Shown: positions 1 through 64,000 of the stretch, one piece after another
Layout: each line of letters opens with the position of its first letter
Position numbering within the stretch: position 1 is the stretch's first letter
Assembly (NCBI GenBank): GCA_026389555.1
Contig: JAPLHQ010000072.1
Coordinates: 23,215 to 87,214 of the forward strand
Direction: 5' to 3'
DNA length: 64,000 bases
Source: Chloroflexota bacterium
Lineage (GTDB): Bacteria > Chloroflexota > Limnocylindria > Limnocylindrales > Limnocylindraceae
Made by a program: the position numbers and the translations under genes
Notes under the pieces: model-generated
The model's database searches: none
What the model was told of the DNA's origin: nothing
The model's input: the letters and a program-made list of their open reading frames with translations, nothing else

Positions 1-1
1 T

Positions 2-193
2 GAGATCCTTCCTGGCAAGGAGGGACTCGTCCGAATCAGTGAGCTCGCCGATTACCGTGTGAACACGGTTGAGGATGAGGTTGCCGTTGGCGACGAGATC
101 ATGGTGGTCGTCCTTGAGGTCGACCGCCAAGGTCGCGTCAACCTTTCGCGCCGAGCCGCAATGCAGCGCCATAAGGCGGCTCCACGCGAATAG
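2..193 (+). CDS. pnp: polynucleotide phosphorylase (PNPase), C-terminal S1 domain; 5' end cut by window edge
   Basis: Frame-2 translation ...[47 protein letters not shown]... ends at TAG 191-193. It aligns closely with the E. coli PNPase S1 tail (GKEGLVHISQIADKRVEKV...[15 protein letters not shown]). Confidence 0.8.
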
Positions 194-268
194 CACTCGT
201 CCGGTTCACCTGAGCGCTTACGAGCGACCCGCCGACAGTTCGGTGGGTCGCTCGTTTATACTTGCCGC

Positions 269-1336
269 ATGAGCAGTACAGCGAGCGAGCCAACGAAGAG
301 CGGCGCGGACGGCTACGTCGTCGCCGTTGTCGGCGCGACCGGCCTCGTCGGACGCACCATGATCAGCGTTCTTGAAGAGCGCAACTTCCCCGTGCGCAAG
401 CTCGTGCCGCTCGCCGCCTCTGCCGCTGGCCGGAGCGTGACCTTCCGCGGCGAACAGGTCCCCGTAGCTGAAGCTACGCCTGACGCCTTCAGTGGCGTTG
501 ATATCGCACTCTTCAGCGCCGGCGCTGATGTGAGTCTCCTCCTCGCACCAGAGGCTGCGGCGCGCGGATGTGCGGTGGTGGACAACTCGAGCGCCTGGCG
601 GATGGACCCAACCGTGCCGCTGGTCGTCTCACAGGTGAATGCAGAAGCGCTCAAGGGACATCGCGGCATCATTGCGAATCCGAACTGCTCCACCATGCAG
701 CTCGCGCCGCTCCTGCAGGCACTGCATGCAGAGGCCGGCCTTCGACGCGTCGTTGTTGCCACATACCAAGCGGTCTCTGGTGCTGGCGCGGATTCAGTGA
801 GCGATCTGATCCAGCAGCGAGCAGCCGTTGTGGCGGGGGAGAAGCCCGTCTCGACCATCTATCCGCACCCCGTAGTCCTCAGCCCAATCCCCGCAATTGA
901 TGTCTTCCTGGAAAACGGATCGACGAAAGAGGAGGAGAAGGTGGTGCGCGAGAGCCGCAAGATCTTGAGCCTGCCAAAGCTGCGGATCAGCGCAACCGCT
1001 GTACGCATTCCTGTGGAGGTAAGTCATTCGGAAGCTGTGCACGTAGAGTTGGAGCGACCGATCTCACCTGTCCGTGCACGGACAGTCTTTGCACAGACAG
1101 ATGGTGTCTTTGTGCAAGATGATCCATCGACGCATACGTACCCGCTTGCTGAGACCTCAACCGGCAGTGATGGAATCTTTGTCGGCCGCATCCGTGTTGA
1201 TGCGAGTGTTGAACACGGCATCGCCTTCTGGGTGGTCAGCGACAACGTGCGCAAGGGTGCAGCAACAAATGCGGTGCAGATCGCCGAGCTGCTCGTACGG
1301 GACCAACTCCTCTGGGGAAGCGCGACGCGTGCCTGA
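269..1336 (+). CDS. asd: aspartate-semialdehyde dehydrogenase
   Basis: 355 aa. N-terminal Rossmann motif VAVVGATGLVGRTM, active-site block IIANPNCSTMQL and the C-terminal VSDNVRKGAATNAVQIAE typical of Asd. Confidence 0.92.
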   Translation: MSSTASEPTKSGADGYVVAVVGATGLVGRTMISVLEERNFPVRKLVPLAASAAGRSVTFRGEQVPVAEATPDAFSGVDIALFSAGADVSLLLAPEAAARGCAVVDNSSAWRMDPTVPLVVSQVNAEALKGHRGIIANPNCSTMQLAPLLQALHAEAGLRRVVVATYQAVSGAGADSVSDLIQQRAAVVAGEKPVSTIYPHPVVLSPIPAIDVFLENGSTKEEEKVVRESRKILSLPKLRISATAVRIPVEVSHSEAVHVELERPISPVRARTVFAQTDGVFVQDDPSTHTYPLAETSTGSDGIFVGRIRVDASVEHGIAFWVVSDNVRKGAATNAVQIAELLVRDQLLWGSATRA

Positions 1337-2018
1337 CGAGCGAGCTGCGGCGCTCGCCGCGCTTGCCGTAGAGATTGAGGCCTGTCGCGCCTGTCCGCTC
1401 GGGAGTCAGCGAACGCAGAGCGTCCCAGGCGAGGGGAGTCCCAACGCCGAGCTCCTGCTTGTTGGTGAGGCGCCAGGGGCGCACGAGGACGCCGCCGGAC
1501 GCCCCTTTGTCGGCGCCGCTGGCAAGCTGCTCGACCTCCTCTTGAACCTCATCGGCCTTCAGCGACCGCAGGTCTATGTCCTCAATGTCGTCAAGTGTCG
1601 CCCTCCAGAGAACCGTGACCCGGAGCCCACGGAGATCGCCGCCTGTGCAGGGTTCCTTGAGCGCCAACTCGCCCTCCTGCAGCCAGTCATCATCGCGCCG
1701 CTCGGGCGGCACGCACTCCGCGCATTCGCCCCGGAGGCGAAGATTTCGGAGACTCACGGCGCACCGTTCCAGGGGGAGACGCGGCAGACGCCGGCGGGAA
1801 CAACGCTCTTTCCGCTCTATCACCCGGCGGCGGCGCTCCACAACGGGGCGCTCCGCCCAACCCTCGAGCGGGACATGGGAGCGCTCGCGCGCGCCCTGCC
1901 AGCGGCACGCTCCACATGGCGAGTTGCTCGCGGAGGGGCAGGGGAGGCTAGTCTGTCTGAGATAGAAGCGGCGGCGGAGCGAGATCAGCTTCGCCTCTTT
2001 GAAAGTGAGGCTCAGTGA
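1329..2018 (+). CDS. uracil-DNA glycosylase, family 4 (Fe-S, SPO1-polymerase-associated type)
   Basis: Motifs CRACPLG and [10 protein letters not shown] (GE(A/G)PG) followed by [13 protein letters not shown]. The ORF track starts at 1074 inside asd. I place the start at GTG 1329, overlapping the asd stop by 8 nt; the exact start is uncertain. Confidence 0.75.
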
Positions 2019-3844
2019 ATCAACGTGGTCAGCGTCCACCTGCACGCTCGCAGGGTCAAGGTCAGGGTCGGGGCCCAGCTCAGGGTGGCGGGCGGAGCCA
2101 AGGGCGACCGCAGCCTCGTGCCGCAGCCCCCGCGCGTCCCACAGGGCAGCGCGCCCCAGTCGGTCGACGCCCTGATCGAGCGGCTCCGAGCGGACCACCA
2201 CTCCGCCTGATTCCGCTCGGCGGGATGGGCGAGATCGGAAAGAACCTCTATCTCTATGAGTATCAGGAGACGATCATCCTGGTTGACTGTGGACTCGCCT
2301 TTCCGGATGAGACCACGCTCGGCGTCGACATCATCATTCCGGACATCACCTACCTGCGAGAGCGGAAGAGCGCGGTCAAGGCGGTGCTGATCACCCACGG
2401 CCACGAAGATCATGTTGGCGCGCTCCCGCACATCCTCCCAGAGCTTCCTGGCGTCCCTGTCTACGCGAGCACCCTCGCACGCGGACTTCTAGCGAACAAG
2501 CTGAAGGAGTACAAGGTCACGGCGAATCCGCTGCGTCCACTCGACCCTGGCGATCAGATCGAGATCGGGCCGTTCGTGATCGAGCCGTTCCGTGTTGGAC
2601 ACTCTATCCCGGATGCGATGGGCTATGCGATCCACACGCCAGTCGGCACCGTGGTGCACACGGGCGACTTTAAGTTTGACCAGACGCCGGCGGACGGGAA
2701 GGCGGCCGACTTTGCGATCCTTGCCCGTCTCGGCGCGCAGGGAGTCCTTGCGCTCGTCTCTGACAGCACACGCGCAGAGGCACCCGGATATACGCCGAGC
2801 GAGCAGGTGGTTGGGCAGGCCTTCCGCTCCATCATCAGCGATGCACCTGGACGCGTGATCGTTGCCACATTCGCATCGAACATCGCGCGCATTCAGCAGG
2901 TGCTTGATGCGGCGGGGGAGTTCCACCGCAAGGTTGCGGTGGTCGGTCGCTCCATGGAGCAGAACGTGAAGATTGCGCGCGACCTCGGCTATCTCACCTT
3001 CCCAACGCCACTGATCGCCAAAGAAGAGATCGGACGACGCAGCAAGGAGCCGCTCGTGATCGCTACGACTGGAGCGCAAGGCGAGCCGATGGCGGGCCTT
3101 GCGAAGATGGCGAACGGCGAACATCGCAACGTAGAGATCCAGAACGGCGATACGGTAATCGTCTCGGCGTCACCGATTCCAGGGAACGAAGAAGCGGTCG
3201 GTCGCACGATCGACAACCTCTTCAAGTCCGGCGCAAATGTGATCTACCACTCCATTGCACAGGTCCACGTCTCTGGGCATGCGTCGCAAGAGGAGCTGAA
3301 GATGATGCTGGCGCTGACCAAACCAAAGCACTTTGTCCCAATGCACGGCGAGATGCGCATGCAGGTTGCGCACGGCCGCCTCGCAACGCAGATGGGCGTA
3401 AGTCCGTCGAACGTCTTCATCATTGATAACGGCACGCCGATTGAGTTCTACGCCGATGGGAGTGCGCGACGCACCACACCGGTTGCCCACGGAGCCGTCT
3501 TTGTTGATGGCTCGTCGGTGGGAGAGATCAGCGAGATCGTCTTGCGCGATCGTCGCACCCTTGCAGATGACGGGATCGTGGTGATCTTCGCCACGGTGGA
3601 CGCACAGTCCGGGAAGCCGATCGGTCGCCCAGTCCTTGTCACGCGTGGCTTCCTGAACGGCGATGAAGATAACAAGCTCGTTGAGGCGACGATCGACATC
3701 GCGCTGAAGTCAATCCAGCATAAGGGCGACCGGAGCGCGGAGACTGGCCTGATCAAGGCGCAGTTGAGCGAATCGGTCTCGCGCTTCTTGAACCGTGAGA
3801 CAAGGCGACGACCACTCGTCGTACCGGTTGTCGTAGAGGTCTAA
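2015..3844 (+). CDS. rnj: ribonuclease J (MBL/beta-CASP RNase) with about 60-aa Arg/Gly/Pro/Gln-rich N-terminal extension
   Basis: LRLIPLGGMGEIGKNLYLYEY, HGHEDHVGALP and a C-terminal beta-CASP region. GTG start 2015 overlaps the UDG TGA (GTGA), with GAGG 5 nt upstream. Confidence 0.9.
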   Translation: MNQRGQRPPARSQGQGQGRGPAQGGGRSQGRPQPRAAAPARPTGQRAPVGRRPDRAAPSGPPLRLIPLGGMGEIGKNLYLYEYQETIILVDCGLAFPDETTLGVDIIIPDITYLRERKSAVKAVLITHGHEDHVGALPHILPELPGVPVYASTLARGLLANKLKEYKVTANPLRPLDPGDQIEIGPFVIEPFRVGHSIPDAMGYAIHTPVGTVVHTGDFKFDQTPADGKAADFAILARLGAQGVLALVSDSTRAEAPGYTPSEQVVGQAFRSIISDAPGRVIVATFASNIARIQQVLDAAGEFHRKVAVVGRSMEQNVKIARDLGYLTFPTPLIAKEEIGRRSKEPLVIATTGAQGEPMAGLAKMANGEHRNVEIQNGDTVIVSASPIPGNEEAVGRTIDNLFKSGANVIYHSIAQVHVSGHASQEELKMMLALTKPKHFVPMHGEMRMQVAHGRLATQMGVSPSNVFIIDNGTPIEFYADGSARRTTPVAHGAVFVDGSSVGEISEIVLRDRRTLADDGIVVIFATVDAQSGKPIGRPVLVTRGFLNGDEDNKLVEATIDIALKSIQHKGDRSAETGLIKAQLSESVSRFLNRETRRRPLVVPVVVEV

Positions 3845-3845
3845 C

Positions 3846-6110
3846 GTGGCACGACGAAGTCGTACCCCTCGAAGCCGTGACGGCGGCGGCTCACGCGCTG
3901 TGAGTGGCGCCGCCGCGCGCACGCTCGTCTTCCTCGCCTTCGCCGTAACGGGTGTGGTACTCGCGGTTGGTTTGATCCTTCCTGGTCGTGGTCTTCTTGC
4001 TGATGCGCTGCGCGACATCCTCGCCCCCTGGTTCGGTGCGGGCCGCTGGCTCCTTCCACCAGCACTGATCGCCTTCGGCGTCTGGTTCGAGCGACGGGCA
4101 GAGAAGAGCAGAGCGTCGATCCTGCGCGCCGCACTCGCTGCTGCTGCGCTCCCAGCGCTCCTTGCAATCATCGAGATCCTCTTCCCTGGACACGGTGGAC
4201 TGATCGGATCAATCGCAGGGAACGGCGTAGCAAGCCTCCTGACGCCGATCGGCGCACTCGCAGCCTGGATCGCCGTCCTTACCGGCATTGGGCTGGTGCT
4301 CGCAGAGGGACCGGTGCGCAGAGGCTTTGCAGCACTCTTCGGCGGGGCGAAGGCTGGCGCGATCGCAAGTGCCGAGGTGATCGCGCGCGGCGTAGAGGAG
4401 CTTGCCGAGCGACGCGAACAGGCGCAACGCGAACGTGATGCACGTGCGGCAGAGGCCTCTGACGATGATGAGGTAGATAAACCAATAGAGGAGGATGTTG
4501 CGCAGATTACTGAGGATGCGGTAGCTGCGCCACTGCGTGTTCCTGATGCTGCTCCTGTGCCTCTCTCTGCAACCTTTGCGCCAGCACGGACGCCAGGTGC
4601 CTCTGTCCGTGACGGCGCATCAGTGAGAGGCGGCGGGGGAGCGCGCCGCGAAGAGGGTGATCGAACGTATACGCTCCCGGACCTCGCCATCCTTGAATCG
4701 CGTGCCCCTGCGAAATCTGGCGCAGGGATGGATCACGATGCGAATAGCAAGATCATTGTTGCGAAGCTCGCAAGCTTCGGCATCCCAACGCAAGTGGTTG
4801 GGATCAACGCTGGCCCAGTTGTCACACAGTACGAACTAGAGCCTGACGCATCTGTCCGTGTCAGCCGAATCGAAGCGCTCTCTGACGACCTCGCGATGGC
4901 GCTCTCCGCGCGATCGATTCGAATTGAGGCGCCGATTCCTGGCCGATCGGTTGTTGGCATTGAAATTCCGAACCGTGATAGCCACGTTGTTGGACTGAAG
5001 AGCATCTTTGAAGAGGTGGAGTTCAAGGAGTCAACAGATAGCCTCGTCTTCGCCCTCGGCCGCGATGTTGCAGGCGCCGCACGCGCGACCGATCTCACCA
5101 AGATGCCGCACCTGCTTATTGCTGGCGCAACCGGCTCAGGGAAGAGCGTGATGGTCAACGCGCTCATTGCGTCGCTCCTCTTCCGCGCACGACCACAAGA
5201 TCTACGCCTCATCCTTGTTGACCCGAAGCGCGTTGAGCTCTCCGGATATAACGGTCTGCCGCATCTTCTCGTTCCTGTCATCACGGAATCGGAGAAGGCG
5301 GCCGCCGCGCTCCGCTGGACGGTATTCGAAATGGAGAACCGCTACCGCCTCTTCGCCGAAGCTGGCGCCCGAAACCTTGCCGCATACAATGAGAGCCGCG
5401 TAGACGAGAACGATCGCCTGCCGTTCATTGTGATCATCATTGACGAGCTCGCCGATCTGATGATGCAGGATGGTCGATCTACAGAAGAGCCGATCGTGCG
5501 GATTGCGCAGAAGGCGCGTGCGACGGGCATCCACATGGTTCTCGCAACGCAGCGCCCATCTGTGAACGTAGTGACAGGCCTGATCAAGGCGAACATTCCG
5601 AGTCGCATTGCGTTCTCTATGGCGAGCCAGATTGATTCTCGTACTGTGCTGGATGCTCCGGGCGCGGAGGATCTGATCGGGCGCGGCGACATGCTCTTTC
5701 AACCATCTGACGCCCCGAAACCGATCCGACTCCAGGGCGTCTTCGTCTCCGACAAGGAGATTGAGGCGGTCGTTGATCACTGGCGCGCACAGGGCGTTCC
5801 GGACTATCAGCTGGAGATCGTTGAGTCTGCACCGAACGCTGGCGGCGCTGGATCATCAAGTGCGGATGACGGTGACCGCGACCGACTCTTTGACGAGGCG
5901 GCCGCGGTGATCCAAGAGCACGACCGCGCCTCCGCCTCGCTGCTGCAACGACGGCTGCGAATTGGATATGCACGTGCGGCACGCATCATTGATCAACTTG
6001 AAGCGGCAGGCTACATCGGCGCATTCGATGGATCAAACGCACGTACAGTAAACCGCGGCGCAGGATCCCCTCCGCCAGCGGGGGGCGAGAGCGATGACAG
6101 CCAGCAATGA
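3846..6110 (+). CDS. ftsK: DNA translocase FtsK/SpoIIIE
   Basis: N-terminal transmembrane segments; Walker A LIAGATGSGKSVMVNALI; Walker B VIIIDELADLM; C-terminal gamma winged-helix domain (RRLRIGYARAARIIDQLEAAGYIG). Confidence 0.92.
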   Translation: MARRSRTPRSRDGGGSRAVSGAAARTLVFLAFAVTGVVLAVGLILPGRGLLADALRDILAPWFGAGRWLLPPALIAFGVWFERRAEKSRASILRAALAAAALPALLAIIEILFPGHGGLIGSIAGNGVASLLTPIGALAAWIAVLTGIGLVLAEGPVRRGFAALFGGAKAGAIASAEVIARGVEELAERREQAQRERDARAAEASDDDEVDKPIEEDVAQITEDAVAAPLRVPDAAPVPLSATFAPARTPGASVRDGASVRGGGGARREEGDRTYTLPDLAILESRAPAKSGAGMDHDANSKIIVAKLASFGIPTQVVGINAGPVVTQYELEPDASVRVSRIEALSDDLAMALSARSIRIEAPIPGRSVVGIEIPNRDSHVVGLKSIFEEVEFKESTDSLVFALGRDVAGAARATDLTKMPHLLIAGATGSGKSVMVNALIASLLFRARPQDLRLILVDPKRVELSGYNGLPHLLVPVITESEKAAAALRWTVFEMENRYRLFAEAGARNLAAYNESRVDENDRLPFIVIIIDELADLMMQDGRSTEEPIVRIAQKARATGIHMVLATQRPSVNVVTGLIKANIPSRIAFSMASQIDSRTVLDAPGAEDLIGRGDMLFQPSDAPKPIRLQGVFVSDKEIEAVVDHWRAQGVPDYQLEIVESAPNAGGAGSSSADDGDRDRLFDEAAAVIQEHDRASASLLQRRLRIGYARAARIIDQLEAAGYIGAFDGSNARTVNRGAGSPPPAGGESDDSQQ

Positions 6111-7374
6111 CCCGCTGCAGAGCACCGCGCCTGGGATAGGGGAGCGACTCCGCGCCGCGCGTGAAGCGCGCGGGCTCAGCCTTGAAGCGGTTGCCGCAGA
6201 GTTGCGCATCCGCAGCGTCATCCTCGCCGCAATGGAACGTGAAGACCATGCCGCCTTGCCGGAGCGCGTCTACCTCCTTGGACTCCTTCGGACCTACGCG
6301 CGCTTTCTCGGACTCGATCCGGCGAACGTTGCTGCGAGCTGGGCGGGAGTACCGAGTGCGCCTGCACCGGAGCCGCAAGCGAAGTGGGGTGATGGGAAGG
6401 CTGGGGCGCGAATAGAGAGCGGTCTTCGCCAGTCACTCCGCAACCTCCTCAGCCTCGGTCTGGTCGGTCTCGTTGTGGTCGGAGCGGTCGGGTTCCTCGC
6501 CGCACAAGCGATCCGCTTCGCTAGTCCGCCAGTGATCAGCGTGACGAGCCCAGCGGAAGAGGTGCTCTCCCTTGTGGCTGGTACGCCAGCAACAACAGTG
6601 CGGGGGACAGCGGGGGCTGGAACACAAGTGTTGATCCAGAACGCGATCGGGGACTCAGTCACGACGCAAGCGGACACCTCTGGCATATGGAGCATTGAGG
6701 TTCCCTTGAGCGGTGGGCGCAACGAATTCGACATCAGCGCAGCGGATCCTGCTACCGGTTCGGCAAGCGGCGCTGCGACACGCCGAGTCTTCATCGTCGA
6801 ACTCCCCGCGAACGATGCGCCGCAACTTGACGTGTTGACCCCCACAGCCGGCCTTCGTGTCAGTGGCGGGCCGGTTCCGATCTCACTGACCACCGTGCCG
6901 AGTGGGCAGGTCATGATCGTGGCAACAAGTACCGCCGGCGAAGTGGTCAACAGCTCACTCCCTGCTCAGCCTGATGGCAAGGTGCAGGGCGACCTCCTCC
7001 TCCCCGAAGGGACGTGGCGCATCAGCCTCCAGGTGAGCAGCCCAAGTGGGACGATCAGTGAGGCCCTACGCGATGTTGAGGTTGTCTTTGCGGGAGTGAC
7101 AGTGGTTCTCATAGGGAGCGACACTGGCACCTGGGTACGCGTCTGGATTGATGGCGCAGTTGACCCGAACACGGGACCGAGTGGGATCACCCTTGCGAAG
7201 GGGGAGACTCGAACGATCCGCGGGCTCAGCACGGTAGAGATGCGATTCGGGAACCCACGCGGTGTACTTGTCGCACTCAACGGTCGTATGCTTGGCGAGC
7301 GAGGGACGGCTGGCGTTCCTGAGAGCTGGAGCTTCCGTGCCGATGGGCGCGTGCTCAGCTCAAACCGAAAGTAG
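6094..7374 (+). CDS. RodZ-like protein: N-terminal XRE-type HTH, TM segment, Ig-like region, C-terminal DUF4115-like domain
   Basis: GERLRAAREARGLSLEAVAAELRIRSVILAAME...ERVYLLGLLRTYARFLGLD matches the RodZ HTH_25 region. A hydrophobic TM stretch is followed by a beta-rich extracellular part. Overlaps the ftsK end by 17 nt. Confidence 0.65.
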   Translation: MTASNDPLQSTAPGIGERLRAAREARGLSLEAVAAELRIRSVILAAMEREDHAALPERVYLLGLLRTYARFLGLDPANVAASWAGVPSAPAPEPQAKWGDGKAGARIESGLRQSLRNLLSLGLVGLVVVGAVGFLAAQAIRFASPPVISVTSPAEEVLSLVAGTPATTVRGTAGAGTQVLIQNAIGDSVTTQADTSGIWSIEVPLSGGRNEFDISAADPATGSASGAATRRVFIVELPANDAPQLDVLTPTAGLRVSGGPVPISLTTVPSGQVMIVATSTAGEVVNSSLPAQPDGKVQGDLLLPEGTWRISLQVSSPSGTISEALRDVEVVFAGVTVVLIGSDTGTWVRVWIDGAVDPNTGPSGITLAKGETRTIRGLSTVEMRFGNPRGVLVALNGRMLGERGTAGVPESWSFRADGRVLSSNRK

Positions 7375-7382
7375 GAGGTTGC

Positions 7383-7874
7383 ATGGCGACAGACAACTCG
7401 TTTGATGTGGTATCCGATTTTGATCGCCAGGAGATGAAGAATGCCCTCGATCAGACCCGTCGGGAGATCGCCACACGCTATGACTTCCGTTGCGCAACCG
7501 CCGAGATTGAGGAGGAGAAAGCTGAACTCGTCATCCGCGTGGATGGCGAGCTCCGGCTGAAGGCGCTCCGCGACATCTTGGAGTCGAAGGCGGTCAAGCG
7601 CGGCATTGACCTGCGCACCTTCGGCTGGGGGAAGCCAGAGGCGGCTGGGAGTGAGACGCTTCGGATTCACGTGAAACTTCGTAGCGGCCTTGACGACCCA
7701 ACGGCGAAGAAGGTGGTGAAGGCGATCCGCGACGCTTTCCCGAAGGTAAAGACACAGATTCAAGGCGAAACTGTCCGTGTGACTGGCAAGTCACGCGATG
7801 AGCTGCAAGCGGTGATCGACTTCCTTCGCGCTATGGAGCTGGACCGACCCCTGCAGTTTGAAAACTATCGCTGA
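7383..7874 (+). CDS. yajQ: YajQ/UPF0234 family nucleotide (c-di-GMP)-binding protein
   Basis: 163 aa beginning MATDNSFDVVSDFDRQEMKNALDQTRREIATRYDF. This is the characteristic DUF520/YajQ N-terminus and length. Confidence 0.8.
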   Translation: MATDNSFDVVSDFDRQEMKNALDQTRREIATRYDFRCATAEIEEEKAELVIRVDGELRLKALRDILESKAVKRGIDLRTFGWGKPEAAGSETLRIHVKLRSGLDDPTAKKVVKAIRDAFPKVKTQIQGETVRVTGKSRDELQAVIDFLRAMELDRPLQFENYR

Positions 7875-9414
7875 GGCGAGGCGGGTGACGCGTTCGATCA
7901 ACGAGATCGGAGCCGGGCTCGCCCCATCGCGCCCAGGCTCACCGCTCGTCCTCCCGCTCACCCTTCATATCGTTGGCATCGGCGGCACTGCGGCAACGGG
8001 AGCCGCGCTCCACGCAGCGGCGCTTGGCGCGCTGGTGACCGGGTGTGACAGTCACCTAAGTCGTGAGACCGCTCTCATCCTTGAGGCAGCGGGGGTGAAG
8101 GTGAGCGATGAGAGCGACCTCGCCCCGGCGAGTCGGGCCACCCTTGTTGCGGTCTCAAAGGCGATCACCAGTACACAGCCGGATCACCCGCAACTCCACG
8201 CCGCACGGGCGGCCGGTGTCCCGATCGTCTCACTGCAGCAGGTGATCGCGGATGCCGCTGCGAGCCGCGGAGGGGCACTCCTGGGGGTTGCAGGGACGCA
8301 TGGGAAGACAACCTCCACCGGTTGGCTCCTCGCCGCGCTCCGCGCGTCAGGGCGAGACCCTTCTGCGTTCGTAGGTGGACCACTCCCAGCGGGGCAGGGG
8401 AGCCCAGCAGGCTCACCAGTCCACCTCGGGGGAGAGCAAGGCTTCATCGTGGAGGCAGACGAATACGGAGGAAACTTTGACCCGTACGCCGCAGACGCGG
8501 CCCTGATCCTCAACGTTGACTGGGATCACCCCGACATTTTCGCCGACCGTGCCGCCGCCGTCGCCACATTCGTTGCCTGGGGGGCGCCAGTTCTTCAACA
8601 CGGCGCGCTCGTAGTGAATGTTGGAGATGCTGGTGGTGCCGAGGCGGCCGCGGCGCTTGAGCAGCACGACCGGGGGAACCTCATTCGTTACGCCGTCCGT
8701 TCGCACGGACGCACAGAGACAGTCGCAGATGTCACTGCCGATCTTGAACTCGCCCCTGCGGGAGCGGTGCAACTCAGCAACCTGACGCTGAGTGAGCGAG
8801 CAGGCCAACTCGCCCCTGCGCTGGTTGAGCTGCAGGGGAAGACACTAACGATCGGCCTCCTTGGGGCGCACAACGCGGCGAATGCGCTCGGTGTGGCGAC
8901 CCTTGCCGCGACTTCAGGGGGAACGGGGGTGGGGATCACCGCGGCGCTCGCCGGCTACCCAGGGGTGGGGCGGCGAATGGAGGTGCGCTATGACCAGAAC
9001 GGGTTCACGGTGCTCGACGATTACGGCCACCACCCCACGGCGATTGACGCCACGATCTCCACGGTGCGCCTCCGCTACCCGGGGCGACCCCTCATTCTCG
9101 CTATTGAACCGCTGACCTATCACCGCACCGCAGCACTCCTCCCTGCGCTCGCGCGCTCATGTGCCGCCGCAGACCGGGTCGCAGTTGCCGAGATCTTTGC
9201 CGTCCGCGACACCGACCTGACGATCACGAGTGCTGCGAAGCTTGCCGCCGCGATCAGCGCATTCGGGACCCAGGCGGACGCACCAGGCTCGGTTGAGTCC
9301 ACTGCGGACGCGATCTACGCCGCACTCCCGGAGGGGGCAGTTGTCCTCGTGATGGGTGGGGGGCGCTCTACCGACCTTGCCACTCGACTCGCTGCGGCAC
9401 TCTCCGCGCGCTAG
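7858..9414 (+). CDS. murC: Mur ligase family protein, UDP-N-acetylmuramate--L-alanine ligase (MurC) or Mpl-type recycling ligase
   Basis: HIVGIGGTAATGAAL; GVAGTHGKTTSTGWL (P-loop); VEADEYGGNFD; LNVDWDHPDIF; GAHNAANALGVA; DDYGHHPTAI. Not embedded in a dcw cluster. The start probably lies downstream of 7858, which overlaps yajQ. Confidence 0.65.
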   Translation: MKTIAEARRVTRSINEIGAGLAPSRPGSPLVLPLTLHIVGIGGTAATGAALHAAALGALVTGCDSHLSRETALILEAAGVKVSDESDLAPASRATLVAVSKAITSTQPDHPQLHAARAAGVPIVSLQQVIADAAASRGGALLGVAGTHGKTTSTGWLLAALRASGRDPSAFVGGPLPAGQGSPAGSPVHLGGEQGFIVEADEYGGNFDPYAADAALILNVDWDHPDIFADRAAAVATFVAWGAPVLQHGALVVNVGDAGGAEAAAALEQHDRGNLIRYAVRSHGRTETVADVTADLELAPAGAVQLSNLTLSERAGQLAPALVELQGKTLTIGLLGAHNAANALGVATLAATSGGTGVGITAALAGYPGVGRRMEVRYDQNGFTVLDDYGHHPTAIDATISTVRLRYPGRPLILAIEPLTYHRTAALLPALARSCAAADRVAVAEIFAVRDTDLTITSAAKLAAAISAFGTQADAPGSVESTADAIYAALPEGAVVLVMGGGRSTDLATRLAAALSAR

Positions 9415-11021
9415 CTCCCTTCAGGCCCGCCTGAATACTGATCTGGGCGTGGCGGCTCGCTCCCTGCAACGCGTGCGGCGTGCTCCTGCGCAGCCGGGCT
9501 GACCGGACGGGCGAAGAGTGGGTGCCCCTCTGAGGTGAGACATCGGCCACTCGCAAGATCCCACTGCCAGCCGTGGATGCTGCAGGTGAGGGTCTCGCCA
9601 TCTTCCGTGCCGAAGCGTGTTAGGTCCGCCTTCATATGTGGGCAGCGCCGCTGCACCTGCCAGCCGTTCAGGTCGAAGGTCCCCTCGGTGGGGCCATTCT
9701 CGGCGTAGAAGCCCTCTGCGTACTGGATCCGCGCCACGGAGAGGCACTTGAACCAGGTGTAGAGGTAGTCGTTGTAAGAACCGCGCCTCCAGGCGCTGAA
9801 GCGCAGCGAGAGGAAGAGTGAGTTGACCCAGTCATCGGTCCGCGTCCGGACGAGATGATCGAGGAGAAGGCGGGGGATCGTGAATCGGAAGTCAACGTCG
9901 CGTCCGTCATCAGCGATCACGGCGCGCTCAGGGAAGTCGAGCAGAAGGCTGGTGTCGTCCGTCTGGATGCGGACCGGTCCGCCGATTCCATCGCAAACAC
10001 GCGGCCCGAGCGCCATCAGCGGTTCAAACCACGCTTTCATGTCAGGCAGGAGATCCGTGCGGGAACCCGCCCACGACGCCTTCTCCGCGGCGATGCGTGG
10101 CGCCACGTCCTTTGCGTACGTGCGCAAGTACGCCTCCTTATCGGCAAAGACGCTCTGCACAGACAGTTCGCCCTCTAGATGCTGCACGTCAAACCTTCCG
10201 CTCGCATCGAACGCACCGATGCTCCCAGGGAGCATCAGAACCGCCTGTTGACCTGCCTGTTGCAGATAGTCAACCATCAGGCGCTGATCCGGGAAGATTG
10301 AGTCCTCGGCGTTGTTGACGTCGTTCCACTGGAAGAGCTCGTCATCCAAAAAGCAGGGGGGTCCTGCGGAGGGGATCACGACGCGTGGGCTGATGATCTC
10401 CACGTAGCGAGCGGCACGGGCGAACTGTGCGGTGCGCTTCTTCTTTGCGAGCGCCTCCTTGGCGCGTTCAGGTAGCTCGTAGACCATCGGGTACCAGATG
10501 GCACCGCTGAACTGCAACAGACAGATATCAATCGCCCCCTGGACCAAGAGGCGATCGGGGTCGATCGGCCGGCTGTCGTTCAGGTTGAGCAGGCGCTCTA
10601 CGCCGTCGTCCACCAGGAGGGCAGAGTCACCGATCGGCCCATCCGTTGGCGCTGTGAGCGCCTCCACGACCAGCGTGAGGCCGCCGTGTTGCACCGGAAC
10701 GCCTGAGACCGTCTCAATAAAGCTGCTGAAGCCGAGTCCAGTGAGCGCCTCACGCAGCTCCGGAAGCGGGTAGGCGGGGAGGATGACTGTGGCCTCCTTG
10801 CTGCACCAGCGGGCGAGCCACTCAGGGTCAAAATGATCTCGGTGGAGGTGGCTGATATAGAGATAGTCCGTGGCGCCTAACGCGGCATGATCCAGGCCGT
10901 CGTTCCGCGGGTACGGAAACCAGCCTGCGTAGTACGCCGGGTTGAACCAGGGGTCGCAGAGGATGGAGCCGTGGGCGGTATGAATCTTCACGCCAGCCTG
11001 AGCGATGAATTCGATCCGCAT
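9411..11021 (-). CDS. fusion protein: N-terminal metallo-beta-lactamase-fold domain + C-terminal Rieske [2Fe-2S] domain
   Basis: N-terminus has YISHLHRDHFDPEW (HxHxDH). C-terminus has RCPHMKADLTRFGTEDGETLTCSIHGW, i.e. CxH-x17-CxxH (Rieske). Confidence 0.7.
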   Translation of the reverse strand: MRIEFIAQAGVKIHTAHGSILCDPWFNPAYYAGWFPYPRNDGLDHAALGATDYLYISHLHRDHFDPEWLARWCSKEATVILPAYPLPELREALTGLGFSSFIETVSGVPVQHGGLTLVVEALTAPTDGPIGDSALLVDDGVERLLNLNDSRPIDPDRLLVQGAIDICLLQFSGAIWYPMVYELPERAKEALAKKKRTAQFARAARYVEIISPRVVIPSAGPPCFLDDELFQWNDVNNAEDSIFPDQRLMVDYLQQAGQQAVLMLPGSIGAFDASGRFDVQHLEGELSVQSVFADKEAYLRTYAKDVAPRIAAEKASWAGSRTDLLPDMKAWFEPLMALGPRVCDGIGGPVRIQTDDTSLLLDFPERAVIADDGRDVDFRFTIPRLLLDHLVRTRTDDWVNSLFLSLRFSAWRRGSYNDYLYTWFKCLSVARIQYAEGFYAENGPTEGTFDLNGWQVQRRCPHMKADLTRFGTEDGETLTCSIHGWQWDLASGRCLTSEGHPLFARPVSPAAQEHAARVAGSEPPRPDQYSGGPEGS

Positions 11022-11106
11022 GGGGAGAGGATACGCCCTCAGGGGGGGTTTCGTGCTCAGCCGTCCGATATCTTCGTCACATAACTATCATTATCGGAAC
11101 CAAGAG

Positions 11107-11129
11107 AGGGGGTGTTGGCGCCACCCCCT
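11107..11129 (-). terminator. possible weak intrinsic terminator just after the hflX stop
   Basis: 8-bp GC stem AGGGGGTG/CACCCCCT with a 7-nt loop. On the minus-strand RNA it is followed by CUCUUGGUU, only a partial U-tract. Confidence 0.3.
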
Positions 11130-11136
11130 GAGCCCG

Positions 11137-12432
11137 TTACAGCACCCGGCCGATCGCCCGCCGTTTCAACTGCTGCAGTTCTGCCGCAACATCTGTTGGC
11201 GCAAACCCCGTCACATGCAGCGCCGCATCTTCATATGCCACCTGAATCCCGGTCCGGGCTCGGAGCGCCTCAACTTCGCCAACCACCCCATACGGGAGCT
11301 CCAGGTCGATCGCCACCCCCTGCCGCTGCAGGACCTCCTCTAGGTGATCCCTAAGCTCTGGCAGTCCATCCCCTGTTGCTGCGGCCACCCGGAGCGACCC
11401 TTCAATGAGGGCACCAGCATTCGGGCGATCGCACTTATTGGCGACCGCGATTCGCGGCTTCTCATCCACGCCGAGCTCCTCGAGTACTTCCTGCACCGTG
11501 GCGCGGTGCTCCGCCCAGTGACGGTCTGAGGCGTCGACGACCTCAAGGAGAAGGTCGGCGCGTGCAACCTCCTCAAGCGTGGCGCGGAAGGCGTCCACGA
11601 GCTGGTGCGGCAGCTTGTGAATGAAGCCCACCGTATCGGTGACAATCGCATGTGCGCCACTTGGAAGGCGTAAGCGTCGACTCGTTGGATCAAGCGTAGC
11701 GAAGAGTCGATCCTCTGCAAGTACTGCGTTGCTCCCAACAAGACTGTTCAGTAGCGTTGACTTGCCGGCGTTGGTGTACCCAACGATTGCCACCGTTGGC
11801 ACGCCACCGTCTGAGCGCGCACGTGCGCCAGTCTCCCGGCTGCGACGCACCTGGTCAACACGCGCCTTCATCAGTGAGATGCGGTCGCGGATCAGGCGGC
11901 GGTCAGTCTCGAGCTGTGACTCGCCAGGTCCACGCGTCCCGATGCCACCGCCGGTGCGTGAAAGGTGCGTCCAGAGCTTTGTCAGCCGCGGCAGTTGATA
12001 TTCGAGTTGCGCGAGCTCAACCTGCAGTCGCCCCTCATGTGTCCGCGCATGCATCGCAAAGATGTCGAGGATGAGACGGCTCCGGTCAATCACCTTCACT
12101 TCAAGGACCTCTTCAAGGCCGCGCTGCTGTGTAGGCGAAAGCTCATCATCAGCGATGAGGAGCGTGAACCCGGTCTCAGCCTTTGCAGCGAGTAGTTCGC
12201 GCGCCTTACCAGCGCCGATGTAGGTATCTGGATCGGCGTGACGTCGCTGTTGCCACTCGGCGCCAACAATCTCAGCGCCAGCGGTACGCGCGAGGCTTGC
12301 CAACTCTTCGAGGCTATCCACTGCCGGCCAACCAGGATCGTTCCCAGTATCTACCGCAATCAAGAATGCACGCTCAACTGGTGGGGCAATCTCAATCGGT
12401 GCTCGTCGCTGGCGCACTGCGCGCTCCCCCAC
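11137..12432 (-). CDS. hflX: GTPase HflX
   Basis: HflX N-terminal domain followed by a G-domain (AIVGYTNAGKSTLLNSL, DTVGFI, NKCD) and LLLEVVDASD. Confidence 0.9.
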   Translation of the reverse strand: MGERAVRQRRAPIEIAPPVERAFLIAVDTGNDPGWPAVDSLEELASLARTAGAEIVGAEWQQRRHADPDTYIGAGKARELLAAKAETGFTLLIADDELSPTQQRGLEEVLEVKVIDRSRLILDIFAMHARTHEGRLQVELAQLEYQLPRLTKLWTHLSRTGGGIGTRGPGESQLETDRRLIRDRISLMKARVDQVRRSRETGARARSDGGVPTVAIVGYTNAGKSTLLNSLVGSNAVLAEDRLFATLDPTSRRLRLPSGAHAIVTDTVGFIHKLPHQLVDAFRATLEEVARADLLLEVVDASDRHWAEHRATVQEVLEELGVDEKPRIAVANKCDRPNAGALIEGSLRVAAATGDGLPELRDHLEEVLQRQGVAIDLELPYGVVGEVEALRARTGIQVAYEDAALHVTGFAPTDVAAELQQLKRRAIGRVL

Positions 12433-12433
12433 C

Positions 12434-13426
12434 CTACGCTCCAGTCTGCTCGATCAGCGTCCGTGCAAGTGTATGAAGATCGGCGGCAACACGCGCTGTC
12501 GTCTGGCTGCTGCCAGCGTTAATTGTGGCGCTGATTGGTTCTCCGCGGTACCAGGTGCGCTGTCGGCGCGCATAGGCCCAACTCCTTCCGCTCGAGTGCG
12601 TGATCGCCTTCTCTTCACTGATCTCACCGAGACGATACTGCAGCGCTTCGCGGTAGCCAATACCCGAGAGGGCTGGCGTCTCGGCTGGAAGACGTGCTGC
12701 AAGCGCCTCTGTCTCTGCAACAAGACCGTTCGCAAACTGTGCGGCGGCTCGCTCAGCGATCGCCGTGCGGTGGGCGGCGCTATCTGGTTCATCAAGGAGG
12801 ACGTACGCGTTGGGGCCACCCCACGGCTCCTCCTCTGTGGTGGTGGGGTCTCCTCCGAGTTGCGCGATCTCTAGCGCGCGCAGAAGTCGCCGTGGGCTCG
12901 CGGTCGCCACCGCATCTGCCGCAGCGGCATTCAGCCCACGCAGCTGCACCTCAATATGCTCGCGACCCTCTTCGGCGAGTTCACGCTCAAGGCGCGTTCG
13001 AAGTTCTGGGTCGTGTGGTCGTGCCCCTCCGGTCAGGAAGCCACGCAGTAGCCCGCGGTGATAGAGGCCGGTCCCGCCAACCACGATGGCGATCTGCGGC
13101 GCACCGCTCGCTGCCGGAGCGCTAATCGCCTCGCGTGCAATCGCAAGCCAGTCGTAGAGGGTGAATGGTTGGTCGGCCTCCGCAACATCGATCCCTGCGT
13201 GAGGGCGCCGCGCAAGTACCTCAGCTGAGAGCTTATCCGTGCCGATATCGAACCCGCGAAAGACCTGTCGTGAATCGGCAGAGACGAGCGTGAAGCGCAC
13301 GCCATCGCGATCAAGCAGATCGGCGAGGGCGAGCACCGCAGCACTCTTCCCTACCGCCGTGGGGCCGGCGACGGCGAGGAGGGGCGTTGCCCGCTCAGCG
13401 GGCGTAATCAACCGCCCGCGTCTCAC
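12434..13426 (-). CDS. miaA: tRNA dimethylallyltransferase
   Basis: [21 protein letters not shown]-loop; [16 protein letters not shown]; overall MiaA layout. Stop is 2 nt before the hflX start. Confidence 0.88.
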
Positions 13427-14921
13427 GAATCACGGTGACACGAATCTGCCCCGGATAGGAGAGCTGCTCCTCAATGCGCTTCACAACGTCACGTGCGATC
13501 TCTCGCGCGCGTTCGTCGTCAACGTGATCTGGTCGAACGAGGATACGCACTTCACGTCCAGCCTGGACGGCGTAGACCTTCTCTACCCCCTCAAAGCTCA
13601 TCGCGATGTTCTGCAGATCCTCAAGGCGACGCAGGTGTGCCTCGGCCTGATTACCGCGAGCGCCTGGTCGTGCGGCGCTGATCGCATCAGCAACCTGCAC
13701 GATTGGTGCCTCGCGCGCCGTGCACTCCACCTCCTGGTGGTGCGCGGCGATCGCGTTGACGATCCCCTCAGGCATGCCGTGACGGCGTGCCAAGTCGGCA
13801 CCGATTGCGGCGTGCGTCCCCTCAATCTCGTGATCGAGTGCCTTCCCGATGTCATGCAGAAGTCCGCCAACCTTGGCGGCGCGAATATCCATGCCGAGCT
13901 CACCAGCAACGGCACCGGCAACCTGCGCCGTCTCAATCGAGTGCAGCAGGACATTCTGTCCATATGACGTGCGCCACTGCAGTCGGCCAAGGATGCGGAG
14001 TAGCTCAGTTGGAATGCCGGTGACACCAACCTCGAGTGCCGCCTCTTCACCATTCTTCAGTGCGGTGGCGTCAACCTCACCCTGTGCCTTTGCAACAACC
14101 TCTTCGATGCGCACGGGATGAATGCGGCCATCCTGCATCAGTCGATCAATCGTGACGCGCGCAACCTCTCGTCGCACCGGATCAAAGGATGAGAGCGTCA
14201 CCTGCATCGGCGTTTCGTCAATGAGCAGCTCAACTCCCGTTGCAGCCTCCAGTGCACGAATATTGCGCCCTTCGCGACCGATCAGTCGCCCCTTCATCTC
14301 TTCGCTGGCTAGTTTGATGTGTGTAACGGAGTGTTCGGTGCTGTGATCGGCGGCAACGCGCTGCATTGCGGTCAAGATCATGTCGCGGGCGCGATCACCC
14401 GCCTCTTCAGCGGCGCGGCGCTCCAGCGTTGCGCGAAGTCGGTTCGCCTCAGTCTCGGCATCTTCGGTGAGTCGGGCAAGGACCTCCTTGCGGGCCGCCT
14501 CTGCATCAAGGCCGGCGACCTCAGCGAGGCGCGCGTTGACCGAGGCACGAGCCGCCTCTAGGGTGGCCGCCTCCTCGAGTAGTCCGCGCTCGCGTTCAGC
14601 AATAGAGACCTCACGCTCGGCAAAGAAGGTTTCACGCTCGCCGAGTGTGACTTCGCGGAGACGGAAACGCTCGCCTTCTGCAGTGATCTGCTCGCGCTCC
14701 TGGCGGAGCCCGTCCTCAGCGGCGAGCCGCATGCGGGAGATCTCCCCCTTCGCGGTAATGATCAGTGCGCTCTGCTGCTGACGCGCCTCTTCCACGATGC
14801 TGCGCGCACGAACGGTGGCGGCACGAATGCCTGCAGCGGCAATGAACTGTCGAATAAGGATGCCTGCAACGAGACCGAATACGACGGCAACTACGGGGAG
14901 GACCCCGCCAAGGTTTTCCAT
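13395..14921 (-). CDS. rny: ribonuclease Y
   Basis: N-terminal TM segment, a long coiled-coil, a KH domain and an HD domain ([29 protein letters not shown]). Confidence 0.92.
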
Positions 14922-15068
14922 AGGTTCCCTTTGCCAGTCGTGCTCCGCGGGCTGGCGCGCGGTAATAGGTCAGTTTTCCAGCCAGGTGGCTGGGGGTTGA
15001 AGGCTACGACCTCTAGGGGGAGCGGTCAAACGCCTCGTGGAGGGGTGCCTAAAGCCTCCTAGCAGGGC

Positions 15069-15647
15069 CTACGCCTCGTCTACAGGTCCACCAGGGTCGA
15101 CCCCCTCCCCCACCTCTGAGAGCCGCTCGCGCGCAATGCGCCAGGAGAGACCAGACGGAAATCCGCGTCGTGCCAGTGCTTGCGCAACCCGTTGCACCTC
15201 TGCGCGGGTATCGCCACCACGGAGGCGAACCTTCGCCGCTGCGGCCTGCGCCGCGCGCTCCTCTGCGCCCGTGGCCTCAGGCTCTCCAGGCGCCGACTCC
15301 GGCAGCTCCGCCCGCTCGGCGAGCAGGCGCGTTGCGATCTCATCCGGCACTCCACGACGCCGCAGCTCTTGCACCAGCGCCCGATCGCCACGCTGCCGTG
15401 AACGGTCACGCGACTCAATCAGGGAGCGCGCGAGCCGCTCGTCATCGATGATGCCGATCGCCTCAAGGCGATCCGTTGCGGTGGCGACGTGCTCTTCTGG
15501 ATAGCCCGCGGCGATGAGTCGCTCGACGAGCGAACGCTTACTCCGTGGGGCGCCAGAGAGCGAACGCGCAGCGGCCTCTAAGACCGCTGCGGCGTCTGCT
15601 GCTGCATGGCGCTCCTTGATGAGCGCCGGATCCTTGCGGCGTCTCAC
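15069..15647 (-). CDS. recX: recombination regulator RecX
   Basis: 192 aa with repeated three-helix segments (IDDERLARSLIESR...). Sits immediately downstream of recA. Confidence 0.85.
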   Translation of the reverse strand: MRRRKDPALIKERHAAADAAAVLEAAARSLSGAPRSKRSLVERLIAAGYPEEHVATATDRLEAIGIIDDERLARSLIESRDRSRQRGDRALVQELRRRGVPDEIATRLLAERAELPESAPGEPEATGAEERAAQAAAAKVRLRGGDTRAEVQRVAQALARRGFPSGLSWRIARERLSEVGEGVDPGGPVDEA

Positions 15648-15659
15648 CGCGCGCCGCGA

Positions 15660-16769
15660 CTACTCCCCGTCGCCAGGAGGTGCAACCGGCACGTCGAGCG
15701 TGGCGGTTGCGGCGCGAATCTTCGCGTCAATCTCTGCGGCAACCGTTGGGTTCGCCTTGAGGAACTCCTTCGACTGCTCGCGACCCTGACCGAGTCGCAC
15801 CTCACCGAAGTTGAACCAGGCGCCAGTCTTGGAGACGATATCTCCCGCAACACCAACGTCAAGGAGGCCACCCTCCATGCTGATCCCTTCGCCGTACATG
15901 ATGTCGAATTCGGCGATGCGGAACGGTGCCGCGACCTTGTTCTTCACCACCTTCACGCGCACGCGTGATCCAACTGACTCTGTGCCGGTCTTGATCGTCT
16001 CAATGCGACGAATGTCGAGTCGGACTGATGCATAAAACTTCAGCGCGCGACCACCTGGTGTGGTCTCCGGACTGCCGTACATCACACCGATCTTCTCGCG
16101 CAACTGGTTGGTGAAGAGGAGCGTTGTATTCGAACGCGCCACCGCACCGGTCAACTTACGCAACGCCTGGCTCATCAGGCGCGCCTGAATGCCGACGAAT
16201 GAGTCGCCCATCTCGCCTTCAATTTCCGCGCGTGGCACGAGTGCCGCCACGGAGTCGATCACGACGATATCCACGCCGCCCGATCGGATCAGCGTTTCGG
16301 CGATCTCTAGCGCCTGCTCGCCAGTATCTGGCTGCGAGACGAGGAGCTCATCAACATTCACGCCAGTCGCCGCCGCATAGGCAGAGTCGAGCGCATGCTC
16401 AACGTCAATGAAGGCGGCAACGCCGCCCCGACGCTGTGCCTCAGCGATGATGTGCTGACAGATCGTGGTCTTACCAGAAGACTCTGGTCCAAAGATCTCG
16501 CTGATGCGCCCGCGTGGCAAGCCGCCAACGCCGAGCGCCAGGTCCAACGAGATCGCACCGGTTGGAATGGTGTCAACCTCAAGTCGCTCACGCGACCCGA
16601 GCTTCATGATCGCACCGCGACCGAACTGCTTCTCAATGGTGAGGATTGCGGCATCTACCGCACGACTGCGCTCCGTCGACGCCTTCGCGTCAACCTTCGC
16701 GTCAGCTTTCGCTTCAGACTTGTCGGGCGTCGCCGACTTCGGGCTCTTGCTTTCGCTCTTCTCGGCCAT
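15660..16769 (-). CDS. recA: recombinase RecA
   Basis: [38 protein letters not shown] and [32 protein letters not shown]. Confidence 0.97.
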
Positions 16770-16771
16770 CT

Positions 16772-17926
16772 CTATTCCCTGCCTTCTCTTGCTGTTGCCC
16801 TCTGTCGATTGACTCCGCGAAGCCTGCCATCCTCGGCGTACCGTGGACGCATCGCGCCGCGAGCGGGCTCTTCGGAGGGCTCATCGCCGACTCCTAAGCG
16901 AGGGGTCCCCGGCCCCCCAGCCGCGGCACGAAGCCGTGGCAGCTCGGCTGCGAGTGTACCCGAGCGGAGTGCCAACCGAATGGCACGCATGAAGGCGCTG
17001 AGGTGCCGCAGGTTGTGGATCGTGAGGAGGCGGTAGGCCAGCAGCTCTTCCGCACGGAAGAGGTGGGCCAGGTAAGCCCGGCTGAACCTACGGCAGGTTG
17101 AGCAGTCGCAGAGCGCGTCAAGGGGCTGATCCTCGTCCAGGTGTCGCGCGTTCCGCAAGTTCATCCTCCCGCCGGTCACCCAGGCCTGGCCGTTGCGCGC
17201 GACTCGCGCTGGGAGGACGGAATCAAAGAGGTCAACTCCGCGCAGTACCGCTTCCAGCAGATCAACTGGGGATCCGAGCCCCATCAGGTAGCGCACGCGG
17301 TGATCGCCCTGAAGTGCCGCGATCGTTGCCTCAACCGCCGTGTTGCGCTCCTCTGGTGTCTCGTCACCAGCGAGGCCGCCAAGATTGATCCCCTCAAACG
17401 GGAGTGAACGGATGTAGGTCGCCGACTCAGCGCGCAGTTCAGGATCAATGCCCCCCTGCGCAATGCCGAAGAGCGCCTGCTCCTCCAGCGCGTGCGCACG
17501 AAGTGAGCGCACCGCCCAACGGTGGGTGCGCTGCATCGCTCGCAGCACATCGCGACGCTCGCTTGAACCCGGCATCACCGGTTGATCAAACGCTACGGCA
17601 ATGTCTGGACCGAGCGCCTCCTGGATCTCAATCGAACGCTCCGGTGTGAAGAGGTGCTGGCTCCCGTCAAGGTGGCTGTGAAATCGCGCCCCCTCCTCAC
17701 GGATACGCATCAGTGGACCGAGCGAAACCACCTGAAATCCGCCTGAGTCGGTAAGGATCGGTTTACTCCACGCCGAGAACTTGTTCAGACCACCGAGTCG
17801 TTTGATCCGCTCATGTCCCGGCCGCAGATAGAGGTGATACGTGTTCGCCAAGATAATCTGCGCGCCAATGCTGTGCAGATCATCTGGGTCGAGTGACTTC
17901 ACGGTGGCATTAGTACCGACGGGCAT
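16772..17926 (-). CDS. tgt: queuine tRNA-ribosyltransferase (annotated from first ATG; conserved N-terminus continues upstream)
   Basis: [35 protein letters not shown] and a C-terminal Zn site ([17 protein letters not shown]). The in-frame upstream sequence still encodes conserved Tgt N-terminus (see findings). Confidence 0.9.
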
Positions 17927-18084
17927 AAAATCTGGGGTCTCAACAGCACCGTGCGGCAGCGTGAGCGTGCCAGCGCGAGCGTTAGAGGCGGGATCTGTTG
18001 CGGTGACGCTAAAGCGCAGCGAACGTTCTGCGCGCGCTGGAAGTGTCCCTGGGTCAGAGAGTGCGGCGAGCCGCGCGCTCTCGC

Positions 18085-19089
18085 TCAGCTCCCACTCCAG
18101 AGTGAGGCGCTTCCGCGACCGAGATGCGCCCGACCGCGCTCAGTCACCACGCGACCCTGAGGTGTGCGATCAAGGAAGCCGATGCGCAACAGGAAGGGTT
18201 CAAACACATCCTCAAGTGTGTCTGGCGACTCACCAAGGAGCGCCGCCATGGCGGCAACGCCGACCGGTCCCCCATCAAACTTGTCGAGCATCATCTGCAG
18301 CAGTTTTCGATCGGTGGCATCAAGGCCAGCATCATCAATCTGCAAGCCGGCAAGCGCCTTCGCGGCGCGCTCCAGCGTGATCTCGCTTGACCCCGCAACC
18401 TGCACCTCGTCGCGGACACGCCGCAGGAGACGGTTCGCAATCCGTGGCGTGCCACGACTTCGTGCCGCAATAAGCGCCGCCGCTTCGCCTGTGATGCTGA
18501 CGTCGAGGATTCCGGCGGAGCGTTGCACGATCGCGGTGAGCTCGTCATCAGCATAGAAGTCGAGTCGCTGCACTGCACCGAATCGGTCACGTAGTGGCGC
18601 TGAGAGCATGCCGATGCGTGTGGTTGCACCGATGAGCGTGAACGGGGGCACCTCAAGTCGGAGCGGCTGCGCGGAGGGGCCCTTCCCGATCACGATATCA
18701 ATGGAGCGATCCTCCATCGCCGGATAGAGCACCTCCTCCACGGCGCGACCGAGGCGATGAATCTCGTCAATAAAGAGCACCTGTCGCGGCACAAGGTTCG
18801 TCAGGATCGCGGCAAGATCTCCGCCATGATCAATGGCGGTGCCAGAGGTGAAGCGAATCTGCACGCCAAGTTCGTGCGCAACGATTGCAGCAAGCGTCGT
18901 CTTCCCGAGGCCGGGTGGCCCGTGCAAGAGAAGGTGGTCGGCCGCCTCACCACGCTCGCGCGCCGCCTGTAGCAGGGTGGTCAGTGAACGCTTCGCCTCG
19001 CCCTGTCCGATGTACTCGCCGAGCGAGGCGGGACGCAGCGTCGCCTCGAGGCTTCGCTCTTCCCCATCGTTGATCTGCGGCTCACTCAT
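18085..19089 (-). CDS. ruvB: Holliday junction ATP-dependent DNA helicase RuvB
   Basis: [32 protein letters not shown] and an RuvB-type winged-helix C-terminus. Confidence 0.95.
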
Positions 19090-19109
19090 GCGGCCCCTCC
19101 CCCGCCACC

Positions 19110-19703
19110 TTACGCGCGCTCGCGGAGCGCGGCGCGGAGTCGTTCATCTAGTGGTGCGCTACGCAACGAAGCATCCGCCTCAACCAGTGCGGCGAGTTCA
19201 CGCGCGTCGCGCGGCGGGAAGCCGAGGCTGCGGAGCGCAGCGGCAAGGTCAGAGCCGCCAGCACTGCGGGGGGCGTCAGGAGTGCCGTCTACTTCGGCGG
19301 CATCACGGGCGATGCGATCACGCAACTCAAGGATGATGCGTGCGGCGAGTCGGCGACCAACACCCGGTGCAGTTGCGAGCAGCTTCTCGTCGCCGTCCAC
19401 GAGTCCGCGACGGAGCGCCTCCGCTCCATGTGTTCCGAGTAGTGCGAGGGCCACCTTCGGTCCAACCCCGCTCACATCAAGGAGTGTGGCGAAGAGACGC
19501 TCCTGGTCACGGCTGGTGAACCCGACAAGTGCCTCGCTGTCTTCTCGGACAAGATGATGGAGATAGAGCTCAACCTTCGCACCCTCTGTGAGCGAGCTAA
19601 TCAGCTGTGGCAAGACGCGGATGCGCAGGCCGAGCCCGCTGCTTTGCACGATCACGGCATCATCCTCAATCCAGCTAACGCTTCCAGCAATGAACGCGTA
19701 CAT
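19110..19703 (-). CDS. ruvA: Holliday junction DNA helicase RuvA
   Basis: MYAFIAGSV...[12 protein letters not shown] (OB domain), HhH motifs ([13 protein letters not shown]) and a C-terminal RuvB-interaction domain. Confidence 0.92.
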
Positions 19704-19705
19704 CG

Positions 19706-20293
19706 CTACGCTCGCTCCCCGCGGAGCGCCTTACGCACTGCACGATCAAAGCCACTCTCCACCGCGGCGCCGGAGGCGGCCGAACGATCGAGTCGTGCAG
19801 AGCCAGAGCCAGTCAGCGCATGTGCGGCGCCGCCACCCCAGATTGCGAGCGCCAACGCATCGGAGGCGTCATCCGGAGTCGGCGCGCGCTCCAGGGCGAG
19901 AAGTCGTGTCACGGCACGCGTCACCGCACCCTTCGCCGCGCGACCATCTCCTGCGATCGCCCGCTTCATCTCCGAAGGGGTTGCCTCAACAAGATCAATC
20001 TTCAGTTCGGCAGCAATCATGAGCGCAACGCCACGCGCCGCAGCAACGGCAACCGCCGATTGCACGTTCCCCTGACTGAAGATGCGCTCAATTGCGATGC
20101 GATCGGGCTTCTCGCTGCGCGCAATCTGTCGCAGTTCGGTGTGAATCTGAAGAAGTCGTTCGCCAAGCCCAAGTGAAGCTGGAGTGGTGATGACGCCGTG
20201 GCTGAGGTGCTTCGGCCGATCGCCGCCACTCTCCACCAGACCCCAACCGAAGGTTGCGGTTCCGGGGTCCAGGCCGAGGACCCGTAGCTTCAT
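19706..20293 (-). CDS. ruvC: crossover junction endodeoxyribonuclease RuvC
   Basis: MKLRVLGLDPGTATFGWGLVE and the RuvC catalytic fold (acidic residues D9 and E-xx-A). Confidence 0.9.
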   Translation of the reverse strand: MKLRVLGLDPGTATFGWGLVESGGDRPKHLSHGVITTPASLGLGERLLQIHTELRQIARSEKPDRIAIERIFSQGNVQSAVAVAAARGVALMIAAELKIDLVEATPSEMKRAIAGDGRAAKGAVTRAVTRLLALERAPTPDDASDALALAIWGGGAAHALTGSGSARLDRSAASGAAVESGFDRAVRKALRGERA

Positions 20294-21030
20294 CGCGTCA
20301 GCTCAGCAAATAGTTCAGGTGAGAGCTCAAAGTTGGCGGTGACGCGCTGAACATCGTCTAGCTCTTCCAGCGCATCGATCAGCTTCATATTCTTCCGAGC
20401 GTCATCGGCATCTACGTCAATGGTGGACTTAGCCACGATGCTTGCTTCAGCGGACTTCACCGAGACGCCGGCCGCCTCAAGTCCAGCGCGAACCGTCTCA
20501 ATGGATGCTGGGTCGGCATAGACGAAGACGCTGCCGCTATCTTCATCAACGTCGTCTGCACCAGCTTCAATCGCCGCTTCGCCCACCGTCGCAAGCGCGC
20601 CGCTGCACTCAATAATGCCGCGTGCCTCAAACTGCCAGGCCACCGCGCCGCTGCTCGCGAGTGATCCGCCCGCCTTGGTGAAGAGGCTGCGCACATCCGA
20701 TGCGGTGCGATTGCGATTATCTGTGGCCGCCTCTACAAGAACCGCAACGCCCCCTGGGCCGTAGCCCTCATAGGTGATCTCTTCATAGGCGTCGCTCTGC
20801 CCAAGTCCTGCGGCACGCTCAATGGCGCGCTTGATGTTGTCGTTCGGCATGTTGAGCGACCGCCCCTTATCCATGGCAAGTCGGAGGCGCGGATTGGACG
20901 CCGGATCAGGGCCGCCGATACGTGCGGCAATGGTGATCTCGCGTGAGACCTTGGTGAACTGGGCGGCACGCTTTGCGTCGGTTGCCCCCTTGGCGCGCTT
21001 GATCGTTGACCATTTTGAATGTCCAGACAT
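20290..21030 (-). CDS. yebC: YebC/PmpR family DNA-binding transcriptional regulator
   Basis: MSGHSKWSTIKRAKGATDAKRAAQFTKVSREI... The ORF track extends to 21333, but the conserved YebC N-terminus begins at ATG 21028-21030, so I use the internal start. Confidence 0.88.
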   Translation of the reverse strand: MSGHSKWSTIKRAKGATDAKRAAQFTKVSREITIAARIGGPDPASNPRLRLAMDKGRSLNMPNDNIKRAIERAAGLGQSDAYEEITYEGYGPGGVAVLVEAATDNRNRTASDVRSLFTKAGGSLASSGAVAWQFEARGIIECSGALATVGEAAIEAGADDVDEDSGSVFVYADPASIETVRAGLEAAGVSVKSAEASIVAKSTIDVDADDARKNMKLIDALEELDDVQRVTANFELSPELFAELTR

Positions 21031-21052
21031 GCTCGGAGTATAGGCGAGCGGC

Positions 21053-22360
21053 TCAGCCGGCTCGCAGCATCCTGTAGTCGCGCCGACCCTTCCGTAGGAG
21101 GAGCGAGCCATCTGCGAGCCGAGCGAAGCTGCTGGCGCTGGCCGCCGGATCTCCGGCCGCTTCACCGTTGACGCTGATACCCCCCTGCTCCACCAACCGT
21201 CGCGCCTCGCTCTTGGAAGTGGCGAAGCCAGCTGCAGCCACCAGATCGAGCAGGGTTGTATCTGCGCCTGCTGGGAGCGGTGCCGTTGGAATCTCGGAGG
21301 CGAGCGCTGCAAGGCCTGCGGCATCAAGCGCACGCGGATCGGAGCCGCGACCCTCCGGGCCGCCGAAGAGCGTTTCAGCTACCGCCCGCGCACGTAGCTC
21401 TTCACTCTCACCGTGCACCAGCGTGGTGACCGCAGTAGCAAGTCGGCGCTGGCCGATTCGTGCACCAGGGTTCTTTGCATGTTCTGTGAGTAGTTCGTTG
21501 ATTGATTCGGCGGAATCAAGCGTGAGGCGGTGGAGCAGCTGCTCCAACTGCTCGTCTGGCTGGTCCATGAAGAACTGGCGGAAGGCGAAAGGGCTGGTGC
21601 GTTCTGCGCTGAGCCATACGGCCCCCTCCGCCGTCTTGCCGAACTTCTCACCGCTCTTTGCGAGCAACAGCGGATAGCAGAGTCCGAAGGCGAGCGGCGC
21701 ACCTTCACGTCCGTCGCCATCAACGCGGCGGATCAGCTCTGAGCCAGCGGTGATGTTCCCCCACTGGTCACTTCCTCCCATTTGGAGTTCAACACCGTGC
21801 AGCTTCCGTAGCATCAGGAAGTCATAGCTCTGCAACAGCATGTAGCTGAACTCGGTGAAGGAGAGACCGCCCTCGAGCCGACTCTTAACCGAGTCTTTCG
21901 CCAGCATGTAGCTGATGGTGAGGTGCTTCCCAGTGTCGCGAAGGAAATCGATCATTCCGAGGTCGCCGAGCCACTCAAGATTATCCAGGAGGAGTGCGCC
22001 GGAGGCCCCAGAGAAGTCAAGGAGCCTACCGAGCTGCCCGCCGATCGAAGCGCGATTCGCATCAAGGGTGGCGCGATCGAGAAGGTTCCGTTCGGCTGAT
22101 CGCCCAGATGGGTCACCGATCATCCCGGTGCCGCCCCCAACAAGCGCAATCGGTCGGCCGCCATGTAGCTGCAGCCGACGCAACGCCAGCACTCCCATCA
22201 GATGACCAACATGGAGTGAATCGGCACTCGGGTCAAAGCCGATATACGCAGCGATGGATGGTGACGCGACGAGGCGCTCATCTAAGCCCGCACTCACCTC
22301 ATGGATGAGACCGCGCTGAGCGAAGTCGGCGAGGAGCTTGGAGCGATAAGAATCGACCAC
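21053..22360 (-). CDS. tyrS: tyrosine--tRNA ligase
   Basis: HIGH-class motif (GFDPSADSLHVGHLMGVL), KMSKS-like KFGKTAEG and a C-terminal S4-like domain. Confidence 0.93.
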   Translation of the reverse strand: MVDSYRSKLLADFAQRGLIHEVSAGLDERLVASPSIAAYIGFDPSADSLHVGHLMGVLALRRLQLHGGRPIALVGGGTGMIGDPSGRSAERNLLDRATLDANRASIGGQLGRLLDFSGASGALLLDNLEWLGDLGMIDFLRDTGKHLTISYMLAKDSVKSRLEGGLSFTEFSYMLLQSYDFLMLRKLHGVELQMGGSDQWGNITAGSELIRRVDGDGREGAPLAFGLCYPLLLAKSGEKFGKTAEGAVWLSAERTSPFAFRQFFMDQPDEQLEQLLHRLTLDSAESINELLTEHAKNPGARIGQRRLATAVTTLVHGESEELRARAVAETLFGGPEGRGSDPRALDAAGLAALASEIPTAPLPAGADTTLLDLVAAAGFATSKSEARRLVEQGGISVNGEAAGDPAASASSFARLADGSLLLRKGRRDYRMLRAG

Positions 22361-22380
22361 GACCCTATGCTACCGTCAGA

Positions 22381-24939
22381 GTGATGAGCATGGCTGGTTC
22401 GCACCGCCCCGAGGGTTCCCCACGAGCGCGTCGCCGCAGCGGCGGGCTGGCGGTACTCCTCCCCCTGGCACTCTTCGCAATCAGCCTCTTTATCGCCCTC
22501 ATCGCATACGTGGGCACGATCAGGGTCTACGACCGCGCGATTAGCGACCTCCCCGACCCCCGCGACCTCGACTCCATCGTCCTCGGCGAGAACTCCGGCG
22601 TCTTTGATCGCACCGGGACCGTAAAGCTCGCAGACTTTGGCACCGACCTGCGCGAGACCATCGGATTTAGCGAAATCCCTAGCATCGTCATCGACACCAC
22701 GACGGTTATTGAAGATAAGACCTTCTGGCAGAACTCTGGCTTTGACCCCCTCGGCTTTATCGCAGCTGCGCTAGACACGCTTGGAGGATCTGGTCGCGGA
22801 GGCTCCACCATCACACAGCAACTCGTGCGCGGCATTCTCCTTCCAGATACCGCCTTCCAAGGGAGCGTCTACGAGCGCAAGGTGAAGGAGATCATCCAGG
22901 CGATCCGCCTCACCCAGGAGTTCCCAGGACGCGATGGGAAAGAACAGATCATCACCGCCTACATGAACAACAACTACTACGGCTCACGTGCCTACGGCAT
23001 CCGTGCAGCGGCAACGGAATATTTCGGCATCTCTGACCTCTCCCTGCTCACGCTGGGCCAGGCGGCGCTCCTCGCCGCCATCCCCCAGGCACCCAGCGAA
23101 TACGATTTGCGCATCGCCGCAGTACGCGGGGAAGATGGACTACTCCGCGTCCCGCTCGATAGTGCGGTGGCCCAGCGGCGCACAACGGTGCTCAACCTGT
23201 TGCGCAACGCCAAGGACGATGGCATCGCGCTCGAGACGGCTGACTTCACTGACGAAGAGATTGATGCCGCCGCAACGGAGAGCATCACCCTGATTGAGCC
23301 GCCCCTCCGCAAGGTGCGTGCACCACACTTCATCAACATCGTCCGCGAAGTGGCGGCTGGGGTTGTATGCCCAGATGATCCAACCGTCTGCACCAAGCTC
23401 GACACGGATGGCTACAAGATCATCACCACGCTCGATTGGTCGATGCAGCAGAGCGCAGATAAGTGGGCTGCCGCCGTCCTCTCCGCTGAGATGTCCAAGC
23501 CAAAGGAGTACCTCGTCTCGCTAGGCATCACAAAGACAACTGACTGGCTGAAGAAGATGCGTGGTTCCAATATCCATAACGCGGCGATCGTCACGATGGA
23601 TGGACGCACCGGGGACATGCTCGCCTACACCGGTTCGGCCGACTACTACGCCACATCTGTCTCTTCAGCCTTCCAGCCGCAGTACGACGTGCTGAAGGCG
23701 TATCGACAGCCTGGTTCAGCAATCAAGCCGATCATCTACGGCTATGCGCTCCAGGAGCGCGCGGTGACACCTGCAACCATCTTCATGGATGTTCCGGTCG
23801 ACTTTGGTGAAGGTTGGACCCCAGGAGAGTGGGACAACCTTGAGCGCGGCCCAGTGACCATGCGACACGCCCTGCAGGGTTCGCTCAACATCCCGGCGAT
23901 CAAGACGGCGATCCGCACCGGTGCCGACCAGATCTGGCGCGACATGCGCGACGGCGTCTTCAAATTCCTCGGTGAAGACAACTATGCTGGCGCCTCCATT
24001 GCAATCGGCACGCTAGAGGCACGTTACGTGGACCTTCTCTCCGCATACGGTGCCCTCGCCAGTCAAGGCGACACGGTGCCCCGACGCTACGTGCTCAGCA
24101 TTGAAGACCGCAACGGCGATGTCATCTGGAAGGCGGCCTCGCCGTCAAGCGAACGACGCAGCGTCATGGAGCCAGCGGTTGCCGACCTTGTGACCAACAT
24201 CATTGCCGCGAATACCGACCCGTCGCAGAACCCAGTCTGGGCCTCACGCCGCCTCATCGCTGCGAACGGGAAGCGTCGCCCCGCAACCTTTAAGACTGGA
24301 ACGACCGACCAGGCGAAGGATCTCGCCGCCTTCGGCTACCTCGCCCCCCCGACTAACCCCGATGAACAGCACCTGATCACAGGGGTCTGGACGGGAAACT
24401 CTGATGCAACTCCAGCCACCGTGCTCTCGCTCTCCGCCGCTGGCGGTCTCTGGCAGTCGTACTTCACCGAGATCTCACGTAACCTTCCGATCGCTCAGTT
24501 TAAAGATCCAGAGGGGCTCGAGCAGGTAGTCATTGACGCCAACACAGGGGAGCTCCCTGGTCCATGCACCATTTCAACAATCTCTGAGTACTTCCTTCCA
24601 GGGACTGCACCTACAACATCGTGCAGCAGCTTCCGCACGCTCGCCGTTGATCAGGCCAGCGGCCTCCTTTGGGATAGCTCCTGCACTGGCGCGCGCATTG
24701 AGAAAGTCTTCATGGATCTCAGCTTATTGGAAACTGAATGGCCAACCTGGCAGGCGGCAAACATTGAGTGGGCAGAGCGAGCGCGACAAGGGCTCAATAT
24801 TGTGGGTGGTGCACGACTCGGGAAGACCGCCTACTTCTACGAGTCGTACTGGCGACCGAACGGGAACACATGGGGCGGTGAGATTGGACCAACCCGCTCC
24901 TGCAGTTCGCCCGCGCCAACACCAGCGCCAATCCCATAA
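22381..24939 (+). CDS. bifunctional class A penicillin-binding protein (transglycosylase/transpeptidase)
   Basis: N-terminal TM segment; GT51 motifs (EDKTFWQNSGFDP, GGSTITQQLVR); transpeptidase motifs (SAIKP, SLN, KTGT). Divergent from tyrS across a 20-nt gap. Confidence 0.9.
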   Translation: MMSMAGSHRPEGSPRARRRSGGLAVLLPLALFAISLFIALIAYVGTIRVYDRAISDLPDPRDLDSIVLGENSGVFDRTGTVKLADFGTDLRETIGFSEIPSIVIDTTTVIEDKTFWQNSGFDPLGFIAAALDTLGGSGRGGSTITQQLVRGILLPDTAFQGSVYERKVKEIIQAIRLTQEFPGRDGKEQIITAYMNNNYYGSRAYGIRAAATEYFGISDLSLLTLGQAALLAAIPQAPSEYDLRIAAVRGEDGLLRVPLDSAVAQRRTTVLNLLRNAKDDGIALETADFTDEEIDAAATESITLIEPPLRKVRAPHFINIVREVAAGVVCPDDPTVCTKLDTDGYKIITTLDWSMQQSADKWAAAVLSAEMSKPKEYLVSLGITKTTDWLKKMRGSNIHNAAIVTMDGRTGDMLAYTGSADYYATSVSSAFQPQYDVLKAYRQPGSAIKPIIYGYALQERAVTPATIFMDVPVDFGEGWTPGEWDNLERGPVTMRHALQGSLNIPAIKTAIRTGADQIWRDMRDGVFKFLGEDNYAGASIAIGTLEARYVDLLSAYGALASQGDTVPRRYVLSIEDRNGDVIWKAASPSSERRSVMEPAVADLVTNIIAANTDPSQNPVWASRRLIAANGKRRPATFKTGTTDQAKDLAAFGYLAPPTNPDEQHLITGVWTGNSDATPATVLSLSAAGGLWQSYFTEISRNLPIAQFKDPEGLEQVVIDANTGELPGPCTISTISEYFLPGTAPTTSCSSFRTLAVDQASGLLWDSSCTGARIEKVFMDLSLLETEWPTWQAANIEWAERARQGLNIVGGARLGKTAYFYESYWRPNGNTWGGEIGPTRSCSSPAPTPAPIP

Positions 24940-24951
24940 GGGACGGAGCAC

Positions 24952-27282
24952 CTAAAGGAGCGCGATCGTTACCCCGTCACGTCCAGGGGAATCTGCATCT
25001 CTCACCTCGTGCACCTCCGGGAGTTCACGGAGACGGCGGCGAACCGCGTCACGCAGTGCGCCAGTCCCCACGCCATGAATGATCTCCAGGCGTTCCCCGC
25101 CAGCGAGAAGGAGCGCGTCGATCCTCGCCTCGAGTGCAGCGAGCGCATCCTCAACGCGCGCTCCGCGTAGATCCAGTCGTGCAACGGCATCTGCTGGAGC
25201 ACTCGGTCGACCAACTGGGACTGCGCTCTGCTTGATTCGACCAATAACCCTTGCGACCTCGTTCCGCGCGACCTCTAGTCGCATCCCACCGAGCGCAACA
25301 CTGATCCGATCTTCGCCGTCAAGGGCGAGCACCTCACCGCGCGCACCGCTTCGGAGCTGCACCTCATCGCCAATCGCCACGGTGCCAGCCTCGGTCTCCC
25401 CCGCCAGCACCTCTTCGCGCATGCGCTCTTCATTGAGTGCAAGTGCCGACCGCACTGCATCTGCCGCAGAGGCGACGGTCGGCGTGAGGCTCCCGTCAGC
25501 CAAGGTTGCGCGCAGCTGCTCAACCTGCGCAAGCAGCAGTTCCGCGGCCGCCGCCGCCTGTGCGCTCGCTGTGCGACGAGCCTCGTGCAGTTCATCCTTG
25601 GCGAGACGGCGCGTAGCAACCGCCTCTTGCAGCGCTTCGTCGGCGCGACGCTGCAAGCCTTCCGCAACGCGCTCCGCCTCCAGAGCTGACTGGCGCGCCT
25701 CAGCAGCGGCGGTCAGCGAGGCATCAAGCGCCACGCCCTGATCGCTCCGTCGCGCTTGACCCGCGGTAAGGAGCGATGCTGGGAGCCCGAGCCGCTCAGC
25801 GATCGCGAAGGCCTGTGAGCCGCCAGGAGTTCCAATGATGAGTCGATACGTTGGTCGCAGCGTGGCGAGATCAAACTCCACTGCGCCGTTCACGACTCCT
25901 GGAGTGACGTGCGCATACTGCTTCAACTCGGCGAAGTGACTCGTAGCAAGAAGGCGCATGCCACGAGCGCGGAAGTCATCAATGATTGCAGCGGCGAGTG
26001 CCGCCCCTTCGGCGGGATCAGTCCCCGCCCCTGCCTCATCAAGAAGGATCAGATCACCGCGCTCCGCCCCCGTGTGAATCCGCAGGATGGAGGTGAGGTG
26101 TCCGGAGAAGGTTGAGAGGCTCTGGGCGATTGATTGATCATCACCAATGTCTGCCCAGACACCACCCGTCGGTGGCATCCCCGAGCCAGAATCTGCAGGG
26201 ATCGGAAGCCCAGCATGGTGCATCGCTGTCAGAAGTCCGACCGTCTTGAGCGCCACCGTCTTGCCACCCGTATTCGGTCCCGTGATCAGCAGCACGCGCT
26301 GCGTGGTACTGAGCTCTAGGTCAATTGGGATAACGGTGCCGAGCAGGAGTGGGTGTCGGGCACGGCGCAGCGCCAGCAGGTCATCGCTCCGTGAGTCGGC
26401 AAAGTTCCAGTCCCCCTCCGCCGCAGCGTCAGCTGTTGCACGCGCAAGATCAATCTCGGTCAGTCGTTCAAGGTTCATGCGAAGTGCGGGCGCCTCTGCA
26501 GCAACCAGCGCCGTCAACGCGGCGTAGATGCGCGCCTCCTCTGCAGCGACGGCGCTCTCCGCTTCGCGGGCCGCATTGCCGAGCTCAACGACCGCAAGTG
26601 GCTCAATCCAGATCGTCTGCCCCGTCGCGCTTGCATCGTGCACAATCCCGGGCACCTTTGACTTTGCCTCGGCGCGCACTGGAAGGACATATCGCCCATT
26701 GCGCAGCGTCACGATCGGCTCTTGCAGGTAGGGGCTGTACTCCTTGGCATGCGCGAGGCCCTCCAAGCGAGTCCTCAGGCGCTCTAACGCAACGCGATGG
26801 TTCGCCCGCAAGCCGCCGAGCAGAGGGGAGGCGGCATCGCTCAGCGTCCCGTCAGGTGCGAGTGAGCGATCGAGTTGACCGCGCAACGTTCGGATTGGTG
26901 CGATCTCTTCAGCAACGCGCTGTAAGAGCGGCCCACCAGCGGCGAGCTCCCCGCGCAAGCGATCCCCTACGCGCAACGTCTCAGCAACGGCGAAGAGCGC
27001 GCCGCCATCAAGGGTGCCCCCCTTCTCCGCGCGATCAAGTGCCGGACGAAGGTCCGCCGCTCCACCGATATGTGGGTCGGCGCCATCGCGCCGCAATGCG
27101 GTGATCTCCACTGTCATCGTGCGCCGCCGATCAGCCGCTGGATCAGCAAGTGCCGGTCGAATCGCCAGGGCCACCTCACGGGACGGGGCGAAGCCGCAGC
27201 GCACGGCGATCAGTGAGAGGACGCGGCTCCACTCGAGTCGCGCAAGAGAGCGTTCATCGTAGTGACGAAGTGTGCGCGCCAT
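24952..27282 (-). CDS. mutS2: endonuclease MutS2 (MutS domain + C-terminal Smr)
   Basis: ITGPNTGGKTVALKTVGLL Walker A, DEAGAGTDP, a long coiled-coil, and a C-terminal Smr domain (LDLRGARVEDALAALE...IIHGVGTGALR). Confidence 0.9.
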   Translation of the reverse strand: MARTLRHYDERSLARLEWSRVLSLIAVRCGFAPSREVALAIRPALADPAADRRRTMTVEITALRRDGADPHIGGAADLRPALDRAEKGGTLDGGALFAVAETLRVGDRLRGELAAGGPLLQRVAEEIAPIRTLRGQLDRSLAPDGTLSDAASPLLGGLRANHRVALERLRTRLEGLAHAKEYSPYLQEPIVTLRNGRYVLPVRAEAKSKVPGIVHDASATGQTIWIEPLAVVELGNAAREAESAVAAEEARIYAALTALVAAEAPALRMNLERLTEIDLARATADAAAEGDWNFADSRSDDLLALRRARHPLLLGTVIPIDLELSTTQRVLLITGPNTGGKTVALKTVGLLTAMHHAGLPIPADSGSGMPPTGGVWADIGDDQSIAQSLSTFSGHLTSILRIHTGAERGDLILLDEAGAGTDPAEGAALAAAIIDDFRARGMRLLATSHFAELKQYAHVTPGVVNGAVEFDLATLRPTYRLIIGTPGGSQAFAIAERLGLPASLLTAGQARRSDQGVALDASLTAAAEARQSALEAERVAEGLQRRADEALQEAVATRRLAKDELHEARRTASAQAAAAAELLLAQVEQLRATLADGSLTPTVASAADAVRSALALNEERMREEVLAGETEAGTVAIGDEVQLRSGARGEVLALDGEDRISVALGGMRLEVARNEVARVIGRIKQSAVPVGRPSAPADAVARLDLRGARVEDALAALEARIDALLLAGGERLEIIHGVGTGALRDAVRRRLRELPEVHEVRDADSPGRDGVTIALL

Positions 27283-27289
27283 CGGGCCG

Positions 27290-27841
27290 CTACGGGCGCA
27301 AGATCTGCTGCAACTCAGACGGGAGTGAGGAACCGATCAGCGTCCAGATGAACGGATACACGATCCCATGCAAGAGGCCGGCCGATTGCGACGCAGCGCT
27401 CGCGACGGCGAGTGATCTGATCGGCTCTGGCGCTGGGACGAGAAAGGTCCCTGTCGCTTCAAGAAGGAAGAGGATCGCACTACAGAGGAGGAGTGCCTGC
27501 GCCAGTCCCAGTACTGCACCAACAAGCGAGTCAAACAGTCCGAGGCGTAGCGCTTGCAAGAGTGTGCGCAGTGCGTTGCCAAGCAACCAGGCTGCAATCC
27601 CAAGAAGGATCCATGCCGCCCCGACCAAGATCAACAGGCTCACGAGTCGCGCATCAACATCTGGAAGGAGCGCTGTGACAACCTCCGTAATCGGAGCGCG
27701 CCCCTGTGCTGCAAGGAAGAGTCCAGCAACCGTTGCGAGGGTTGAGATGATCATCCGTGAAGCGCCCCTCCCCCAGCCCCACCAGGTGCCAAGGACGGCT
27801 GAGATCAGGACGACCGCATCAACGGCGACGCTGAGGCTCAT
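27290..27841 (-). CDS. cvpA: CvpA family (colicin V production/YshB-like) membrane protein
   Basis: 183 aa with four hydrophobic helices and a CvpA-like N-terminus. It lies between pheT and mutS2, as Bacillus yshB does. Confidence 0.6.
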   Translation of the reverse strand: MSLSVAVDAVVLISAVLGTWWGWGRGASRMIISTLATVAGLFLAAQGRAPITEVVTALLPDVDARLVSLLILVGAAWILLGIAAWLLGNALRTLLQALRLGLFDSLVGAVLGLAQALLLCSAILFLLEATGTFLVPAPEPIRSLAVASAASQSAGLLHGIVYPFIWTLIGSSLPSELQQILRP

Positions 27842-30324
27842 TGCGTTTCGGCGCCGCGCACCTTTGTTCCGTAGCGCTTCGCGGCACTTGTAGTGAAGGC
27901 GTCAACCTCAGCGGTGATCGCGTCGTCGAGCGCAGCAGCGGCATCTGGTTGGAAGGTGAAACGGAGTCCGACAGAACGTTCACCAGGTGCCATTCCGCCC
28001 CCTGCAAAGAGGTCGAAGAGCTCCACTGATTGAGCCGATTTCACCGACTCCTTCGCCAAGGCCACCAGATCGCCAATCAGGACGGCAGCGGGGGCGGCAA
28101 GCGCAACGTCACGCTGGATTGGTGGTGTGCCTGGCGGGAGGAGCACACGTCGAACAGCTGGCTGCCCACTGCTGAGACCGTGGAGCGCAAGCTCCGCCAT
28201 CAGGATGCGTGGAGATGGACGCCACTCGGGCGCCGCTGGATGTAGCTCTCCGATCAGCCCCGCGATGCCTTCACCGGTAGCGCGCGCCGAACGTCCTGGA
28301 TGCAGCAGCGTTGTATCGCCCGTTTCGAGTGGGAGGTAGCGCGGCGCTGCGTTGCAGAGTGAGGCGACCGAAGCGATCAGTCGCTTCAGTTCATCAAGGT
28401 CCCAGAGGCGTGGTGTGCCACCTGGCGCAGCGGCGGCGATCTCACCCCAGACCACGATTCCGAGGCGCGTCCACTCCGTTGGCCCGCCCTTCGTTCCACC
28501 GTATCCACGGCCGATCTCAAAGAGCGCGCCACTGAGTGCGCCGTATCGAAGGTTTGCCTCGGCGCGGTCGAGCAGGCTCGGCAAGAGCGAGCGACGAAGT
28601 TTATCGTGGTCGGCAGAGAGCGGATTGCTTAGGAGGAGCGTCTCGCTCGCCGCTGCACCTTCGCGCTCGGCGAGTAGACCTGTGACAAGAGCAACAGGCT
28701 CAGCGTGTCGATTACTTAGCGCCGGGGAGACCAGTGCATGCGTCACCGCTTCGCTCAACCCCTGCGCGGCAAGCGAAGCGCGCACCTGATCGCGCAGTGC
28801 GGTTGGCTGCGGAAGGTAGCCAGGGAGGTCGCGTCCGGGCAGCGTTGGCGTGATGCGGTCGTATCCGTAGAGACGCGCCACCTCTTCAGTAATGTCGGCC
28901 TCAAGCTCCAGATCGCGCCGCCATGGCGGGACCACTGCGACCAGGCTCTCCCCCTTCGCAGCGCTCACCGTTCGCTTGCTCGTGACTGGAACACTCGTCG
29001 CCCCCTTTGCCTCGGTCACGCTGATCGCAATGCCCGCGAGAAGCTTCGTCTGCTCGGCGTCAGGAATGCTCACACCGATCAGCTGGCGTACACGCTCAGG
29101 ACGGAAGGTGAGGTCACGCGTCTGACCGACCGCCTTCGGATCGCTGTCGAGCTGACCGCGACGGACCGTGCCGCCCGCCCATGTCGTGATAAGAGCCGCA
29201 ACCTGATCCGCTGCGAGTGGCGCAAGATCGAGCTCCTGGCCGCGCTCAAAGCGGTGCGACGCCTCCGAGCGGAGACTGTGTCGCTGTGCGCTGCGTCGAA
29301 TCGTTGTTGGGGCGAAGACCGCGCTCTCAATGACCACGCTCTTCGTGGTGGCGGAAACCTCACTCGAGGCGCCTCCCATCACGCCAGCGAGGGCGAGCGC
29401 GGCACGCTCATCGGCAACCACAAGGTCGCTCGCATCAAGGCTCCGCTGCACGTGATCGAGCGTCTCAAGCTGCTCCTTCGCCTTCGCCAGGCGAATCTGG
29501 ATCCCAGAGCCAACTCCGGCTCGATCAAACGCGTGGGTCGGCTTCCCGAGTTCGAGCATGATGTAGTTGGTCGCGTCCACCACGTTGGAGATGGAGCGGA
29601 GACCCGCCGCCTTCAGGCGCATCTGGATCGCATCTGGGGCTGCGGCAACGGTGACGCCATCCACAACGCGCAGCACCACGCGTGGTGCAAGGGCAGGGTC
29701 GGCAACGGTGAGTTTCAGGCCATCCCCCACCTCACTTGAACCTTCAGTAATCTTTCGCGCGGCGTACTTCACTGGTGAGCCGGTGATCGCCCCCACTTCA
29801 CGTGCCAAGCCAAGCAGTGAGAGGAGGTCGCCGCGATTCGGCTTCACATCAACGTCAATGACGTCTTCACCAAGGTAGTCACTGATCGGCGTGCCGAGCG
29901 GCGCCTTCGCGTCAAGGATCAGGATGCCGTCACCATCATCGGTTGCGTCAAGCTCTGCACCAGAGCAGAGCATCCCCTCCGATGCAACTCCCATCTTCTC
30001 TGCACGCTCAATAAGTCGGCCATCTGGCATCAGCGCACCGACAAGCGCAACAGGGACGCGTTGCCCAGCCGCGATATTGCGCGCGCCACAGACCACTTCG
30101 AGCACTTGATCTTTGCCGATGCGCACCTTGGTCAGCTGCAGACGATCGGCGCGAGGGTGCGGCGAAACCTCAAGGAGCTCGCCTACGACCATCTTCCCCC
30201 AGTTGCCACCCCATCGCTCAAGACCGCGAACCTCAAGCCCGCGCAAGGTGAGCGCATCGGCGAGCTGCTCGGGGGTGAGCTGCACATCAACAAACTCGCG
30301 AAGCCAGGAGAGCGGCACCCTCAT
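27838..30324 (-). CDS. pheT: phenylalanine--tRNA ligase beta subunit
   Basis: MRVPLSWLREFVDVQLTPEQLADALTLRGLEVRGLERWG and the tRNA-binding, B3/B4, B5 and FDX-ACB domains over 828 aa. Confidence 0.95.
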   Translation of the reverse strand: MRVPLSWLREFVDVQLTPEQLADALTLRGLEVRGLERWGGNWGKMVVGELLEVSPHPRADRLQLTKVRIGKDQVLEVVCGARNIAAGQRVPVALVGALMPDGRLIERAEKMGVASEGMLCSGAELDATDDGDGILILDAKAPLGTPISDYLGEDVIDVDVKPNRGDLLSLLGLAREVGAITGSPVKYAARKITEGSSEVGDGLKLTVADPALAPRVVLRVVDGVTVAAAPDAIQMRLKAAGLRSISNVVDATNYIMLELGKPTHAFDRAGVGSGIQIRLAKAKEQLETLDHVQRSLDASDLVVADERAALALAGVMGGASSEVSATTKSVVIESAVFAPTTIRRSAQRHSLRSEASHRFERGQELDLAPLAADQVAALITTWAGGTVRRGQLDSDPKAVGQTRDLTFRPERVRQLIGVSIPDAEQTKLLAGIAISVTEAKGATSVPVTSKRTVSAAKGESLVAVVPPWRRDLELEADITEEVARLYGYDRITPTLPGRDLPGYLPQPTALRDQVRASLAAQGLSEAVTHALVSPALSNRHAEPVALVTGLLAEREGAAASETLLLSNPLSADHDKLRRSLLPSLLDRAEANLRYGALSGALFEIGRGYGGTKGGPTEWTRLGIVVWGEIAAAAPGGTPRLWDLDELKRLIASVASLCNAAPRYLPLETGDTTLLHPGRSARATGEGIAGLIGELHPAAPEWRPSPRILMAELALHGLSSGQPAVRRVLLPPGTPPIQRDVALAAPAAVLIGDLVALAKESVKSAQSVELFDLFAGGGMAPGERSVGLRFTFQPDAAAALDDAITAEVDAFTTSAAKRYGTKVRGAETQ

Positions 30325-31334
30325 CGCAGACCTCGCAGCATGCGCAGGTCGTTCTCAAGGAAGGCACGCAGATCAGGGATCTCGTGTCGGAGCATCGCAA
30401 TTCGCTCAACACCAAGTCCGAACGCAAAGCCCTGATGTGTCTCCGGATCAATGCCGCCATTCTCTAGAACGATCGGGTGCACCATGCCAGCGCCGAGAAT
30501 CGTCATCCAACCATCCTTTGCGCCGCCCCACGAAACATCAACGGCAACAGATGGTTCGGTGAACGGGTAGTAGCCAGGTCGGAAGCGTGTCCGTGTGCTC
30601 GGGCCGAAGAGGCCGCGCGCCAACTCGTCAAGGATTCCCTTGAGGTCGGCGAGTGTTGTGCCGCGATCAACGAGGAGCCCCTCCACCTGGTGGAACTCAA
30701 AACCGTGGCTCGCGTCGACCGCCTCATAGCGGAAACAGCGACCTGGGAGGATCACGCGAATCGGTGGCTGCACGGCGCGCATCGTTCGGATCTGCCCTGG
30801 CGATGTGTGCGTGCGGAGGAGTCGACCTGGTTCACGGAGATAGAGCGTGTCCCAGAGATCGCGCGACGGGTGGTCCTCAGGGATGTTGAGCAGCTGGAAG
30901 TTTGTGACGTCGTCCTCAACCTCTTGCCCTTCAGCAACGGTGAAGCCGAACGAGGCCATGATCCGCGCGATCGCAGCGATCGTTTCAGGGATCGGATGCA
31001 GAGAGCCAAGCTGTGGGAGCGGTCCAGGTGCCGTGGGGTCGGTCGACTCTGCGGCGATCAGCGCGCTCAACTCCGCTGCACCAGCGGCGCCGCGTCGATC
31101 GCTCAGCGCAGCATCAATGGCGGCGCGCACCTCATTCGCAATCGCGCCAATCTTCGGACGATCCTCCGCGGAGAGTGCGCCGATCCCGCGGAGGAGATCG
31201 GTCAGTGCGCCGCGCTTGCCGAGGAGTGAGGAGCCGAGTTCGTCAAGGGCGGCACTCGTTTCGGCCGCGCCGATCTTTGCGATCGACTCAGTTTGGAGGG
31301 TACGGAGTTGCTTCTCGAGTGCCGCGAGCTCCAC
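30321..31334 (-). CDS. pheS: phenylalanine--tRNA ligase alpha subunit
   Basis: Class II core motifs (FRYEAVDASHGFEFHQVEGL, GAGMVHPIVLE). Overlaps the pheT start by 4 nt. Confidence 0.95.
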   Translation of the reverse strand: MELAALEKQLRTLQTESIAKIGAAETSAALDELGSSLLGKRGALTDLLRGIGALSAEDRPKIGAIANEVRAAIDAALSDRRGAAGAAELSALIAAESTDPTAPGPLPQLGSLHPIPETIAAIARIMASFGFTVAEGQEVEDDVTNFQLLNIPEDHPSRDLWDTLYLREPGRLLRTHTSPGQIRTMRAVQPPIRVILPGRCFRYEAVDASHGFEFHQVEGLLVDRGTTLADLKGILDELARGLFGPSTRTRFRPGYYPFTEPSVAVDVSWGGAKDGWMTILGAGMVHPIVLENGGIDPETHQGFAFGLGVERIAMLRHEIPDLRAFLENDLRMLRGLR

Positions 31335-31351
31335 GGCTGCGACCTAGCGCG

Positions 31352-31702
31352 TCAGGCGCGCTTCGCTACGTCCGCGACCGCAGTGAAGGCCGCAGCATCG
31401 CGAACGGCGAGGTCAGCCAACATCTTCCGGTCGATCGCAACGTCGTTGCGCTTCAGGCCGGCAATAAAGACAGAGTAAGAGAGACCGTTCAGTCGAGCGG
31501 CCGCGTTCACGCGGTGGATCCAGAGCTCACGCATCTGGCGCTTGCGCTGCTGTCGGTCACGTGTTGCATATGCGAGCGCGTGAAGGAGTGCCTCACGTGC
31601 TGGACGAATGAGCTTGGAGCGCGTACCGCGACGCCCAGAGGCGGCTTCGAGCAGGCGCTTATGGCGCTTATGTCCCGCAACTCCGCGCTTTACTCGTGCC
31701 AT
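31352..31702 (-). CDS. rplT: 50S ribosomal protein L20
   Basis: [23 protein letters not shown]...[27 protein letters not shown]. Confidence 0.97.
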
Positions 31703-31726
31703 ACGTGCTCCTCTCCCCTACGCCGC

Positions 31727-31927
31727 TCAGCCGCCGTACGGCAGCAGGCGTGAGATCTGATTGTGATGCGTGTTGCCAAGCACCGACTTCCCCGAGTAGC
31801 GGCGGATGCGGCGCTGTGACTTGATTTCAAGGTGGTGACCGCGCCACGCCATGACGTGGATCGGCTTACCTGTGCCGGTGAAGCCGATGCGCTTCGAGGC
31901 CCCCTTGTGCGTCTTCATCTTTGGCAT
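31727..31927 (-). CDS. rpmI: 50S ribosomal protein L35
   Basis: MPKMKTHKGASKRIGFTGTGKPIHVMAWRGHHLEIKSQRRIRR. Confidence 0.95.
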   Translation of the reverse strand: MPKMKTHKGASKRIGFTGTGKPIHVMAWRGHHLEIKSQRRIRRYSGKSVLGNTHHNQISRLLPYGG

Positions 31928-31928
31928 G

Positions 31929-32513
31929 TCACTCCCCTTCGGATGAGCTGGTGGTTGGTTCGGCTAGCGTAGCGGAACTTGCCGCGGACGCCTCCCGAGC
32001 CTTCGGTTTCGCCAATGCTAGCAGTTGGATCGAGAGGAAGCGTCCCTCGAGGAGCGGGGGGCGTTCCAGCTGGGAGACGTCCGATAGCCCCTCCACGACC
32101 CTGGTCAGAATCCCCTGCCCGATCTCAGGGTGGGTCATCTCACGGCCACGGAACTTGACCGAGAACTTGACCCGGTCCCCAGCCGAGAGGAACTTGTGGG
32201 CCTGGCGGATCTTGGTCTGGAGGTCGGCCTCTCCAATCTTCGGGGTGCAGCGGAGCTCCTTCAGGTCGGCCGTCTTCTGGCGCTTCTTGGAGTCCTTCTC
32301 CTTCTTCTGCAACTCGTACTTGTACTGCCCGTAGTTGAGGTATTTGCAGACTGGTGGGGCTGACGTGGGGGCGACCTCTACAAGGTCAAGCCCGCGCTCT
32401 TGCGCCTGCCGAAGGGCTTCGTGTGTGGGGAGAACGCCGAGTTGGTTTCCATCTTCGTCGAGGACGCGCACCTGTGGCACGCGGATTTGAAGATTGATTC
32501 GCAAGTCCTTAAT
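31929..32513 (-). CDS. infC: translation initiation factor IF-3 (probable AUU start codon)
   Basis: RINLQIRVPQVRVLDEDGNQLGV plus N- and C-domains. The ORF track starts at TTG 32504; in-frame ATT at 32511-32513 has GAGGG 8 nt upstream (see findings). Confidence 0.92.
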   Translation of the reverse strand: MKDLRINLQIRVPQVRVLDEDGNQLGVLPTHEALRQAQERGLDLVEVAPTSAPPVCKYLNYGQYKYELQKKEKDSKKRQKTADLKELRCTPKIGEADLQTKIRQAHKFLSAGDRVKFSVKFRGREMTHPEIGQGILTRVVEGLSDVSQLERPPLLEGRFLSIQLLALAKPKAREASAASSATLAEPTTSSSEGE

Positions 32514-32608
32514 CGGCTACACCCTCACGATCGTCTGTATCACTCCCTGCGGAGACCTTCCACGGGGGCGGCAAGCGTAGCACCTCGAGGCACGGGAGGA
32601 CTTCCCGC

Positions 32609-34447
32609 TCACGAAGCGCTGCGTGAGGCGGCCTTCGCGGCGAGTGTGGCGGCAAGTGCCTCCCAACTCGTTGCCGGCTCCTGCGTCCCGTCACGCCAGC
32701 GAGGGGCGGCCCCACCCGCTTCAATCTCTTTATCGCCGAGGACGAGCATGAGCGGAACCTTCTGCTCTTGCGCAAGGCGAATCTTGTTCTGCATCCGTGC
32801 AGATGACGCATCAACGGAGACGCGGATTCCTGCGGCGCGAAGTGTTGCGGCGCCAGCGGCGGCCGCCTCTTCATGGCGATCAGAGATTGGGATGATGACG
32901 ACCTGCTCAGGGGCGAGCCAGAAGGGGAAGGCGCCAGCGTAGTGCTCCACCAAGATGCCGATGAAGCGCTCAAGCGACCCGTAGATGGCGCGGTGAATCG
33001 CGATCGGTCGGACACGCTCCCCCGCCTCATCCACATACTCAAGGTCGAAACGCTCAGGGAGCATGGCAAGGTCCACCTGAATCGTTGCCGTCTGCCACTC
33101 GCGACCGAGCGCGTCGCGCACGATGATGTCGATCTTTGGCGCGTAGAAGGCACCGTCGCCCGCGTTGAGGCGCCACTTCGCGCCAGATCGCTTCAGCGCC
33201 GATTCAATCATCGCCTCGGCCTTCTCCCAGAGCTTCGGATCGCCGAGTGCCTTTGCAGGCTTGGTGGAGAAGACGAGCTCGACGGGGAGATCAAACCAGC
33301 CGTAGACCGTGGCAACCTCACCGAGCAGGGCGTCAATCTCGCTCTCAATCTGATCCGGTCGCACGTAGATGTGTCCGTCGTCTTGAATGAAGTGACGCAC
33401 GCGCGTCAGGCCACTCAGCGTCCCAGAGAGTTCGTTGCGGTGCAGTCGACCGTACTCTGCAAGGCGCAGCGGAAGGTCGCGGTAGCTGCGCGTCTTTGTC
33501 TTATAGATGACGGTGCTCTCCGGGCAGTTCATCGGCTTCAGGCTGAACTGCTCACCTTCAGATTCAATGACGAACATGTTCTCGCGGTAGAGCTCCCAGT
33601 GTCCCGACTGCTCCCAGAGGCGCTTGCTGACAATGATCGGCGTGGAGATCTCTTGATAGCCGCGCGCGTCTTGCAGATCCCGCATCGCGCCCTCAAGTGT
33701 GCGCCAGAGGAGTTGCCCCTTCGGATGCCAGAAGGCGCTACCAGGAGAAACGTCATGGAAGGAGAAGAGGTCGAGCGCCACACCGAGTCGTCGGTGGTCA
33801 CGCTTCTTCATCTCGTCGCGACGCCAAATGAACTGGTCAAGCTCATCTTGCGTATCCCATGCGGTCCCGTAGATGCGCTGCAACATCGGCCGATCGCTCT
33901 TGCCGCGCCAATACGCGCCAGCAACGGAGAGGAGCTTGTACGGGCCGATCTTGCCGGTGCTCTCCACATGCGGCCCACGACAGAGATCCTGGAATTCGCC
34001 GTGCGTGTAGGTGGTGACGTTCGGCTTCGGCTGGCCGGCCGCTGCAGCCTTGGTGGCGAGATCATCCATGATCTCGACCTTGAACGCCTGGTCGAGCTTC
34101 ACGAGCTTCGCGCGCGCATCATCAAACGCGTGCTCGTCCAACTTGAAGGTGTGATTTGCGGCGATGCTCTTCGCCATCTCCGCCTCAATTGACGCGAGGT
34201 CCTCTGGCGTCAGTGGACGCTCAAGGAGGAAGTCGTAGTAGAAGCCGTCGGTGATGGCGGGACCGATGCCGAGCTTGACGCCAGGGAAGAGGCGCATCAC
34301 CGCCTCCGCCATCACGTGCGCGGCGGAGTGGCGCATGCGGCCGAAGTGGTCAGCGGCGCCAGCGTCGAGGAGTTCGTCGGCTGAGCCACGCGTTGGCGCG
34401 GCGAGGAGCTCCTCTTCGAGTGCCGCCTGGACCGCCTCTTCAGCCAT
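32609..34447 (-). CDS. thrS: threonine--tRNA ligase
   Basis: TGS and second-site editing domains, class II core (FHDVSPGSAFWHPKG, RLAEYGRLHRNE) and a C-terminal anticodon-binding domain. The track start at 34516 would overlap tRNA-Val, so I use an internal Met near 34447. Confidence 0.9.
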   Translation of the reverse strand: MAEEAVQAALEEELLAAPTRGSADELLDAGAADHFGRMRHSAAHVMAEAVMRLFPGVKLGIGPAITDGFYYDFLLERPLTPEDLASIEAEMAKSIAANHTFKLDEHAFDDARAKLVKLDQAFKVEIMDDLATKAAAAGQPKPNVTTYTHGEFQDLCRGPHVESTGKIGPYKLLSVAGAYWRGKSDRPMLQRIYGTAWDTQDELDQFIWRRDEMKKRDHRRLGVALDLFSFHDVSPGSAFWHPKGQLLWRTLEGAMRDLQDARGYQEISTPIIVSKRLWEQSGHWELYRENMFVIESEGEQFSLKPMNCPESTVIYKTKTRSYRDLPLRLAEYGRLHRNELSGTLSGLTRVRHFIQDDGHIYVRPDQIESEIDALLGEVATVYGWFDLPVELVFSTKPAKALGDPKLWEKAEAMIESALKRSGAKWRLNAGDGAFYAPKIDIIVRDALGREWQTATIQVDLAMLPERFDLEYVDEAGERVRPIAIHRAIYGSLERFIGILVEHYAGAFPFWLAPEQVVIIPISDRHEEAAAAGAATLRAAGIRVSVDASSARMQNKIRLAQEQKVPLMLVLGDKEIEAGGAAPRWRDGTQEPATSWEALAATLAAKAASRSAS

Positions 34448-34476
34448 TCGTTGCTCCCCTGCCTCCTCAATCGTTG

Positions 34477-34553
34477 TGGTGGGCGGTATAGGACTCGAAC
34501 CTACGACCTCAGCCATGTCAAGGCTGCGCTCTAACCAACTGAGCTAACCGCCC
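34477..34553 (-). tRNA. tRNA-Val (anticodon GAC)
   Basis: Reverse complement GGGCGGTTAGCTCAGTTGGTTAGAGCGCAGCCTTGACATGGCTGAGGTCGTAGGTTCGAGTCCTATACCGCCCACCA. Anticodon stem CAGCC/GGCTG, loop UUGACAU (GAC). GTTCGAG T-loop and an encoded CCA. Confidence 0.9.
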
Positions 34554-34588
34554 AAGGTCCCTGAGGATAGCCGATACACTCCCCGCCT

Positions 34589-35491
34589 ATGAGTGATGAG
34601 AGCGGAGAGCCCCTGGGAGCGCGTGCGGCGAGTGCCCCGCTGATCGTCTGCGTTGGCGACCTGATTGATGAGATCGCTGTCCGCCTCACGGCGCCATGGC
34701 GACGCGGGAGCGACGCAGCGGCACAGATCAGCCGACGACGTGGCGGGAGCGCCGCGAATGTCGCCGTCGCTGCGGCAGCGGCCGGTGGACGAGCGCGCTT
34801 CATTGGCGCGATCGGCAGCGACACAACGGGCGATGCACTTGAGGCGGCACTGCTCGCCGCGGGCGTAGAGCCGCTCCTTCAACGCGATGGACGCAGCCCC
34901 TCCATCATCGTGATCGTTGAGCCAGACGGTGAGCGCACCATGCTCCCCGATCGCGGTGTTGCAATGACGCTGACGCACCCTGGCCCAGCGGCACTCAGCG
35001 GCGCCAGCTGGCTCCACGCACCCGCCTACTCACTCATCGGGGAACCACTTGGTGCCACAACCAACGCGCTCTTTCGCGAAGCTGTCAGTGCGGGGATCGC
35101 CACGTCGCTCGATGCCTCCTCCGTTGGCGCACTCGCCGCATGGGGGCCTGAGGAGAGCCGTAGACGCTTCGGCGAAACTGGCGCATCACACCTTTTCGCC
35201 AACGAAGAGGAGGTTGAGTACCTTGATCTCATCGAGCGACCGATCCCGAACATGACCCTGATCGTGAAGCGCGGAGCGGGCCTTGCCGAGGTACGCGATC
35301 CTCACGGACGTCTCGTCGCCACACTTCCCGCACCGCCGCTCAGCGGGTCGATTGACTCAACCGGAGCTGGTGATGCGTTCGCAGGCGGCTTCGCAGTTGC
35401 ACGCGCAGGAGGCACAGCGTGGGAAGATGCGCTGCGCGCTGGGCACCGTGCCGCGAGCGCGCACCTGATGGAACAGCAGAAGCGGGGTTGA
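34589..35491 (+). CDS. psuK: PfkB-family carbohydrate kinase, probable pseudouridine kinase
   Basis: GGSAANVAVAAAAAG and C-terminal DSTGAGDAFAGGFAVA (PfkB signatures). Immediately followed (2-nt gap) by psuG. Confidence 0.7.
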   Translation: MSDESGEPLGARAASAPLIVCVGDLIDEIAVRLTAPWRRGSDAAAQISRRRGGSAANVAVAAAAAGGRARFIGAIGSDTTGDALEAALLAAGVEPLLQRDGRSPSIIVIVEPDGERTMLPDRGVAMTLTHPGPAALSGASWLHAPAYSLIGEPLGATTNALFREAVSAGIATSLDASSVGALAAWGPEESRRRFGETGASHLFANEEEVEYLDLIERPIPNMTLIVKRGAGLAEVRDPHGRLVATLPAPPLSGSIDSTGAGDAFAGGFAVARAGGTAWEDALRAGHRAASAHLMEQQKRG

Positions 35492-35492
35492 G

Positions 35493-36413
35493 ATGATCGT
35501 TCGATGTTCGTCCGAAGTTGCAGCAGCGCTCAGTGAGGGGCGTCCTGTTGTTGCGCTTGAGTCAACGATCACCTCAGCGCTCGGGCTCCCCGCTCCACAC
35601 AACCGCGATTGTTTTGACAGGGTTAACGCGGCGATTCGCGCGGAGGGTGCAGTCCCCGCACTCACCGGCCTCCTTGATGGCCAGCTCGTCGCTGGCGTAG
35701 AGCCTGGCGAAGAGGATCGGCTTCTTAACGCAACGCAGAAGCTTGCGGAGCGCGATCTTTACGGTGCGATGGCTGCGCGTCTCGGCGCTGGCGTCAGCAC
35801 CGTCTCAGCAACGGTCGCAATCGCCCATCTCGCTGGCATCCGCATCTTCGCCACAGGCGGCATTGGCGGCGTGCACCGCGGCGCGGAGCAGAGCTTTGAC
35901 GTCTCATCTGACCTTGGCGCCATGGCACGTCACCCAGTCGCCGTGGTGAGCGCTGGGGCGAAGGCCTTCCTTGATCTTGCCAAGACACTGGAAGTGCTCG
36001 AGACGCTCAGCGTTCCAGTGGTCGGCTATCAGACAGACGAGTTCCCCGCCTTCTGGAGTCGCAGTAGCGGGCTAAAGATTGCTCACCGTGTAGAGACACC
36101 AGACGCGATCGCCGCCACGATGAACGCGGCACGCGATGCAGGCTGGCCAGGAGGCCTCCTTATCGCCAACCCGATCCCTCGCGCCGACGAAATCCCATCT
36201 GCAGAGATTGCCGCCGCGATCGAAGAAGGCCTTGCCACTGCAGCGGCAGCCGGGGCAACCGGCCCAGCGGCAACTCCGCGCATCCTCGCCGCAATTGCCG
36301 CCGCGACGGCATCACGCTCGATTCCGGCGAATCTTGCACTCGCAGCGTCAAACGCATCGCTTGCGGCAAAGGTTGCCGTTGCGCTCTCGCGCATGAGCGG
36401 CGCTCGGAACTAG
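35493..36413 (+). CDS. psuG: pseudouridine-5'-phosphate glycosidase (IndA/PsuG family)
   Basis: RPVVALESTITSALGLPAPHN, IFATGGIGGVHRG and VVSAGAKAFLD, conserved PsuG blocks. Confidence 0.85.
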   Translation: MIVRCSSEVAAALSEGRPVVALESTITSALGLPAPHNRDCFDRVNAAIRAEGAVPALTGLLDGQLVAGVEPGEEDRLLNATQKLAERDLYGAMAARLGAGVSTVSATVAIAHLAGIRIFATGGIGGVHRGAEQSFDVSSDLGAMARHPVAVVSAGAKAFLDLAKTLEVLETLSVPVVGYQTDEFPAFWSRSSGLKIAHRVETPDAIAATMNAARDAGWPGGLLIANPIPRADEIPSAEIAAAIEEGLATAAAAGATGPAATPRILAAIAAATASRSIPANLALAASNASLAAKVAVALSRMSGARN

Positions 36414-36436
36414 CTTCTGAAACTAGTCGTCAAGAA

Positions 36437-37783
36437 CTAGGCGCTCGGCGCCGTTGCACTGTGTCGCGGTCCGCGGACGATCGAGAGCAGCGCCACCACC
36501 GCGATCAAGATCCCCACACCGAGGAGCGTATTCGTTGCGCCAATCGCATCGGCGATCGGTCCTACCGCAATAATCGGCGCAAAGCTGCCAAGGCTGACTA
36601 GCATGTTGAGCACGCCGAAGACACGCCCACGCACCTCCTCTGGCAACTCCTCTTGCAGCGCAGTCTGGGCTGGAATGGCGACGAGACCATAAGAGGCACC
36701 AGCAAAGTAGGCGACGAAGATCACGGTGGCGAGCGCTGATGCGCCACTGCCGATCGGAAGTCCGCCGAGCACGCTGGCGCCATCAGAGATCGCACGACTG
36801 ATCGGTTCGGCGAGCGCGAGGAGGGCGAGGCCGGCGCCAACACCGAGCAGCCCTCCTTCGATGAGTCGGCGGCGAGAGATTGCCTGCCCCCAACTGTTCA
36901 GCGCCAAGATTCCCGTGACCACACCAAGCCCAATCGGCAAGACGATCAACCAGAAGTCGCGAGCCTCAAGTCCGAGCGCATTCGCAACGTACTCTGGCCC
37001 GAGAACGCCCATTAGGCCAACGACGCTTGCGGCAATTGAAAGATAGGTGAGCGACCAGAGGACAGAGCCGTTCGCGCGGATGTAGCGCAGCCCCTCCATT
37101 AGTTCAGATGTTGTAGTCCGTGTCGTCTCCCGTGTTGAGGCGCGCAGGCCCTCTGCGTGTGCGGTGGGTGGCGCAGCCGGAAGGCCAATGCACAGGATTC
37201 CAGCGATCAGGAAGAGACCTGCAACGAACACGATGGCTGCCTCTGGTCCGGCGATGCGCACAACGGCGGGGCCGAGCAGTGCAAAGCCGAGCGCGAAGGC
37301 TGCATTCAGGGTGAAGGTGAAGAGTCCGTTTGCTGATGTGAGCTGATCTCTTCGGACGAGCAGCGGGATCATCGCAAGCTCCGCCGGCGCAAAGACCGTC
37401 GTCATGAAGCTCGCAAAGATGTTCAGCAGCATCACGGCCCCAAGCGAGTCGACGCTACCAAGCATCAGGAAGAAGGCGGCGGCGCGCGAAAGGTTCGCCA
37501 CGACCAAGACGAGTCGCTTATCGAGGCGATCCACCCAAACGCCAGAGATCGGCGAGAGGAGGACGGCGGGGACGAGGAAGCTCAAGAAGAGGAGGCTCAG
37601 CGCTGAGGTGGAGCTACTCCGCTCCGCAACAAGAACGGTGAGTCCGTAGAGGACGACGTTGCCGCCGATCTGCGTAAGGAGTTGGGCGATCCAGAGGCGC
37701 AGGAAGGCGCCGTTTCGCAGCACCCCCACATCTGGGGGCTGCTGGAAGTCAGGGATCTCCTTCTTTATCTGTGACTCGCTCAC
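36437..37783 (-). CDS. major facilitator superfamily transporter
   Basis: 448 aa with about 12 predicted TM helices and an MFS-like loop (VDRLDKRLVLV). Confidence 0.75.
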   Translation of the reverse strand: MSESQIKKEIPDFQQPPDVGVLRNGAFLRLWIAQLLTQIGGNVVLYGLTVLVAERSSSTSALSLLFLSFLVPAVLLSPISGVWVDRLDKRLVLVVANLSRAAAFFLMLGSVDSLGAVMLLNIFASFMTTVFAPAELAMIPLLVRRDQLTSANGLFTFTLNAAFALGFALLGPAVVRIAGPEAAIVFVAGLFLIAGILCIGLPAAPPTAHAEGLRASTRETTRTTTSELMEGLRYIRANGSVLWSLTYLSIAASVVGLMGVLGPEYVANALGLEARDFWLIVLPIGLGVVTGILALNSWGQAISRRRLIEGGLLGVGAGLALLALAEPISRAISDGASVLGGLPIGSGASALATVIFVAYFAGASYGLVAIPAQTALQEELPEEVRGRVFGVLNMLVSLGSFAPIIAVGPIADAIGATNTLLGVGILIAVVALLSIVRGPRHSATAPSA

Positions 37784-37808
37784 GCTGCCTCCATCCTGCC
37801 GCTTCCTC

Positions 37809-37884
37809 TGGTGCCCCCGGCCGGAATCGAACCGACGACGCCCGCCTTAGGACGGCGGCGCTCTATCCACTGAGCTACGGGGGC
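37809..37884 (-). tRNA. tRNA-Arg (anticodon CCU)
   Basis: Reverse complement GCCCCCGTAGCTCAGTGGATAGAGCGCCGCCGTCCTAAGGCGGGCGTCGTCGGTTCGATTCCGGCCGGGGGCACCA. Acceptor stem GCCCCCG/CGGGGGC; anticodon stem CCGCC/GGCGG with loop GUCCUAA (CCU). Encoded CCA. Confidence 0.85.
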
Positions 37885-37926
37885 CCGTCAAGATGGTAGC
37901 CCAGCGCCGCGTGGGAGAATACGGGG

Positions 37927-38196
37927 ATGGAGACGCGCAGCATCACCCTCTACAGTCGGCCCGAGTGCGAACTCTGCGTGGAGGCCCTTGCAGCCCTCCG
38001 CCAGATTGTGGCCGCCTCCCCCACCCCGCTCGTCATTAGCGAGATCAATGTCGAGGGGGATCCAGCGCTGCATCAACGCCTCCTCACGGAGATCCCTGCC
38101 GTTGAATACGGGGGTCAACTCCTCTCGCATGCAACGAGTCAGATGCGCATTGCAACGTTTATCGCCAAGGTTGATGACACGGTGCAGCATGTCTGA
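37927..38196 (+). CDS. glutaredoxin-like/thioredoxin-fold small protein (CxxC)
   Basis: 89 aa; ITLYSRPECELCVEA (CxxC in a thioredoxin-fold context). Stop overlaps the ccdA ATG (ATGTCTGA). Confidence 0.6.
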   Translation: METRSITLYSRPECELCVEALAALRQIVAASPTPLVISEINVEGDPALHQRLLTEIPAVEYGGQLLSHATSQMRIATFIAKVDDTVQHV

Positions 38197-38881
38197 GGTG
38201 AGCCTCCTCACCGCAGTCGCGGCGGGACTCTTGAGCTTCCTCTCCCCGTGTGTTCTTCCACTCGTCCCGGCATACCTTGGCCGACTCGCATCGTTAGCGA
38301 GCGGTGAGTCGGCAACGCTCCATGCACTCCTCTTTGTGAGTGGATTCAGTGCCATCTTCACCCTCCTCGGCGTCGGCGCCGCATACGCTGGCGGTGCACT
38401 TGGATCGGTTCTACCCATCGTGCAACTTCCACTCGGTCTCGTTGTCTTCTTCGGCGGCCTGCACCTTGCAGGCGTTGTGCGCATCCCAATCCTTGATCGC
38501 AGCCAGGCGCCCCATAGCTACTCCGCCGCTGGGCGCAGTGGCAGCCTCCTCCTTGGCGCCGCATTTGCGGTGGCATGGACGCCGTGTATCGGGATCGTGC
38601 TCGGCTCAATCCTTGCGCTCGCCGCAACAGGGAGCGATCCGATCGGCTCCGTTGCACTCCTACTCAGCTACAGCGCGGGGCTCGGCCTCCCATTCATTGG
38701 GCTGGGAGTTGTTGCGCAGCGAAACGCTGATCGACTCCCTGCGCTCCTCTCACGCTTGCGGAGAGGGACGCGCCTCGCTGGCCGAGTCGGCGGCCTCCTC
38801 GTTGCGGCGGTCGGACTCGCGATCGCCGCCGGACTCCTTCCAACACTGGCCCGCCTCCTCCCAGGAATCCAAGGGCTCTAG
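38189..38881 (+). CDS. ccdA: cytochrome c-type biogenesis protein CcdA (DsbD family)
   Basis: MSEVSLLTAVAAGLLSFLSPCVLPLVPAYL (conserved Cys) and a second Cys in WTPCIGIVLGS; six TM helices. The longer track ORF 37988-38881 is rejected in favour of the internal ATG. Confidence 0.85.
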   Translation: MSEVSLLTAVAAGLLSFLSPCVLPLVPAYLGRLASLASGESATLHALLFVSGFSAIFTLLGVGAAYAGGALGSVLPIVQLPLGLVVFFGGLHLAGVVRIPILDRSQAPHSYSAAGRSGSLLLGAAFAVAWTPCIGIVLGSILALAATGSDPIGSVALLLSYSAGLGLPFIGLGVVAQRNADRLPALLSRLRRGTRLAGRVGGLLVAAVGLAIAAGLLPTLARLLPGIQGL

Positions 38882-38884
38882 TAC

Positions 38885-39505
38885 GTGGAGATGATTGGAC
38901 CGTTCCCTCGACGTACGCTCATCCGAATCGGCGCACTCGCACTCCTTGCCGCCGTCCTCCTCGCGCTCGCGGGCACAAACATCCCAACCAGCACGACTCC
39001 TCCGCTCGGCATCAACGCTGATGGGCGCTACGTGATTGACCCTGACGCGACCGGGCCCGTGATTGACAGCGAGTTCGCCATCCCTGCCGAAGCGCTCCTT
39101 GCGGACGGCAGCAGCTACGGCGAAGCGGTGGATGCGCGCGCAGCTGCAGGGCTCCCACCGATCCAACTCATCATCGTTGACCTCTTCGCCACCTGGTGTC
39201 CGCCATGCCAACAGGAGACGCCAATCCTTCGCGCCTTTGATCGCGCCTATCGCGAGCGCGGACTTCAGATCATCGGCATCTCTGTGCAGGAGCTGCAAGG
39301 GAGTGTGTCTGCCTATGCGGAACGCTACGGGCTGGAGTATCCGATCGTTCTAGATGCGGATGGCGCGCTCTTTCGTGCCGCTGCGGCGGGTGGCCTCCCA
39401 ACAAAGATCCTGCTCGATCCGAGCGGTCGCGTCCTCGCCGTCCTGCCGAGGCCCTTCACCGCGGCCGACGGTGCAACGCTCATTGAGCCGCTCTTAACTC
39501 CGTAG
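38885..39505 (+). CDS. resA: TlpA/ResA-like thiol-disulfide oxidoreductase (membrane-anchored thioredoxin)
   Basis: N-terminal signal anchor; DLFATWCPPCQQETP (WCxxC); thioredoxin fold. Confidence 0.8.
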   Translation: MEMIGPFPRRTLIRIGALALLAAVLLALAGTNIPTSTTPPLGINADGRYVIDPDATGPVIDSEFAIPAEALLADGSSYGEAVDARAAAGLPPIQLIIVDLFATWCPPCQQETPILRAFDRAYRERGLQIIGISVQELQGSVSAYAERYGLEYPIVLDADGALFRAAAAGGLPTKILLDPSGRVLAVLPRPFTAADGATLIEPLLTP

Positions 39506-39540
39506 CGAAGTCGGACAGCGAGGGCTATGCGCTACACGCC

Positions 39541-40401
39541 CTATTCGGCAACAAAGCGGAAGCGATCGCGATCCGCAACAAGGTGGCCGACTGGTGCCTC
39601 TAGCTCATGGCTCTGCACGATGAGCCACTGCTCTGCCGCAGCCTCGGCAAAGATTGCCGCCTTCGCATCAACGGAGACCCAAGCGGCATCGTCATAGGAT
39701 GTGACCCAGCGCGGATTCGCCTGCCACGGGCGCATAAACAGATCGCCCATGAAGAGCAGCGTCCGTTCGCTCCCACGAATGATCGTCGCCTGTGATCCGG
39801 GCGTATGCCCGCCAAGTAGGCGCAGCTCAACCTGCGGGAGGAGCTGGCGTTCTGAGATGAACGGCTCCGGCTCCGATTCGGCAAAGAGCGCCTGCAGGAG
39901 CGGTGCGTCGTAGGCGGCGCGGGCCCGCGCCGAACGACTCGCCACAGCGTCAATCTCCGCCTGCGGCGCGACGATCGTCGCCTTCGGGAAGGCGGCGGCT
40001 CCGCTGCTGGTGACGAGACCGCCAGCATGGTCACGATGTAGATGGCTCGGTAGGACGAAGCGCAGCGCATCCACATCTATCCCTGCCGCAAGGAGTGCAT
40101 CACGTGCGCTCACAGAGTGCACAAGCTCATCCTCTTGTGTGCTTCCTGCGGCGAGCATCCCCGTCTCGAGCAACAGGCTCGCGGAACCCGTCTGCGCATG
40201 GAGGATATTCAGTGACTGCAGCAGGCGTGACGCGGCATCAATCTCTGTGTGAACGAGCGGCTCCCACGTGGTGCGCGGCACAGGACCGAAGATGGCACCC
40301 GCATCGCTGCGGAAGGTTCCGATCTGCAGCAGATCTACTCTGACCCCACCGAGATCGATACGGCGAGGTGGTCGCGGTCCACTCAACGGAGCGGCGCTCA
40401 T
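39541..40401 (-). CDS. MBL-fold metallo-hydrolase
   Basis: LPSHLHRDHAGGL (HxHxDH) and a downstream GGHTPGSQATII His motif. Confidence 0.7.
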   Translation of the reverse strand: MSAAPLSGPRPPRRIDLGGVRVDLLQIGTFRSDAGAIFGPVPRTTWEPLVHTEIDAASRLLQSLNILHAQTGSASLLLETGMLAAGSTQEDELVHSVSARDALLAAGIDVDALRFVLPSHLHRDHAGGLVTSSGAAAFPKATIVAPQAEIDAVASRSARARAAYDAPLLQALFAESEPEPFISERQLLPQVELRLLGGHTPGSQATIIRGSERTLLFMGDLFMRPWQANPRWVTSYDDAAWVSVDAKAAIFAEAAAEQWLIVQSHELEAPVGHLVADRDRFRFVAE

Positions 40402-40404
40402 CCC

Positions 40405-40998
40405 CTACGAGCGCTCGGTCTCACGTCGCGTGGCATCAAAGTCAACGTGGATCGCTGATGCGGTTGGCTCCGTCTGCCCCTGATAGCGACTGCGCAGCTC
40501 CTTGCTGCCATATGGCTGATCCACGGTGCTCGACATGCGATGGAAGGAGATCTGGCCGATCTTCATCCCTGGATAGAGGGCGATCGGGAGCCGCGCGACG
40601 TTGCCAAGTTCGAGCGTTAGGTTCCCAATCCAGCCGGGATCAACGTATCCGGCGGTTGAGTGAATCAAGAGGCCGAGTCGACCGAGTGACGACTTCCCGT
40701 CAAGCCGACCGAGGAGTGCGTTGCCAACACTGATCCGCTCAAGCGTCTGACCCAAGACGAACTCGCCTGGGTGCAGCATGAAGCGCTCCCCTTCCCCCAC
40801 CACCTCAAGATCGGTGAGCTCCGGCTGCTCAGCGCGCGGATCAATGTAGCCGTAGCGGTTATTGCGGAAGACGCGGAAGGTGCGGTCGAGGTGTAGGTCA
40901 ATTGAAGCCGGCTGCACATCGCGATCGTCAAACGGCTCAACCGCAATCTCACCAGAGACGAGTGCGGCGCGCAGGTCGCGATCAGAGAGGACGCTCAT
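40405..40998 (-). CDS. dcd: dCTP deaminase
   Basis: MSVLSDRDLRAAL...PASIDLHLD...GRLDGKSSLGRLGLLIHSTAGYVDPGW. Confidence 0.92.
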   Translation of the reverse strand: MSVLSDRDLRAALVSGEIAVEPFDDRDVQPASIDLHLDRTFRVFRNNRYGYIDPRAEQPELTDLEVVGEGERFMLHPGEFVLGQTLERISVGNALLGRLDGKSSLGRLGLLIHSTAGYVDPGWIGNLTLELGNVARLPIALYPGMKIGQISFHRMSSTVDQPYGSKELRSRYQGQTEPTASAIHVDFDATRRETERS

Positions 40999-41501
40999 GC
41001 TTCGCTCTCCACAGAAGGGCGACGGCGGCGCTTTCCACCACCAGCCCCCTTCTCCTCTACGAGCGTGTCGACTTCGCGCTTCAGGGTGGCGAGGTCCTCA
41101 AACGACTGGTAGACGCTCGCGAATCGGATGTAGCCGATCTGATCAATCTCACGCAGTGCCGCCATGGCGAGTGCGCCGATGCGCGCCGTAGAGATCTCCG
41201 TTGACCCGCTGGCACGAATCTGCGCCTCGATTGCCTCCATTGCGCGCTCTGGCGCATCAACGGGGACCGGGCGACGAACAAGTGCGGTGCGTAGGCCATC
41301 AAGCAGCTTCAGCGCGTCGTACTCCTCGCGCAAGCCGGAGCGCTTCACCACGTAGAGCTTGGCAAGTTCGGCGCGCTCATAGGTGGTGACACGGGTGCCG
41401 CAGATACGGCAGGCACGGCGACGACGGATGACGCTCCCTTCATCGAGGTCGCGTGAATCCACCACCCGCGTGTCGGGCTCTTTGCAGGACGGACAGCGCA
41501 C
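40995..41501 (-). CDS. nrdR: transcriptional repressor NrdR
   Basis: MRCPSCKEPDTRVVDSRDLDEGSVIRRRRACRICGTRVTTYE (Zn ribbon) plus an ATP-cone. Confidence 0.93.
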   Translation of the reverse strand: MRCPSCKEPDTRVVDSRDLDEGSVIRRRRACRICGTRVTTYERAELAKLYVVKRSGLREEYDALKLLDGLRTALVRRPVPVDAPERAMEAIEAQIRASGSTEISTARIGALAMAALREIDQIGYIRFASVYQSFEDLATLKREVDTLVEEKGAGGGKRRRRPSVESEA

Positions 41502-41597
41502 TGAGCCTCCTCGTCTCTCCCACCCATTGTGGTGGTACGCCGAGTCTACACACGCTCTAGCGGCCCTGAGTAGCCCCGAGGAGGGCGTAGCGGGCGG

Positions 41598-42083
41598 TCA
41601 GCCGTGGTCGACAGGCCCTGCGATCGTCTCGCAGGCGTGCTCCAGCACCGGGAGAAGGATGGCGAGACCATCGCGGACTGCGCCGCTCCCACCAGGCATG
41701 TTGACGATCAGACTGCCGCGCAGGACGCCTGCAACGCCGCGCGAGAGGATCGCCGCCGGCGTCTGCGAGCGACCGAGCATGCGAATCGCTTCTGGAATGC
41801 CTGGGATCTCTCGCTCAAGAAGCGGCTTCGTTGCATCAGGTGTTACATCACGCGGCGTCAGTCCCGTGCCACCTGTTGTCAAGATGACGTTGACACTCCC
41901 CGCGCGTTCACTCAGCAGTGCGCTGATCTGGTCGCGCTCGTCTGGAACTGTTGCGCGAGAGACCTCCCAGCCGTGCGCCTCCATTGCGGCGGCGGCGAGG
42001 GTTCCCGAGCGATCTTCTCGCGTCCCAGCGGAGACTGAGTCGCTCACCGTGACAATAAGGACGCTGCGCTTCTCGTCAGCCAT
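41598..42083 (-). CDS. moaB: molybdenum cofactor biosynthesis protein MoaB/MogA family
   Basis: MADEKRSVLIVTVSDSVSAGTREDRSGTLAAA...ILTTGGTGLTPRDVTPDA. Start set at the internal Met; overlaps the moaC end by 8 nt. Confidence 0.85.
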   Translation of the reverse strand: MADEKRSVLIVTVSDSVSAGTREDRSGTLAAAAMEAHGWEVSRATVPDERDQISALLSERAGSVNVILTTGGTGLTPRDVTPDATKPLLEREIPGIPEAIRMLGRSQTPAAILSRGVAGVLRGSLIVNMPGGSGAVRDGLAILLPVLEHACETIAGPVDHG

Positions 42084-42561
42084 CTCGCCTCCACGTGCCA
42101 CTCGCGCCGCCAGACTTCTCCAAAAGCTGCGTTGGCCCAATGACCGCACCCCGATCAATCGCCTTGATCATGTCGTAGACGGTGAGCGCCGCAACTGAGG
42201 CGGCGGTGAGTGCCTCCATCTCTACTCCGGTCTGTCCGGTGCAGTGCACCTCGGCGCGGATCGTTACCGCACCAGCGGCACGATCCACCGAACAGTCAAC
42301 CTGCACCAGTGAGAGAGCGAGTGGGTGGCAGAGTGGGATCAGCTCGGCGGTACGCTTCGCCGCCTGGACGCCAGCAAGTTCGGCGGTACTCAGGACCGCA
42401 CCCTTCGGTGTCTCTCCGCGCTCAATCAGATCAAGTACTTCGGCGGAGACGGCGACGCGGCTCGCAGCAACGGCGCGCCGATCGGTGATGGGCTTCGCGC
42501 CAACATCAACCATCGTTGCGCGCCCATCTGCACCAACATGCGTGAGGCGTTGCTCTTCCAT
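42076..42561 (-). CDS. moaC: cyclic pyranopterin monophosphate synthase MoaC
   Basis: LTHVGADGRATMVDVGAKPITDRRAVA...AELIPLCHPLAL...GVEMEALTAASVAALTVYDMIKA. Confidence 0.93.
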   Translation of the reverse strand: MEEQRLTHVGADGRATMVDVGAKPITDRRAVAASRVAVSAEVLDLIERGETPKGAVLSTAELAGVQAAKRTAELIPLCHPLALSLVQVDCSVDRAAGAVTIRAEVHCTGQTGVEMEALTAASVAALTVYDMIKAIDRGAVIGPTQLLEKSGGASGTWRRDG

Positions 42562-42570
42562 GCGCTGATC

Positions 42571-43929
42571 CTAGCCGTTTGGCGCGGTGATGCGACGTGA
42601 TGCGCGCGGAAGTGGATGCAGCTCAATCACTTCGCCAGCGGCGTACTCAGCAATCTCTTCTGGCACGACCCCCAAATAGTCGGTCCGCGCCAGCACTGAG
42701 ACCTGATGGCTCCCCTGCTCGCCTGCCAGTCGTACCCGTACGCGACCTAATGGATCGTGCAGCGATGCGCCGTCTTCGTCGCGGAGTGCAGCGAGGCGAA
42801 GGAAGGAGCGCCTCCCGAGCGGACTCTCGACGCGCTCCTCAAGCAGTCCAACAGCTCGTAGCCCGCGTGCCGGTCGTCCGCAGAGCGCCCGAAGGAGTGG
42901 GAGCGCAACCTCAACGCCTACGACAAACGCACTCACCGGATTCCCAGGGAGGCCGATCGCCCAGAGTGCGCCATCGCCGCCAGCGCGCCGTCGACCGAGG
43001 AGGAGTGGCTTCCCGGGTTGAATTGCAAGGCGCCAGACGACGAGCTCAAAGGTCGTTGCGAGCGCTGCACCAACATGATCGTGCGCGCCCACGCTGACTC
43101 CTCCTGTTGTCACCAGCAGGTCAGCCTGCGCGGCGAGCGCGGCAACGACCGCACCGGTTGCCTCGGCCGTATCACCAACATGTGCACGCGCAACGACCTC
43201 GCCTCCTTCCGCAGCAATGAGTGCGGCGAGAGCGGGGCCATTACTGTCGCGAATCCCTCCATCAGCCGCGTCGTTGAGTAGTTCATCACCCGTTGTCAGC
43301 AGTGCAACCCTTGGTCGCCGCACAAGGGAGAGATCCGCTGCACCACTCGAAAAGATGACGGCGAGCAGCCCAGCATCAATCGTCGCACCGGCTTCAGCGA
43401 GAAGACTCCCCACGCGCTGATCCTCGCCGCGTCGGCGAATGTGCGCACCGACTTTGACGCGACCGCTCACCCATACATGCGCTGGAAGCTGCGCTGGGAC
43501 GCGCTGCAGTCGTACTCCGCCGCGATCTGGATCCGCGATGCTGCTCCGCTCCACAGGGATCACTGTTGTGCCACCTTCTGGAATTGGTGCGCCAGTAGCA
43601 ATGCGCTGACACTCTCCATCGCGCAGCGGCGCGGCACTTAGTGCGCGACCTGCAGCCGCATCTCCAACGCAGGCGAGTCGCCGCGGCGCGCCGCTGGACG
43701 CTCCATCCCCATCAGCCAACGTCGTAACCCAGCCATCCATTGCCGAAACATCAAACGGGGGGTGATCAACAGCCGCGTAGAGCGGTTCGGCGAGCGTCCG
43801 CCCGATCAGCGAGGCGGCTGTCTCATCACTAATAGCGATTCGCTCCGCAGGGAGCGGCGTGACCTGCGCCAAGAGACGGGCAAGAAGATCGTCAATGCGC
43901 TCAAGCTCCGCTGGAACCGGCTCGCTCAC
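42571..43929 (-). CDS. moeA: molybdopterin molybdenumtransferase MoeA
   Basis: ...VTPLPAERIAISDETAASLIGRTLAEPLYAAVDHPPFDVSAMDGWV and a GGVSVGAHD MoCF-binding domain. The track start at 44001 overlaps the upstream gene. Alignment to the MoeA N-terminus puts the true start near 43917-43929. Confidence 0.88.
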   Translation of the reverse strand: MSEPVPAELERIDDLLARLLAQVTPLPAERIAISDETAASLIGRTLAEPLYAAVDHPPFDVSAMDGWVTTLADGDGASSGAPRRLACVGDAAAGRALSAAPLRDGECQRIATGAPIPEGGTTVIPVERSSIADPDRGGVRLQRVPAQLPAHVWVSGRVKVGAHIRRRGEDQRVGSLLAEAGATIDAGLLAVIFSSGAADLSLVRRPRVALLTTGDELLNDAADGGIRDSNGPALAALIAAEGGEVVARAHVGDTAEATGAVVAALAAQADLLVTTGGVSVGAHDHVGAALATTFELVVWRLAIQPGKPLLLGRRRAGGDGALWAIGLPGNPVSAFVVGVEVALPLLRALCGRPARGLRAVGLLEERVESPLGRRSFLRLAALRDEDGASLHDPLGRVRVRLAGEQGSHQVSVLARTDYLGVVPEEIAEYAAGEVIELHPLPRASRRITAPNG

Positions 43930-45470
43930 TGAAGGCTCTGGAGCAGAAGGATTGAGGCGACCGCTCCGAGCGGTGCGTTGAGCCAGAGGAATCGGCGCCA
44001 TGCAGCACGGGCCGCCCCCCAGCTTGGCCTCCCACGGAGAAGTGGGAGCACCGAGCAGCCGCTTGCGATCGGAATAGCCGCAGCGAGCTGCATCAGCAGG
44101 TTGGGCTGAGCAAGGAGTGGTAGTGCGGCGAGCAGATAGACGAGCAGAATCATCTGCGGGGTACGGCGCTCCCCAAGCAGTGTTGCGACTGTGGCAATCC
44201 CGCTTCGCTTGTCAGCCGACACGTCTTGCAGCGCGCCAAGCGCATGGCTCGCAACGCCCCAGAGCGCAAGGGCCAGAAGTGGCGCGATCCACGCTGAATC
44301 CAACGTGACGCCGAGGAGGAGCCCTGCGGCCGGCGGGATCAGAAAATGTATTGAGGAGACAGCCGAGTCAAGCAGTGGAACCGCACGCGCCCGCACAAGC
44401 CAGGGAGCGCTGTAGAGCGTTGCAAAGAGGATCGCAATCAGCGGCAGAAGGTTCGCCGGCGCAGGGAGGGCGATCGCCATAATCAGCGCCGGCACCAGTC
44501 CCGCCGCCACGAGCGCAACGCGAAGCGGGGCAAGGTCGCGGCCGCGAAGGAGCGCACCCTCCGCACCACCCTTGCGCGGATTTGCCGCGTCACTGGCACG
44601 GTCGTAGAGATCATTGATGCCGTAGAGGTAGAGGTTGTACCCAGCTCCCCACCAGAGGATCGGAGCAAGCAGCCATCCGCCGAGCGTCTCTCCAGCACCG
44701 GCGGCGAGCACACCTCCAACGAATGGGAGCGCGGTGTTTACCCACGAGATTGGCCGCGCAGCGAGGAAGATCCTCCATGCGCTCCCCTCCCCTAGCAGCA
44801 CCTCTGCACGCAAGCGCAACGCCACACCTGCGAGCCCAACGGCATAAAGCAGATCCTCGACTGGCGCTGCGCCAAGCAAGACGCCACTACGTGGCTCCCC
44901 TGGATACGTCAGCACTCCTAGGTGGCAGAGCACGTTATCGAAGATCAGTGTCAACACGATGAAGACGAACGCAGCGACGCGAGTACCGTGATCGCGCCGT
45001 AGTAGTTGCGCGGCAAGCGCCACCCCCGCTCCGGCAAGCACCCCAGCCGCAACGCTGTATTCAGCGCCACTCAAGAGCGCCAGCAGCAACCCGCCACTCA
45101 GTGCGCCAATGCAGGCATCGAACACGCCGCGAGGAAGACCGAGCGTTACGCCGCTGGAAACTCTCCCCTTCCCAACAGCATCAGCAACAACCACAAGAAG
45201 TGATGTGATGCCGAAGAGGAGGAGTGGCTCTTCAATAGGAAACCCGCGACCGAGAGGGCCAGCGCCAGGGAGGGAGAGCACCGTTGCGCTAGAAGGTGTC
45301 GCAAACCACCCTCGAGCGAGCCCAAGTGTATCCACGAGCAGAAACCCAATCGTCGTTGCAATCACAACCGGAAGTAGCACCTCGCGTCGCGTCTGCCGAC
45401 TCCAGCGCAGCGCAAGGCCACGGATGCCAACGATCGAGCCGATGATTGAAAGCAGATAGAGCGCGCTCAT
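43926..45470 (-). CDS. membrane fusion protein: N-terminal lycopene-cyclase-domain half (CrtYc/Yd-like) + C-terminal UbiA-family prenyltransferase (lycopene elongase-like)
   Basis: N-terminal 110 aa has three TM helices and GFPIEEPLLLFGITSLL (PxEE-xxF cyclase-domain signature). C-terminus has YGINDLYDRASDAANPRKGG (NDxxDxxxD), ALQDVSADKRSGIATVA (DxxxD..G..T) and multiple TM helices. Confidence 0.6.
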   Translation of the reverse strand: MSALYLLSIIGSIVGIRGLALRWSRQTRREVLLPVVIATTIGFLLVDTLGLARGWFATPSSATVLSLPGAGPLGRGFPIEEPLLLFGITSLLVVVADAVGKGRVSSGVTLGLPRGVFDACIGALSGGLLLALLSGAEYSVAAGVLAGAGVALAAQLLRRDHGTRVAAFVFIVLTLIFDNVLCHLGVLTYPGEPRSGVLLGAAPVEDLLYAVGLAGVALRLRAEVLLGEGSAWRIFLAARPISWVNTALPFVGGVLAAGAGETLGGWLLAPILWWGAGYNLYLYGINDLYDRASDAANPRKGGAEGALLRGRDLAPLRVALVAAGLVPALIMAIALPAPANLLPLIAILFATLYSAPWLVRARAVPLLDSAVSSIHFLIPPAAGLLLGVTLDSAWIAPLLALALWGVASHALGALQDVSADKRSGIATVATLLGERRTPQMILLVYLLAALPLLAQPNLLMQLAAAIPIASGCSVLPLLRGRPSWGAARAAWRRFLWLNAPLGAVASILLLQSLQ

Positions 45471-46217
45471 CTATCGCCTCCGTCGTCGTGCGGCACGGAA
45501 GCCGGCCGCCGCGGTAACGACGAGCACAGCACAGAATCCAATCGCCGCCGCCACCCAGAAGGTTTCGGGGTAGAGCTGCACCAGACGATCCGTTGCGGGA
45601 TTAAATGTCCAGGTCCCTGCTGGGAAGAGCAGCTGATGTGCTGCGGTGAACGTTGCATCAAAGGCGAAGAGGAAGGCGCCTCCAACGAGCGCAGCTCCCG
45701 CGCCAAGCAGCACCGCTCCATCGCGAACCCCTTGCAGCGCCCATCGCCTTCGTCGCACGGCGAGCAGAGAGAGGAGAGCAAACGCACCTGCGCCGACCAG
45801 AACGAGCGCACGAAAGAGGACGCCAACATCTACAAGATGTGAGCGTTCAGCAGCGCTCAAGAAGACGTCGTCGCCCAGTTGTGCGTTAAAGGCTCCACCG
45901 AAGAGGAGATCGCGTACGAGCGCATCAGAGAGCGCATACGCAGTCGGTGGTTCAACTCCGAGAAGGGCGGGGGCGCTCGAAAGGTCGAGCAGCGCATGGA
46001 CGACGGGTGGAAGAAGGAAGAGGAGCAGCGTGAGAGCGAGCAGCGCAACCAGCACCACAACGGCCAGCAGCGCTCGCCGCGCGACGCGGCGCAACGCGTT
46101 CACGCGTCGACGAGGACGCGACCCTGCTCCCACCATGACCTGACTGAGAGCGGATCTGGCGCAACTCGTCCGAGCAGGACTGCCGCTCGTGTTACCGCAG
46201 CCTGGAAGTCTCCCCAC
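45471..46217 (-). CDS. DUF1461/TIGR01906-type integral membrane protein (Lit-like, lipoprotein intramolecular transacylase family)
   Basis: TM helix; DLSSAPALLGVEP; FLSAAERSHLVDVGVLF (E..H..DV motif I associate with DUF1461/Lit); a further TM block. Start codon is GTG per the track and the N-terminus is uncertain. Stop abuts the start of the downstream fusion gene. Confidence 0.45.
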   Translation of the reverse strand: MGRLPGCGNTSGSPARTSCARSALSQVMVGAGSRPRRRVNALRRVARRALLAVVVLVALLALTLLLFLLPPVVHALLDLSSAPALLGVEPPTAYALSDALVRDLLFGGAFNAQLGDDVFLSAAERSHLVDVGVLFRALVLVGAGAFALLSLLAVRRRRWALQGVRDGAVLLGAGAALVGGAFLFAFDATFTAAHQLLFPAGTWTFNPATDRLVQLYPETFWVAAAIGFCAVLVVTAAAGFRAARRRRR

Positions 46218-46528
46218 TCGCTCTCCGCGAGTGCCTGAATCCCGGGGTAGCCCGCCGCTGCGAGCAGCTGATGTTCGGATGGGCCGAAGAAGGCGAGATT
46301 CAGGAGCAGTGCCTCATCTCGCCACTCGCCAACATCGGCAAGGGAGGCGTCGGTCTGGTCGGCAAGGGTCTGGCGACGTGTTGGGGTCTCGCTCCGTTCA
46401 AGGAGGAGGCCCGTTGTGAAGATCCCCTGCGCCTCAAGGCGCGCGAGGTGGACCGGCTCGATGCGTGTGAGCTGAACGATCGCTGGCATCAGTACCTCCT
46501 CGCGGCATCGTAGCGCCTCCCCCCTCAC
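46100..46528 (-). CDS. DUF4332 domain protein (tandem HhH-like motifs)
   Basis: LTRIEPVHLARLEAQGIFTTGLLLERSETPTRRQTLADQTDASLADVGEWRDEALLLNLAFFGPSEHQLLAAAGYPGIQALAE fits the DUF4332 two-repeat pattern. Probable start is Met at 46489. Confidence 0.5.
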   Translation of the reverse strand: MRGEALRCREEVLMPAIVQLTRIEPVHLARLEAQGIFTTGLLLERSETPTRRQTLADQTDASLADVGEWRDEALLLNLAFFGPSEHQLLAAAGYPGIQALAESEWGDFQAAVTRAAVLLGRVAPDPLSVRSWWEQGRVLVDA

Positions 46529-46541
46529 AGGCGTGCCGAGG

Positions 46542-46570
46542 CAGGCTCAATTGTTACAAACAACAGCCTG
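46542..46570. promoter_or_regulatory. imperfect palindrome/candidate operator in the divergent promoter region between the DUF4332 operon and the rhodopsin gene
   Basis: CAGGCT-CAA-TTGTT-ACA-AACAA-C-AGCCTG (outer 6-bp and inner 5-bp inverted repeats). A -10-like CATAAT lies at 46614-46619. RBS AGGGAGGG at 46653-46660, 3 nt before the ATG. Confidence 0.35.
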
Positions 46571-46663
46571 CGCAACCCCCGTAGCGGCTAGTGAATCTTT
46601 CGGTCATTTGCGCCATAATCGCCCCAGCGGTGCGTTGTGCCGCCAAAAGGTTAGGGAGGGTCA

Positions 46664-47407
46664 ATGAGTCCAGAGTTGGGATATCAGTTGGTCTATAACT
46701 TTATGTCCCTCGCCATCGCGGCGATGGGTGCGAGCTTCTTCTTCTTCGTCTCCGCAAGGGGATCGCTGAAGGAAGGGAACCGCATGGCAGTCACGCTGTC
46801 AGCCACTGTTGTGCTGATCGCGTTCTACCACTACGTCCGCATCTTCGACTCGTGGGTCGCCACGGCGGGTGTCGGAAACCCAGGCGCGTTCAACGAGGGC
46901 TACCGCTACGTTGACTGGCTCCTCACGGTGCCACTCCTCGTCGCAGAGCTGATCCTCGTCCTTCGCTTGGACAAGAAGGTTGAGAGCAAGCTGATCCAGC
47001 GAAACGTGCTCTACGCCTTCCTCATGATCGCAACCGGATACATCGGCGAGTTGGATGTCCAGACCTCCGTGGTTCTTGACTCCTCACGCACGATCTGGGG
47101 CGCTATCAGCACGATCTTCTTCGTCCTGATCTTGCGCGACCTCTTCGGTGGGATTGATGCTTCCTTCAAGAAGCAGAGCAAGGAGATCCAGGGGATCTTC
47201 AAGGTACTCCGCGTTGTGCTTATCGCCACGTGGGGTGTCTATCCAATCGCCTATCTCCTTCCAACGATTTCGACCAGCCTCGGCCTGACGGCTGGGGACG
47301 GGCTCGTGCTGAAGCAGATCGGTTACACGATTGCGGACATCCTGGCGAAGCCAGGCTACGGTCTCCTCATCTGGAAGATCGCAACCCTGAAGAACTCAGG
47401 CCGCTAA
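46664..47407 (+). CDS. type-1 microbial rhodopsin, proteorhodopsin/xanthorhodopsin-like outward proton pump (DTE motif)
   Basis: 247 aa, 7 TM. Helix C RYVDWLLTVPLLVAE gives D84/T88/E95 (BR D85/T89/D96 positions). L at the PR-105 tuning position. His56 in AFYHYV (PR His75 equivalent). Helix F ATWGVYPIAY. Helix G TIADILAKPGYGLLIW with counterion D225 and Schiff-base K229. Strong RBS. GC about 56 % against about 68 % in the flanks. Confidence 0.9.
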   Translation: MSPELGYQLVYNFMSLAIAAMGASFFFFVSARGSLKEGNRMAVTLSATVVLIAFYHYVRIFDSWVATAGVGNPGAFNEGYRYVDWLLTVPLLVAELILVLRLDKKVESKLIQRNVLYAFLMIATGYIGELDVQTSVVLDSSRTIWGAISTIFFVLILRDLFGGIDASFKKQSKEIQGIFKVLRVVLIATWGVYPIAYLLPTISTSLGLTAGDGLVLKQIGYTIADILAKPGYGLLIWKIATLKNSGR

Positions 47408-47418
47408 ACAGATCGAAC

Positions 47419-47468
47419 ACGCGACTCGTGTCGCGTAGAAAAGGCCCGGGGGAAACCCCGGGCCTTTT
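47419..47468. terminator. tandem hairpins; bidirectional rho-independent terminator between rhodopsin (+) and tRNA-Pro (-)
   Basis: Hairpin 1 is ACGCGAC-tcgt-GTCGCGT (47419-47436). Hairpin 2 is GGCCCGGGG-GAAA-CCCCGGGCC (47443-47464), flanked by AAAA on the 5' side and TTTT on the 3' side. Confidence 0.75.
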
Positions 47469-47482
47469 CATATCTTGTGATC

Positions 47483-47559
47483 TGGTCGGAGCGACAGGAT
47501 TTGAACCTGCGACCTCTTGCCCCCCAGGCAAGCGCGCTACCAAGCTGCGCTACGCTCCG
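47483..47559 (-). tRNA. tRNA-Pro (anticodon GGG)
   Basis: Reverse complement CGGAGCGTAGCGCAGCTTGGTAGCGCGCTTGCCTGGGGGGCAAGAGGTCGCAGGTTCAAATCCTGTCGCTCCGACCA. C1-G72 is typical of bacterial tRNA-Pro. Anticodon stem CUUGC/GCAAG with loop CUGGGGG. Encoded CCA. Confidence 0.88.
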
Positions 47560-47594
47560 TTTAACTACGCTCCGTTTAACTACGCTCCGTTTGA
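47550..47594. repeat. three tandem 15-nt direct repeats (CTACGCTCCGTTTAA); the first copy is the tRNA-Pro 5' end
   Basis: Copies at 47550-47564, 47565-47579 and 47580-47594 (last copy ...TTTGA). On the minus strand the tRNA's first 10 nt CGGAGCGTAG recur twice in the 5' leader, separated by TTAAA. Confidence 0.8.
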
Positions 47595-47633
47595 TTTGTG
47601 AGCCGAGATTCTAGCAGCGCTCACCGTGAGTGG

Positions 47634-48632
47634 TTAGTGCCACTCCCCTGTTGGAGCGCGGCCCAACAGCCCTTGGGCGAGACGCTCAATGGAGACACCG
47701 TGTTCAAGTGCGGCAACCACCGCGGCGGTGATGGGAATCTCCACGCCGAGCTTTGCGGCGAGCTGTAGCGCGCCATGCGCGGTAGGGATCCCTTCAACGG
47801 TTGCGCCGATCTTCTCAACGGCGGCAGCGACGGGCATTCCAGAGGCGAGCAGCTCACCAAGGCGTGCGTTGCGCGAACCGGTGTTTGATGCGGTGAGCAC
47901 AAGGTCACCAACGCCAGCGAGCCCGAAGGCGGTTTCGCTCCGTCCACCGCACGCCTCAGCGAGGCGCGCCATCTCCGCAACGCCACGCGCTAAGAGGGCG
48001 GCGGCGGCGTTCTCGCCGTAGCCGAGTGAGCGGATGCCGCTCACAGCGATTGCGAGCACATTCTTCAGTGACCCTGAGATCTCAACGCCGATCGGGTCAT
48101 CGCTCAGATAGAGGCGGAACGTGGGGCGGGCAAGGAGTTGCAGTACTGCATCGCGACCCTCACCACGTGCGGCAAGTACCGCGGCGGCCGGCTTCCCTGC
48201 GGCGATCTCGCCTGCAAGATTCGGCCCAGAGAGAATCAGGATGGATGCCGGATTTGCCCCAGCGGCAGCCGCAGACTCCGAGGTGCGCTCCCCCTCCCGG
48301 CTGAGCCCCTTGGAGGCGATCACGATCTTCGCGGCGCCGACCCCTGCACGCGGCAGGGCGTGTCGAATTGCGTCGGATGGCACAGCGATGACGAGGAGAT
48401 CCCCTGCGCCGAGTGGAGCAAGCTCCTCTTCAGTTGAGCGCACGCGGACCGATGGAGAGAGCGTGACGCCAGCGAGGCGGCGGGGATTCTGATGGCTCGC
48501 GGAGATCGCCGCCGCCTCAGTGGCGGTGTGTGCGATCAGCTCAATCTCGGCCGTGGGCGTGCCGTCCTGCGGATGGCTCCAGAGTGCGGCGAGTGCGGTC
48601 CCCCAGGCGCCAGCGCCAAGGATGCGAATCAT
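47634..48632 (-). CDS. gpsA: NAD(P)H-dependent glycerol-3-phosphate dehydrogenase
   Basis: MIRILGAGAWGTALAALW and the GpsA catalytic region (SKGLSREG...NLAGEIAAGKPAA). Confidence 0.92.
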   Translation of the reverse strand: MIRILGAGAWGTALAALWSHPQDGTPTAEIELIAHTATEAAAISASHQNPRRLAGVTLSPSVRVRSTEEELAPLGAGDLLVIAVPSDAIRHALPRAGVGAAKIVIASKGLSREGERTSESAAAAGANPASILILSGPNLAGEIAAGKPAAAVLAARGEGRDAVLQLLARPTFRLYLSDDPIGVEISGSLKNVLAIAVSGIRSLGYGENAAAALLARGVAEMARLAEACGGRSETAFGLAGVGDLVLTASNTGSRNARLGELLASGMPVAAAVEKIGATVEGIPTAHGALQLAAKLGVEIPITAAVVAALEHGVSIERLAQGLLGRAPTGEWH

Positions 48633-50065
48633 CGAGAGCCGCCTCCGGTGCGGCCGCCGCCCTTGCCACGCTCACGACCCTCTTCGGCGGAGCGCTCGCG
48701 CACCACGATCCGGATTGGCGTGCCGTTGAGCGGGTAGCGCTCACGAATCTGATTCTCAAGGAAGCGCTGCCAGCTGAAGTGCACCTGCGCTGCGTTGCGG
48801 GCGAAGAGGACGAAGGTGGGGGGCGGCGTGGCCGCCTGTGCCGCGTAAAGAATCTTCGGTCGCTTACTGCCGCTATGCACCGGCCCCTGCCGAGCGACCG
48901 CCTCGGCGACAAGGCGATTCAACGCGCCTGTTGGGATGCGCAGCTGCCGCGCGTCGGCCGCCGCAATCGCCGCATCAAGCACCTTCGTGGCGCGAAGTCC
49001 GGTCAGCGCAGAGATGGAGACGATCGTCGCAAAGTCAAGGAAGGGCGCCTGGCGGCGAATCAGGCCCATCGCCGTATCAAAGGTGAAGCCGTCCTTATCG
49101 ACCAGGTCCCACTTGTTCATCACAATGACAAGCCCCTTACCAGCGTCGATCACCGAGCCCGCAACATGAAGGTCCTGCGCCTGGAGTCCTGTTGATGCGT
49201 CAATGATCAGCAGGGCCACATCGGCGCGATCAAGTGCGGCGACTGAACGGACGGTGGCGTACTTCTCTGCAACAGGCCCAGAGGCGATCTTGCCACGACG
49301 CTTGATCCCCGCCGTGTCAACGAGTGTGATGTGCCGACCGGCATGTTCAATCTGGTCGTCAATCGCGTCGCGCGTCGTTCCTGGCACATCGCTCACCACC
49401 GTCCGCTCCTCACCGAGGAGCTGGTTCAAGAGGCTCGACTTACCAACGTTAGGGCGGCCAACAATCGCAACCGTTACCTCACCCTCACGTGTCTGCACGC
49501 CGCTATCCGCGGGGAGGCCGCGCAGGCTCTCAATGAGTACGTCGAGCAGGTCGCCCGAGCCGATCCCGTGCTGCGCGCTGACTGGATAAATCGCATCAAA
49601 ACCGAGCGAGGCAAACTCGTGCGAGGCACGCTCGCGATCAATGTTGTCTGCCTTGTTCGCGGCGAGCAGGATCGGCTTCCCGCTCTTGCGCAGCAGTAGC
49701 GCCACCTCGGCGTCGCCTGGGTTTGGGCCGGTTGCAGCATCCACAACTAGGATGATGAGATCGGCGTTTGTTACTGCCATCCGCGCCTGATCCTGTACCG
49801 CAACGTCAATCACGTCTCCCTGCGACGGCTGCATCCCGCCAGTGTCAACGAGACGGAAGCGGAAGCCGTTCCAGTCAGCGATCGCAATCAGTCGGTCACG
49901 TGTTGTTCCTGCGCGATCCTCCACCACGGCGCGGCGCTCGCCAACGAATCGATTGAAGAGCGTACTCTTCCCAACGTTCGGCCGACCGACCAGTGCAACC
50001 AGCGGCAGTCGCTCCTGCGTGATCTCTTCCACCGCGCTCCCAGCGCGTTCCGAGCGCCGGGTCAC
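48629..50065 (-). CDS. der: ribosome-biogenesis GTPase Der (EngA), tandem G-domains + KH-like C-terminus
   Basis: LVALVGRPNVGKSTLFNR and a second P-loop VAIVGRPNVGKSSLLNQL; C-terminal KH-like domain. Confidence 0.93.
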   Translation of the reverse strand: MTRRSERAGSAVEEITQERLPLVALVGRPNVGKSTLFNRFVGERRAVVEDRAGTTRDRLIAIADWNGFRFRLVDTGGMQPSQGDVIDVAVQDQARMAVTNADLIILVVDAATGPNPGDAEVALLLRKSGKPILLAANKADNIDRERASHEFASLGFDAIYPVSAQHGIGSGDLLDVLIESLRGLPADSGVQTREGEVTVAIVGRPNVGKSSLLNQLLGEERTVVSDVPGTTRDAIDDQIEHAGRHITLVDTAGIKRRGKIASGPVAEKYATVRSVAALDRADVALLIIDASTGLQAQDLHVAGSVIDAGKGLVIVMNKWDLVDKDGFTFDTAMGLIRRQAPFLDFATIVSISALTGLRATKVLDAAIAAADARQLRIPTGALNRLVAEAVARQGPVHSGSKRPKILYAAQAATPPPTFVLFARNAAQVHFSWQRFLENQIRERYPLNGTPIRIVVRERSAEEGRERGKGGGRTGGGSR

Positions 50066-51075
50066 GAGGCGTCCGAAGTGCTCAGCGATGTGGTGCGGTA
50101 CTGGGGCGTTGCCGCGGCTGCGAGCGCCTCATGCGCAATCTCCGCCGCCTTCGCCTTCATCCCCTCCGTGCCAGCAAGCTGAGCAATGGTTCGCACGACC
50201 ACCTCAAGGTCTTCAATCGGGGTGCTCGTGCCACCAGTTACCCCCACGCGCTTCACGCCAGCAAACTGCGCCGCATCGGTGAGCTCCTTCGCAGATTCAA
50301 TCTGCACTGCACGCGTCCCATTGATCTCGCAGAGTCGCGTCAGCTCTTTCGTATTGGCGCTCTTGCTCCCGCCAACAACGACCATCAGGTCAACCGCTCG
50401 CGCCGCCTCCAGTGTGTCCTCTTGACGACGGATGGTGACGGGGCAGACGGTGTTGACTACTTTGAGCTCGTGACAGCGTGAGACCATGAAGGCGGCGAGA
50501 CGCTCAAACTTCCATGGCGGTTGCGTTGACTGCGTGATCAGCGCCATCCGCTTTCGGCGCGGGATCTTGACCCAGTCCTCCTCTTCGTCAACAAGGATCG
50601 CGTCCGGCGCGAACCCAAGAAGCCCCACAACTTCCGGGTGGTTCGGCGTTCCAAGGAGGACGATGTCGTACCCCTCATCCACCAGCTTCGCCAGTTCACG
50701 ATGCTCCTGCACCACCCAGGTGCAGGTCCCATCAATCACCTCAAGGCCACGACTTACTGCACGTTCCAGCACTTCAGGGGTAACGCCATGCGCGCGGATC
50801 ACCACCGCCGCACCCTCCTGCACCTGATCGAGGCTCTCAACGTTCTCAATGCCGCGCTGATGCAGGTCAGCAATCAGTCCCTCGTTGTGCACCACGTGGC
50901 CGAGCGTATGGGTCGCCTTCCCCTCCGCACTCGCAAGCTTCGCCTTGTCAATCGCCTCGCGGACGCCATAGCAGACGCCAGTGCGGCGGGCGATACTGAT
51001 GCTCTCAACGCTTCCCATGCGGCGATTATCCCCTAGTCGGCTCTCGGAGTCCCAGCCACGCATCAGACGGCGCAC
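50062..51075 (-). CDS. ispH: 4-hydroxy-3-methylbut-2-enyl diphosphate reductase (IspH/LytB)
   Basis: ISIARRTGVCYGVREAI, GHVVHNEGL, VIRAHGVTPEV, IDGTCTWV (Cys ligands). Probable true start is the internal Met near 51018. Confidence 0.9.
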   Translation of the reverse strand: MRRLMRGWDSESRLGDNRRMGSVESISIARRTGVCYGVREAIDKAKLASAEGKATHTLGHVVHNEGLIADLHQRGIENVESLDQVQEGAAVVIRAHGVTPEVLERAVSRGLEVIDGTCTWVVQEHRELAKLVDEGYDIVLLGTPNHPEVVGLLGFAPDAILVDEEEDWVKIPRRKRMALITQSTQPPWKFERLAAFMVSRCHELKVVNTVCPVTIRRQEDTLEAARAVDLMVVVGGSKSANTKELTRLCEINGTRAVQIESAKELTDAAQFAGVKRVGVTGGTSTPIEDLEVVVRTIAQLAGTEGMKAKAAEIAHEALAAAATPQYRTTSLSTSDAS

Positions 51076-51115
51076 AGGAGGCTCCCTGAGCCCCCGGCAG
51101 GGACGAAACCTGCGG

Positions 51116-51769
51116 CTAGTGGCGGCGGTAGTCGGCTGGGAGGAGGGCTGCGACTGCGTCGTGGATCGCTCCGCTCACCGTGGCGAGCTGCGGGCGCTCC
51201 CCCACTGGGTGCGTGAAGTGGAGTGGTGCGCCGATCGTCAGACGCACGCGATCGACACGACGTGGGATCAGTGCGCCTGGCGCCCACATCCGCTCCGTGC
51301 CACTCACCGCAACAGGGAGGACCGATACGCCGCTGCGCAGCGCCAACAGCGCAACGCCGTCATGGAATTCGCCGATGCGCCCGTCTCGTGACCGCGTCCC
51401 CTCTGGATAGATGCCGAGCACCTGGCCGCTACGCAGCACACCCTCCGCTAAGCGGAAGGCTTCAAGATCGGCGCTCCCCCTGCGCACGCCGAAGACACCG
51501 TTGATACGCAGGAAGCTCCCGACGAGTGGCCAGCGCAGTGCCTCCGCCTTCCCCATCCAATTGATGGCGCGGCCTGTTGCCGGCGTAAGCCAACAGGCGA
51601 GAAAGACAGGGTCAACCCAGGAGATGTGGTTGCCAGCAAGGATGACACCGCCTTGGCGCGGAATGTGCTCCAGCCCATCGACAATAACCTCGCGTGCAAG
51701 GCGCCGAATCACCCATGCGCCAAACGCATCGGAGAGTCGCATGCCGAGTGGTGGACGCTCAAGCCCCAT
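51116..51769 (-). CDS. plsC: 1-acyl-sn-glycerol-3-phosphate acyltransferase
   Basis: AGNHISWVDPVF (HxxxxD) and LGIYPEGTRS (PEGTR) acyltransferase motifs. Confidence 0.85.
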   Translation of the reverse strand: MGLERPPLGMRLSDAFGAWVIRRLAREVIVDGLEHIPRQGGVILAGNHISWVDPVFLACWLTPATGRAINWMGKAEALRWPLVGSFLRINGVFGVRRGSADLEAFRLAEGVLRSGQVLGIYPEGTRSRDGRIGEFHDGVALLALRSGVSVLPVAVSGTERMWAPGALIPRRVDRVRLTIGAPLHFTHPVGERPQLATVSGAIHDAVAALLPADYRRH

Positions 51770-51776
51770 CTGCGCG

Positions 51777-52463
51777 CTAGCGACGAACCTGGCGCACGAT
51801 CAGATCTACCACGTCGGTAAGTCCAAGATCGTCGGTCAGAATGACCTGCGCATCGTCGGCGGCGCGAAGTGGCGCAACGGCTCGCGTGCGATCCTCCTGA
51901 TCACGTGCCGCAAGGCTCCGCAGCGCCTCATGGTGTTCAGCTGATCCCGCCGCATACCCACGCTGTAGCGCCCGACGCAGCGCCCTCGCCTCAGCAGATG
52001 CGTCAAGGAAGAACTTATGGCGCGCCTCCGGGTAGACGACCGTCCCAATATCTCGACCGGCCAAGACCACACCGCCGCGCATCGCAATCTCGCGTTGAAT
52101 CGTGCGCAGTGCGGCACGCACATCTGCGAGCGCAGCAACAGTGGCAACCGCGCGCTCAACCGCCTCGCTCTCAAGCTCGCTCGCAGCAAAGTTTCGATCA
52201 TCAACAATGATTGAGGCACCGCCGCTCTCAAGGTCTACATCGGTAAGGTGCGCGAGCTGTACCACCTGATCAATCTGTGCCGAGCTCAACGTCTCAGTGC
52301 TGGCCAAAGTTTCGAACCGCGCGCCAGCGTCGAGCGCTGCGCGCGTGACGGCGCGATAGAGCAGCCCAGTATCAAGAAAGCCGTAGCCGAGCTCCGCGGC
52401 AACGCGTGTGCCGACACTGCTCTTCCCGCTTGAGGCGGGCCCATCAATTGCAACCTGTGTCAT
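51777..52463 (-). CDS. cmk: cytidylate kinase
   Basis: MTQVAIDGPASSGKSSVGTRVAAELGYGFLDTGLLYRAVT. Confidence 0.93.
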   Translation of the reverse strand: MTQVAIDGPASSGKSSVGTRVAAELGYGFLDTGLLYRAVTRAALDAGARFETLASTETLSSAQIDQVVQLAHLTDVDLESGGASIIVDDRNFAASELESEAVERAVATVAALADVRAALRTIQREIAMRGGVVLAGRDIGTVVYPEARHKFFLDASAEARALRRALQRGYAAGSAEHHEALRSLAARDQEDRTRAVAPLRAADDAQVILTDDLGLTDVVDLIVRQVRR

Positions 52464-52475
52464 GGCCGTACTCGC

Positions 52476-53414
52476 TCAGCCTGCAGCGCGGCTGCCAACC
52501 GCAAGGAGGATGCTGCCGAGCTCACTACGCTCGTCTGCCTCAAGCGGCCGTGATGCGCCAACCTGGATGCCCGCCAGATGGACGGGGCCAAAGGAGATGC
52601 GGATCAGGCGGCGGACCGGTCGGCCAATCGCACCGTAGAGGCGGCGAACCTCATGATGGCGCCCTTCGCCGAGTGCGATGTAGCTCCACTGTGCGGGATC
52701 GGACCCGTCATCAAGCACATCCGCTGGGAGTTGGTCTTCTGGTCGAATGTCGCGCGCATCAAGCGCATGCGCCCAGCCATCTGTCAGGCGAATGCCGGCG
52801 CGGAGTCGTGTCTGCTCTGCGTGACCGAGCGGCTGGTCACACATCACCGCGTACCCGCGCTGCAGCCCAGCGCGTGGATGTGCAATTGGTGAGACGAGTC
52901 GGCGCTCTGGCGTCAGTAGGAGCAGCCCCTCGCTTTCGCGGTCGAGCCGGCCGATAGAAAGCATGCGTGTCGCACGCTCTTCGCCAAAGAGTGGCGCCAG
53001 CGCCTGCGGCAGCGTGATCTCAGCGTGTGGATCGGCGTGTGTGGTGGTCACCCCCCACGGCTTATGCCAGGCGAGAAGTTCGGCGCCACCGAGTGGATCG
53101 CTCGTATCTACTGTAGTTGCGCTACGAGCCTGCAGCGCCTGCCCGTCAAGTTCAAGCGGTGTTGAGGGCTCAAAGCGCTCGCCGAGCTCTACCTTGCGCC
53201 CAGCACTCGTGACACGCTGCGCGGCGATCGCGGCGTCTGCGCCGCGGCGGGAGAGCCCAGAGCGTTCGGCAACGAGAACGTTGACGCGGATGAGGTCAGT
53301 CAGCGAGTGCTCCTTCGCCAGCTGGCGAACTTGGCCCCTCGTCGTCCGTATCTGCGGCCCCGCCACTCCCTGGCGCTTCGCTGACGAGCTGCAGGTGGAG
53401 GAGTGATTCAGCAT
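52476..53414 (-). CDS. rluB: RluB/RsuA-family rRNA pseudouridine synthase (S4 + PseudoU_synth_2)
   Basis: S4 domain (RVNVLVAERSGLSRRGADAAIAAQRVT), catalytic region (SIGRLDRESEGLLLLT; Asp in GRLD) and LIRISFGPVHL. The N-terminus overlaps the scpB end, so the true start is uncertain. Confidence 0.85.
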   Translation of the reverse strand: MLNHSSTCSSSAKRQGVAGPQIRTTRGQVRQLAKEHSLTDLIRVNVLVAERSGLSRRGADAAIAAQRVTSAGRKVELGERFEPSTPLELDGQALQARSATTVDTSDPLGGAELLAWHKPWGVTTTHADPHAEITLPQALAPLFGEERATRMLSIGRLDRESEGLLLLTPERRLVSPIAHPRAGLQRGYAVMCDQPLGHAEQTRLRAGIRLTDGWAHALDARDIRPEDQLPADVLDDGSDPAQWSYIALGEGRHHEVRRLYGAIGRPVRRLIRISFGPVHLAGIQVGASRPLEADERSELGSILLAVGSRAAG

Positions 53415-53955
53415 CTCCCTCGAGCGCCGGAAGGTCGGTCAGTGAAGAGAGTCCAAACTTGCGCAAGAACTCGAGCGTTGTTGCGTAACGGTGTGGGCGT
53501 CCAGCAGTCTCAAGACGATCAACCTCTTCAATGAGGCCGCGCTCTAGCAAGACACGAAGACCGTAATCGGCATCAACGCCGCGGATCTCCTCAATCCCCG
53601 CCTTCGTCACCGGTTGGCGGTAGGCAATCACGGTGAGAGTCTCTAGTGGGGCGGCGGTCATGTCAGAACCGCCAGTGCCGATCCATGCCAGCACGGCGCG
53701 CGCCTGCTCTGGGCCACTCGTCAGCTGCAGCTCATCGCCGTGCGTCAACAGGGTGATCCCGCGACTGGTGAGGCTTTTCTGTAGTTCCGTGACTAGTCGG
53801 TCGAACGCGGCGCGATCCGCCTCGAGCAGCTTCGCCGCCTCCTTGCGCGTCAGAGGACGATCAACGACGAATAGGAGTGCCTCAAGGTCCGCGGCGGTTG
53901 CGGGGTGCGTACGCTCAGGGAGGTTCACCTTCGCCTGGCGCTTCTCGTCGCTCAT
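53296..53955 (-). CDS. scpB: segregation and condensation protein B
   Basis: LEALLFVVDRPLTRKEAAKLL and a second winged-helix (AYRQPVTKAGIEEIRGVDA). Confidence 0.9.
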   Translation of the reverse strand: MSDEKRQAKVNLPERTHPATAADLEALLFVVDRPLTRKEAAKLLEADRAAFDRLVTELQKSLTSRGITLLTHGDELQLTSGPEQARAVLAWIGTGGSDMTAAPLETLTVIAYRQPVTKAGIEEIRGVDADYGLRVLLERGLIEEVDRLETAGRPHRYATTLEFLRKFGLSSLTDLPALEGDAESLLHLQLVSEAPGSGGAADTDDEGPSSPAGEGALAD

Positions 53956-53986
53956 CGCTCCCCCTCTTGCATAGGTCGCTCGCTCG

Positions 53987-54844
53987 CTATGCGCTCGCGC
54001 GCTCGGTAATGATGATCGGTCCCCAGAGAGTCTGCTGGCTCACCTCAACCTCGTGGCGCTTTGAGAGTTCCAGGAGGGCGAGGAAGGTCACCGCAATGAA
54101 CGAACGATCCTTACGGCCGCCGAGGAGTGTCTCCAGGTCAACGCCAACAAGTCCGTTGAGCCGCACCGCTTCGCGGATCGCCGCGAGCCGGTCACCAATA
54201 GAAACCTTCAGGCCGACTGGCACCATCGCCAGCGCGGCGAGTGGGCGCCGACGAGCGGCAATCCTCGACATCGCGCGAGCGAGTCGACGCGGGTCGGACT
54301 GCACCGGGACGAGTGGCTCAGTGAAGACCGGTTTCGGCTGCGGCAGGAGGCGTGTCGGCTGCTCACGCTGCCAGAGCGGCATCAGCATGCGATCGCCGAG
54401 CACGCGCGCAGCATCGCGGAAGACGCGATAGCGCACCAGTCGCGCACGCAGATCGACTGCGTCATCAGCATCATCAAGATCGTTCGCCTCAAGCACCGCT
54501 GCGGCGATCGGTCGTGGCAGGAGGGCGCGACTCTTCAACACGATCAGCTGCGCCGCAACCGAGACGAACGCTGAGAGCGTCTCTAGGCGATCGTCTGGGA
54601 TCTCCGCGAAGAAGCGGAGGAACTCGTCGGCGAACGGTGCAAGCGGAACGCGGCAGACATCAAGTTCGTCGCGCTCGATGAGCGCCAGGAGGAGACCGTA
54701 CGGGCCGCTGAATTCACCGAGCGCCACATAGGAGCGGGTGCGACCGAAGAGGCCACCCTGCTCGCGGCGGAAGACGACCCCCTCAATATCGGCAACGGCG
54801 GGATCCGGAAGTTCAAACCCCTCTGCAATCACCGAACGGTTCAT
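53987..54844 (-). CDS. scpA: segregation and condensation protein A (kleisin)
   Basis: FSGPYGLLLALIERDELDVCRVPLAPFADEFLRF and an ScpA C-terminal winged-helix. Confidence 0.9.
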   Translation of the reverse strand: MNRSVIAEGFELPDPAVADIEGVVFRREQGGLFGRTRSYVALGEFSGPYGLLLALIERDELDVCRVPLAPFADEFLRFFAEIPDDRLETLSAFVSVAAQLIVLKSRALLPRPIAAAVLEANDLDDADDAVDLRARLVRYRVFRDAARVLGDRMLMPLWQREQPTRLLPQPKPVFTEPLVPVQSDPRRLARAMSRIAARRRPLAALAMVPVGLKVSIGDRLAAIREAVRLNGLVGVDLETLLGGRKDRSFIAVTFLALLELSKRHEVEVSQQTLWGPIIITERASA

Positions 54845-54878
54845 CTCTCCCCTCCCATATCAGGTGGATGGTAGCCGC

Positions 54879-55820
54879 TTAGGCGCGTGGGTGGGCGCGC
54901 TTGTACGCGTCACGGACGTGGCTCCCAAGCAGGTGCGTGTAGAGCTGCGTTGTGGCGATATCAGCGTGCCCGAGCAGTTCTTGGACCACGCGAAGGTCGG
55001 CGCCGCCATCAAGGAGGTGCGTCGCAAACGAGTGGCGCAACGTGTGCGGGTGAATCTCCCTGCCAAGACCAGCGGCGCTCGCGGCGGTCCGGATCGTCGT
55101 CCACGCCGCCTCACGGCGAAGGCGAGCGCCACCACGCGCCAACAGCAGCGCCGATGGCTCAGGGGCTGCGCCGCCGCTTCGAGCGGAAGCGCCAGCATGC
55201 GCCGCGCGTCCTCCGTTTAGATATGTCCGCACCGCATCAGCCGCCGGCTCTCCGATTGGGACCACCCGTTCGCGCCGTCCCTTCCCGAAAAGTCGCACCG
55301 TCCCCTCGGCGAGATCAATCCCATCAAGATTGAGATCCACGATCTCACTGACGCGACCACCAGATCCGTAGAGCAACTCACCAAGTGCGCGCGAGCGCTG
55401 TGCGTCAGCCGCGGCGAGTTCGCCACTGTCACGCGGAGCGGCGAGCGCCACAAGGAGTCGTTCCACTTCGTCTGGTCGCAGCACGGCGGGGAGGCTGCGT
55501 CGCGTGCGCGGCAGATCAATCTCACCACTCAGCGACCGTGTCAGCTCACCCTCTCCCTCTGCAAATCGGTAGAGCACACGGAGCGCTGCGGCGCGGCGAC
55601 GCTTGGTGGAGACAGCAACGTTCGCATCGGCCAGCCACTCCTGCGCCGCCTTCGCGTCGTTGCGCCACGCCTCTCCCGCACCGAGCGATGCGGCAAACGA
55701 ACGGTAGTCGCCACGGTAGGCCTCAAGTGTGCGCGGTGAGAGGTTCCGCTCCACGCTGAGGTAAACGAGACACGACGCAATGATGCGATCGAGCGGGCTA
55801 CTCGACGCCGTGCCGCTCAT
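54879..55820 (-). CDS. xerD: tyrosine site-specific recombinase XerD/XerC family
   Basis: N-terminal SAM-like domain (LVYLSVERNLSPRTLEAYRGD); C-terminal catalytic domain with R..H..R..Y (HTLRHSFATHLLDGGADLRVVQELLGHADIATTQLYTHL). Confidence 0.8.
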   Translation of the reverse strand: MSGTASSSPLDRIIASCLVYLSVERNLSPRTLEAYRGDYRSFAASLGAGEAWRNDAKAAQEWLADANVAVSTKRRRAAALRVLYRFAEGEGELTRSLSGEIDLPRTRRSLPAVLRPDEVERLLVALAAPRDSGELAAADAQRSRALGELLYGSGGRVSEIVDLNLDGIDLAEGTVRLFGKGRRERVVPIGEPAADAVRTYLNGGRAAHAGASARSGGAAPEPSALLLARGGARLRREAAWTTIRTAASAAGLGREIHPHTLRHSFATHLLDGGADLRVVQELLGHADIATTQLYTHLLGSHVRDAYKRAHPRA

Positions 55821-57526
55821 GATCCGTGACGGCCCGCCTTCACCAGCAGCTCGCGTGCAGCCGCCTCAGCTCCACTCCCAGCGCCATCTCCAGCAAGCAT
55901 TGAGGCGAGCTCAGCGACTCGCTCAGCATCGGAGAGGCGTCGCACCTGCGTGATGGTTCGCCCACCCTCCTCGCGCTTCGACACATGCAGGTGCACATCA
56001 GCTTGCGCCGCAACTTGTGGAAGGTGGGTGACACAGAGGACCTGATGCTGTGTGGCGATGCGCTTCAGGCTACGACCGAGCGTCTCACCCGCTCGCCCAC
56101 CGAGCCCAGCATCAATCTCATCAAAGATCAGTGTCCGTCCCTCACTTGCGTCACTGAGCGCCTCCTCCAGCGCGAGGGAGACACGACTCAACTCGCCACC
56201 CGAAGCGATCTTCGCGATGGGGGCGGCGGGCTCACCAGCGTTTGGCGCGAAGAGATACTCCACCTCATCCCCGCCGCTGCGATCAACAAGGCACGGCGCA
56301 CCATCAACAAGTGGATCGTCGCCCCCGCCACGACGAGGTTGGAGGTCAATCTCAAACGTGGGTGGCAGAGCGAGCGCGCTGAGCGCCGTATTCACCGCCT
56401 TCTTCAAGCTGCTCGCTCCTGCAGTTCTTGCAGAACGCAGTTTCAGCGCCAGTGCGCCGATCTGTGCCGCGAGTTCGGCACGCTCCTTAGTGATCGCCCC
56501 CTGACGCGTTACCGCCCCCTCCAGTCGCTGCACTTCAGCAGCGGCCCGCTCCAGCGCTTCAGCAAGACCGGCCTCATCGGTGCGGAACCTTCGCTCAAGC
56601 GAGAGGATCAGGCCGAGTCGCTCCTCAATTTCTGCAACCGGACGCGGCGGAGCTTCAGCGGCGCCACGTCCCGCAACGTCGCGTGCAAGGTCATCAATCT
56701 CAATCGCTAGCGCGCTAATGCGCTCTACTAGTGGCGCTGCACCCTCGTCCAGCTTGCGTAGCTCCCCCGCCGTGCGGTCTAAGAGGCGTGACTGTCCCCG
56801 CATCCCCGAGTCATCGCCATCAAGGAGCTCGAGGATCTCGCCACGGAGCGTCTCAATGCGGTCGCCACTGGATGCGCGGCGCAGCTCTTCGCGGAGCCGC
56901 TCCCCCTCACCAGGCTCAACCGCCGCAGCGAGAAGATCGTCACGCTCGGCACGCGCAATGACGAGCAGCGCCTCGCGACGAGCGCCGTCACCGCCGAGCG
57001 CCTCAAACTCACTCAGAAGGCTCGCCCGCGCCTCAACGAGTGACCCAATCTCTTCACGAAGTGCAAGGCTCTTCGACCAGCGATCAAGCAAATCTCGCTG
57101 ACGGGATCGATCACCGAGCCGCTGCTGATCATGTTGGCCGTGGATTTCAATGCGTGGCGCCACCTCTGCGGCGAGTCGTCCGATCGTGACGAGTTCATCA
57201 TCGATGCGCGCCACAGAGCGACCCTCCGCGTGAACTTCACGGACGATGATCTGCTCGCCACCTTCGCCGCTCATCAGAAGATCCACTCGCAACCGATCCT
57301 CACCAGTACGAATCGCCCCAGCATCTGCACGCGCGCCGCGTGCTAGCGCAAGGGCATCCACGATGAGACTCTTTCCTGCGCCAGTCTCGCCCGTCAGGAC
57401 GGTGAGGCCGGGGCCGAACTCTACGCGTACGGCATCAATGATGGCGAGCCCTGCAACGCCAAGCTCACGAATCTGTGAGCCGCCCGCCGCGCTACCTTTC
57501 GCCGCACTCACTTTCGCCGCACTCAC
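55817..57526 (-). CDS. recN: DNA repair protein RecN
   Basis: LTVLTGETGAGKSLIVDALAL Walker A, coiled-coil, and C-terminal signature/Walker B (LIFDEIDAGLGG). GTG start; the first 10 codons are a 15-nt tandem duplication. Confidence 0.92.
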   Translation of the reverse strand: MSAAKVSAAKGSAAGGSQIRELGVAGLAIIDAVRVEFGPGLTVLTGETGAGKSLIVDALALARGARADAGAIRTGEDRLRVDLLMSGEGGEQIIVREVHAEGRSVARIDDELVTIGRLAAEVAPRIEIHGQHDQQRLGDRSRQRDLLDRWSKSLALREEIGSLVEARASLLSEFEALGGDGARREALLVIARAERDDLLAAAVEPGEGERLREELRRASSGDRIETLRGEILELLDGDDSGMRGQSRLLDRTAGELRKLDEGAAPLVERISALAIEIDDLARDVAGRGAAEAPPRPVAEIEERLGLILSLERRFRTDEAGLAEALERAAAEVQRLEGAVTRQGAITKERAELAAQIGALALKLRSARTAGASSLKKAVNTALSALALPPTFEIDLQPRRGGGDDPLVDGAPCLVDRSGGDEVEYLFAPNAGEPAAPIAKIASGGELSRVSLALEEALSDASEGRTLIFDEIDAGLGGRAGETLGRSLKRIATQHQVLCVTHLPQVAAQADVHLHVSKREEGGRTITQVRRLSDAERVAELASMLAGDGAGSGAEAAARELLVKAGRHGS

Positions 57527-58419
57527 CGCGGAAGGAGGTCAACCTTCTGGCGCACAAGGTCCCAGAAGGGTGCAAGTCCGTCGAGCTCTGCAAAGCGAAT
57601 CGGCGCCGCCGCTGCCGCAACCGTCACGCGATCACCAGGTTCGAGCGGCTCGTCGATCCAGCCATCAATGGAGATCACCGCCTCCTCCCCTGCAACTACG
57701 GTGCAGGTGACGCTCTGATCTCCAGGGACAACAACCGAGCGAAGGGTTGCAAGGTATGCGGCGATCGGCGTGACGATGATGTTGCGGCTCAGCGGATCAA
57801 GGATCGGCCCGCCAGCGGAGAAGGAGTAGCCGGTTGAACCGGTTGGGGACGAGATCACCACGCCATCGGCAATGTAGGTGGCAAGGTGGCTCTCGCCAAT
57901 CGCAACATCAAGGCGCACGACGCGCGGAAGGCGCCCCCGCGCAACCACCACATCATTTAACGCGGTGAAGGTGCGCGTTGCTCCCTTTACGCGATGCACC
58001 ACAGCGCTCAGCGCCATGCGCTCCTGGAGGCGCCACTTCCCGTCAGCGAAGGCCTGCAGCGCCACGGCGAGTTGAAAGCTCTCCGAGCGGGCGAGGAAGC
58101 CGATTTTGCCGAGGTTCACCCCAAGGAGTGGGACGCCATGCGCCGCAACGGCGGCGGCGGCGCGGAGGAAGGTGCCGTCACCACCAAGTGAGAAGAGCAC
58201 CTCGCTCCCAGGGAGAGCGTTAGCGATACTCTCCTGCTCCTCTGCGGCGAAACCCCAGTGCTCGATGCCGTGGGCGGCGCACCAACCGGCGGCCTCATCC
58301 CACGCCTCTAGGGCGAGATCGCTCGTAGGGTTATAGACAAAACCGAAGCGGCGCATGGCGCCATCATCGCATACGAGGAGTGCGCGGTCGCGTACTACGC
58401 CTCGCCGAGCGAGGCGCAC
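57523..58419 (-). CDS. nadK: NAD+ kinase
   Basis: LFSLGGDGTFLRAAAA (GGDG), NDVVV, and the DGVVISSPTGSTGYSFSAGGPIL NAD-kinase signature. Confidence 0.93.
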   Translation of the reverse strand: MRLARRGVVRDRALLVCDDGAMRRFGFVYNPTSDLALEAWDEAAGWCAAHGIEHWGFAAEEQESIANALPGSEVLFSLGGDGTFLRAAAAVAAHGVPLLGVNLGKIGFLARSESFQLAVALQAFADGKWRLQERMALSAVVHRVKGATRTFTALNDVVVARGRLPRVVRLDVAIGESHLATYIADGVVISSPTGSTGYSFSAGGPILDPLSRNIIVTPIAAYLATLRSVVVPGDQSVTCTVVAGEEAVISIDGWIDEPLEPGDRVTVAAAAAPIRFAELDGLAPFWDLVRQKVDLLPR

Positions 58420-58428
58420 GCGGGGTGG

Positions 58429-60426
58429 CTATCGAGCGCGGCGCGCCCCCCATGCGGCGCGGATCTGGCGTTCAATCCCCGCCTCGTCCAGACCGATCAG
58501 CGTACGCAGCGCTGAGACGCTTCCGTGGTCCACGAAGGCGCCGGCTGGAATGCCGATGCTGAGCAGCGTGGCGCTGATCGGCTCGCCTGTTGCCGCCTGA
58601 TCGGCGGCGAGCGACTCAGCTACCGCACCACCAAATCCGCCCGCGGTGACGCTCTCCTCCAGTGTGACGATCATCTTGCTGCTACGACCGAGGCGTCGAT
58701 AGAGCGCGTCATCAATCGGGCTCGCCCAAATTGCGTTGACAACACCGACGGAGAGGCCGGAACTGCGCAGCTGCTCAGCAACGCGAAGACCACGCTGGAC
58801 GATCGGGCCGAAGCCAAGGATCACAATGTCGCTCCCCTCGGCGAGCGTCTCCGCCTTCCCAACCGGGATCGGACGTGGGTCACGCGGAGGGACGCCCTCA
58901 ATACTGTCGCGTGGATAGTGCAACGCAAATGGATGATCCTGCGCAAGTGCCGTACGGACAAGGGCGCGAAGCTCCTGCTCATCCTTTGGTGAAGCGATGA
59001 CGAGTCGCGGGATCTGGCGCTGTGCGGTGAGCGTGAACATCCCTTGATGGCTGGTGCCATCTTCGCCAACCAAGCCGGCACGGTCCACACCGAAGAGCAC
59101 CGGCTGGTCATTCTGGCAGGCGTCATGGACGATCTGGTCCCAGGCGCGCTGTAGGAAGGTTGAGTAGATCGCAACTACGGGCCGACCACCGCCCATTGCG
59201 ATCCCCGTAGCGGTTGCAACGGCGTGCTGCTCTGCGATCCCAACGTCATAGAAGCGATCCGGATATGCCGCGGCAAACTTGTCGAGACCTGTCCCAGTTG
59301 GCATGCCAGCGGTGATCGCCACGATGCGGCGATCGTCTGCAGCGGCGGCGATCACCTCGGCTGCGAAGAGGGCTGTGTAGTTCGGTCGTTTTGGCGCAGG
59401 TGCCTCTGGTACACCGCCACTCTTCCCGTATGAATCTGTTGGGACGCCAACCTCCATCTTCGGCAGCGCTGCGCCGTGGAAGGTGATCGGATCCGCTTCA
59501 GCAGGACGATACCCACGACCCTTCTGCGTGCGCACATGCACGATTACCGGGCCTGGCATGGCGAAGGCGGCGTTGAAGGCCTCCTCCATCTGCACCCGAT
59601 CATGGCCGTCAAGAACGCCAACATAGGTGATCCCAAGATCCTCAAAGAGGCGCCCTGGCTCTTGCGCGAAGGAGACGACGGAGCGTCGCAAGCTCCTTGA
59701 AAGGCGCAGCAGCTTGTCGCCAATGAGAGGAAGGGATCCGACGAACTTGTCGTAACCGCCCTTGCTCCCCCGCCACGTCTTTGAGAGCTTCACCTTGGAA
59801 AGATACGTTGAGATCGCCCCAACGGTTGGGGAGATAGACATCTCGTTGTCGTTCAGGACGATCAGCATCTTGGTCTGACGATGCCCGATGTCATTAAGTG
59901 CTTCCAGGCTGAGCCCGCTCATCAGCGCGGCGTCGCCCACAACCACCGCAATCTTTTCACTTCCGCCGCGCACGTCACGTGCCAACGCAAGGCCTTGCCC
60001 AATAGAGATGCCCGTCCCCGCATGGCCACCATCAAAGACATCGTGTGGCGACTCTGTACGGCGCGGGAAGCCACCGATTCCACCGAGTTGACGCAGGCTT
60101 CCGAATCGCGCGAGGCGACCGGTGAGGAGCTTATGCGGATAGGCCTGATGTCCAGTGTCAAAGACGATGCGATCCACTGGTGATGCCATCACGTGATGGA
60201 GTGCGATCGTCAGTTCGACCACGCCGAGGCTCGGGCCGAGGTGGCCGCCGGTCACCGCGGTGGTTGCGATGATCGCGGTGCGAAGCTGCTCAGCGATCTG
60301 ATTGAGCTCTGCGCCGGAGAGCCCCTTCAGGCCTTCAGGTCCCTCAAGGCGCGCGAGGAGCGAATCAGCGCCGACCGCGCGCAGTGCTACTCCCTCATCC
60401 ACTCCTGGCTTCGTCACTGGACTCAT
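58429..60426 (-). CDS. dxs: 1-deoxy-D-xylulose-5-phosphate synthase
   Basis: GGHLGPSLGVVELTIALH, GDGALMSGLSLEALN (TPP-binding GDG), pyrimidine-binding domain and transketolase C-terminal domain. Confidence 0.95.
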   Translation of the reverse strand: MSPVTKPGVDEGVALRAVGADSLLARLEGPEGLKGLSGAELNQIAEQLRTAIIATTAVTGGHLGPSLGVVELTIALHHVMASPVDRIVFDTGHQAYPHKLLTGRLARFGSLRQLGGIGGFPRRTESPHDVFDGGHAGTGISIGQGLALARDVRGGSEKIAVVVGDAALMSGLSLEALNDIGHRQTKMLIVLNDNEMSISPTVGAISTYLSKVKLSKTWRGSKGGYDKFVGSLPLIGDKLLRLSRSLRRSVVSFAQEPGRLFEDLGITYVGVLDGHDRVQMEEAFNAAFAMPGPVIVHVRTQKGRGYRPAEADPITFHGAALPKMEVGVPTDSYGKSGGVPEAPAPKRPNYTALFAAEVIAAAADDRRIVAITAGMPTGTGLDKFAAAYPDRFYDVGIAEQHAVATATGIAMGGGRPVVAIYSTFLQRAWDQIVHDACQNDQPVLFGVDRAGLVGEDGTSHQGMFTLTAQRQIPRLVIASPKDEQELRALVRTALAQDHPFALHYPRDSIEGVPPRDPRPIPVGKAETLAEGSDIVILGFGPIVQRGLRVAEQLRSSGLSVGVVNAIWASPIDDALYRRLGRSSKMIVTLEESVTAGGFGGAVAESLAADQAATGEPISATLLSIGIPAGAFVDHGSVSALRTLIGLDEAGIERQIRAAWGARRAR

Positions 60427-60701
60427 CCCTCGTCCTCGTCCTCAAGGTCGAGTTCGTCCAGCTCGCCATCTGGGAGAAGCTCCTCTACGCGCAGCCGCGC
60501 GGCATCAAGTTGCTGCTGGGCATGCTGCTGCAGCTTCACGCCGCGCTCAAAACTCGTAACCGCAACTTCAAGTCCGCCATCTTGTGACTCAAGCTGTCCA
60601 ACAACGTCACGTAGTTCGCGCATCGTCTCTTCAAAGCCGCTCGGAAGGTCAGCCGGCGACCCCTTGGTGGAGGCCGACCGCTTAGGACGCTTTGCCGCCA
60701 T
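60423..60701 (-). CDS. xseB: exodeoxyribonuclease VII small subunit
   Basis: FEETMRELRDVVGQLESQDGGLEVAVTSFERGVKLQQHAQQQLDAARLRVEEL. Confidence 0.9.
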   Translation of the reverse strand: MAAKRPKRSASTKGSPADLPSGFEETMRELRDVVGQLESQDGGLEVAVTSFERGVKLQQHAQQQLDAARLRVEELLPDGELDELDLEDEDEG

Positions 60702-61857
60702 CTCGACCCCCCTTTCCGCTCTTCGTCACCTGTGCGCCAATTTCGCCATCGCCGAGCCTTACCCGAATCACGGCTCCAGCTGGCGCCTGTTGCCACGAGC
60801 GTACGAGACTTCCATCACTTCCTTCAACCATCGCATATCCACGAGAGAGAACGGCGAGTGGCGAGAGGGCGCCGAGGAGGATACCCGACTGTCGCACCCC
60901 TGCGAGGGCGTCGCGAAGGTGTCCGCGGACGGCACGGCTCAGGTCATCTGCGGTGAGGGCGAGCCGCTCTTCGGCTCGCTCAAGGCGTGTTGCTGGCCCC
61001 GCCGCAATCAGGGCGCGGCGCTCGCTCTGTAGCGCCGCGGTGGCGCGCGTGATCAGGATCTCCACGGCGTCCCGAGCGCGCGCGGCAAGCTGCAGCGGCA
61101 GTCGACGCACCGCATCAAGGTTCGGCGCGAGGCGCGCCGCACCAATGCTTGGCGTTCCAGCGCGATCGTCGGCAACAAGATCGGCAAGTGTGATGTCAGA
61201 TTCATGCCCAACAGCGGAGAGGACTGGTAGCTCGGAGGCCACAATCGCGCGCAGTACCACTTCGCTGCTGAAGGCGGCAAGGTCGTCGCTCGATCCACCA
61301 CCGCGCGCGAGAAGGATCACCGCCGGCGCATCAGAGCGCCCAGCACGATGTTCGTCTTTCGCCAACTTGTTTGCTCGCTGGATTCCATCGACGATCTCCG
61401 CGGGTGCCGTAGCACCCTGGACGGCGGTGTGGACTAAGACAAGGCGAGATTGAGGCGCTGCATTTCGCAGAACACGCAGCACATCGTGCAAGACGGCGCC
61501 GGATTTTGATGTGACGAGCGCAATACCTTCTGGCGCAACGGGGATGGGACGCTTTCGTGCAGCGTCGAAGAGCCCCTCAGCCTGCAGCCGCTGCTTCAGC
61601 GCCTCCAACTCCTTGGAGAGGAGGCCCATCCCGCCAGGACGGAAGATGGCACTCGCGATCATCTGGTAGCGACTGCGCGGCGCGTAGAGATCGATCCGTC
61701 CAACAAGGAGGACAACCTCCCCTACGACTGGCGTCTCTTCACCCGGTCGGATGCTGCCGCGGAATCGGACGCACTCAAGGGTTGACTCGGCGTCACGAAG
61801 TGTCAGGTACTCGTGGCCTGCTGAGCTGCGCATGCTGCTCTGCACCTCGCCGACCAC
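60682..61857 (-). CDS. xseA: exodeoxyribonuclease VII large subunit
   Basis: N-terminal OB fold (LTLRDAESTLECVRF...GEVVLLVGRIDLYAPRSRYQMIA), catalytic region (VLVHTAVQG...ILLARGGGSSDDL) and C-terminal coiled-coil. Overlaps xseB by 20 nt. Confidence 0.9.
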   Translation of the reverse strand: MVGEVQSSMRSSAGHEYLTLRDAESTLECVRFRGSIRPGEETPVVGEVVLLVGRIDLYAPRSRYQMIASAIFRPGGMGLLSKELEALKQRLQAEGLFDAARKRPIPVAPEGIALVTSKSGAVLHDVLRVLRNAAPQSRLVLVHTAVQGATAPAEIVDGIQRANKLAKDEHRAGRSDAPAVILLARGGGSSDDLAAFSSEVVLRAIVASELPVLSAVGHESDITLADLVADDRAGTPSIGAARLAPNLDAVRRLPLQLAARARDAVEILITRATAALQSERRALIAAGPATRLERAEERLALTADDLSRAVRGHLRDALAGVRQSGILLGALSPLAVLSRGYAMVEGSDGSLVRSWQQAPAGAVIRVRLGDGEIGAQVTKSGKGGRDGGKAS

Positions 61858-61955
61858 CGTGCACGATGAAAGAAGCGGATCCTCTGTGATCTGCGCGCGG
61901 ATTCGCGCAGCAACGTCAGAGACGCTGAGTGCCTCCTCGGGGGATGGCTGCGTGA

Positions 61956-62513
61956 TCAGACGCGCGTCTGATACTCGCCAGTTCGCGTATCAACGCGAAT
62001 CAGGTCGCCAACGCTGACAAAGAGGGGCACCTGCACCACAAGGCCGGTCTCAAGCGTTGCCGCCTTGCGCGCACCGGTCGCCGTATCGCCCGCAAAGCCA
62101 GGATCGGTCTCAGTGACAACGAGGTCAATGTTGATTGGGAGTTCTACCCCGAGTGTCTCCTCCTCGTAGCTGATGCGCTCAAGAATGAGGTTGTCCTTGA
62201 TGTAGTCCTTCGCCTCGCCGAGCTGTTCGCCAGTGATGACGAACTGGTCGTAGTTTGAAGTGTCCATGAAGGTGTAGTCGTTCCCGTCCGAGAAGAGGAA
62301 CTGCGCTGGGCGGCGCTCCAGCGTTGCGCGCGGGAACTTCTCCCCCGCCTGGAAGGTCTTCTCAACGATCGACTGCTTTCGAACGTTGCGGAACTTGATG
62401 CGTACCTGGGCTGAACCGCGTCCAACCTTGATGTGGTGATACTCAAGGATCTGCCAGAGCTCCCCCTCAAGCTCAATGACGACACCCTTCTTTAGTTCGC
62501 CGGTTGAAATCAT
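61956..62513 (-). CDS. efp: elongation factor P
   Basis: MISTGELKKGVVIELEGELWQILEYHHIKVGRGSAQVRIKFRNV (KOW-like domain with the conserved Lys loop, VGRGSA) plus two OB domains. Confidence 0.95.
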   Translation of the reverse strand: MISTGELKKGVVIELEGELWQILEYHHIKVGRGSAQVRIKFRNVRKQSIVEKTFQAGEKFPRATLERRPAQFLFSDGNDYTFMDTSNYDQFVITGEQLGEAKDYIKDNLILERISYEEETLGVELPINIDLVVTETDPGFAGDTATGARKAATLETGLVVQVPLFVSVGDLIRVDTRTGEYQTRV

Positions 62514-62582
62514 CTGGCTCCCCCTCTCTTACGGCCGCACGGCCGCGCGGCCAGGACCCTGTCTTAACGCTCAGTCTAGCCG

Positions 62583-63797
62583 TCAGCCCGTGATCAGGGG
62601 GGCGGAGGGGAAGAGGGTCAGCGTGCGCAGGCTACGCCCCGCAAGGTCAATAGCAACAAGATCCTCAATGCGAATGCCAATCCGGTCCTCCAGATAGATC
62701 CCAGGCTCAACGCTAAAGACGGTTGGCGATGGGAGCGGACGCTCCGATGCACCGCGTGAAAGCGATGGCGCCTCATGCGTCTGCAGGCCGATCCCATGTC
62801 CGAGCCCATGCTCGTAGATCCCTGGCGCGCCAGCCATTGCGGCGCGTGTGATGTTGTCCGCCTCACGTCCAGATGGGAGCGCCGCATCGCCACGCTCTGC
62901 AGCGCTGCGAAGAGCGGAGATCGCCGCCTGCTGGCCATCAAGGACACGCTGATAGAGCGCAAGGTCGTCATCGCTCGCGGAACCAACAAAGAGTGTGCGC
63001 GTCATATCGCTGCGGTACCCCGCAACCTGCGCACCGAAATCAAAGAGTGCCACTTCGCCGTTTTTGAATGGTCGCGCGCCAGGATTTCCGTGTGGCAGCG
63101 CGGCGTTACCTCCAGCGAGTGCCGCAACATCGAAGGCGAGCGCCTCGGCGCCACCCTCACGCATGCCACGCTCAAGGAGCCAGGCGAGCTCCGCCTCCGT
63201 CGCCCCATCCACGATCTTTGGCAGGAGCGCGGCGAGGGCACGGTCGGCAACGGCACACGCGGCGGCAATGCGTTCAATCTCGGTTGCATCCTTTACCGCG
63301 CGTAGCTCGGCGCTCCACCCCTTTGCAGGGACTAGCTCAATCCCTGAACCCGCCGCAACGATGCGCTCCCAGACGGCGTGACGAATGGCGCCAGGATCTG
63401 CGGCGAGCTTCCGTACTCCGTTCGCCGTAGCCCACGCTGCGATCGCCGCGCCCGGATCACTCCCAGGGTCAAGCGGCGTTGCGAGCGTCGCCTCACGGCG
63501 CGCCTGCACCGTATAGCGCGAGTCGGCGAAGATGGCGAAGGCGTCGGACGAAATCAGCAGCCAGCCGCTCACTCCAGCGGTCGGCTCATCATTTGGACCG
63601 AAACAGATCCCGGAGAAGTAGCGCGCGTCGGCATGCGCGGTGAGAAGCACCGCATCAACCCCTTCGCTTCGTGCACGTGCACGGAGTGCGGCGAGGCGTG
63701 CCGGGCGGAGCGCGGCGTCAGCATCGCTCCAGCGCTGCAGCTGCGCAGGGCTTGGTGGGGCGGAGAAATCGGCGGGCTGAGGGAGGCGCACGTTCAT
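62583..63797 (-). CDS. pepP: Xaa-Pro aminopeptidase (M24B family)
   Basis: N-terminal creatinase-like domain and pita-bread catalytic domain (HGLGHGIGLQTHE, GIRIEDLV). Positioned as Bacillus yqhT upstream of efp. Confidence 0.85.
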   Translation of the reverse strand: MNVRLPQPADFSAPPSPAQLQRWSDADAALRPARLAALRARARSEGVDAVLLTAHADARYFSGICFGPNDEPTAGVSGWLLISSDAFAIFADSRYTVQARREATLATPLDPGSDPGAAIAAWATANGVRKLAADPGAIRHAVWERIVAAGSGIELVPAKGWSAELRAVKDATEIERIAAACAVADRALAALLPKIVDGATEAELAWLLERGMREGGAEALAFDVAALAGGNAALPHGNPGARPFKNGEVALFDFGAQVAGYRSDMTRTLFVGSASDDDLALYQRVLDGQQAAISALRSAAERGDAALPSGREADNITRAAMAGAPGIYEHGLGHGIGLQTHEAPSLSRGASERPLPSPTVFSVEPGIYLEDRIGIRIEDLVAIDLAGRSLRTLTLFPSAPLITG

Positions 63798-63801
63798 CTC
63801 G

Positions 63802-64000
63802 CTACTTCCAACCGTACTTGCGCGCCTTCGCCTCGTGTTCGGCGAGCGTCTGACTAAAGTCGTGCCGCCCGTTCGCCCCAGGGATCAAGACGAAGTACAT
63901 CTCCTTCCGACTCGTATCAGGTGTGAGTGCCGCTTCAATGGAGGCGCGTGATGGGGAGCAGATCGGCGTTGGCGGCAGACCACCACGGACAAACGTGTTC
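63802..64000 (-). CDS. C-terminal fragment of an unidentified protein (5' part outside window)
   Basis: Minus-strand frame reads ...NTFVRGGLPPTPICSPSRASIEAALTPDTSRKEMYFVLIPGANGRHDFSQTLAEHEAKARKYGWK* with stop at 63802-63804. No family recognised. Confidence 0.3.
   Translation of the reverse strand, partial: NTFVRGGLPPTPICSPSRASIEAALTPDTSRKEMYFVLIPGANGRHDFSQTLAEHEAKARKYGWK

Follow-up and report, generated by a model that had tools for sequence, protein, structure and literature searches.

The rhodopsin unit and its surroundings

The window (the whole 64-kb stretch of DNA that was analysed) contains a rhodopsin gene within the order der-gpsA-tRNA-Pro-rhodopsin-DUF4332-Lit-LycCyc/UbiA, and the segment under study, 46529–47482, comprises a 135-bp upstream part, the rhodopsin ORF and a strong hairpin terminator. 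Within a long run of co-directional housekeeping genes, the rhodopsin gene alone is on the opposite strand; it has its own terminator and a presumed promoter, a cassette-like look that counts against reading it as native. The features, with their coordinates in the window, are:

43926–45470, minus strand: fusion of a lycopene-cyclase domain and a UbiA prenyltransferase (LycCyc/UbiA; Pfam UbiA)
45471–46217, minus strand: Lit/TIGR01906-family membrane protein, longest ORF (Pfam PF07314; TIGR01906 of NCBIfam, below the family cut-off)
46103–46489, minus strand: DUF4332 gene, 129-aa form, divergent neighbour of the rhodopsin gene (Pfam PF14229)
46551–46558, plus strand: TTGTTACA, conserved element and candidate regulatory site, about 105–130 bp upstream of the rhodopsin start
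46614–46619, plus strand: CATAAT, −10-like hexamer of the presumed rhodopsin promoter (alignment with relatives)
46654–46659, plus strand: Shine-Dalgarno sequence GGGAGG, 4 nt before the ATG; GGAGG is kept in relatives
46664–47407, plus strand: xanthorhodopsin-type rhodopsin ORF, 247 aa, with a DTE motif and a retinal-binding Lys (Pfam PF01036)
47419–47436, plus strand: small hairpin just past the stop codon, predicted in the fold of 47405–47482
47438–47469, no strand assigned: intrinsic terminator, palindromic 14-bp stem with an A-tract and a T-tract (terminator scan and fold)
47483–47559, minus strand: tRNA-Pro(GGG), convergent with the rhodopsin gene (ARAGORN; Rfam tRNA, 65.5 bits)
47550–47594, minus strand: 15-bp tandem repeat in three copies, CGGAGCGTAG+TTAAA on the tRNA strand (repeat search)
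47608–47616, minus strand: TGCTAGAAT, extended −10-like element, presumed tRNA-Pro promoter (by conservation)

The true Lit start is probably downstream of 46217, and the two parts of the LycCyc/UbiA fusion match CarR_dom_SF and the PRK13105 prenyltransferase of NCBIfam, both just under the cut-offs.

By sequence comparison the rhodopsin belongs to the xanthorhodopsin structural family. A seven-helix Bac_rhodopsin domain (PF01036, E = 4.3e-40) spans residues 14–241, and the best match to a solved structure is the xanthorhodopsin of Salinibacter ruber (3DDL, E = 1.6e-53, residues 7–244). The top PDB matches, 3DDL, 9HFK, 9WFA (psXR), 6NWD (Gloeobacter), 7YTB and 5AZD, have E values of 1e-53 to 1e-44, whereas proteorhodopsins and sodium-pumping rhodopsins match only at 1e-21 to 1e-27. 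In helix C, RYVDWLLTVPLLVAEL pairs position by position with RYVDWLLTVPLLTVEL of 3DDL, giving the DTE motif of a proton-acceptor Asp, a Thr and a donor Glu; the retinal-binding Lys of helix G lies in DILAKPGYG, aligned to DVLAKAGYG of 3DDL. The position of xanthorhodopsin G156 is also a Gly (TIWGAIS aligned to GLWGFLS), a small residue that presumably permits a carotenoid antenna. These three features, the RYVDWLLTVPLL...E (DTE) motif, the retinal Lys and the G156-position Gly, are common to the window rhodopsin and the xanthorhodopsin-like clade with which it was compared (S. ruber 3DDL, Gloeobacter rhodopsin 6NWD, Thermus rhodopsin 5AZD and Kin4B8 7YTB), and the window protein is shorter than these relatives.

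Orthologues are 77–100% identical across the Limnocylindraceae, and proteins at 98–100% identity carry the names bacteriorhodopsin or xanthorhodopsin of Ca. Limnocylindrus or Chloroflexota MAGs. The gene is that of the already known rhodopsin of Candidatus Limnocylindrus (Chloroflexota, Limnocylindraceae), a predicted light-driven proton pump. Limnocylindrus (SL56) rhodopsins have been described as xanthorhodopsin-like (Mehrshad et al. 2018, PMC6169038), and the published SL56/Ca. Limnocylindrus rhodopsins, of which the window gene is one, are presented as green-tuned, xanthorhodopsin-like proton pumps gained by a freshwater family (PMC6169038; Nat Commun 2026, PMC13212565). In the text consulted, these two papers do not give the locus anatomy described here, namely the tRNA-Pro junction, the upstream element, the co-distribution with LycCyc/UbiA and the empty sites.

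The upstream element TTGTTACA occurs once only in the window. Among 13 rhodopsin-bearing loci it is found exactly once in 11, always upstream of the rhodopsin gene and on the same strand, and it is present in L002 despite a different neighbouring gene; the two loci without it have an assembly gap there (L003) or a contig end inside the ORF (L011). A scan of L038, a locus at which the rhodopsin site is empty, did not find it. This distribution makes TTGTTACA a candidate regulatory site of the rhodopsin gene. Seven relatives have a GATAAT, CATAAT or ATACTT-type hexamer in alignment with the CATAAT of the window; a strict sigma-70 scan returned no full promoter for the rhodopsin gene, and the putative promoter is assigned solely from this conserved −10-like hexamer.

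Downstream, the terminator stem has 10 GC pairs in 14 bp followed by TTTTC (−44.2 kcal/mol, z = −7.8), and a terminator-like match on the minus strand overlaps the small hairpin that precedes it. A terminator hairpin lies beside the rhodopsin stop codon in all relatives with the occupied (type-A) arrangement, including a lineage of 73% GC, and is absent at the empty site of L038. The terminator probably acts in both directions, on the rhodopsin transcript and on the tRNA-Pro transcript that converges with it. Rfam searches over 46–48 kb gave no match besides the tRNA.

All relatives examined have the tRNA-Pro gene in this position, with or without the rhodopsin gene; in the window the 3′ end of the tRNA faces the terminator, 75 bp from the rhodopsin stop codon. 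The low-GC stretch had been said to end exactly at a tRNA gene whose 5′ decamer is repeated, and both observations are accurate, with the tRNA gene occupying 47483–47559 and the decamer contained in the three 15-bp tandem units; as a sign of acquisition, the repeat fails. It covers the 5′ end of the tRNA and continues into the leader as two further copies, on the flank that faces away from the rhodopsin gene, and its copy number varies between otherwise near-identical sequences (one in L008, two in L001, three in the window). It is a slippage-type, strain-variable tandem duplication in the tRNA leader that is unrelated to the rhodopsin. Further upstream of the tRNA, GCTGCTAGAAT is kept in L001, L006–L008, L010 and L011. 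On the 3′ flank of tRNA-Pro there are small insertions in L006/L007, L010 and L041, and the small ORFs inserted in L007 and L010 had no credible match in Pfam.

Base composition of the rhodopsin gene

The sequence-only reading described a low-GC stretch of about 0.95 kb taking in promoter region, ORF and terminator, and this is borne out: 46529–47482 is the lowest-GC 954-bp stretch of the window, at 57.2% compared with a window mean of 63.3% (954-bp segments have an sd of 1.9% GC, and 0.16% of them are as low). The reading had put the rhodopsin at about 56% and its flanks at 68–70%; the dip is real, and the flanking genes lie lower than supposed, at 63–67% (LycCyc/UbiA 63.3%, Lit 64.0%, DUF4332 65.7%, GpsA 66.7%).

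The low GC of the ORF is confined to codon positions 1 and 2. Its GC1 is 0.54 and its GC2 0.39, yet its GC3 of 0.79 is the highest of about 52 genes in the window (typically 0.61–0.77), the opposite of what an import from a low-GC source would show. The observed GC of the ORF, 57.6%, is above the 54.9 ± 1.0% expected from its protein sequence and host synonymous usage (z = +2.8), and across the 52 window genes amino-acid-expected and observed GC correlate at r = 0.87. The codons TAT, TTT and GAT, named as atypical, are not over-used: TTT accounts for 1 of 14 Phe codons, GAT for 2 of 9 Asp codons (0.22 vs 0.52 in other genes) and TAT for 4 of 12 Tyr codons (0.33 vs 0.35). C-ending codons (TTC 13/14, ATC 19/22, AAC 6/6, GAC 7/9) are favoured more strongly than in the rest of the window, and in chi-square distance of codon usage the ORF ranks 10 of 52. 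Synonymous codon choice is thus host-like, and GC-richer than that of the neighbouring genes.

The low GC1 and GC2 arise because of the amino-acid composition. The protein is high in Ile, Phe, Tyr, Lys and Leu and low in Ala, Arg, Pro and Glu, so that FYMINK residues make up 28.5% (vs 14.0%) and GARP residues 24.4% (vs 37.6%), and the Salinibacter xanthorhodopsin 3DDL has the same profile. The low total GC is a by-product of the amino acids that a rhodopsin fold requires, and the compositional signature of horizontal transfer is an artefact.

Some measures do count against a native reading. The amino-acid composition is unlike even that of the other membrane proteins of the window, and the two spacers flanking the rhodopsin gene are the lowest-GC intergenic spacers of the window, at 57–58%. 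The tetranucleotide correlation of the segment with the window falls in the lowest 1%, but three other regions are similar; the dinucleotide delta* is ordinary, with 26% of segments at least as deviant.

The other window genes of high GC3 are those for the Rv3818-like Rieske protein, ThrRS, IF-3, EF-P and RNase J; GroEL and DnaK, considered as candidates for this group, were ruled out. For ThrRS, the Rieske protein and RNase J the z score of observed against expected GC is positive and equal to or above that of the rhodopsin. The rhodopsin ranks first in codon likelihood toward translation-gene usage, a weak test with a small and heterogeneous reference set.

The same pattern recurs across nine relatives whose loci range from 58 to 73% GC. 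In their rhodopsin genes GC1 stays at about 0.55 and GC2 at about 0.39, and GC3 follows the host (0.78 at 58%, 0.88 at 67% and 0.94 at 73% GC) and is in all nine at least as high as in neighbouring genes. Pro codons shift from CCG to CCA with falling host GC, and CCY is never used. The genus Limnocylindrus is described as undergoing GC erosion (PMC13212565).

Synteny and empty sites

Wherever the contig of a Limnocylindrus-core relative extends to the site, the gene order of the window is found, and two deeper lineages share it; the loci with this order are L001, L004/L005, L006–L009, L011, L036, L037 and L041. The contig of L010 stops 577 bp past the tRNA, and its relative L041 has the rhodopsin unit. 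Such conservation is largely the outcome that the sequence-only reading had itself named as refuting it. Comparison with genomes lacking the unit, suggested in the sequence-only reading as a check, did yield clean empty junctions between tRNA-Pro and DUF4332 in three deep lineages (L038, L042 and L043), where DUF4332 still adjoins the tRNA at a distance of 39 bp with no terminator relic. In the tree these lineages lie scattered among occupied ones, and at least one of them carries the rhodopsin gene at another locus, beside LycCyc/UbiA.

In trees of the flanking genes the occupied L004 groups with the empty-site L038 and L043 (support 0.94–1.0), and a clean split of empty from occupied loci is recovered in 0–15% of bootstraps; parsimony therefore favours an occupied ancestor. 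The lineage trees are neighbour-joining trees of 2–5 proteins in which the deep branching order is poorly supported, and in those of Der plus GpsA the first branch differs with and without Dayhoff recoding, so that nothing beyond the unrooted grouping of L004 with L038 and L043 is firmly established. The three empty junctions call for at least two losses or relocations of the rhodopsin, or else for more than one gain. A search of genome contigs with GpsA recovered only six Limnocylindrus loci and unrelated phyla, and the nearest non-family GpsA contexts (L039 and L040, 46–49% identity) have a different synteny and are uninformative as an outgroup empty site.

Branching in the rhodopsin tree agrees by and large with the lineages. 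A search of about 15 billion proteins for a close donor found none, the nearest rhodopsin clusters outside the Limnocylindraceae being 45–49% identical (one, at 46%, from Jiangellales) and no extra-family cluster exceeding 49%. Presence/absence data in PMC13212565 place the rhodopsin gain at the base of the Limnocylindraceae, and its account has the sister families without rhodopsins; a horizontal origin at some depth is therefore likely.

With tRNA-associated genomic islands the unit shares its position directly 3′ of a tRNA, and in some related lineages the same junction lacks it. Unlike such islands it comes with neither an integrase nor a second tRNA 3′ end, its synonymous composition does not deviate, and it consists of a single cargo gene kept across the whole genus. 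Searches for a second copy of the 25-nt tRNA 3′ end across the 64 kb (up to 3 mismatches), for direct repeats flanking the unit within 42–49 kb, and for an island integrase in or beside it were all negative, the one repeat present being the 5′-end tandem beyond the tRNA. The only tyrosine recombinase, at 54879–55820, was considered as a candidate and rejected: it is 7.3 kb distant, past the tRNA as seen from the unit, in a RecN-Xer-ScpA-ScpB block kept in all lineages, including the empty-site L043. A mechanistic role of the adjacent tRNA in any acquisition is hypothetical.

The LycCyc/UbiA gene is separated from the rhodopsin gene by DUF4332 and Lit at the tRNA-Pro locus. In L002 and L003 the two genes lie directly side by side, divergently oriented, at another locus, and in L038 and L042 both are missing. 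It is conceivable, if doubtful, that they form a two-gene functional module, which would have been retained, lost or moved as a unit on at least two occasions in the Limnocylindraceae.

Origin of the unit

Horizontal transfer of rhodopsins is well known, and a segment that is the lowest in GC of its window, abuts a tRNA 3′ end and forms an autonomous opposite-strand unit invites the interpretation that it is a recent import from a source of lower GC, inserted at tRNA-Pro and still unameliorated. We regard this as exceedingly improbable: GC3 is at the window maximum and total GC exceeds the amino-acid expectation, the codon claims were wrong, GC3 tracks the host through the whole GC range of the relatives, the whole genus and two deeper lineages have the same locus, neither an att repeat nor an integrase was found in the searches above, and nothing outside the family is more than 49% identical. 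What survives of the proposed acquisition at tRNA-Pro is the self-contained opposite-strand unit, the empty sites and the published family-level gain, and an old acquisition or relocation that left no compositional signature is plausible. Very improbable too is that the elevated GC3 is itself foreign, brought from a donor of higher GC than the host. The value does exceed the typical range and the GC of the ORF does lie above expectation, but the excess is found in every lineage and scales with host GC3, ThrRS, the Rieske protein and RNase J show equal or larger positive z scores, and in a genus described as losing GC retention under selection explains the pattern.

An ancient insertion into the 3′ flank of tRNA-Pro, since ameliorated, has more in its favour, though we think it unlikely. 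The empty junctions of L038, L042 and L043 would then be ancestral and the rhodopsin–LycCyc/UbiA pair would first have resided, side by side, at another locus, the rhodopsin gene entering the tRNA-Pro site only later, in one or more ancestors of the lineage of the window. This is in keeping with the cleanness of these junctions, the adjacency of the pair in L002 and L003, the travelling of TTGTTACA with the rhodopsin gene, the readiness of the tRNA-Pro 3′ flank to take small insertions, and the first-branch position of the empty-site L042 after Dayhoff recoding (0.84). Such a history has to contend with the grouping of the occupied L004 with the empty L038 and L043 and the near-absence of an empty/occupied split; it also needs two or three independent insertions that gave the same two-gene arrangement and the same terminator, and no recombination scars are visible.

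We therefore consider it probable, with good confidence, that the segment is a native, long-resident xanthorhodopsin-type transcription unit whose low GC comes from its amino acids and whose synonymous sites are adapted to the host. It would consist of the upstream element, promoter, ORF and terminator of a light-driven proton pump, the fold of which would demand amino acids that lower GC1 and GC2. The maximal GC3 and the C-ending codons, deviating in the same direction as in several translation genes, would be the pattern of a highly expressed gene, one that may resist the genus-wide erosion of GC. The gene would already have stood between tRNA-Pro and DUF4332 when the sampled lineages of the Limnocylindraceae split, and if its residence predates their divergence, any horizontal acquisition is ancient and invisible in composition now.

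A GC dip of 6 points beside a tRNA mimics a textbook genomic island and here is due to the amino acids of a rhodopsin, so that total GC is unfit for calling horizontal transfer without GC3 and an amino-acid-conditioned expectation. The rhodopsin, already described, distinguishes the freshwater Limnocylindraceae from their soil relatives, and its GC3 and C-ending bias in a GC-losing genus suggests strong selection on its expression. The co-distributed carotenoid-type fusion gene, the conserved element ahead of the rhodopsin gene and the small ORFs that vary beside the tRNA provide small leads on how rhodopsin is regulated and supplied in abundant lake bacteria. If the two-gene module is real, the fusion enzyme would make the carotenoid of the pump, its antenna or retinal precursor, and TTGTTACA would be the regulatory site of the module, possibly a light-responsive one.

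The rhodopsin gene and its locus

The low-GC segment at 46529-47482 is real: it has 57.2% GC against 63.3% for the window, lies about 3 standard deviations under the mean, and no 954-bp window is lower, only 0.16% of windows reaching the same level. It also stops exactly at a tRNA-Pro(GGG) gene (47483-47559), as the sequence-only reading had noted, and the flanks it had placed at 68–70% GC measure 63–67% in the neighbouring genes. Rhodopsin is the sole opposite-strand gene within a long co-directional string, and its unit has signals of its own: upstream element, -10-like hexamer, Shine-Dalgarno sequence and, at the end, a palindromic terminator, which probably also ends the convergent tRNA transcript. 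The hairpin tail has a folding energy of -44.2 kcal/mol (z = -7.8).

Features of the rhodopsin locus and its neighbours in the window
42076-42561: MoaC gene
42571-44001: MoeA gene
43926-45470: LycCyc/UbiA gene, a lycopene-cyclase domain fused with a UbiA prenyltransferase
within 46529-47482: 135-bp upstream spacer of rhodopsin
46551-46558, + strand (the rhodopsin strand): octamer TTGTTACA, occurring once in the window
46664-47407, + strand: rhodopsin ORF, 247 aa (Pfam Bac_rhodopsin, E 4e-40)
47438-47469, in the 75-bp tail after the ORF: terminator-type hairpin, 14-bp stem followed by a T-tract
47483-47559, - strand: tRNA-Pro(GGG)
47550-47594: three copies of a 15-bp unit

Proteins 98–100% identical to the rhodopsin are annotated as bacteriorhodopsin or xanthorhodopsin and come from Candidatus Limnocylindrus or Chloroflexota MAGs. 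Among solved structures the window protein comes closest to xanthorhodopsin (3DDL, E 1.6e-53), Gloeobacter rhodopsin, Thermus rhodopsin and Kin4B8, and alignment with xanthorhodopsin matches column for column at the DTE motif (in RYVDWLLTVPLL..E), the retinal lysine (in DILAKPGYG) and the glycine at the position of xanthorhodopsin G156. Judged by its sequence, the gene is the already known xanthorhodopsin-type pump of Ca. Limnocylindrus, with proton pumping as its predicted activity. The freshwater SL56/Limnocylindrus rhodopsins are described as xanthorhodopsin-like and green-tuned in PMC6169038, and PMC13212565 reports rhodopsins in Limnocylindraceae and none in the soil-related P2-11E, QHBO01 and CSP1-4 lineages, together with a fall in the GC of the genus from 66.8% to 63.1% via synonymous GC-to-AT replacement.

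Base composition of the rhodopsin gene

The apparent foreign composition is an artefact of amino acid composition. Expected GC was calculated for each gene from its own amino acid sequence and the synonymous usage pooled from all other genes, and over all window genes this expectation correlates with observed GC at r = 0.87. For rhodopsin it gives 54.9 ± 1.0%, against an observed 57.6% (z = +2.8). The protein is rich in FYMINK residues (28.5%, against 14.0% in the rest of the window) and poor in GARP residues (24.4% against 37.6%), a profile shared by Salinibacter xanthorhodopsin (3DDL) and 9HFK, so the low GC reflects the rhodopsin protein family rather than the history of the DNA.

By codon position, the ORF has GC1, GC2 and GC3 of 0.54, 0.39 and 0.79 respectively; this GC3 is the highest among about 52 window genes, the others spanning 0.58–0.77. 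The atypical use of TAT, TTT and GAT that had been claimed is contradicted by the codon counts (TTC 13/14, ATC 19/22, AAC 6/6, GAC 7/9) and by TAT occurring at the background rate. Neither GC3 nor codon usage deviates in a foreign manner, the chi-square distance of rhodopsin being 10th of 52, and the dinucleotide signature of the region is ordinary, with 26% of windows deviating at least as much. The raw tetranucleotide correlation is low (in about the lowest 1%), and three further window regions are just as low. A positive GC excess is also seen in other genes, among them ThrRS, IF-3, EF-P and RNase J, and in a weak test rhodopsin ranks first in likelihood towards the codon usage of these genes; we infer that the rhodopsin gene is highly expressed and under translational selection.

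Comparison with homologous loci from relatives, with locus GC from 58% to 73%, extends these observations. Rhodopsin GC1 (~0.55) and GC2 (~0.39) are alike in every relative, and GC3 follows host GC while equalling or exceeding that of neighbouring genes throughout: 0.78–0.79 at host GC of 58–63% (0.84–0.85 in loci L003 and L011), 0.88 at 67% and 0.94 at 73%. Proline in rhodopsin is encoded by CCG where lineages are GC-rich and by CCA in the window, never by CCC or CCT. Because GC3 and the proline codons follow the host, the synonymous sites have evolved in place with it. An unameliorated import would not track host GC in this manner.

All six proline codons of the window rhodopsin are CCA (34% in the background), the shift from CCG occurring as host GC drops, and the tRNA-Pro(GGG) next to the gene reads the avoided CCC and CCT. 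If any nearby gene is odd at silent sites it is MoeA, whose synonymous sites are shifted furthest towards AT of any window gene (GC3 0.58; z = -4.1 relative to the amino-acid-based expectation); MoeA and MoaC are found at this site in the window, L041, L038 and L042, and are absent from L004 and L036/L037. The second-lowest GC patch, at ~4650-4950, lies inside a 754-aa gene (3846-6110, z = -3.2), and a RecN/SMC-like gene (55817-57526) is also below expectation (z = -3.5). Both may be genes of low expression in which the loss of GC seen across the genus has advanced further.

The tRNA-Pro flank and the upstream octamer

The first ten bases of tRNA-Pro are indeed repeated, as a 15-bp unit (CGGAGCGTAG followed by TTAAA on the tRNA strand) present three times. 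As a sign of integration the repeat fails: it is on the promoter (5') side of the tRNA, away from rhodopsin, with a conserved -10-like element (TGCTAGAAT) on one side of it and the mature 5' end on the other, and it numbers one copy in L008, two in L001 and three in the window in otherwise near-identical sequence. This is a tandem duplication within the tRNA leader that differs between strains and has nothing to do with rhodopsin integration. The extra copies place decoy acceptor-stem 5' strands in the leader, downstream of TGCTAGAAT.

No second copy of the 25-nt tRNA 3' end was found in the window, allowing up to three mismatches, nor were direct repeats bounding the rhodopsin cassette. The only tyrosine recombinase (54879-55820) belongs to a RecN-Xer-ScpA-ScpB housekeeping block conserved in all lineages. 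The search for a nearest donor, in a library representing ~15 billion proteins, returned no close one: the Limnocylindraceae rhodopsins form one cluster, and identity to the next full-length clusters does not exceed 49%, among them one from Jiangellales at 46%.

The octamer TTGTTACA is a candidate operator. It occurs exactly once in 11 of 13 rhodopsin-bearing loci scanned (the window, L001, L002 with its different neighbour, L004-L009, L036 and L037), always on the rhodopsin strand and 105–145 bp upstream of the gene; of the other two, L003 is interrupted at this point by an assembly gap and the L011 contig does not extend that far. It is absent from L038, where the tRNA-Pro/DUF4332 junction lacks rhodopsin. 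In L036 it lies within a perfect palindrome, TGTTACAG-N4-CTGTAACA.

The stretch of a few dozen bases that separates the tRNA-Pro 3' end from the rhodopsin terminator is a small insertion hot spot, and the small ORFs found there have no credible Pfam match.

Insertions at the tRNA flank, and LycCyc/UbiA genes, in relatives
L007 11111-11490, with an equivalent in L006: insert of ~380 bp, 105-aa membrane ORF
L010 11119-11695: 119-aa membrane ORF, different from that of L006/L007
L041 9122-9611: 54-aa lipoprotein-like ORF with LAGC lipobox
L002 8349-9896: LycCyc/UbiA
L003 3175-4425: LycCyc/UbiA

Distribution and history of the locus

The window shares the order LytB-Der-GpsA-tRNA-Pro-[rhodopsin, opposite strand]-DUF4332-Lit-LycCyc/UbiA with L001, four Limnocylindrus species representatives (L006-L009) and L041, and L011 has its near part up to the contig end. 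It is also present in the L036/L037 lineage and in the 73% GC lineage L004/L005, whose GpsA proteins are 63–64% and 65% identical, respectively, to that of the window. A recent acquisition is contradicted by this conservation, which covers the Limnocylindrus relatives reaching the site as well as both of these lineages. Between the window and L004 rhodopsin is 90% identical, far better conserved than its neighbours GpsA (65%) and Lit (50%).

Relatives with a clean empty site do exist, tRNA-Pro being followed directly by DUF4332 in three deep lineages (L038, L042 and L043). In L038 the two are 39 bp apart, and no terminator remnant was found there. The LycCyc/UbiA gene is also absent from L038 and L042, and in L043 the contig does not extend to that point. 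Proteins of L038 share 90% clusters with those of the NCBI MAGs RIQ87, RIT06, MEI760xxxx and MFM8279xxx, which also bear an L002-type locus, and the L038 lineage therefore keeps rhodopsin at another locus. L002 carries a rhodopsin of 83% identity in a different neighbourhood, immediately next to LycCyc/UbiA and in divergent orientation to it, and L003 has a similar pair.

LycCyc/UbiA is co-distributed with rhodopsin, at the same locus in the lineages with the shared order, next to it and divergently oriented in L002 and L003, and missing along with it from the empty sites of L038 and L042. Additional genes follow rhodopsin in L003 (DUF1761, P450 and a second UbiA). An assembly gap of ~100 N at ~4460-4560 of the L003 scaffold lies in or beside the UbiA-family gene next to rhodopsin, so that the 416-aa gene call is probably truncated.

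In small neighbour-joining trees of flanking housekeeping proteins, read unrooted, the occupied L004 groups with the empty L038 and L043 (bootstrap 0.94–1.0), and a clean split of empty from occupied loci appears in only 0–15% of replicates. Since independent insertions are unlikely to give the same two-gene arrangement and terminator, we infer from these small trees that the occupied state would be ancestral to the sampled family, with the empty sites as presumed secondary relocations or losses.

Horizontal acquisition thus survives only in a weak sense, as a possible old and fully ameliorated acquisition or a relocation, with neither a compositional signature nor a recent event. The opposite-strand autonomy, own signals and tRNA-flank insertions of the rhodopsin unit do look cassette-like and, with the family-level gain described in PMC13212565, make an ancient acquisition plausible; they support neither the compositional argument nor a recent event. 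The leads that emerge are only mildly new, namely that LycCyc/UbiA is co-distributed with rhodopsin, that an upstream element is conserved and that the tRNA leader varies.

Follow-up and report, generated by a model that had tools for sequence, protein, structure and literature searches.

Results

Organization of the rhodopsin locus

The gene under study occupies positions 46664..47407 on the + strand of the window, by which we mean the whole 64-kb stretch of DNA analyzed. It encodes a protein of 247 amino acids, predicted to be a xanthorhodopsin (XR)-like outward H+ pump and marked by residues H56, D84, T88, L92, E95, G146, D225 and K229. This start was preferred to the one giving 234 amino acids in some JGI records, since it is preceded by a Shine-Dalgarno sequence and brings the residues YQLVYN into line with the N-terminus of the XR clade. 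The Shine-Dalgarno sequence GGGAGG (46654..46659, + strand) lies 4 nt before the ATG, and a GGAGG-type motif is kept in the relatives. Further upstream, the 5'-UTR contains a hairpin, GCGGTGC-GTT-GTGCCGC (46627..46643, + strand), whose structure persists in 37/37 related loci through compensatory changes; in its core, double compensatory changes are seen in four of the five pairs, and no pair is lost. It has no Rfam family, the Rfam scan of the window having returned tRNAs only. RNAalifold returned no structure from the MAFFT alignment of the 5'-UTR hairpins, an alignment artefact due to the inability of MAFFT to place the loop-length gaps. A -10-like box, CATAAT (46614..46619, + strand), situated 7 nt upstream of the hairpin, represents a putative promoter; scanning for the sigma-70 consensus gave neither a full promoter nor a -35 consensus for the rhodopsin gene.

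Downstream, a GC-rich hairpin of 14 bp (47438..47469), terminator-like on the + strand and kept in relatives, separates the rhodopsin gene from a convergent tRNA-Pro(GGG) gene (47483..47559, - strand). The latter has its 3' end toward the rhodopsin terminator; it is kept in the main architecture of the locus and absent in the alternative ones. A 15-nt repeat at the 5' side of the tRNA-Pro is strain-specific. With its -10-like box, 5'-UTR hairpin, strong Shine-Dalgarno sequence and hairpin terminator, the rhodopsin gene would form a monocistronic unit, the conserved 5'-UTR hairpin being a likely mRNA stabilizer.

On the - strand, a divergent operon starts with a gene encoding a DUF4332 protein (46100..46528) and also contains genes for a Lit/TIGR01906-family membrane protein (45471..46217), which lies between the fusion gene and the rhodopsin gene in the main architecture, and for a CrtYe-CrtYf-CrtEb fusion of 514 amino acids (43926..45470). 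Coordinates of the DUF4332 and Lit genes are those of the maximal ORFs, relatives suggesting starts near 46489 and 46103, respectively. An initial reading of this DNA, made from the letters alone (hereafter the sequence-only reading), had described the surroundings as housekeeping and the chromosome as Firmicutes-like. The first description is right as far as rnj, rny, recA, ruvAB, mutS2 and pheST are concerned, but it missed the carotenoid-pathway gene located 1.2 kb upstream of the rhodopsin gene. The second has to be abandoned, the host being a member of the Chloroflexota (Candidatus Limnocylindrus) and not a Firmicute. The same reading had noted the lack of a transducer or second rhodopsin, and indeed neither is found within the 64 kb.

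Active-site residues and clade of the rhodopsin

The protein matches the Pfam family Bac_rhodopsin (PF01036) with 138 bits (E 4.3e-40, cut-off 24.6), residues 14-241 covering profile positions 7-222 of 224, that is the whole 7-TM domain. The fold was taken as settled because of the match to solved XR structures (1e-53, 96 % of the length). Taken with the helix-G lysine K229, the Pfam match agrees with the retinal-binding architecture initially proposed. A reference alignment of the kind called for by the sequence-only reading was run and reproduced the published numbering of SrXR, GR, psXR, Kin4B8, GPR and BR. Residues H56/D84/T88/L92/E95/D225/K229 correspond to SrXR H62/D96/T100/L104/E107/D236/K240, a set which equals GPR H75/D97/T101/L105/E108/D227/K231, and the BR equivalents of D84/T88/E95/D225/K229 are D85/T89/D96/D212/K216. 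The earlier assignments of D84, T88 and E95 to BR positions 85, 89 and 96, of H56 as the analogue of PR H75, of D225 and K229 to helix G and of a leucine to the PR-105 green-tuning position are thereby upheld. The segment RYVDWLLTVPLLVAE spans residues 81-95 and ADILAK residues 224-229, as checked by script, and the identity of WLLTVPLL with proteorhodopsin is exact, using a GPR sequence validated against PDB 8cqc. The catalytic positions are invariant in 35 related rhodopsins, including the DTE motif (D84, T88, E95), the helix-B H56 and K229, which is aligned with BR K216, GPR K231 and SrXR K240. From L92, a green absorption maximum is predicted. The rhodopsin gene is also the best-kept gene of the locus, with 82–84 % identity in those relatives whose gpsA has fallen to 62–65 % and whose fusion stands at about 50 %.

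When the PDB was searched with phmmer, SrXR (3DDL) was the best match (1.6e-53, 185 bits), and the XR-clade structures (SrXR 3DDL, 9hfk, psXR, GR, Kin4B8, TR) scored 153-185 bits over residues 7-244, whereas no Na+, Cl-, PR, ESR or BR chain exceeded 97 bits. In the reference alignment, the protein is 41–48 % identical to XR-clade members and 30–31 % identical to GPR and BR. This bit-score gap and these identities place the rhodopsin in the XR-like clade and not in proteorhodopsin proper, for which the highest similarity should be to GPR/BPR; GPR reaches 79 bits and 31 % identity. The PR/XR/actinorhodopsin class initially proposed is thus correct for the DTE motif, the histidine and the XR-like affiliation (45–48 % to SrXR, GR and psXR), and too wide in that it took in proteorhodopsin proper. 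Membership in the actinorhodopsin subgroup was considered and rejected: a proline in the middle of helix 4/D is diagnostic of actinorhodopsins (bioRxiv 10.1101/367102), and helix D of our protein, SKLIQRNVLYAFLMIATGYIGE (residues 108-129), has no proline.

The sequence-only reading had also pointed to the helix-E position that bears on antenna binding. At this position (SrXR Gly156, BR Trp138) our protein carries G146, and Gly is found in 35/35 relatives. A protein that binds an antenna needs a fenestration Gly, but this residue does not suffice for binding. Among the SrXR carotenoid-contact positions, 5/9 are identical in our protein, two are conservative and two are different (V181, T201). 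The criterion of a Gly for a fenestration opening to the retinal ring is stated in PMC12779958; G146 would leave the helix-E fenestration open, and a ring-bearing carotenoid could then lie against the retinal ring and harvest light as its antenna.

A predicted carotenoid-enzyme fusion in the divergent operon

The 514-aa protein comprises two cyclase repeats, with the motifs PIEE (78-81) and PVED (203-206), followed by a UbiA-type, lycopene-elongase-like prenyltransferase with two Asp-rich motifs, NDxxD (286-290) and D416xxxD420. Residues N286-D287-x2-D290, D294 and D416-x3-D420 are invariant. HHalign matched residues 1-101 with CrtYe (96.3 %, E 1.7e-9) and residues 162-217 with CrtYf (98.8 %, E 1e-16), and the UbiA half matched PF01040 with 69.9 bits. 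The cyclase domain is below the family thresholds, with 20-26 bits for 27 in Pfam and 33.5 for 39.4 in NCBIfam (TIGR03462), and the prenyltransferase is below the cut-off of PRK13105 (200 for 217). The UbiA half shares 36–44 % identity with the gene that ends crtE-B-I-Ye-Yf-Eb clusters, as compared with the Cellulomonas bogoriensis locus (L011) and all 44 Actinomycetota loci among the best 80 of the genome scan described below. The protein is thus predicted to combine both C50-type carotenoid cyclase subunits and a lycopene-elongase-type prenyltransferase. A fusion of cyclase subunit and elongase exists in Dietzia LbtBC. The fusion is not embedded in a crtE-crtB-crtI cluster: no crtE, crtB or crtI was found across the 64 kb, nor at a distance of up to 10 kb in any of the Limnocylindria loci. 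It most likely makes the cyclic carotenoid of the cell, which could be an antenna, a photoprotectant and/or the ring-forming step toward the chromophore.

Linkage of the rhodopsin and fusion genes

A scan of 185,579 species genomes was run and its best-scoring 80 loci were kept; within these 80, the full-length fusion was recovered in Limnocylindria MAGs only. A locus was considered informative when its contig extends far enough to show the partner gene. Starting from the fusion, the rhodopsin gene was alongside in 29/29 informative species-representative genomes among these best 80 loci; starting from the rhodopsin, the fusion was present too in all 36 informative metagenome contigs. Most loci share one architecture, ordered gpsA-tRNA-Pro-rhodopsin-DUF4332-Lit-fusion, and this slot is occupied across Ca. 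Limnocylindrus and Ca. Aquidulcis. The pair nevertheless occurs in three otherwise unrelated contexts, namely gpsA/moeA, NhaA/DinB/metallophosphatase and PMSR/DUF1761/P450. In the rearranged contexts the intervening genes are lost, and rhodopsin and fusion are 132 nt apart. This pairing was mentioned in none of the papers searched.

Host and previous knowledge of the rhodopsin

Our protein is 98–100 % identical to proteins from MAGs that go under the names Chloroflexota or Candidatus Limnocylindrus "xanthorhodopsin": one at 100 % belongs to a Chloroflexota MAG, and one at 99 % is annotated as xanthorhodopsin of Ca. Limnocylindrus sp. ZSMar2m-chloro-G89. The rhodopsin itself is already known. 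Its clade was described in 2018 by Mehrshad and coworkers, who found the SL56 (Limnocylindria) rhodopsins to be closest to XR and green-tuned, with 10/12 salinixanthin-binding residues kept in at least one of them, and considered the clade as possibly antenna-binding (PMC6169038). A 2026 paper assigned its gain to the base of the Limnocylindraceae, a freshwater family, and rhodopsins are missing from those sister lineages in the class that inhabit soil (PMC13212565). No experiments on Limnocylindria rhodopsins were found in the literature searched. One representative of the nearest outside rhodopsins comes from a Jiangellales MAG.

Genes of retinal and lycopene synthesis (blh/brp, crtB, crtI, crtE) were found neither in the 64-kb window nor within 10 kb in the relatives. 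Published data sets were also searched. The table of Mehrshad and coworkers that was searched covers Chloroflexia only, retinal, blh and carotene do not occur as terms in the files of PMC13212565, nor do K02291, K10027, K21817, K20616, K04641 and K06443, and a preprint on Blh promiscuity contains no C50 data. Matches to "crtEb" in a paper on acI were discarded as false positives from the string "CrtEBI".

Discussion

The rhodopsin of Ca. Limnocylindrus (Chloroflexota, Limnocylindria), a freshwater bacterium, is very probably an outward proton pump of the XR-like clade that is driven by light. By homology, all-trans retinal would form a protonated Schiff base with K229, and after photoisomerization the proton would be transferred to D84, which, like its counterparts in PR and XR, would be coupled to H56. 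D225 would be the second counterion, and E95 would reprotonate the Schiff base from the cytoplasmic side. SrXR and GR have been described as outward proton pumps (PMC12779958).

It appears extremely improbable that the protein instead serves as a sensory rhodopsin, pumps inward or moves Na+/Cl-. Outward pumping is here predicted from sequence, and motifs do mislead occasionally, but the motif is DTE and not NDQ, NTQ, TSA or of the xenorhodopsin type, the protein has a carboxylic donor in E95 as well as the His-Asp pair, the gene adjoins neither a transducer nor a signalling partner, and Na+/Cl- pump structures score 81-97 bits against 153-185 for the XR clade. The recent gain suggested by the sequence-only reading is very unlikely; it would be a horizontal acquisition, for instance of an island lodged in the DNA next to the tRNA-Pro 3' end. 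The gene lies directly 3' of this tRNA, soil sister lineages lack rhodopsins (PMC13212565), the nearest relatives outside Limnocylindria are at most 49 % identical, and the GC content of the gene, 0.57, is below that of its flanks (0.62-0.68). This dip was rejected as a sign of transfer: it results from codon positions 1 and 2 of hydrophobic residues and disappears at position 3, GC3 being 0.79, equal to or above the neighbours. Moreover, the identical slot is filled in every informative related species genome, with gpsA identity down to 62 %, and no integrase, repeat or att-like duplication surrounds the rhodopsin-to-fusion segment. The rhodopsin is therefore an old, vertically kept family trait and not a recent import, and its gain probably dates back to the base of the family.

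The adjacency of rhodopsin and fusion could be mere inherited synteny of a small, compact genome, devoid of functional meaning. We consider this unlikely, although the operon of the main architecture also holds unrelated molybdenum-cofactor genes and the two genes diverge and are not transcribed together. Against it, adjacency is kept in at least three unrelated neighbourhoods, the two genes stand at 132 nt once the intervening genes are lost, and among the best 80 loci the full-length fusion is always beside this rhodopsin clade where the contig is long enough. A rather more plausible alternative, still short of probable in our view, is that the cell is a retinal auxotroph, its pump working only with scavenged retinal and the adjoining carotenoid gene being photoprotective only; this would not conflict with proton pumping by the protein. 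Blh is the only known bacterial retinal synthase, and it is missing from many of the rhodopsin bearers that abound in fresh and marine waters (PMC7734400). Such bearers are common in freshwater plankton, Chloroflexi being named among them (PMC7734400, PMC12422013). The genomes are highly streamlined, and neither the window nor the surrounding 10 kb in any related locus contains blh, crtB or crtI. However, 64 kb is only part of the genome, and blh or a CCD could sit elsewhere; the strict joint inheritance of the rhodopsin and a ring-forming carotenoid enzyme across three contexts argues for a functional tie, and Aurantimicrobium minutum makes retinal with the same gene set (XLR, crtYe/Yf and crtEb, no blh; PMC7734400).

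We tentatively propose, as a possibility that is itself doubtful, that rhodopsin and fusion form a co-inherited two-gene light-harvesting module. The fusion would build the ring-bearing carotenoid on which the rhodopsin depends, either as a blh-independent chromophore precursor, a route of the kind postulated for A. minutum, or as a C45/C50-type antenna at the G146 fenestration, and the 5'-UTR hairpin would be a dedicated expression element. The linkage gives a context that goes beyond the rhodopsin itself, with a single-gene, predicted C50-type ring-forming enzyme locked to one rhodopsin clade even after rearrangements. Opsin and fusion also make up a minimal two-gene construct, testable in lycopene-producing E. 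coli for retinal or antenna production.

The closest solved relative is SrXR of Salinibacter ruber (PDB 3DDL), with 45 % identity over 236 aligned residues. Both proteins have H62/D96/T100/L104/E107/G156/D236/K240 (SrXR numbering) and the helix-C motif RYVDWLLTVPLL, and the salinixanthin-contact positions L148, G156, T160, I205 and Y207 are identical. Our protein differs by a B-C loop about 6 residues shorter, a longer D-E loop, GYIGE in place of the clade-wide GYPGE and N191V, M208L and M211T at carotenoid contacts. Its host is a freshwater monoderm Chloroflexota with no evident ketocarotenoid pathway, whereas that of SrXR is a halophilic Bacteroidota relative. Gloeobacter rhodopsin (6NWD), the Antarctic cyanobacterial psXR (9WFA) and the freshwater Kin4B8 (7YTB/8I2Z), with 48 %, 48 % and 41 % identity, respectively, share the DTE/His/Gly set, and Leu198 of our protein, at the fenestration-shaping position Kin4B8-A205/psXR-L224, is as in psXR and GR (PMC12779958). 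Keto- or hydroxy-carotenoid antennas have been demonstrated for these three rhodopsins, none of whose genes has a cyclase-elongase fusion as its partner. GPR (PDB 2L6X/8CQC) has in common the DTE motif, the His75 equivalent, the Leu105 tuning residue and WLLTVPLL, but it carries a Pro at the SrXR Gly156 position and a signal peptide.

The domain order of the fusion is the gene order of Actinomycetota crtYe, crtYf and crtEb in decaprenoxanthin-type clusters (Krubasik 2001, as cited in PMC7734400), and both Asp-rich motifs of CrtEb are kept. In contrast to these, the three genes are here fused into one outside any crt cluster, and the protein, which may act on C40 (beta-cyclase-like) or C50 substrates, is below the curated family cut-offs. 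A parallel in gene content is found in A. minutum XLR and the actinorhodopsins of Luna-1 Actinobacteria, freshwater plankton with small genomes that combine an XR-like H+ pump with crtYe/Yf and crtEb and usually have no blh, A. minutum nevertheless making retinal (PMC7734400; PMC12422013). Unlike actinorhodopsins, our protein has no proline in the middle of helix D (bioRxiv 10.1101/367102), and the carotenoid genes, which in these Actinobacteria are separate and lie in a crtE-B-I cluster, are in Ca. Limnocylindrus fused, apart from crtE/B/I and beside the opsin.

A xanthorhodopsin-like predicted pump already known from Limnocylindraceae

The open reading frame at 46664-47407 (+ strand) encodes 247 amino acids, exactly as the sequence-only reading had placed it, and matches Pfam Bac_rhodopsin over residues 14 to 241 (138 bits, E 4e-40). 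A script check of the numbering confirmed the residues that reading had named, H56, D84, T88, L92, E95, D225 and K229 (residues 81-95, RYVDWLLTVPLLVAE; residues 224-229, ADILAK). When all PDB chains were searched with the protein, the six best matches belonged to the xanthorhodopsin-like (XR) clade (153-185 bits, aligned over residues 7-244): Salinibacter ruber xanthorhodopsin (SrXR, 3DDL; 185 bits, 1.6e-53) came first, Thermus TR (5azd; 153 bits) sixth, and the others were 9hfk, psXR (9wfa), Gloeobacter rhodopsin (GR, 6nwd) and Kin4B8 (7ytb). All other groups, namely Na+ pumps, Cl- pumps, proteorhodopsins, ESR and bacteriorhodopsin (BR), scored at most 97 bits.

Residues were mapped with an alignment of PDB-derived sequences, the green-absorbing proteorhodopsin (GPR) sequence validated against 8cqc, and BR. 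The mapping can be trusted, since the alignment recovers the published numbering of every reference (GR H87/D121/E132/G178/K257; Kin4B8 G153/A205; psXR G172/L224; GPR H75/D97/L105/E108/K231; BR D85/D96/W138/K216). The protein carries a complete proton-pump residue set, and its Gly146 occupies the position of SrXR Gly156, to which the sequence-only reading had pointed; a glycine there is the published criterion for the fenestration that a carotenoid antenna needs (PMC12779958). Identity is 45-48 % to SrXR, GR and psXR, 41 % to Kin4B8, 31 % to GPR and 30 % to BR. Nine SrXR carotenoid-contact positions comprise five identical, two conservative and two different residues, and the functional residues are invariant across 35 related rhodopsins. 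Bit scores and aligned residues bear out the class first proposed, a pump-type rhodopsin, and place it in the XR clade. Unlike actinorhodopsins, for which a helix-D proline is reported, the protein has none. Two small differences are clade-specific: the B-C loop (residues 66-76) falls about six residues short of its length in SrXR, GR and Kin4B8, and residues 125-129 read GYIGE where all five XR-clade reference structures have GYPGE.

By homology, the protein is very probably an outward H+ pump. Retinal would attach at K229, with D84 as proton acceptor coupled to H56, D225 as second counterion and E95 as cytoplasmic proton donor; L92 would set a green absorption maximum, and G146 is predicted to make the rhodopsin antenna-competent.

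The protein is 100 % identical to one from a Chloroflexota MAG and 99 % identical to 'xanthorhodopsin [Candidatus Limnocylindrus sp. ZSMar2m-chloro-G89]'. Its flanking genes show 95-98 % identity to that MAG, and lake metagenomes hold about 100 further variants at 90 % identity or more. The lineage is Chloroflexota; Limnocylindria; Limnocylindraceae. The rhodopsin itself is already known, having been reported in 2018 and 2026. Mehrshad et al. (2018; PMC6169038), who named the genus Ca. Limnocylindrus, found its rhodopsins nearest to xanthorhodopsins and green-tuned, with as many as 10 of the 12 residues that bind salinixanthin retained. In the 2026 study 65 Limnocylindraceae genomes carried rhodopsins and the soil sister lineages had none, its reading being that Limnocylindraceae acquired proton-pumping rhodopsins (PMC13212565). 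When 15 billion proteins were clustered at 50 % identity, the clade formed a separate cluster, with the nearest representatives outside it at 49 % identity or less.

The proposal that the gene was recently gained is rejected. Its GC content is 0.57 against 0.62-0.68 in the surroundings, with 0.54, 0.39 and 0.79 at codon positions 1, 2 and 3; the third-position value equals or exceeds that of the neighbours and is native, while the low values at positions 1 and 2 are those expected of a hydrophobic protein. The same slot, with gpsA, tRNA-Pro(GGG) and the rhodopsin on one side and DUF4332, a Lit/TIGR01906-family membrane protein, a fusion gene and moeA on the other, recurs in species representatives from both Ca. 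Limnocylindrus and Ca. Aquidulcis, with a GpsA only 62-65 % identical to that of the window. The rhodopsin of those genomes keeps 82-84 % identity, more than any other gene of the locus, and it is not bracketed by an integrase or by direct repeats.

A covarying hairpin in the rhodopsin leader

The rhodopsin ATG is preceded at 4 nt by a Shine-Dalgarno sequence (GGGAGG, + strand), and further upstream on the same strand lie a hairpin (46627-46643) and a -10-like box (46614-46619). All 37 related loci share this layout: -10-like box (CATAAT, GATAAT, GATACT or TAAGAT), 7-9 nt, hairpin, A-rich spacer and GGAGG-type Shine-Dalgarno. The structure of the hairpin is kept and its sequence is not: across 11 arm variants, complete compensatory changes (C-G/U-A or G-C/A-U) are seen at four of the five core pairs, with G-U intermediates and no broken pair. 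A comparable hairpin arose in 16 % of shuffles, and Rfam gave no family match. G-U pairs are valid on the sense strand only, which marks the hairpin as an RNA element of the leader. It probably lies at or near the mRNA 5' end, where it could shield the rhodopsin mRNA from 5'-end-dependent decay.

A GC-rich 14-bp hairpin terminator (47438-47469; AAAAGGCCCGGGG...CCCCGGGCCTTTT) separates the rhodopsin gene from the convergent tRNA-Pro gene and may stop transcription both ways; it is conserved across lineages, at the matching position in seven related loci (L002, L009, L022, L025, L029, L044, L047). The 5' end of tRNA-Pro(GGG) (47483-47559, - strand) is overlapped by a perfect 15-nt tandem repeat (47545-47594; unit CTACGCTCCGTTTAA, 2.9 copies), whose unit copies the tRNA's first 10 nt together with the junction upstream. 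Two extra copies occur in the window, one in a few nearest relatives (L001, L093-L096) and none in other lineages, which looks like strain-level slippage.

A predicted C50-type cyclase/elongase fusion beside the rhodopsin

The setting had been called housekeeping, which describes the rest of the window well (asd, rnj, hflX, rny, recA, tgt, ruvAB, tyrS, mutS2, pheST, infC, thrS, dcd, nrdR, moaC/moeA, gpsA, der, ispH, plsC, cmk, scpA, xerC/D, nadK, dxs, xseAB, efp) but overlooks a carotenoid-type gene near the rhodopsin. As also noted then, the gene content of the 64-kb window includes no transducer or second rhodopsin.

In the neighbouring gene (43926-45470, - strand; 514 aa), a UbiA prenyltransferase domain (PF01040, 70 bits) is accompanied by a weak match to lycopene cyclase. 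Actinobacterial prenyltransferases of 295 aa share about 40 % identity with its UbiA half; in Cellulomonas bogoriensis the homologue of this half ends the cluster idi-crtE-crtB-crtI-(117 aa)-(113 aa Lycopene_cyc)-UbiA. The order crtE-B-I-Ye-Yf-Eb was found in 44/44 Actinomycetota loci recovered from GTDB genomes; it is the order of the C50-carotenoid cluster, whose lycopene elongase is CrtEb (nomenclature of PMC7734400). In profile-profile comparison, residues 1-101 matched CrtYe (probability 96.3 %, E 1.7e-9) and residues 162-217 CrtYf (probability 98.8 %, E 1e-16), and the domain order is collinear with the actinobacterial gene order. Both Asp-rich UbiA motifs and the P-x-E-(E/D) motif of each cyclase repeat are invariant in ten homologues (42-74 % identity). 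Profile matches, collinear domains and invariant motifs together identify the predicted protein as a CrtYe-CrtYf-CrtEb fusion. Its membership in a C50 pathway is probable and no more, because crtE/B/I are absent within 10 kb and its scores do not reach the cut-offs of the curated families.

The UbiA half also has homologues (P0183-P0192) that are joined to GT2 glycosyltransferase domains in proteins of about 685 aa, another Rosetta-stone-type fusion, which would fit glycosylated C50 carotenoid pathways. The DUF4332 and Lit genes (45471-46528, - strand) overlap by 4 nt and belong to a compact minus-strand operon, which also contains the fusion, moeA and moaC and mixes carotenoid with molybdenum-cofactor genes. 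A 144-aa + strand ORF called from GC3 at 41604-42038, with no Pfam hit, is probably spurious, since the equivalent place in relatives (L002, L005, L009) carries a minus-strand MoCF_biosynth (moaB/mog-like) gene of 160-161 aa.

Rhodopsin and fusion are strictly paired

A scan of 185,579 species genomes, of which the 80 best-scoring loci were kept, recovered the full-length fusion among those 80 only in 36 Limnocylindria MAGs. A rhodopsin of the same clade lay beside it in 29, and in the other seven the contig stops short of the expected position. From the rhodopsin side, in JGI metagenomes, the fusion was present on 36/36 contigs that extend 1.3 kb or more upstream of a close rhodopsin (78-100 % identity). 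The contigs whose XR-like rhodopsin is more distant (41-48 % identity, other taxa) all lack it.

That this adjacency means nothing functionally appears unlikely to us: the pair also survives in two further, unrelated neighbourhoods, NhaA/DinB (L003, L043, L045, L117/118) and PMSR (L004, L039, L041), where the intervening genes are lost and the two genes have closed up to roughly 100-340 nt (L117/L118: 132 nt). This persistence argues for a functional tie and not frozen synteny. Direct service of the fusion to the chromophore or antenna of the rhodopsin is conceivable, though we hold it rather doubtful; reliance on exogenous retinal, a possibility we rate short of even, is favoured by the absence of blh from the 64-kb window. 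Neither blh nor crtE/B/I was found near the fusion in the window or in L012-L047 and L092-L159.

The rearranged architectures lack the DUF4332 and Lit genes. In the PMSR type (L004 5624-9195; also L039, L041) the genes downstream of the rhodopsin encode DUF1761, a cytochrome P450 and another UbiA-family protein, of 632 aa, and may be additional carotenoid-modifying genes; the fusion as annotated in L004 has only 416 aa and one cyclase repeat.

The interest of the locus rests on this strict pairing of a rhodopsin with a single-gene C50-type cyclase/elongase fusion and on the covarying leader hairpin, both cheap to test. No description of the linkage was found in the searchable literature, and the nearest precedent comes from freshwater Actinobacteria. 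Aurantimicrobium minutum carries an XR-like pump with crtYe/Yf and crtEb and makes retinal without blh, for which reason its authors proposed an unknown retinal route via C50-type enzymes (PMC7734400); in Luna-1 genomes, crtEb is grouped with the crt genes, and its transcripts accompany those of actinorhodopsin (PMC12422013).
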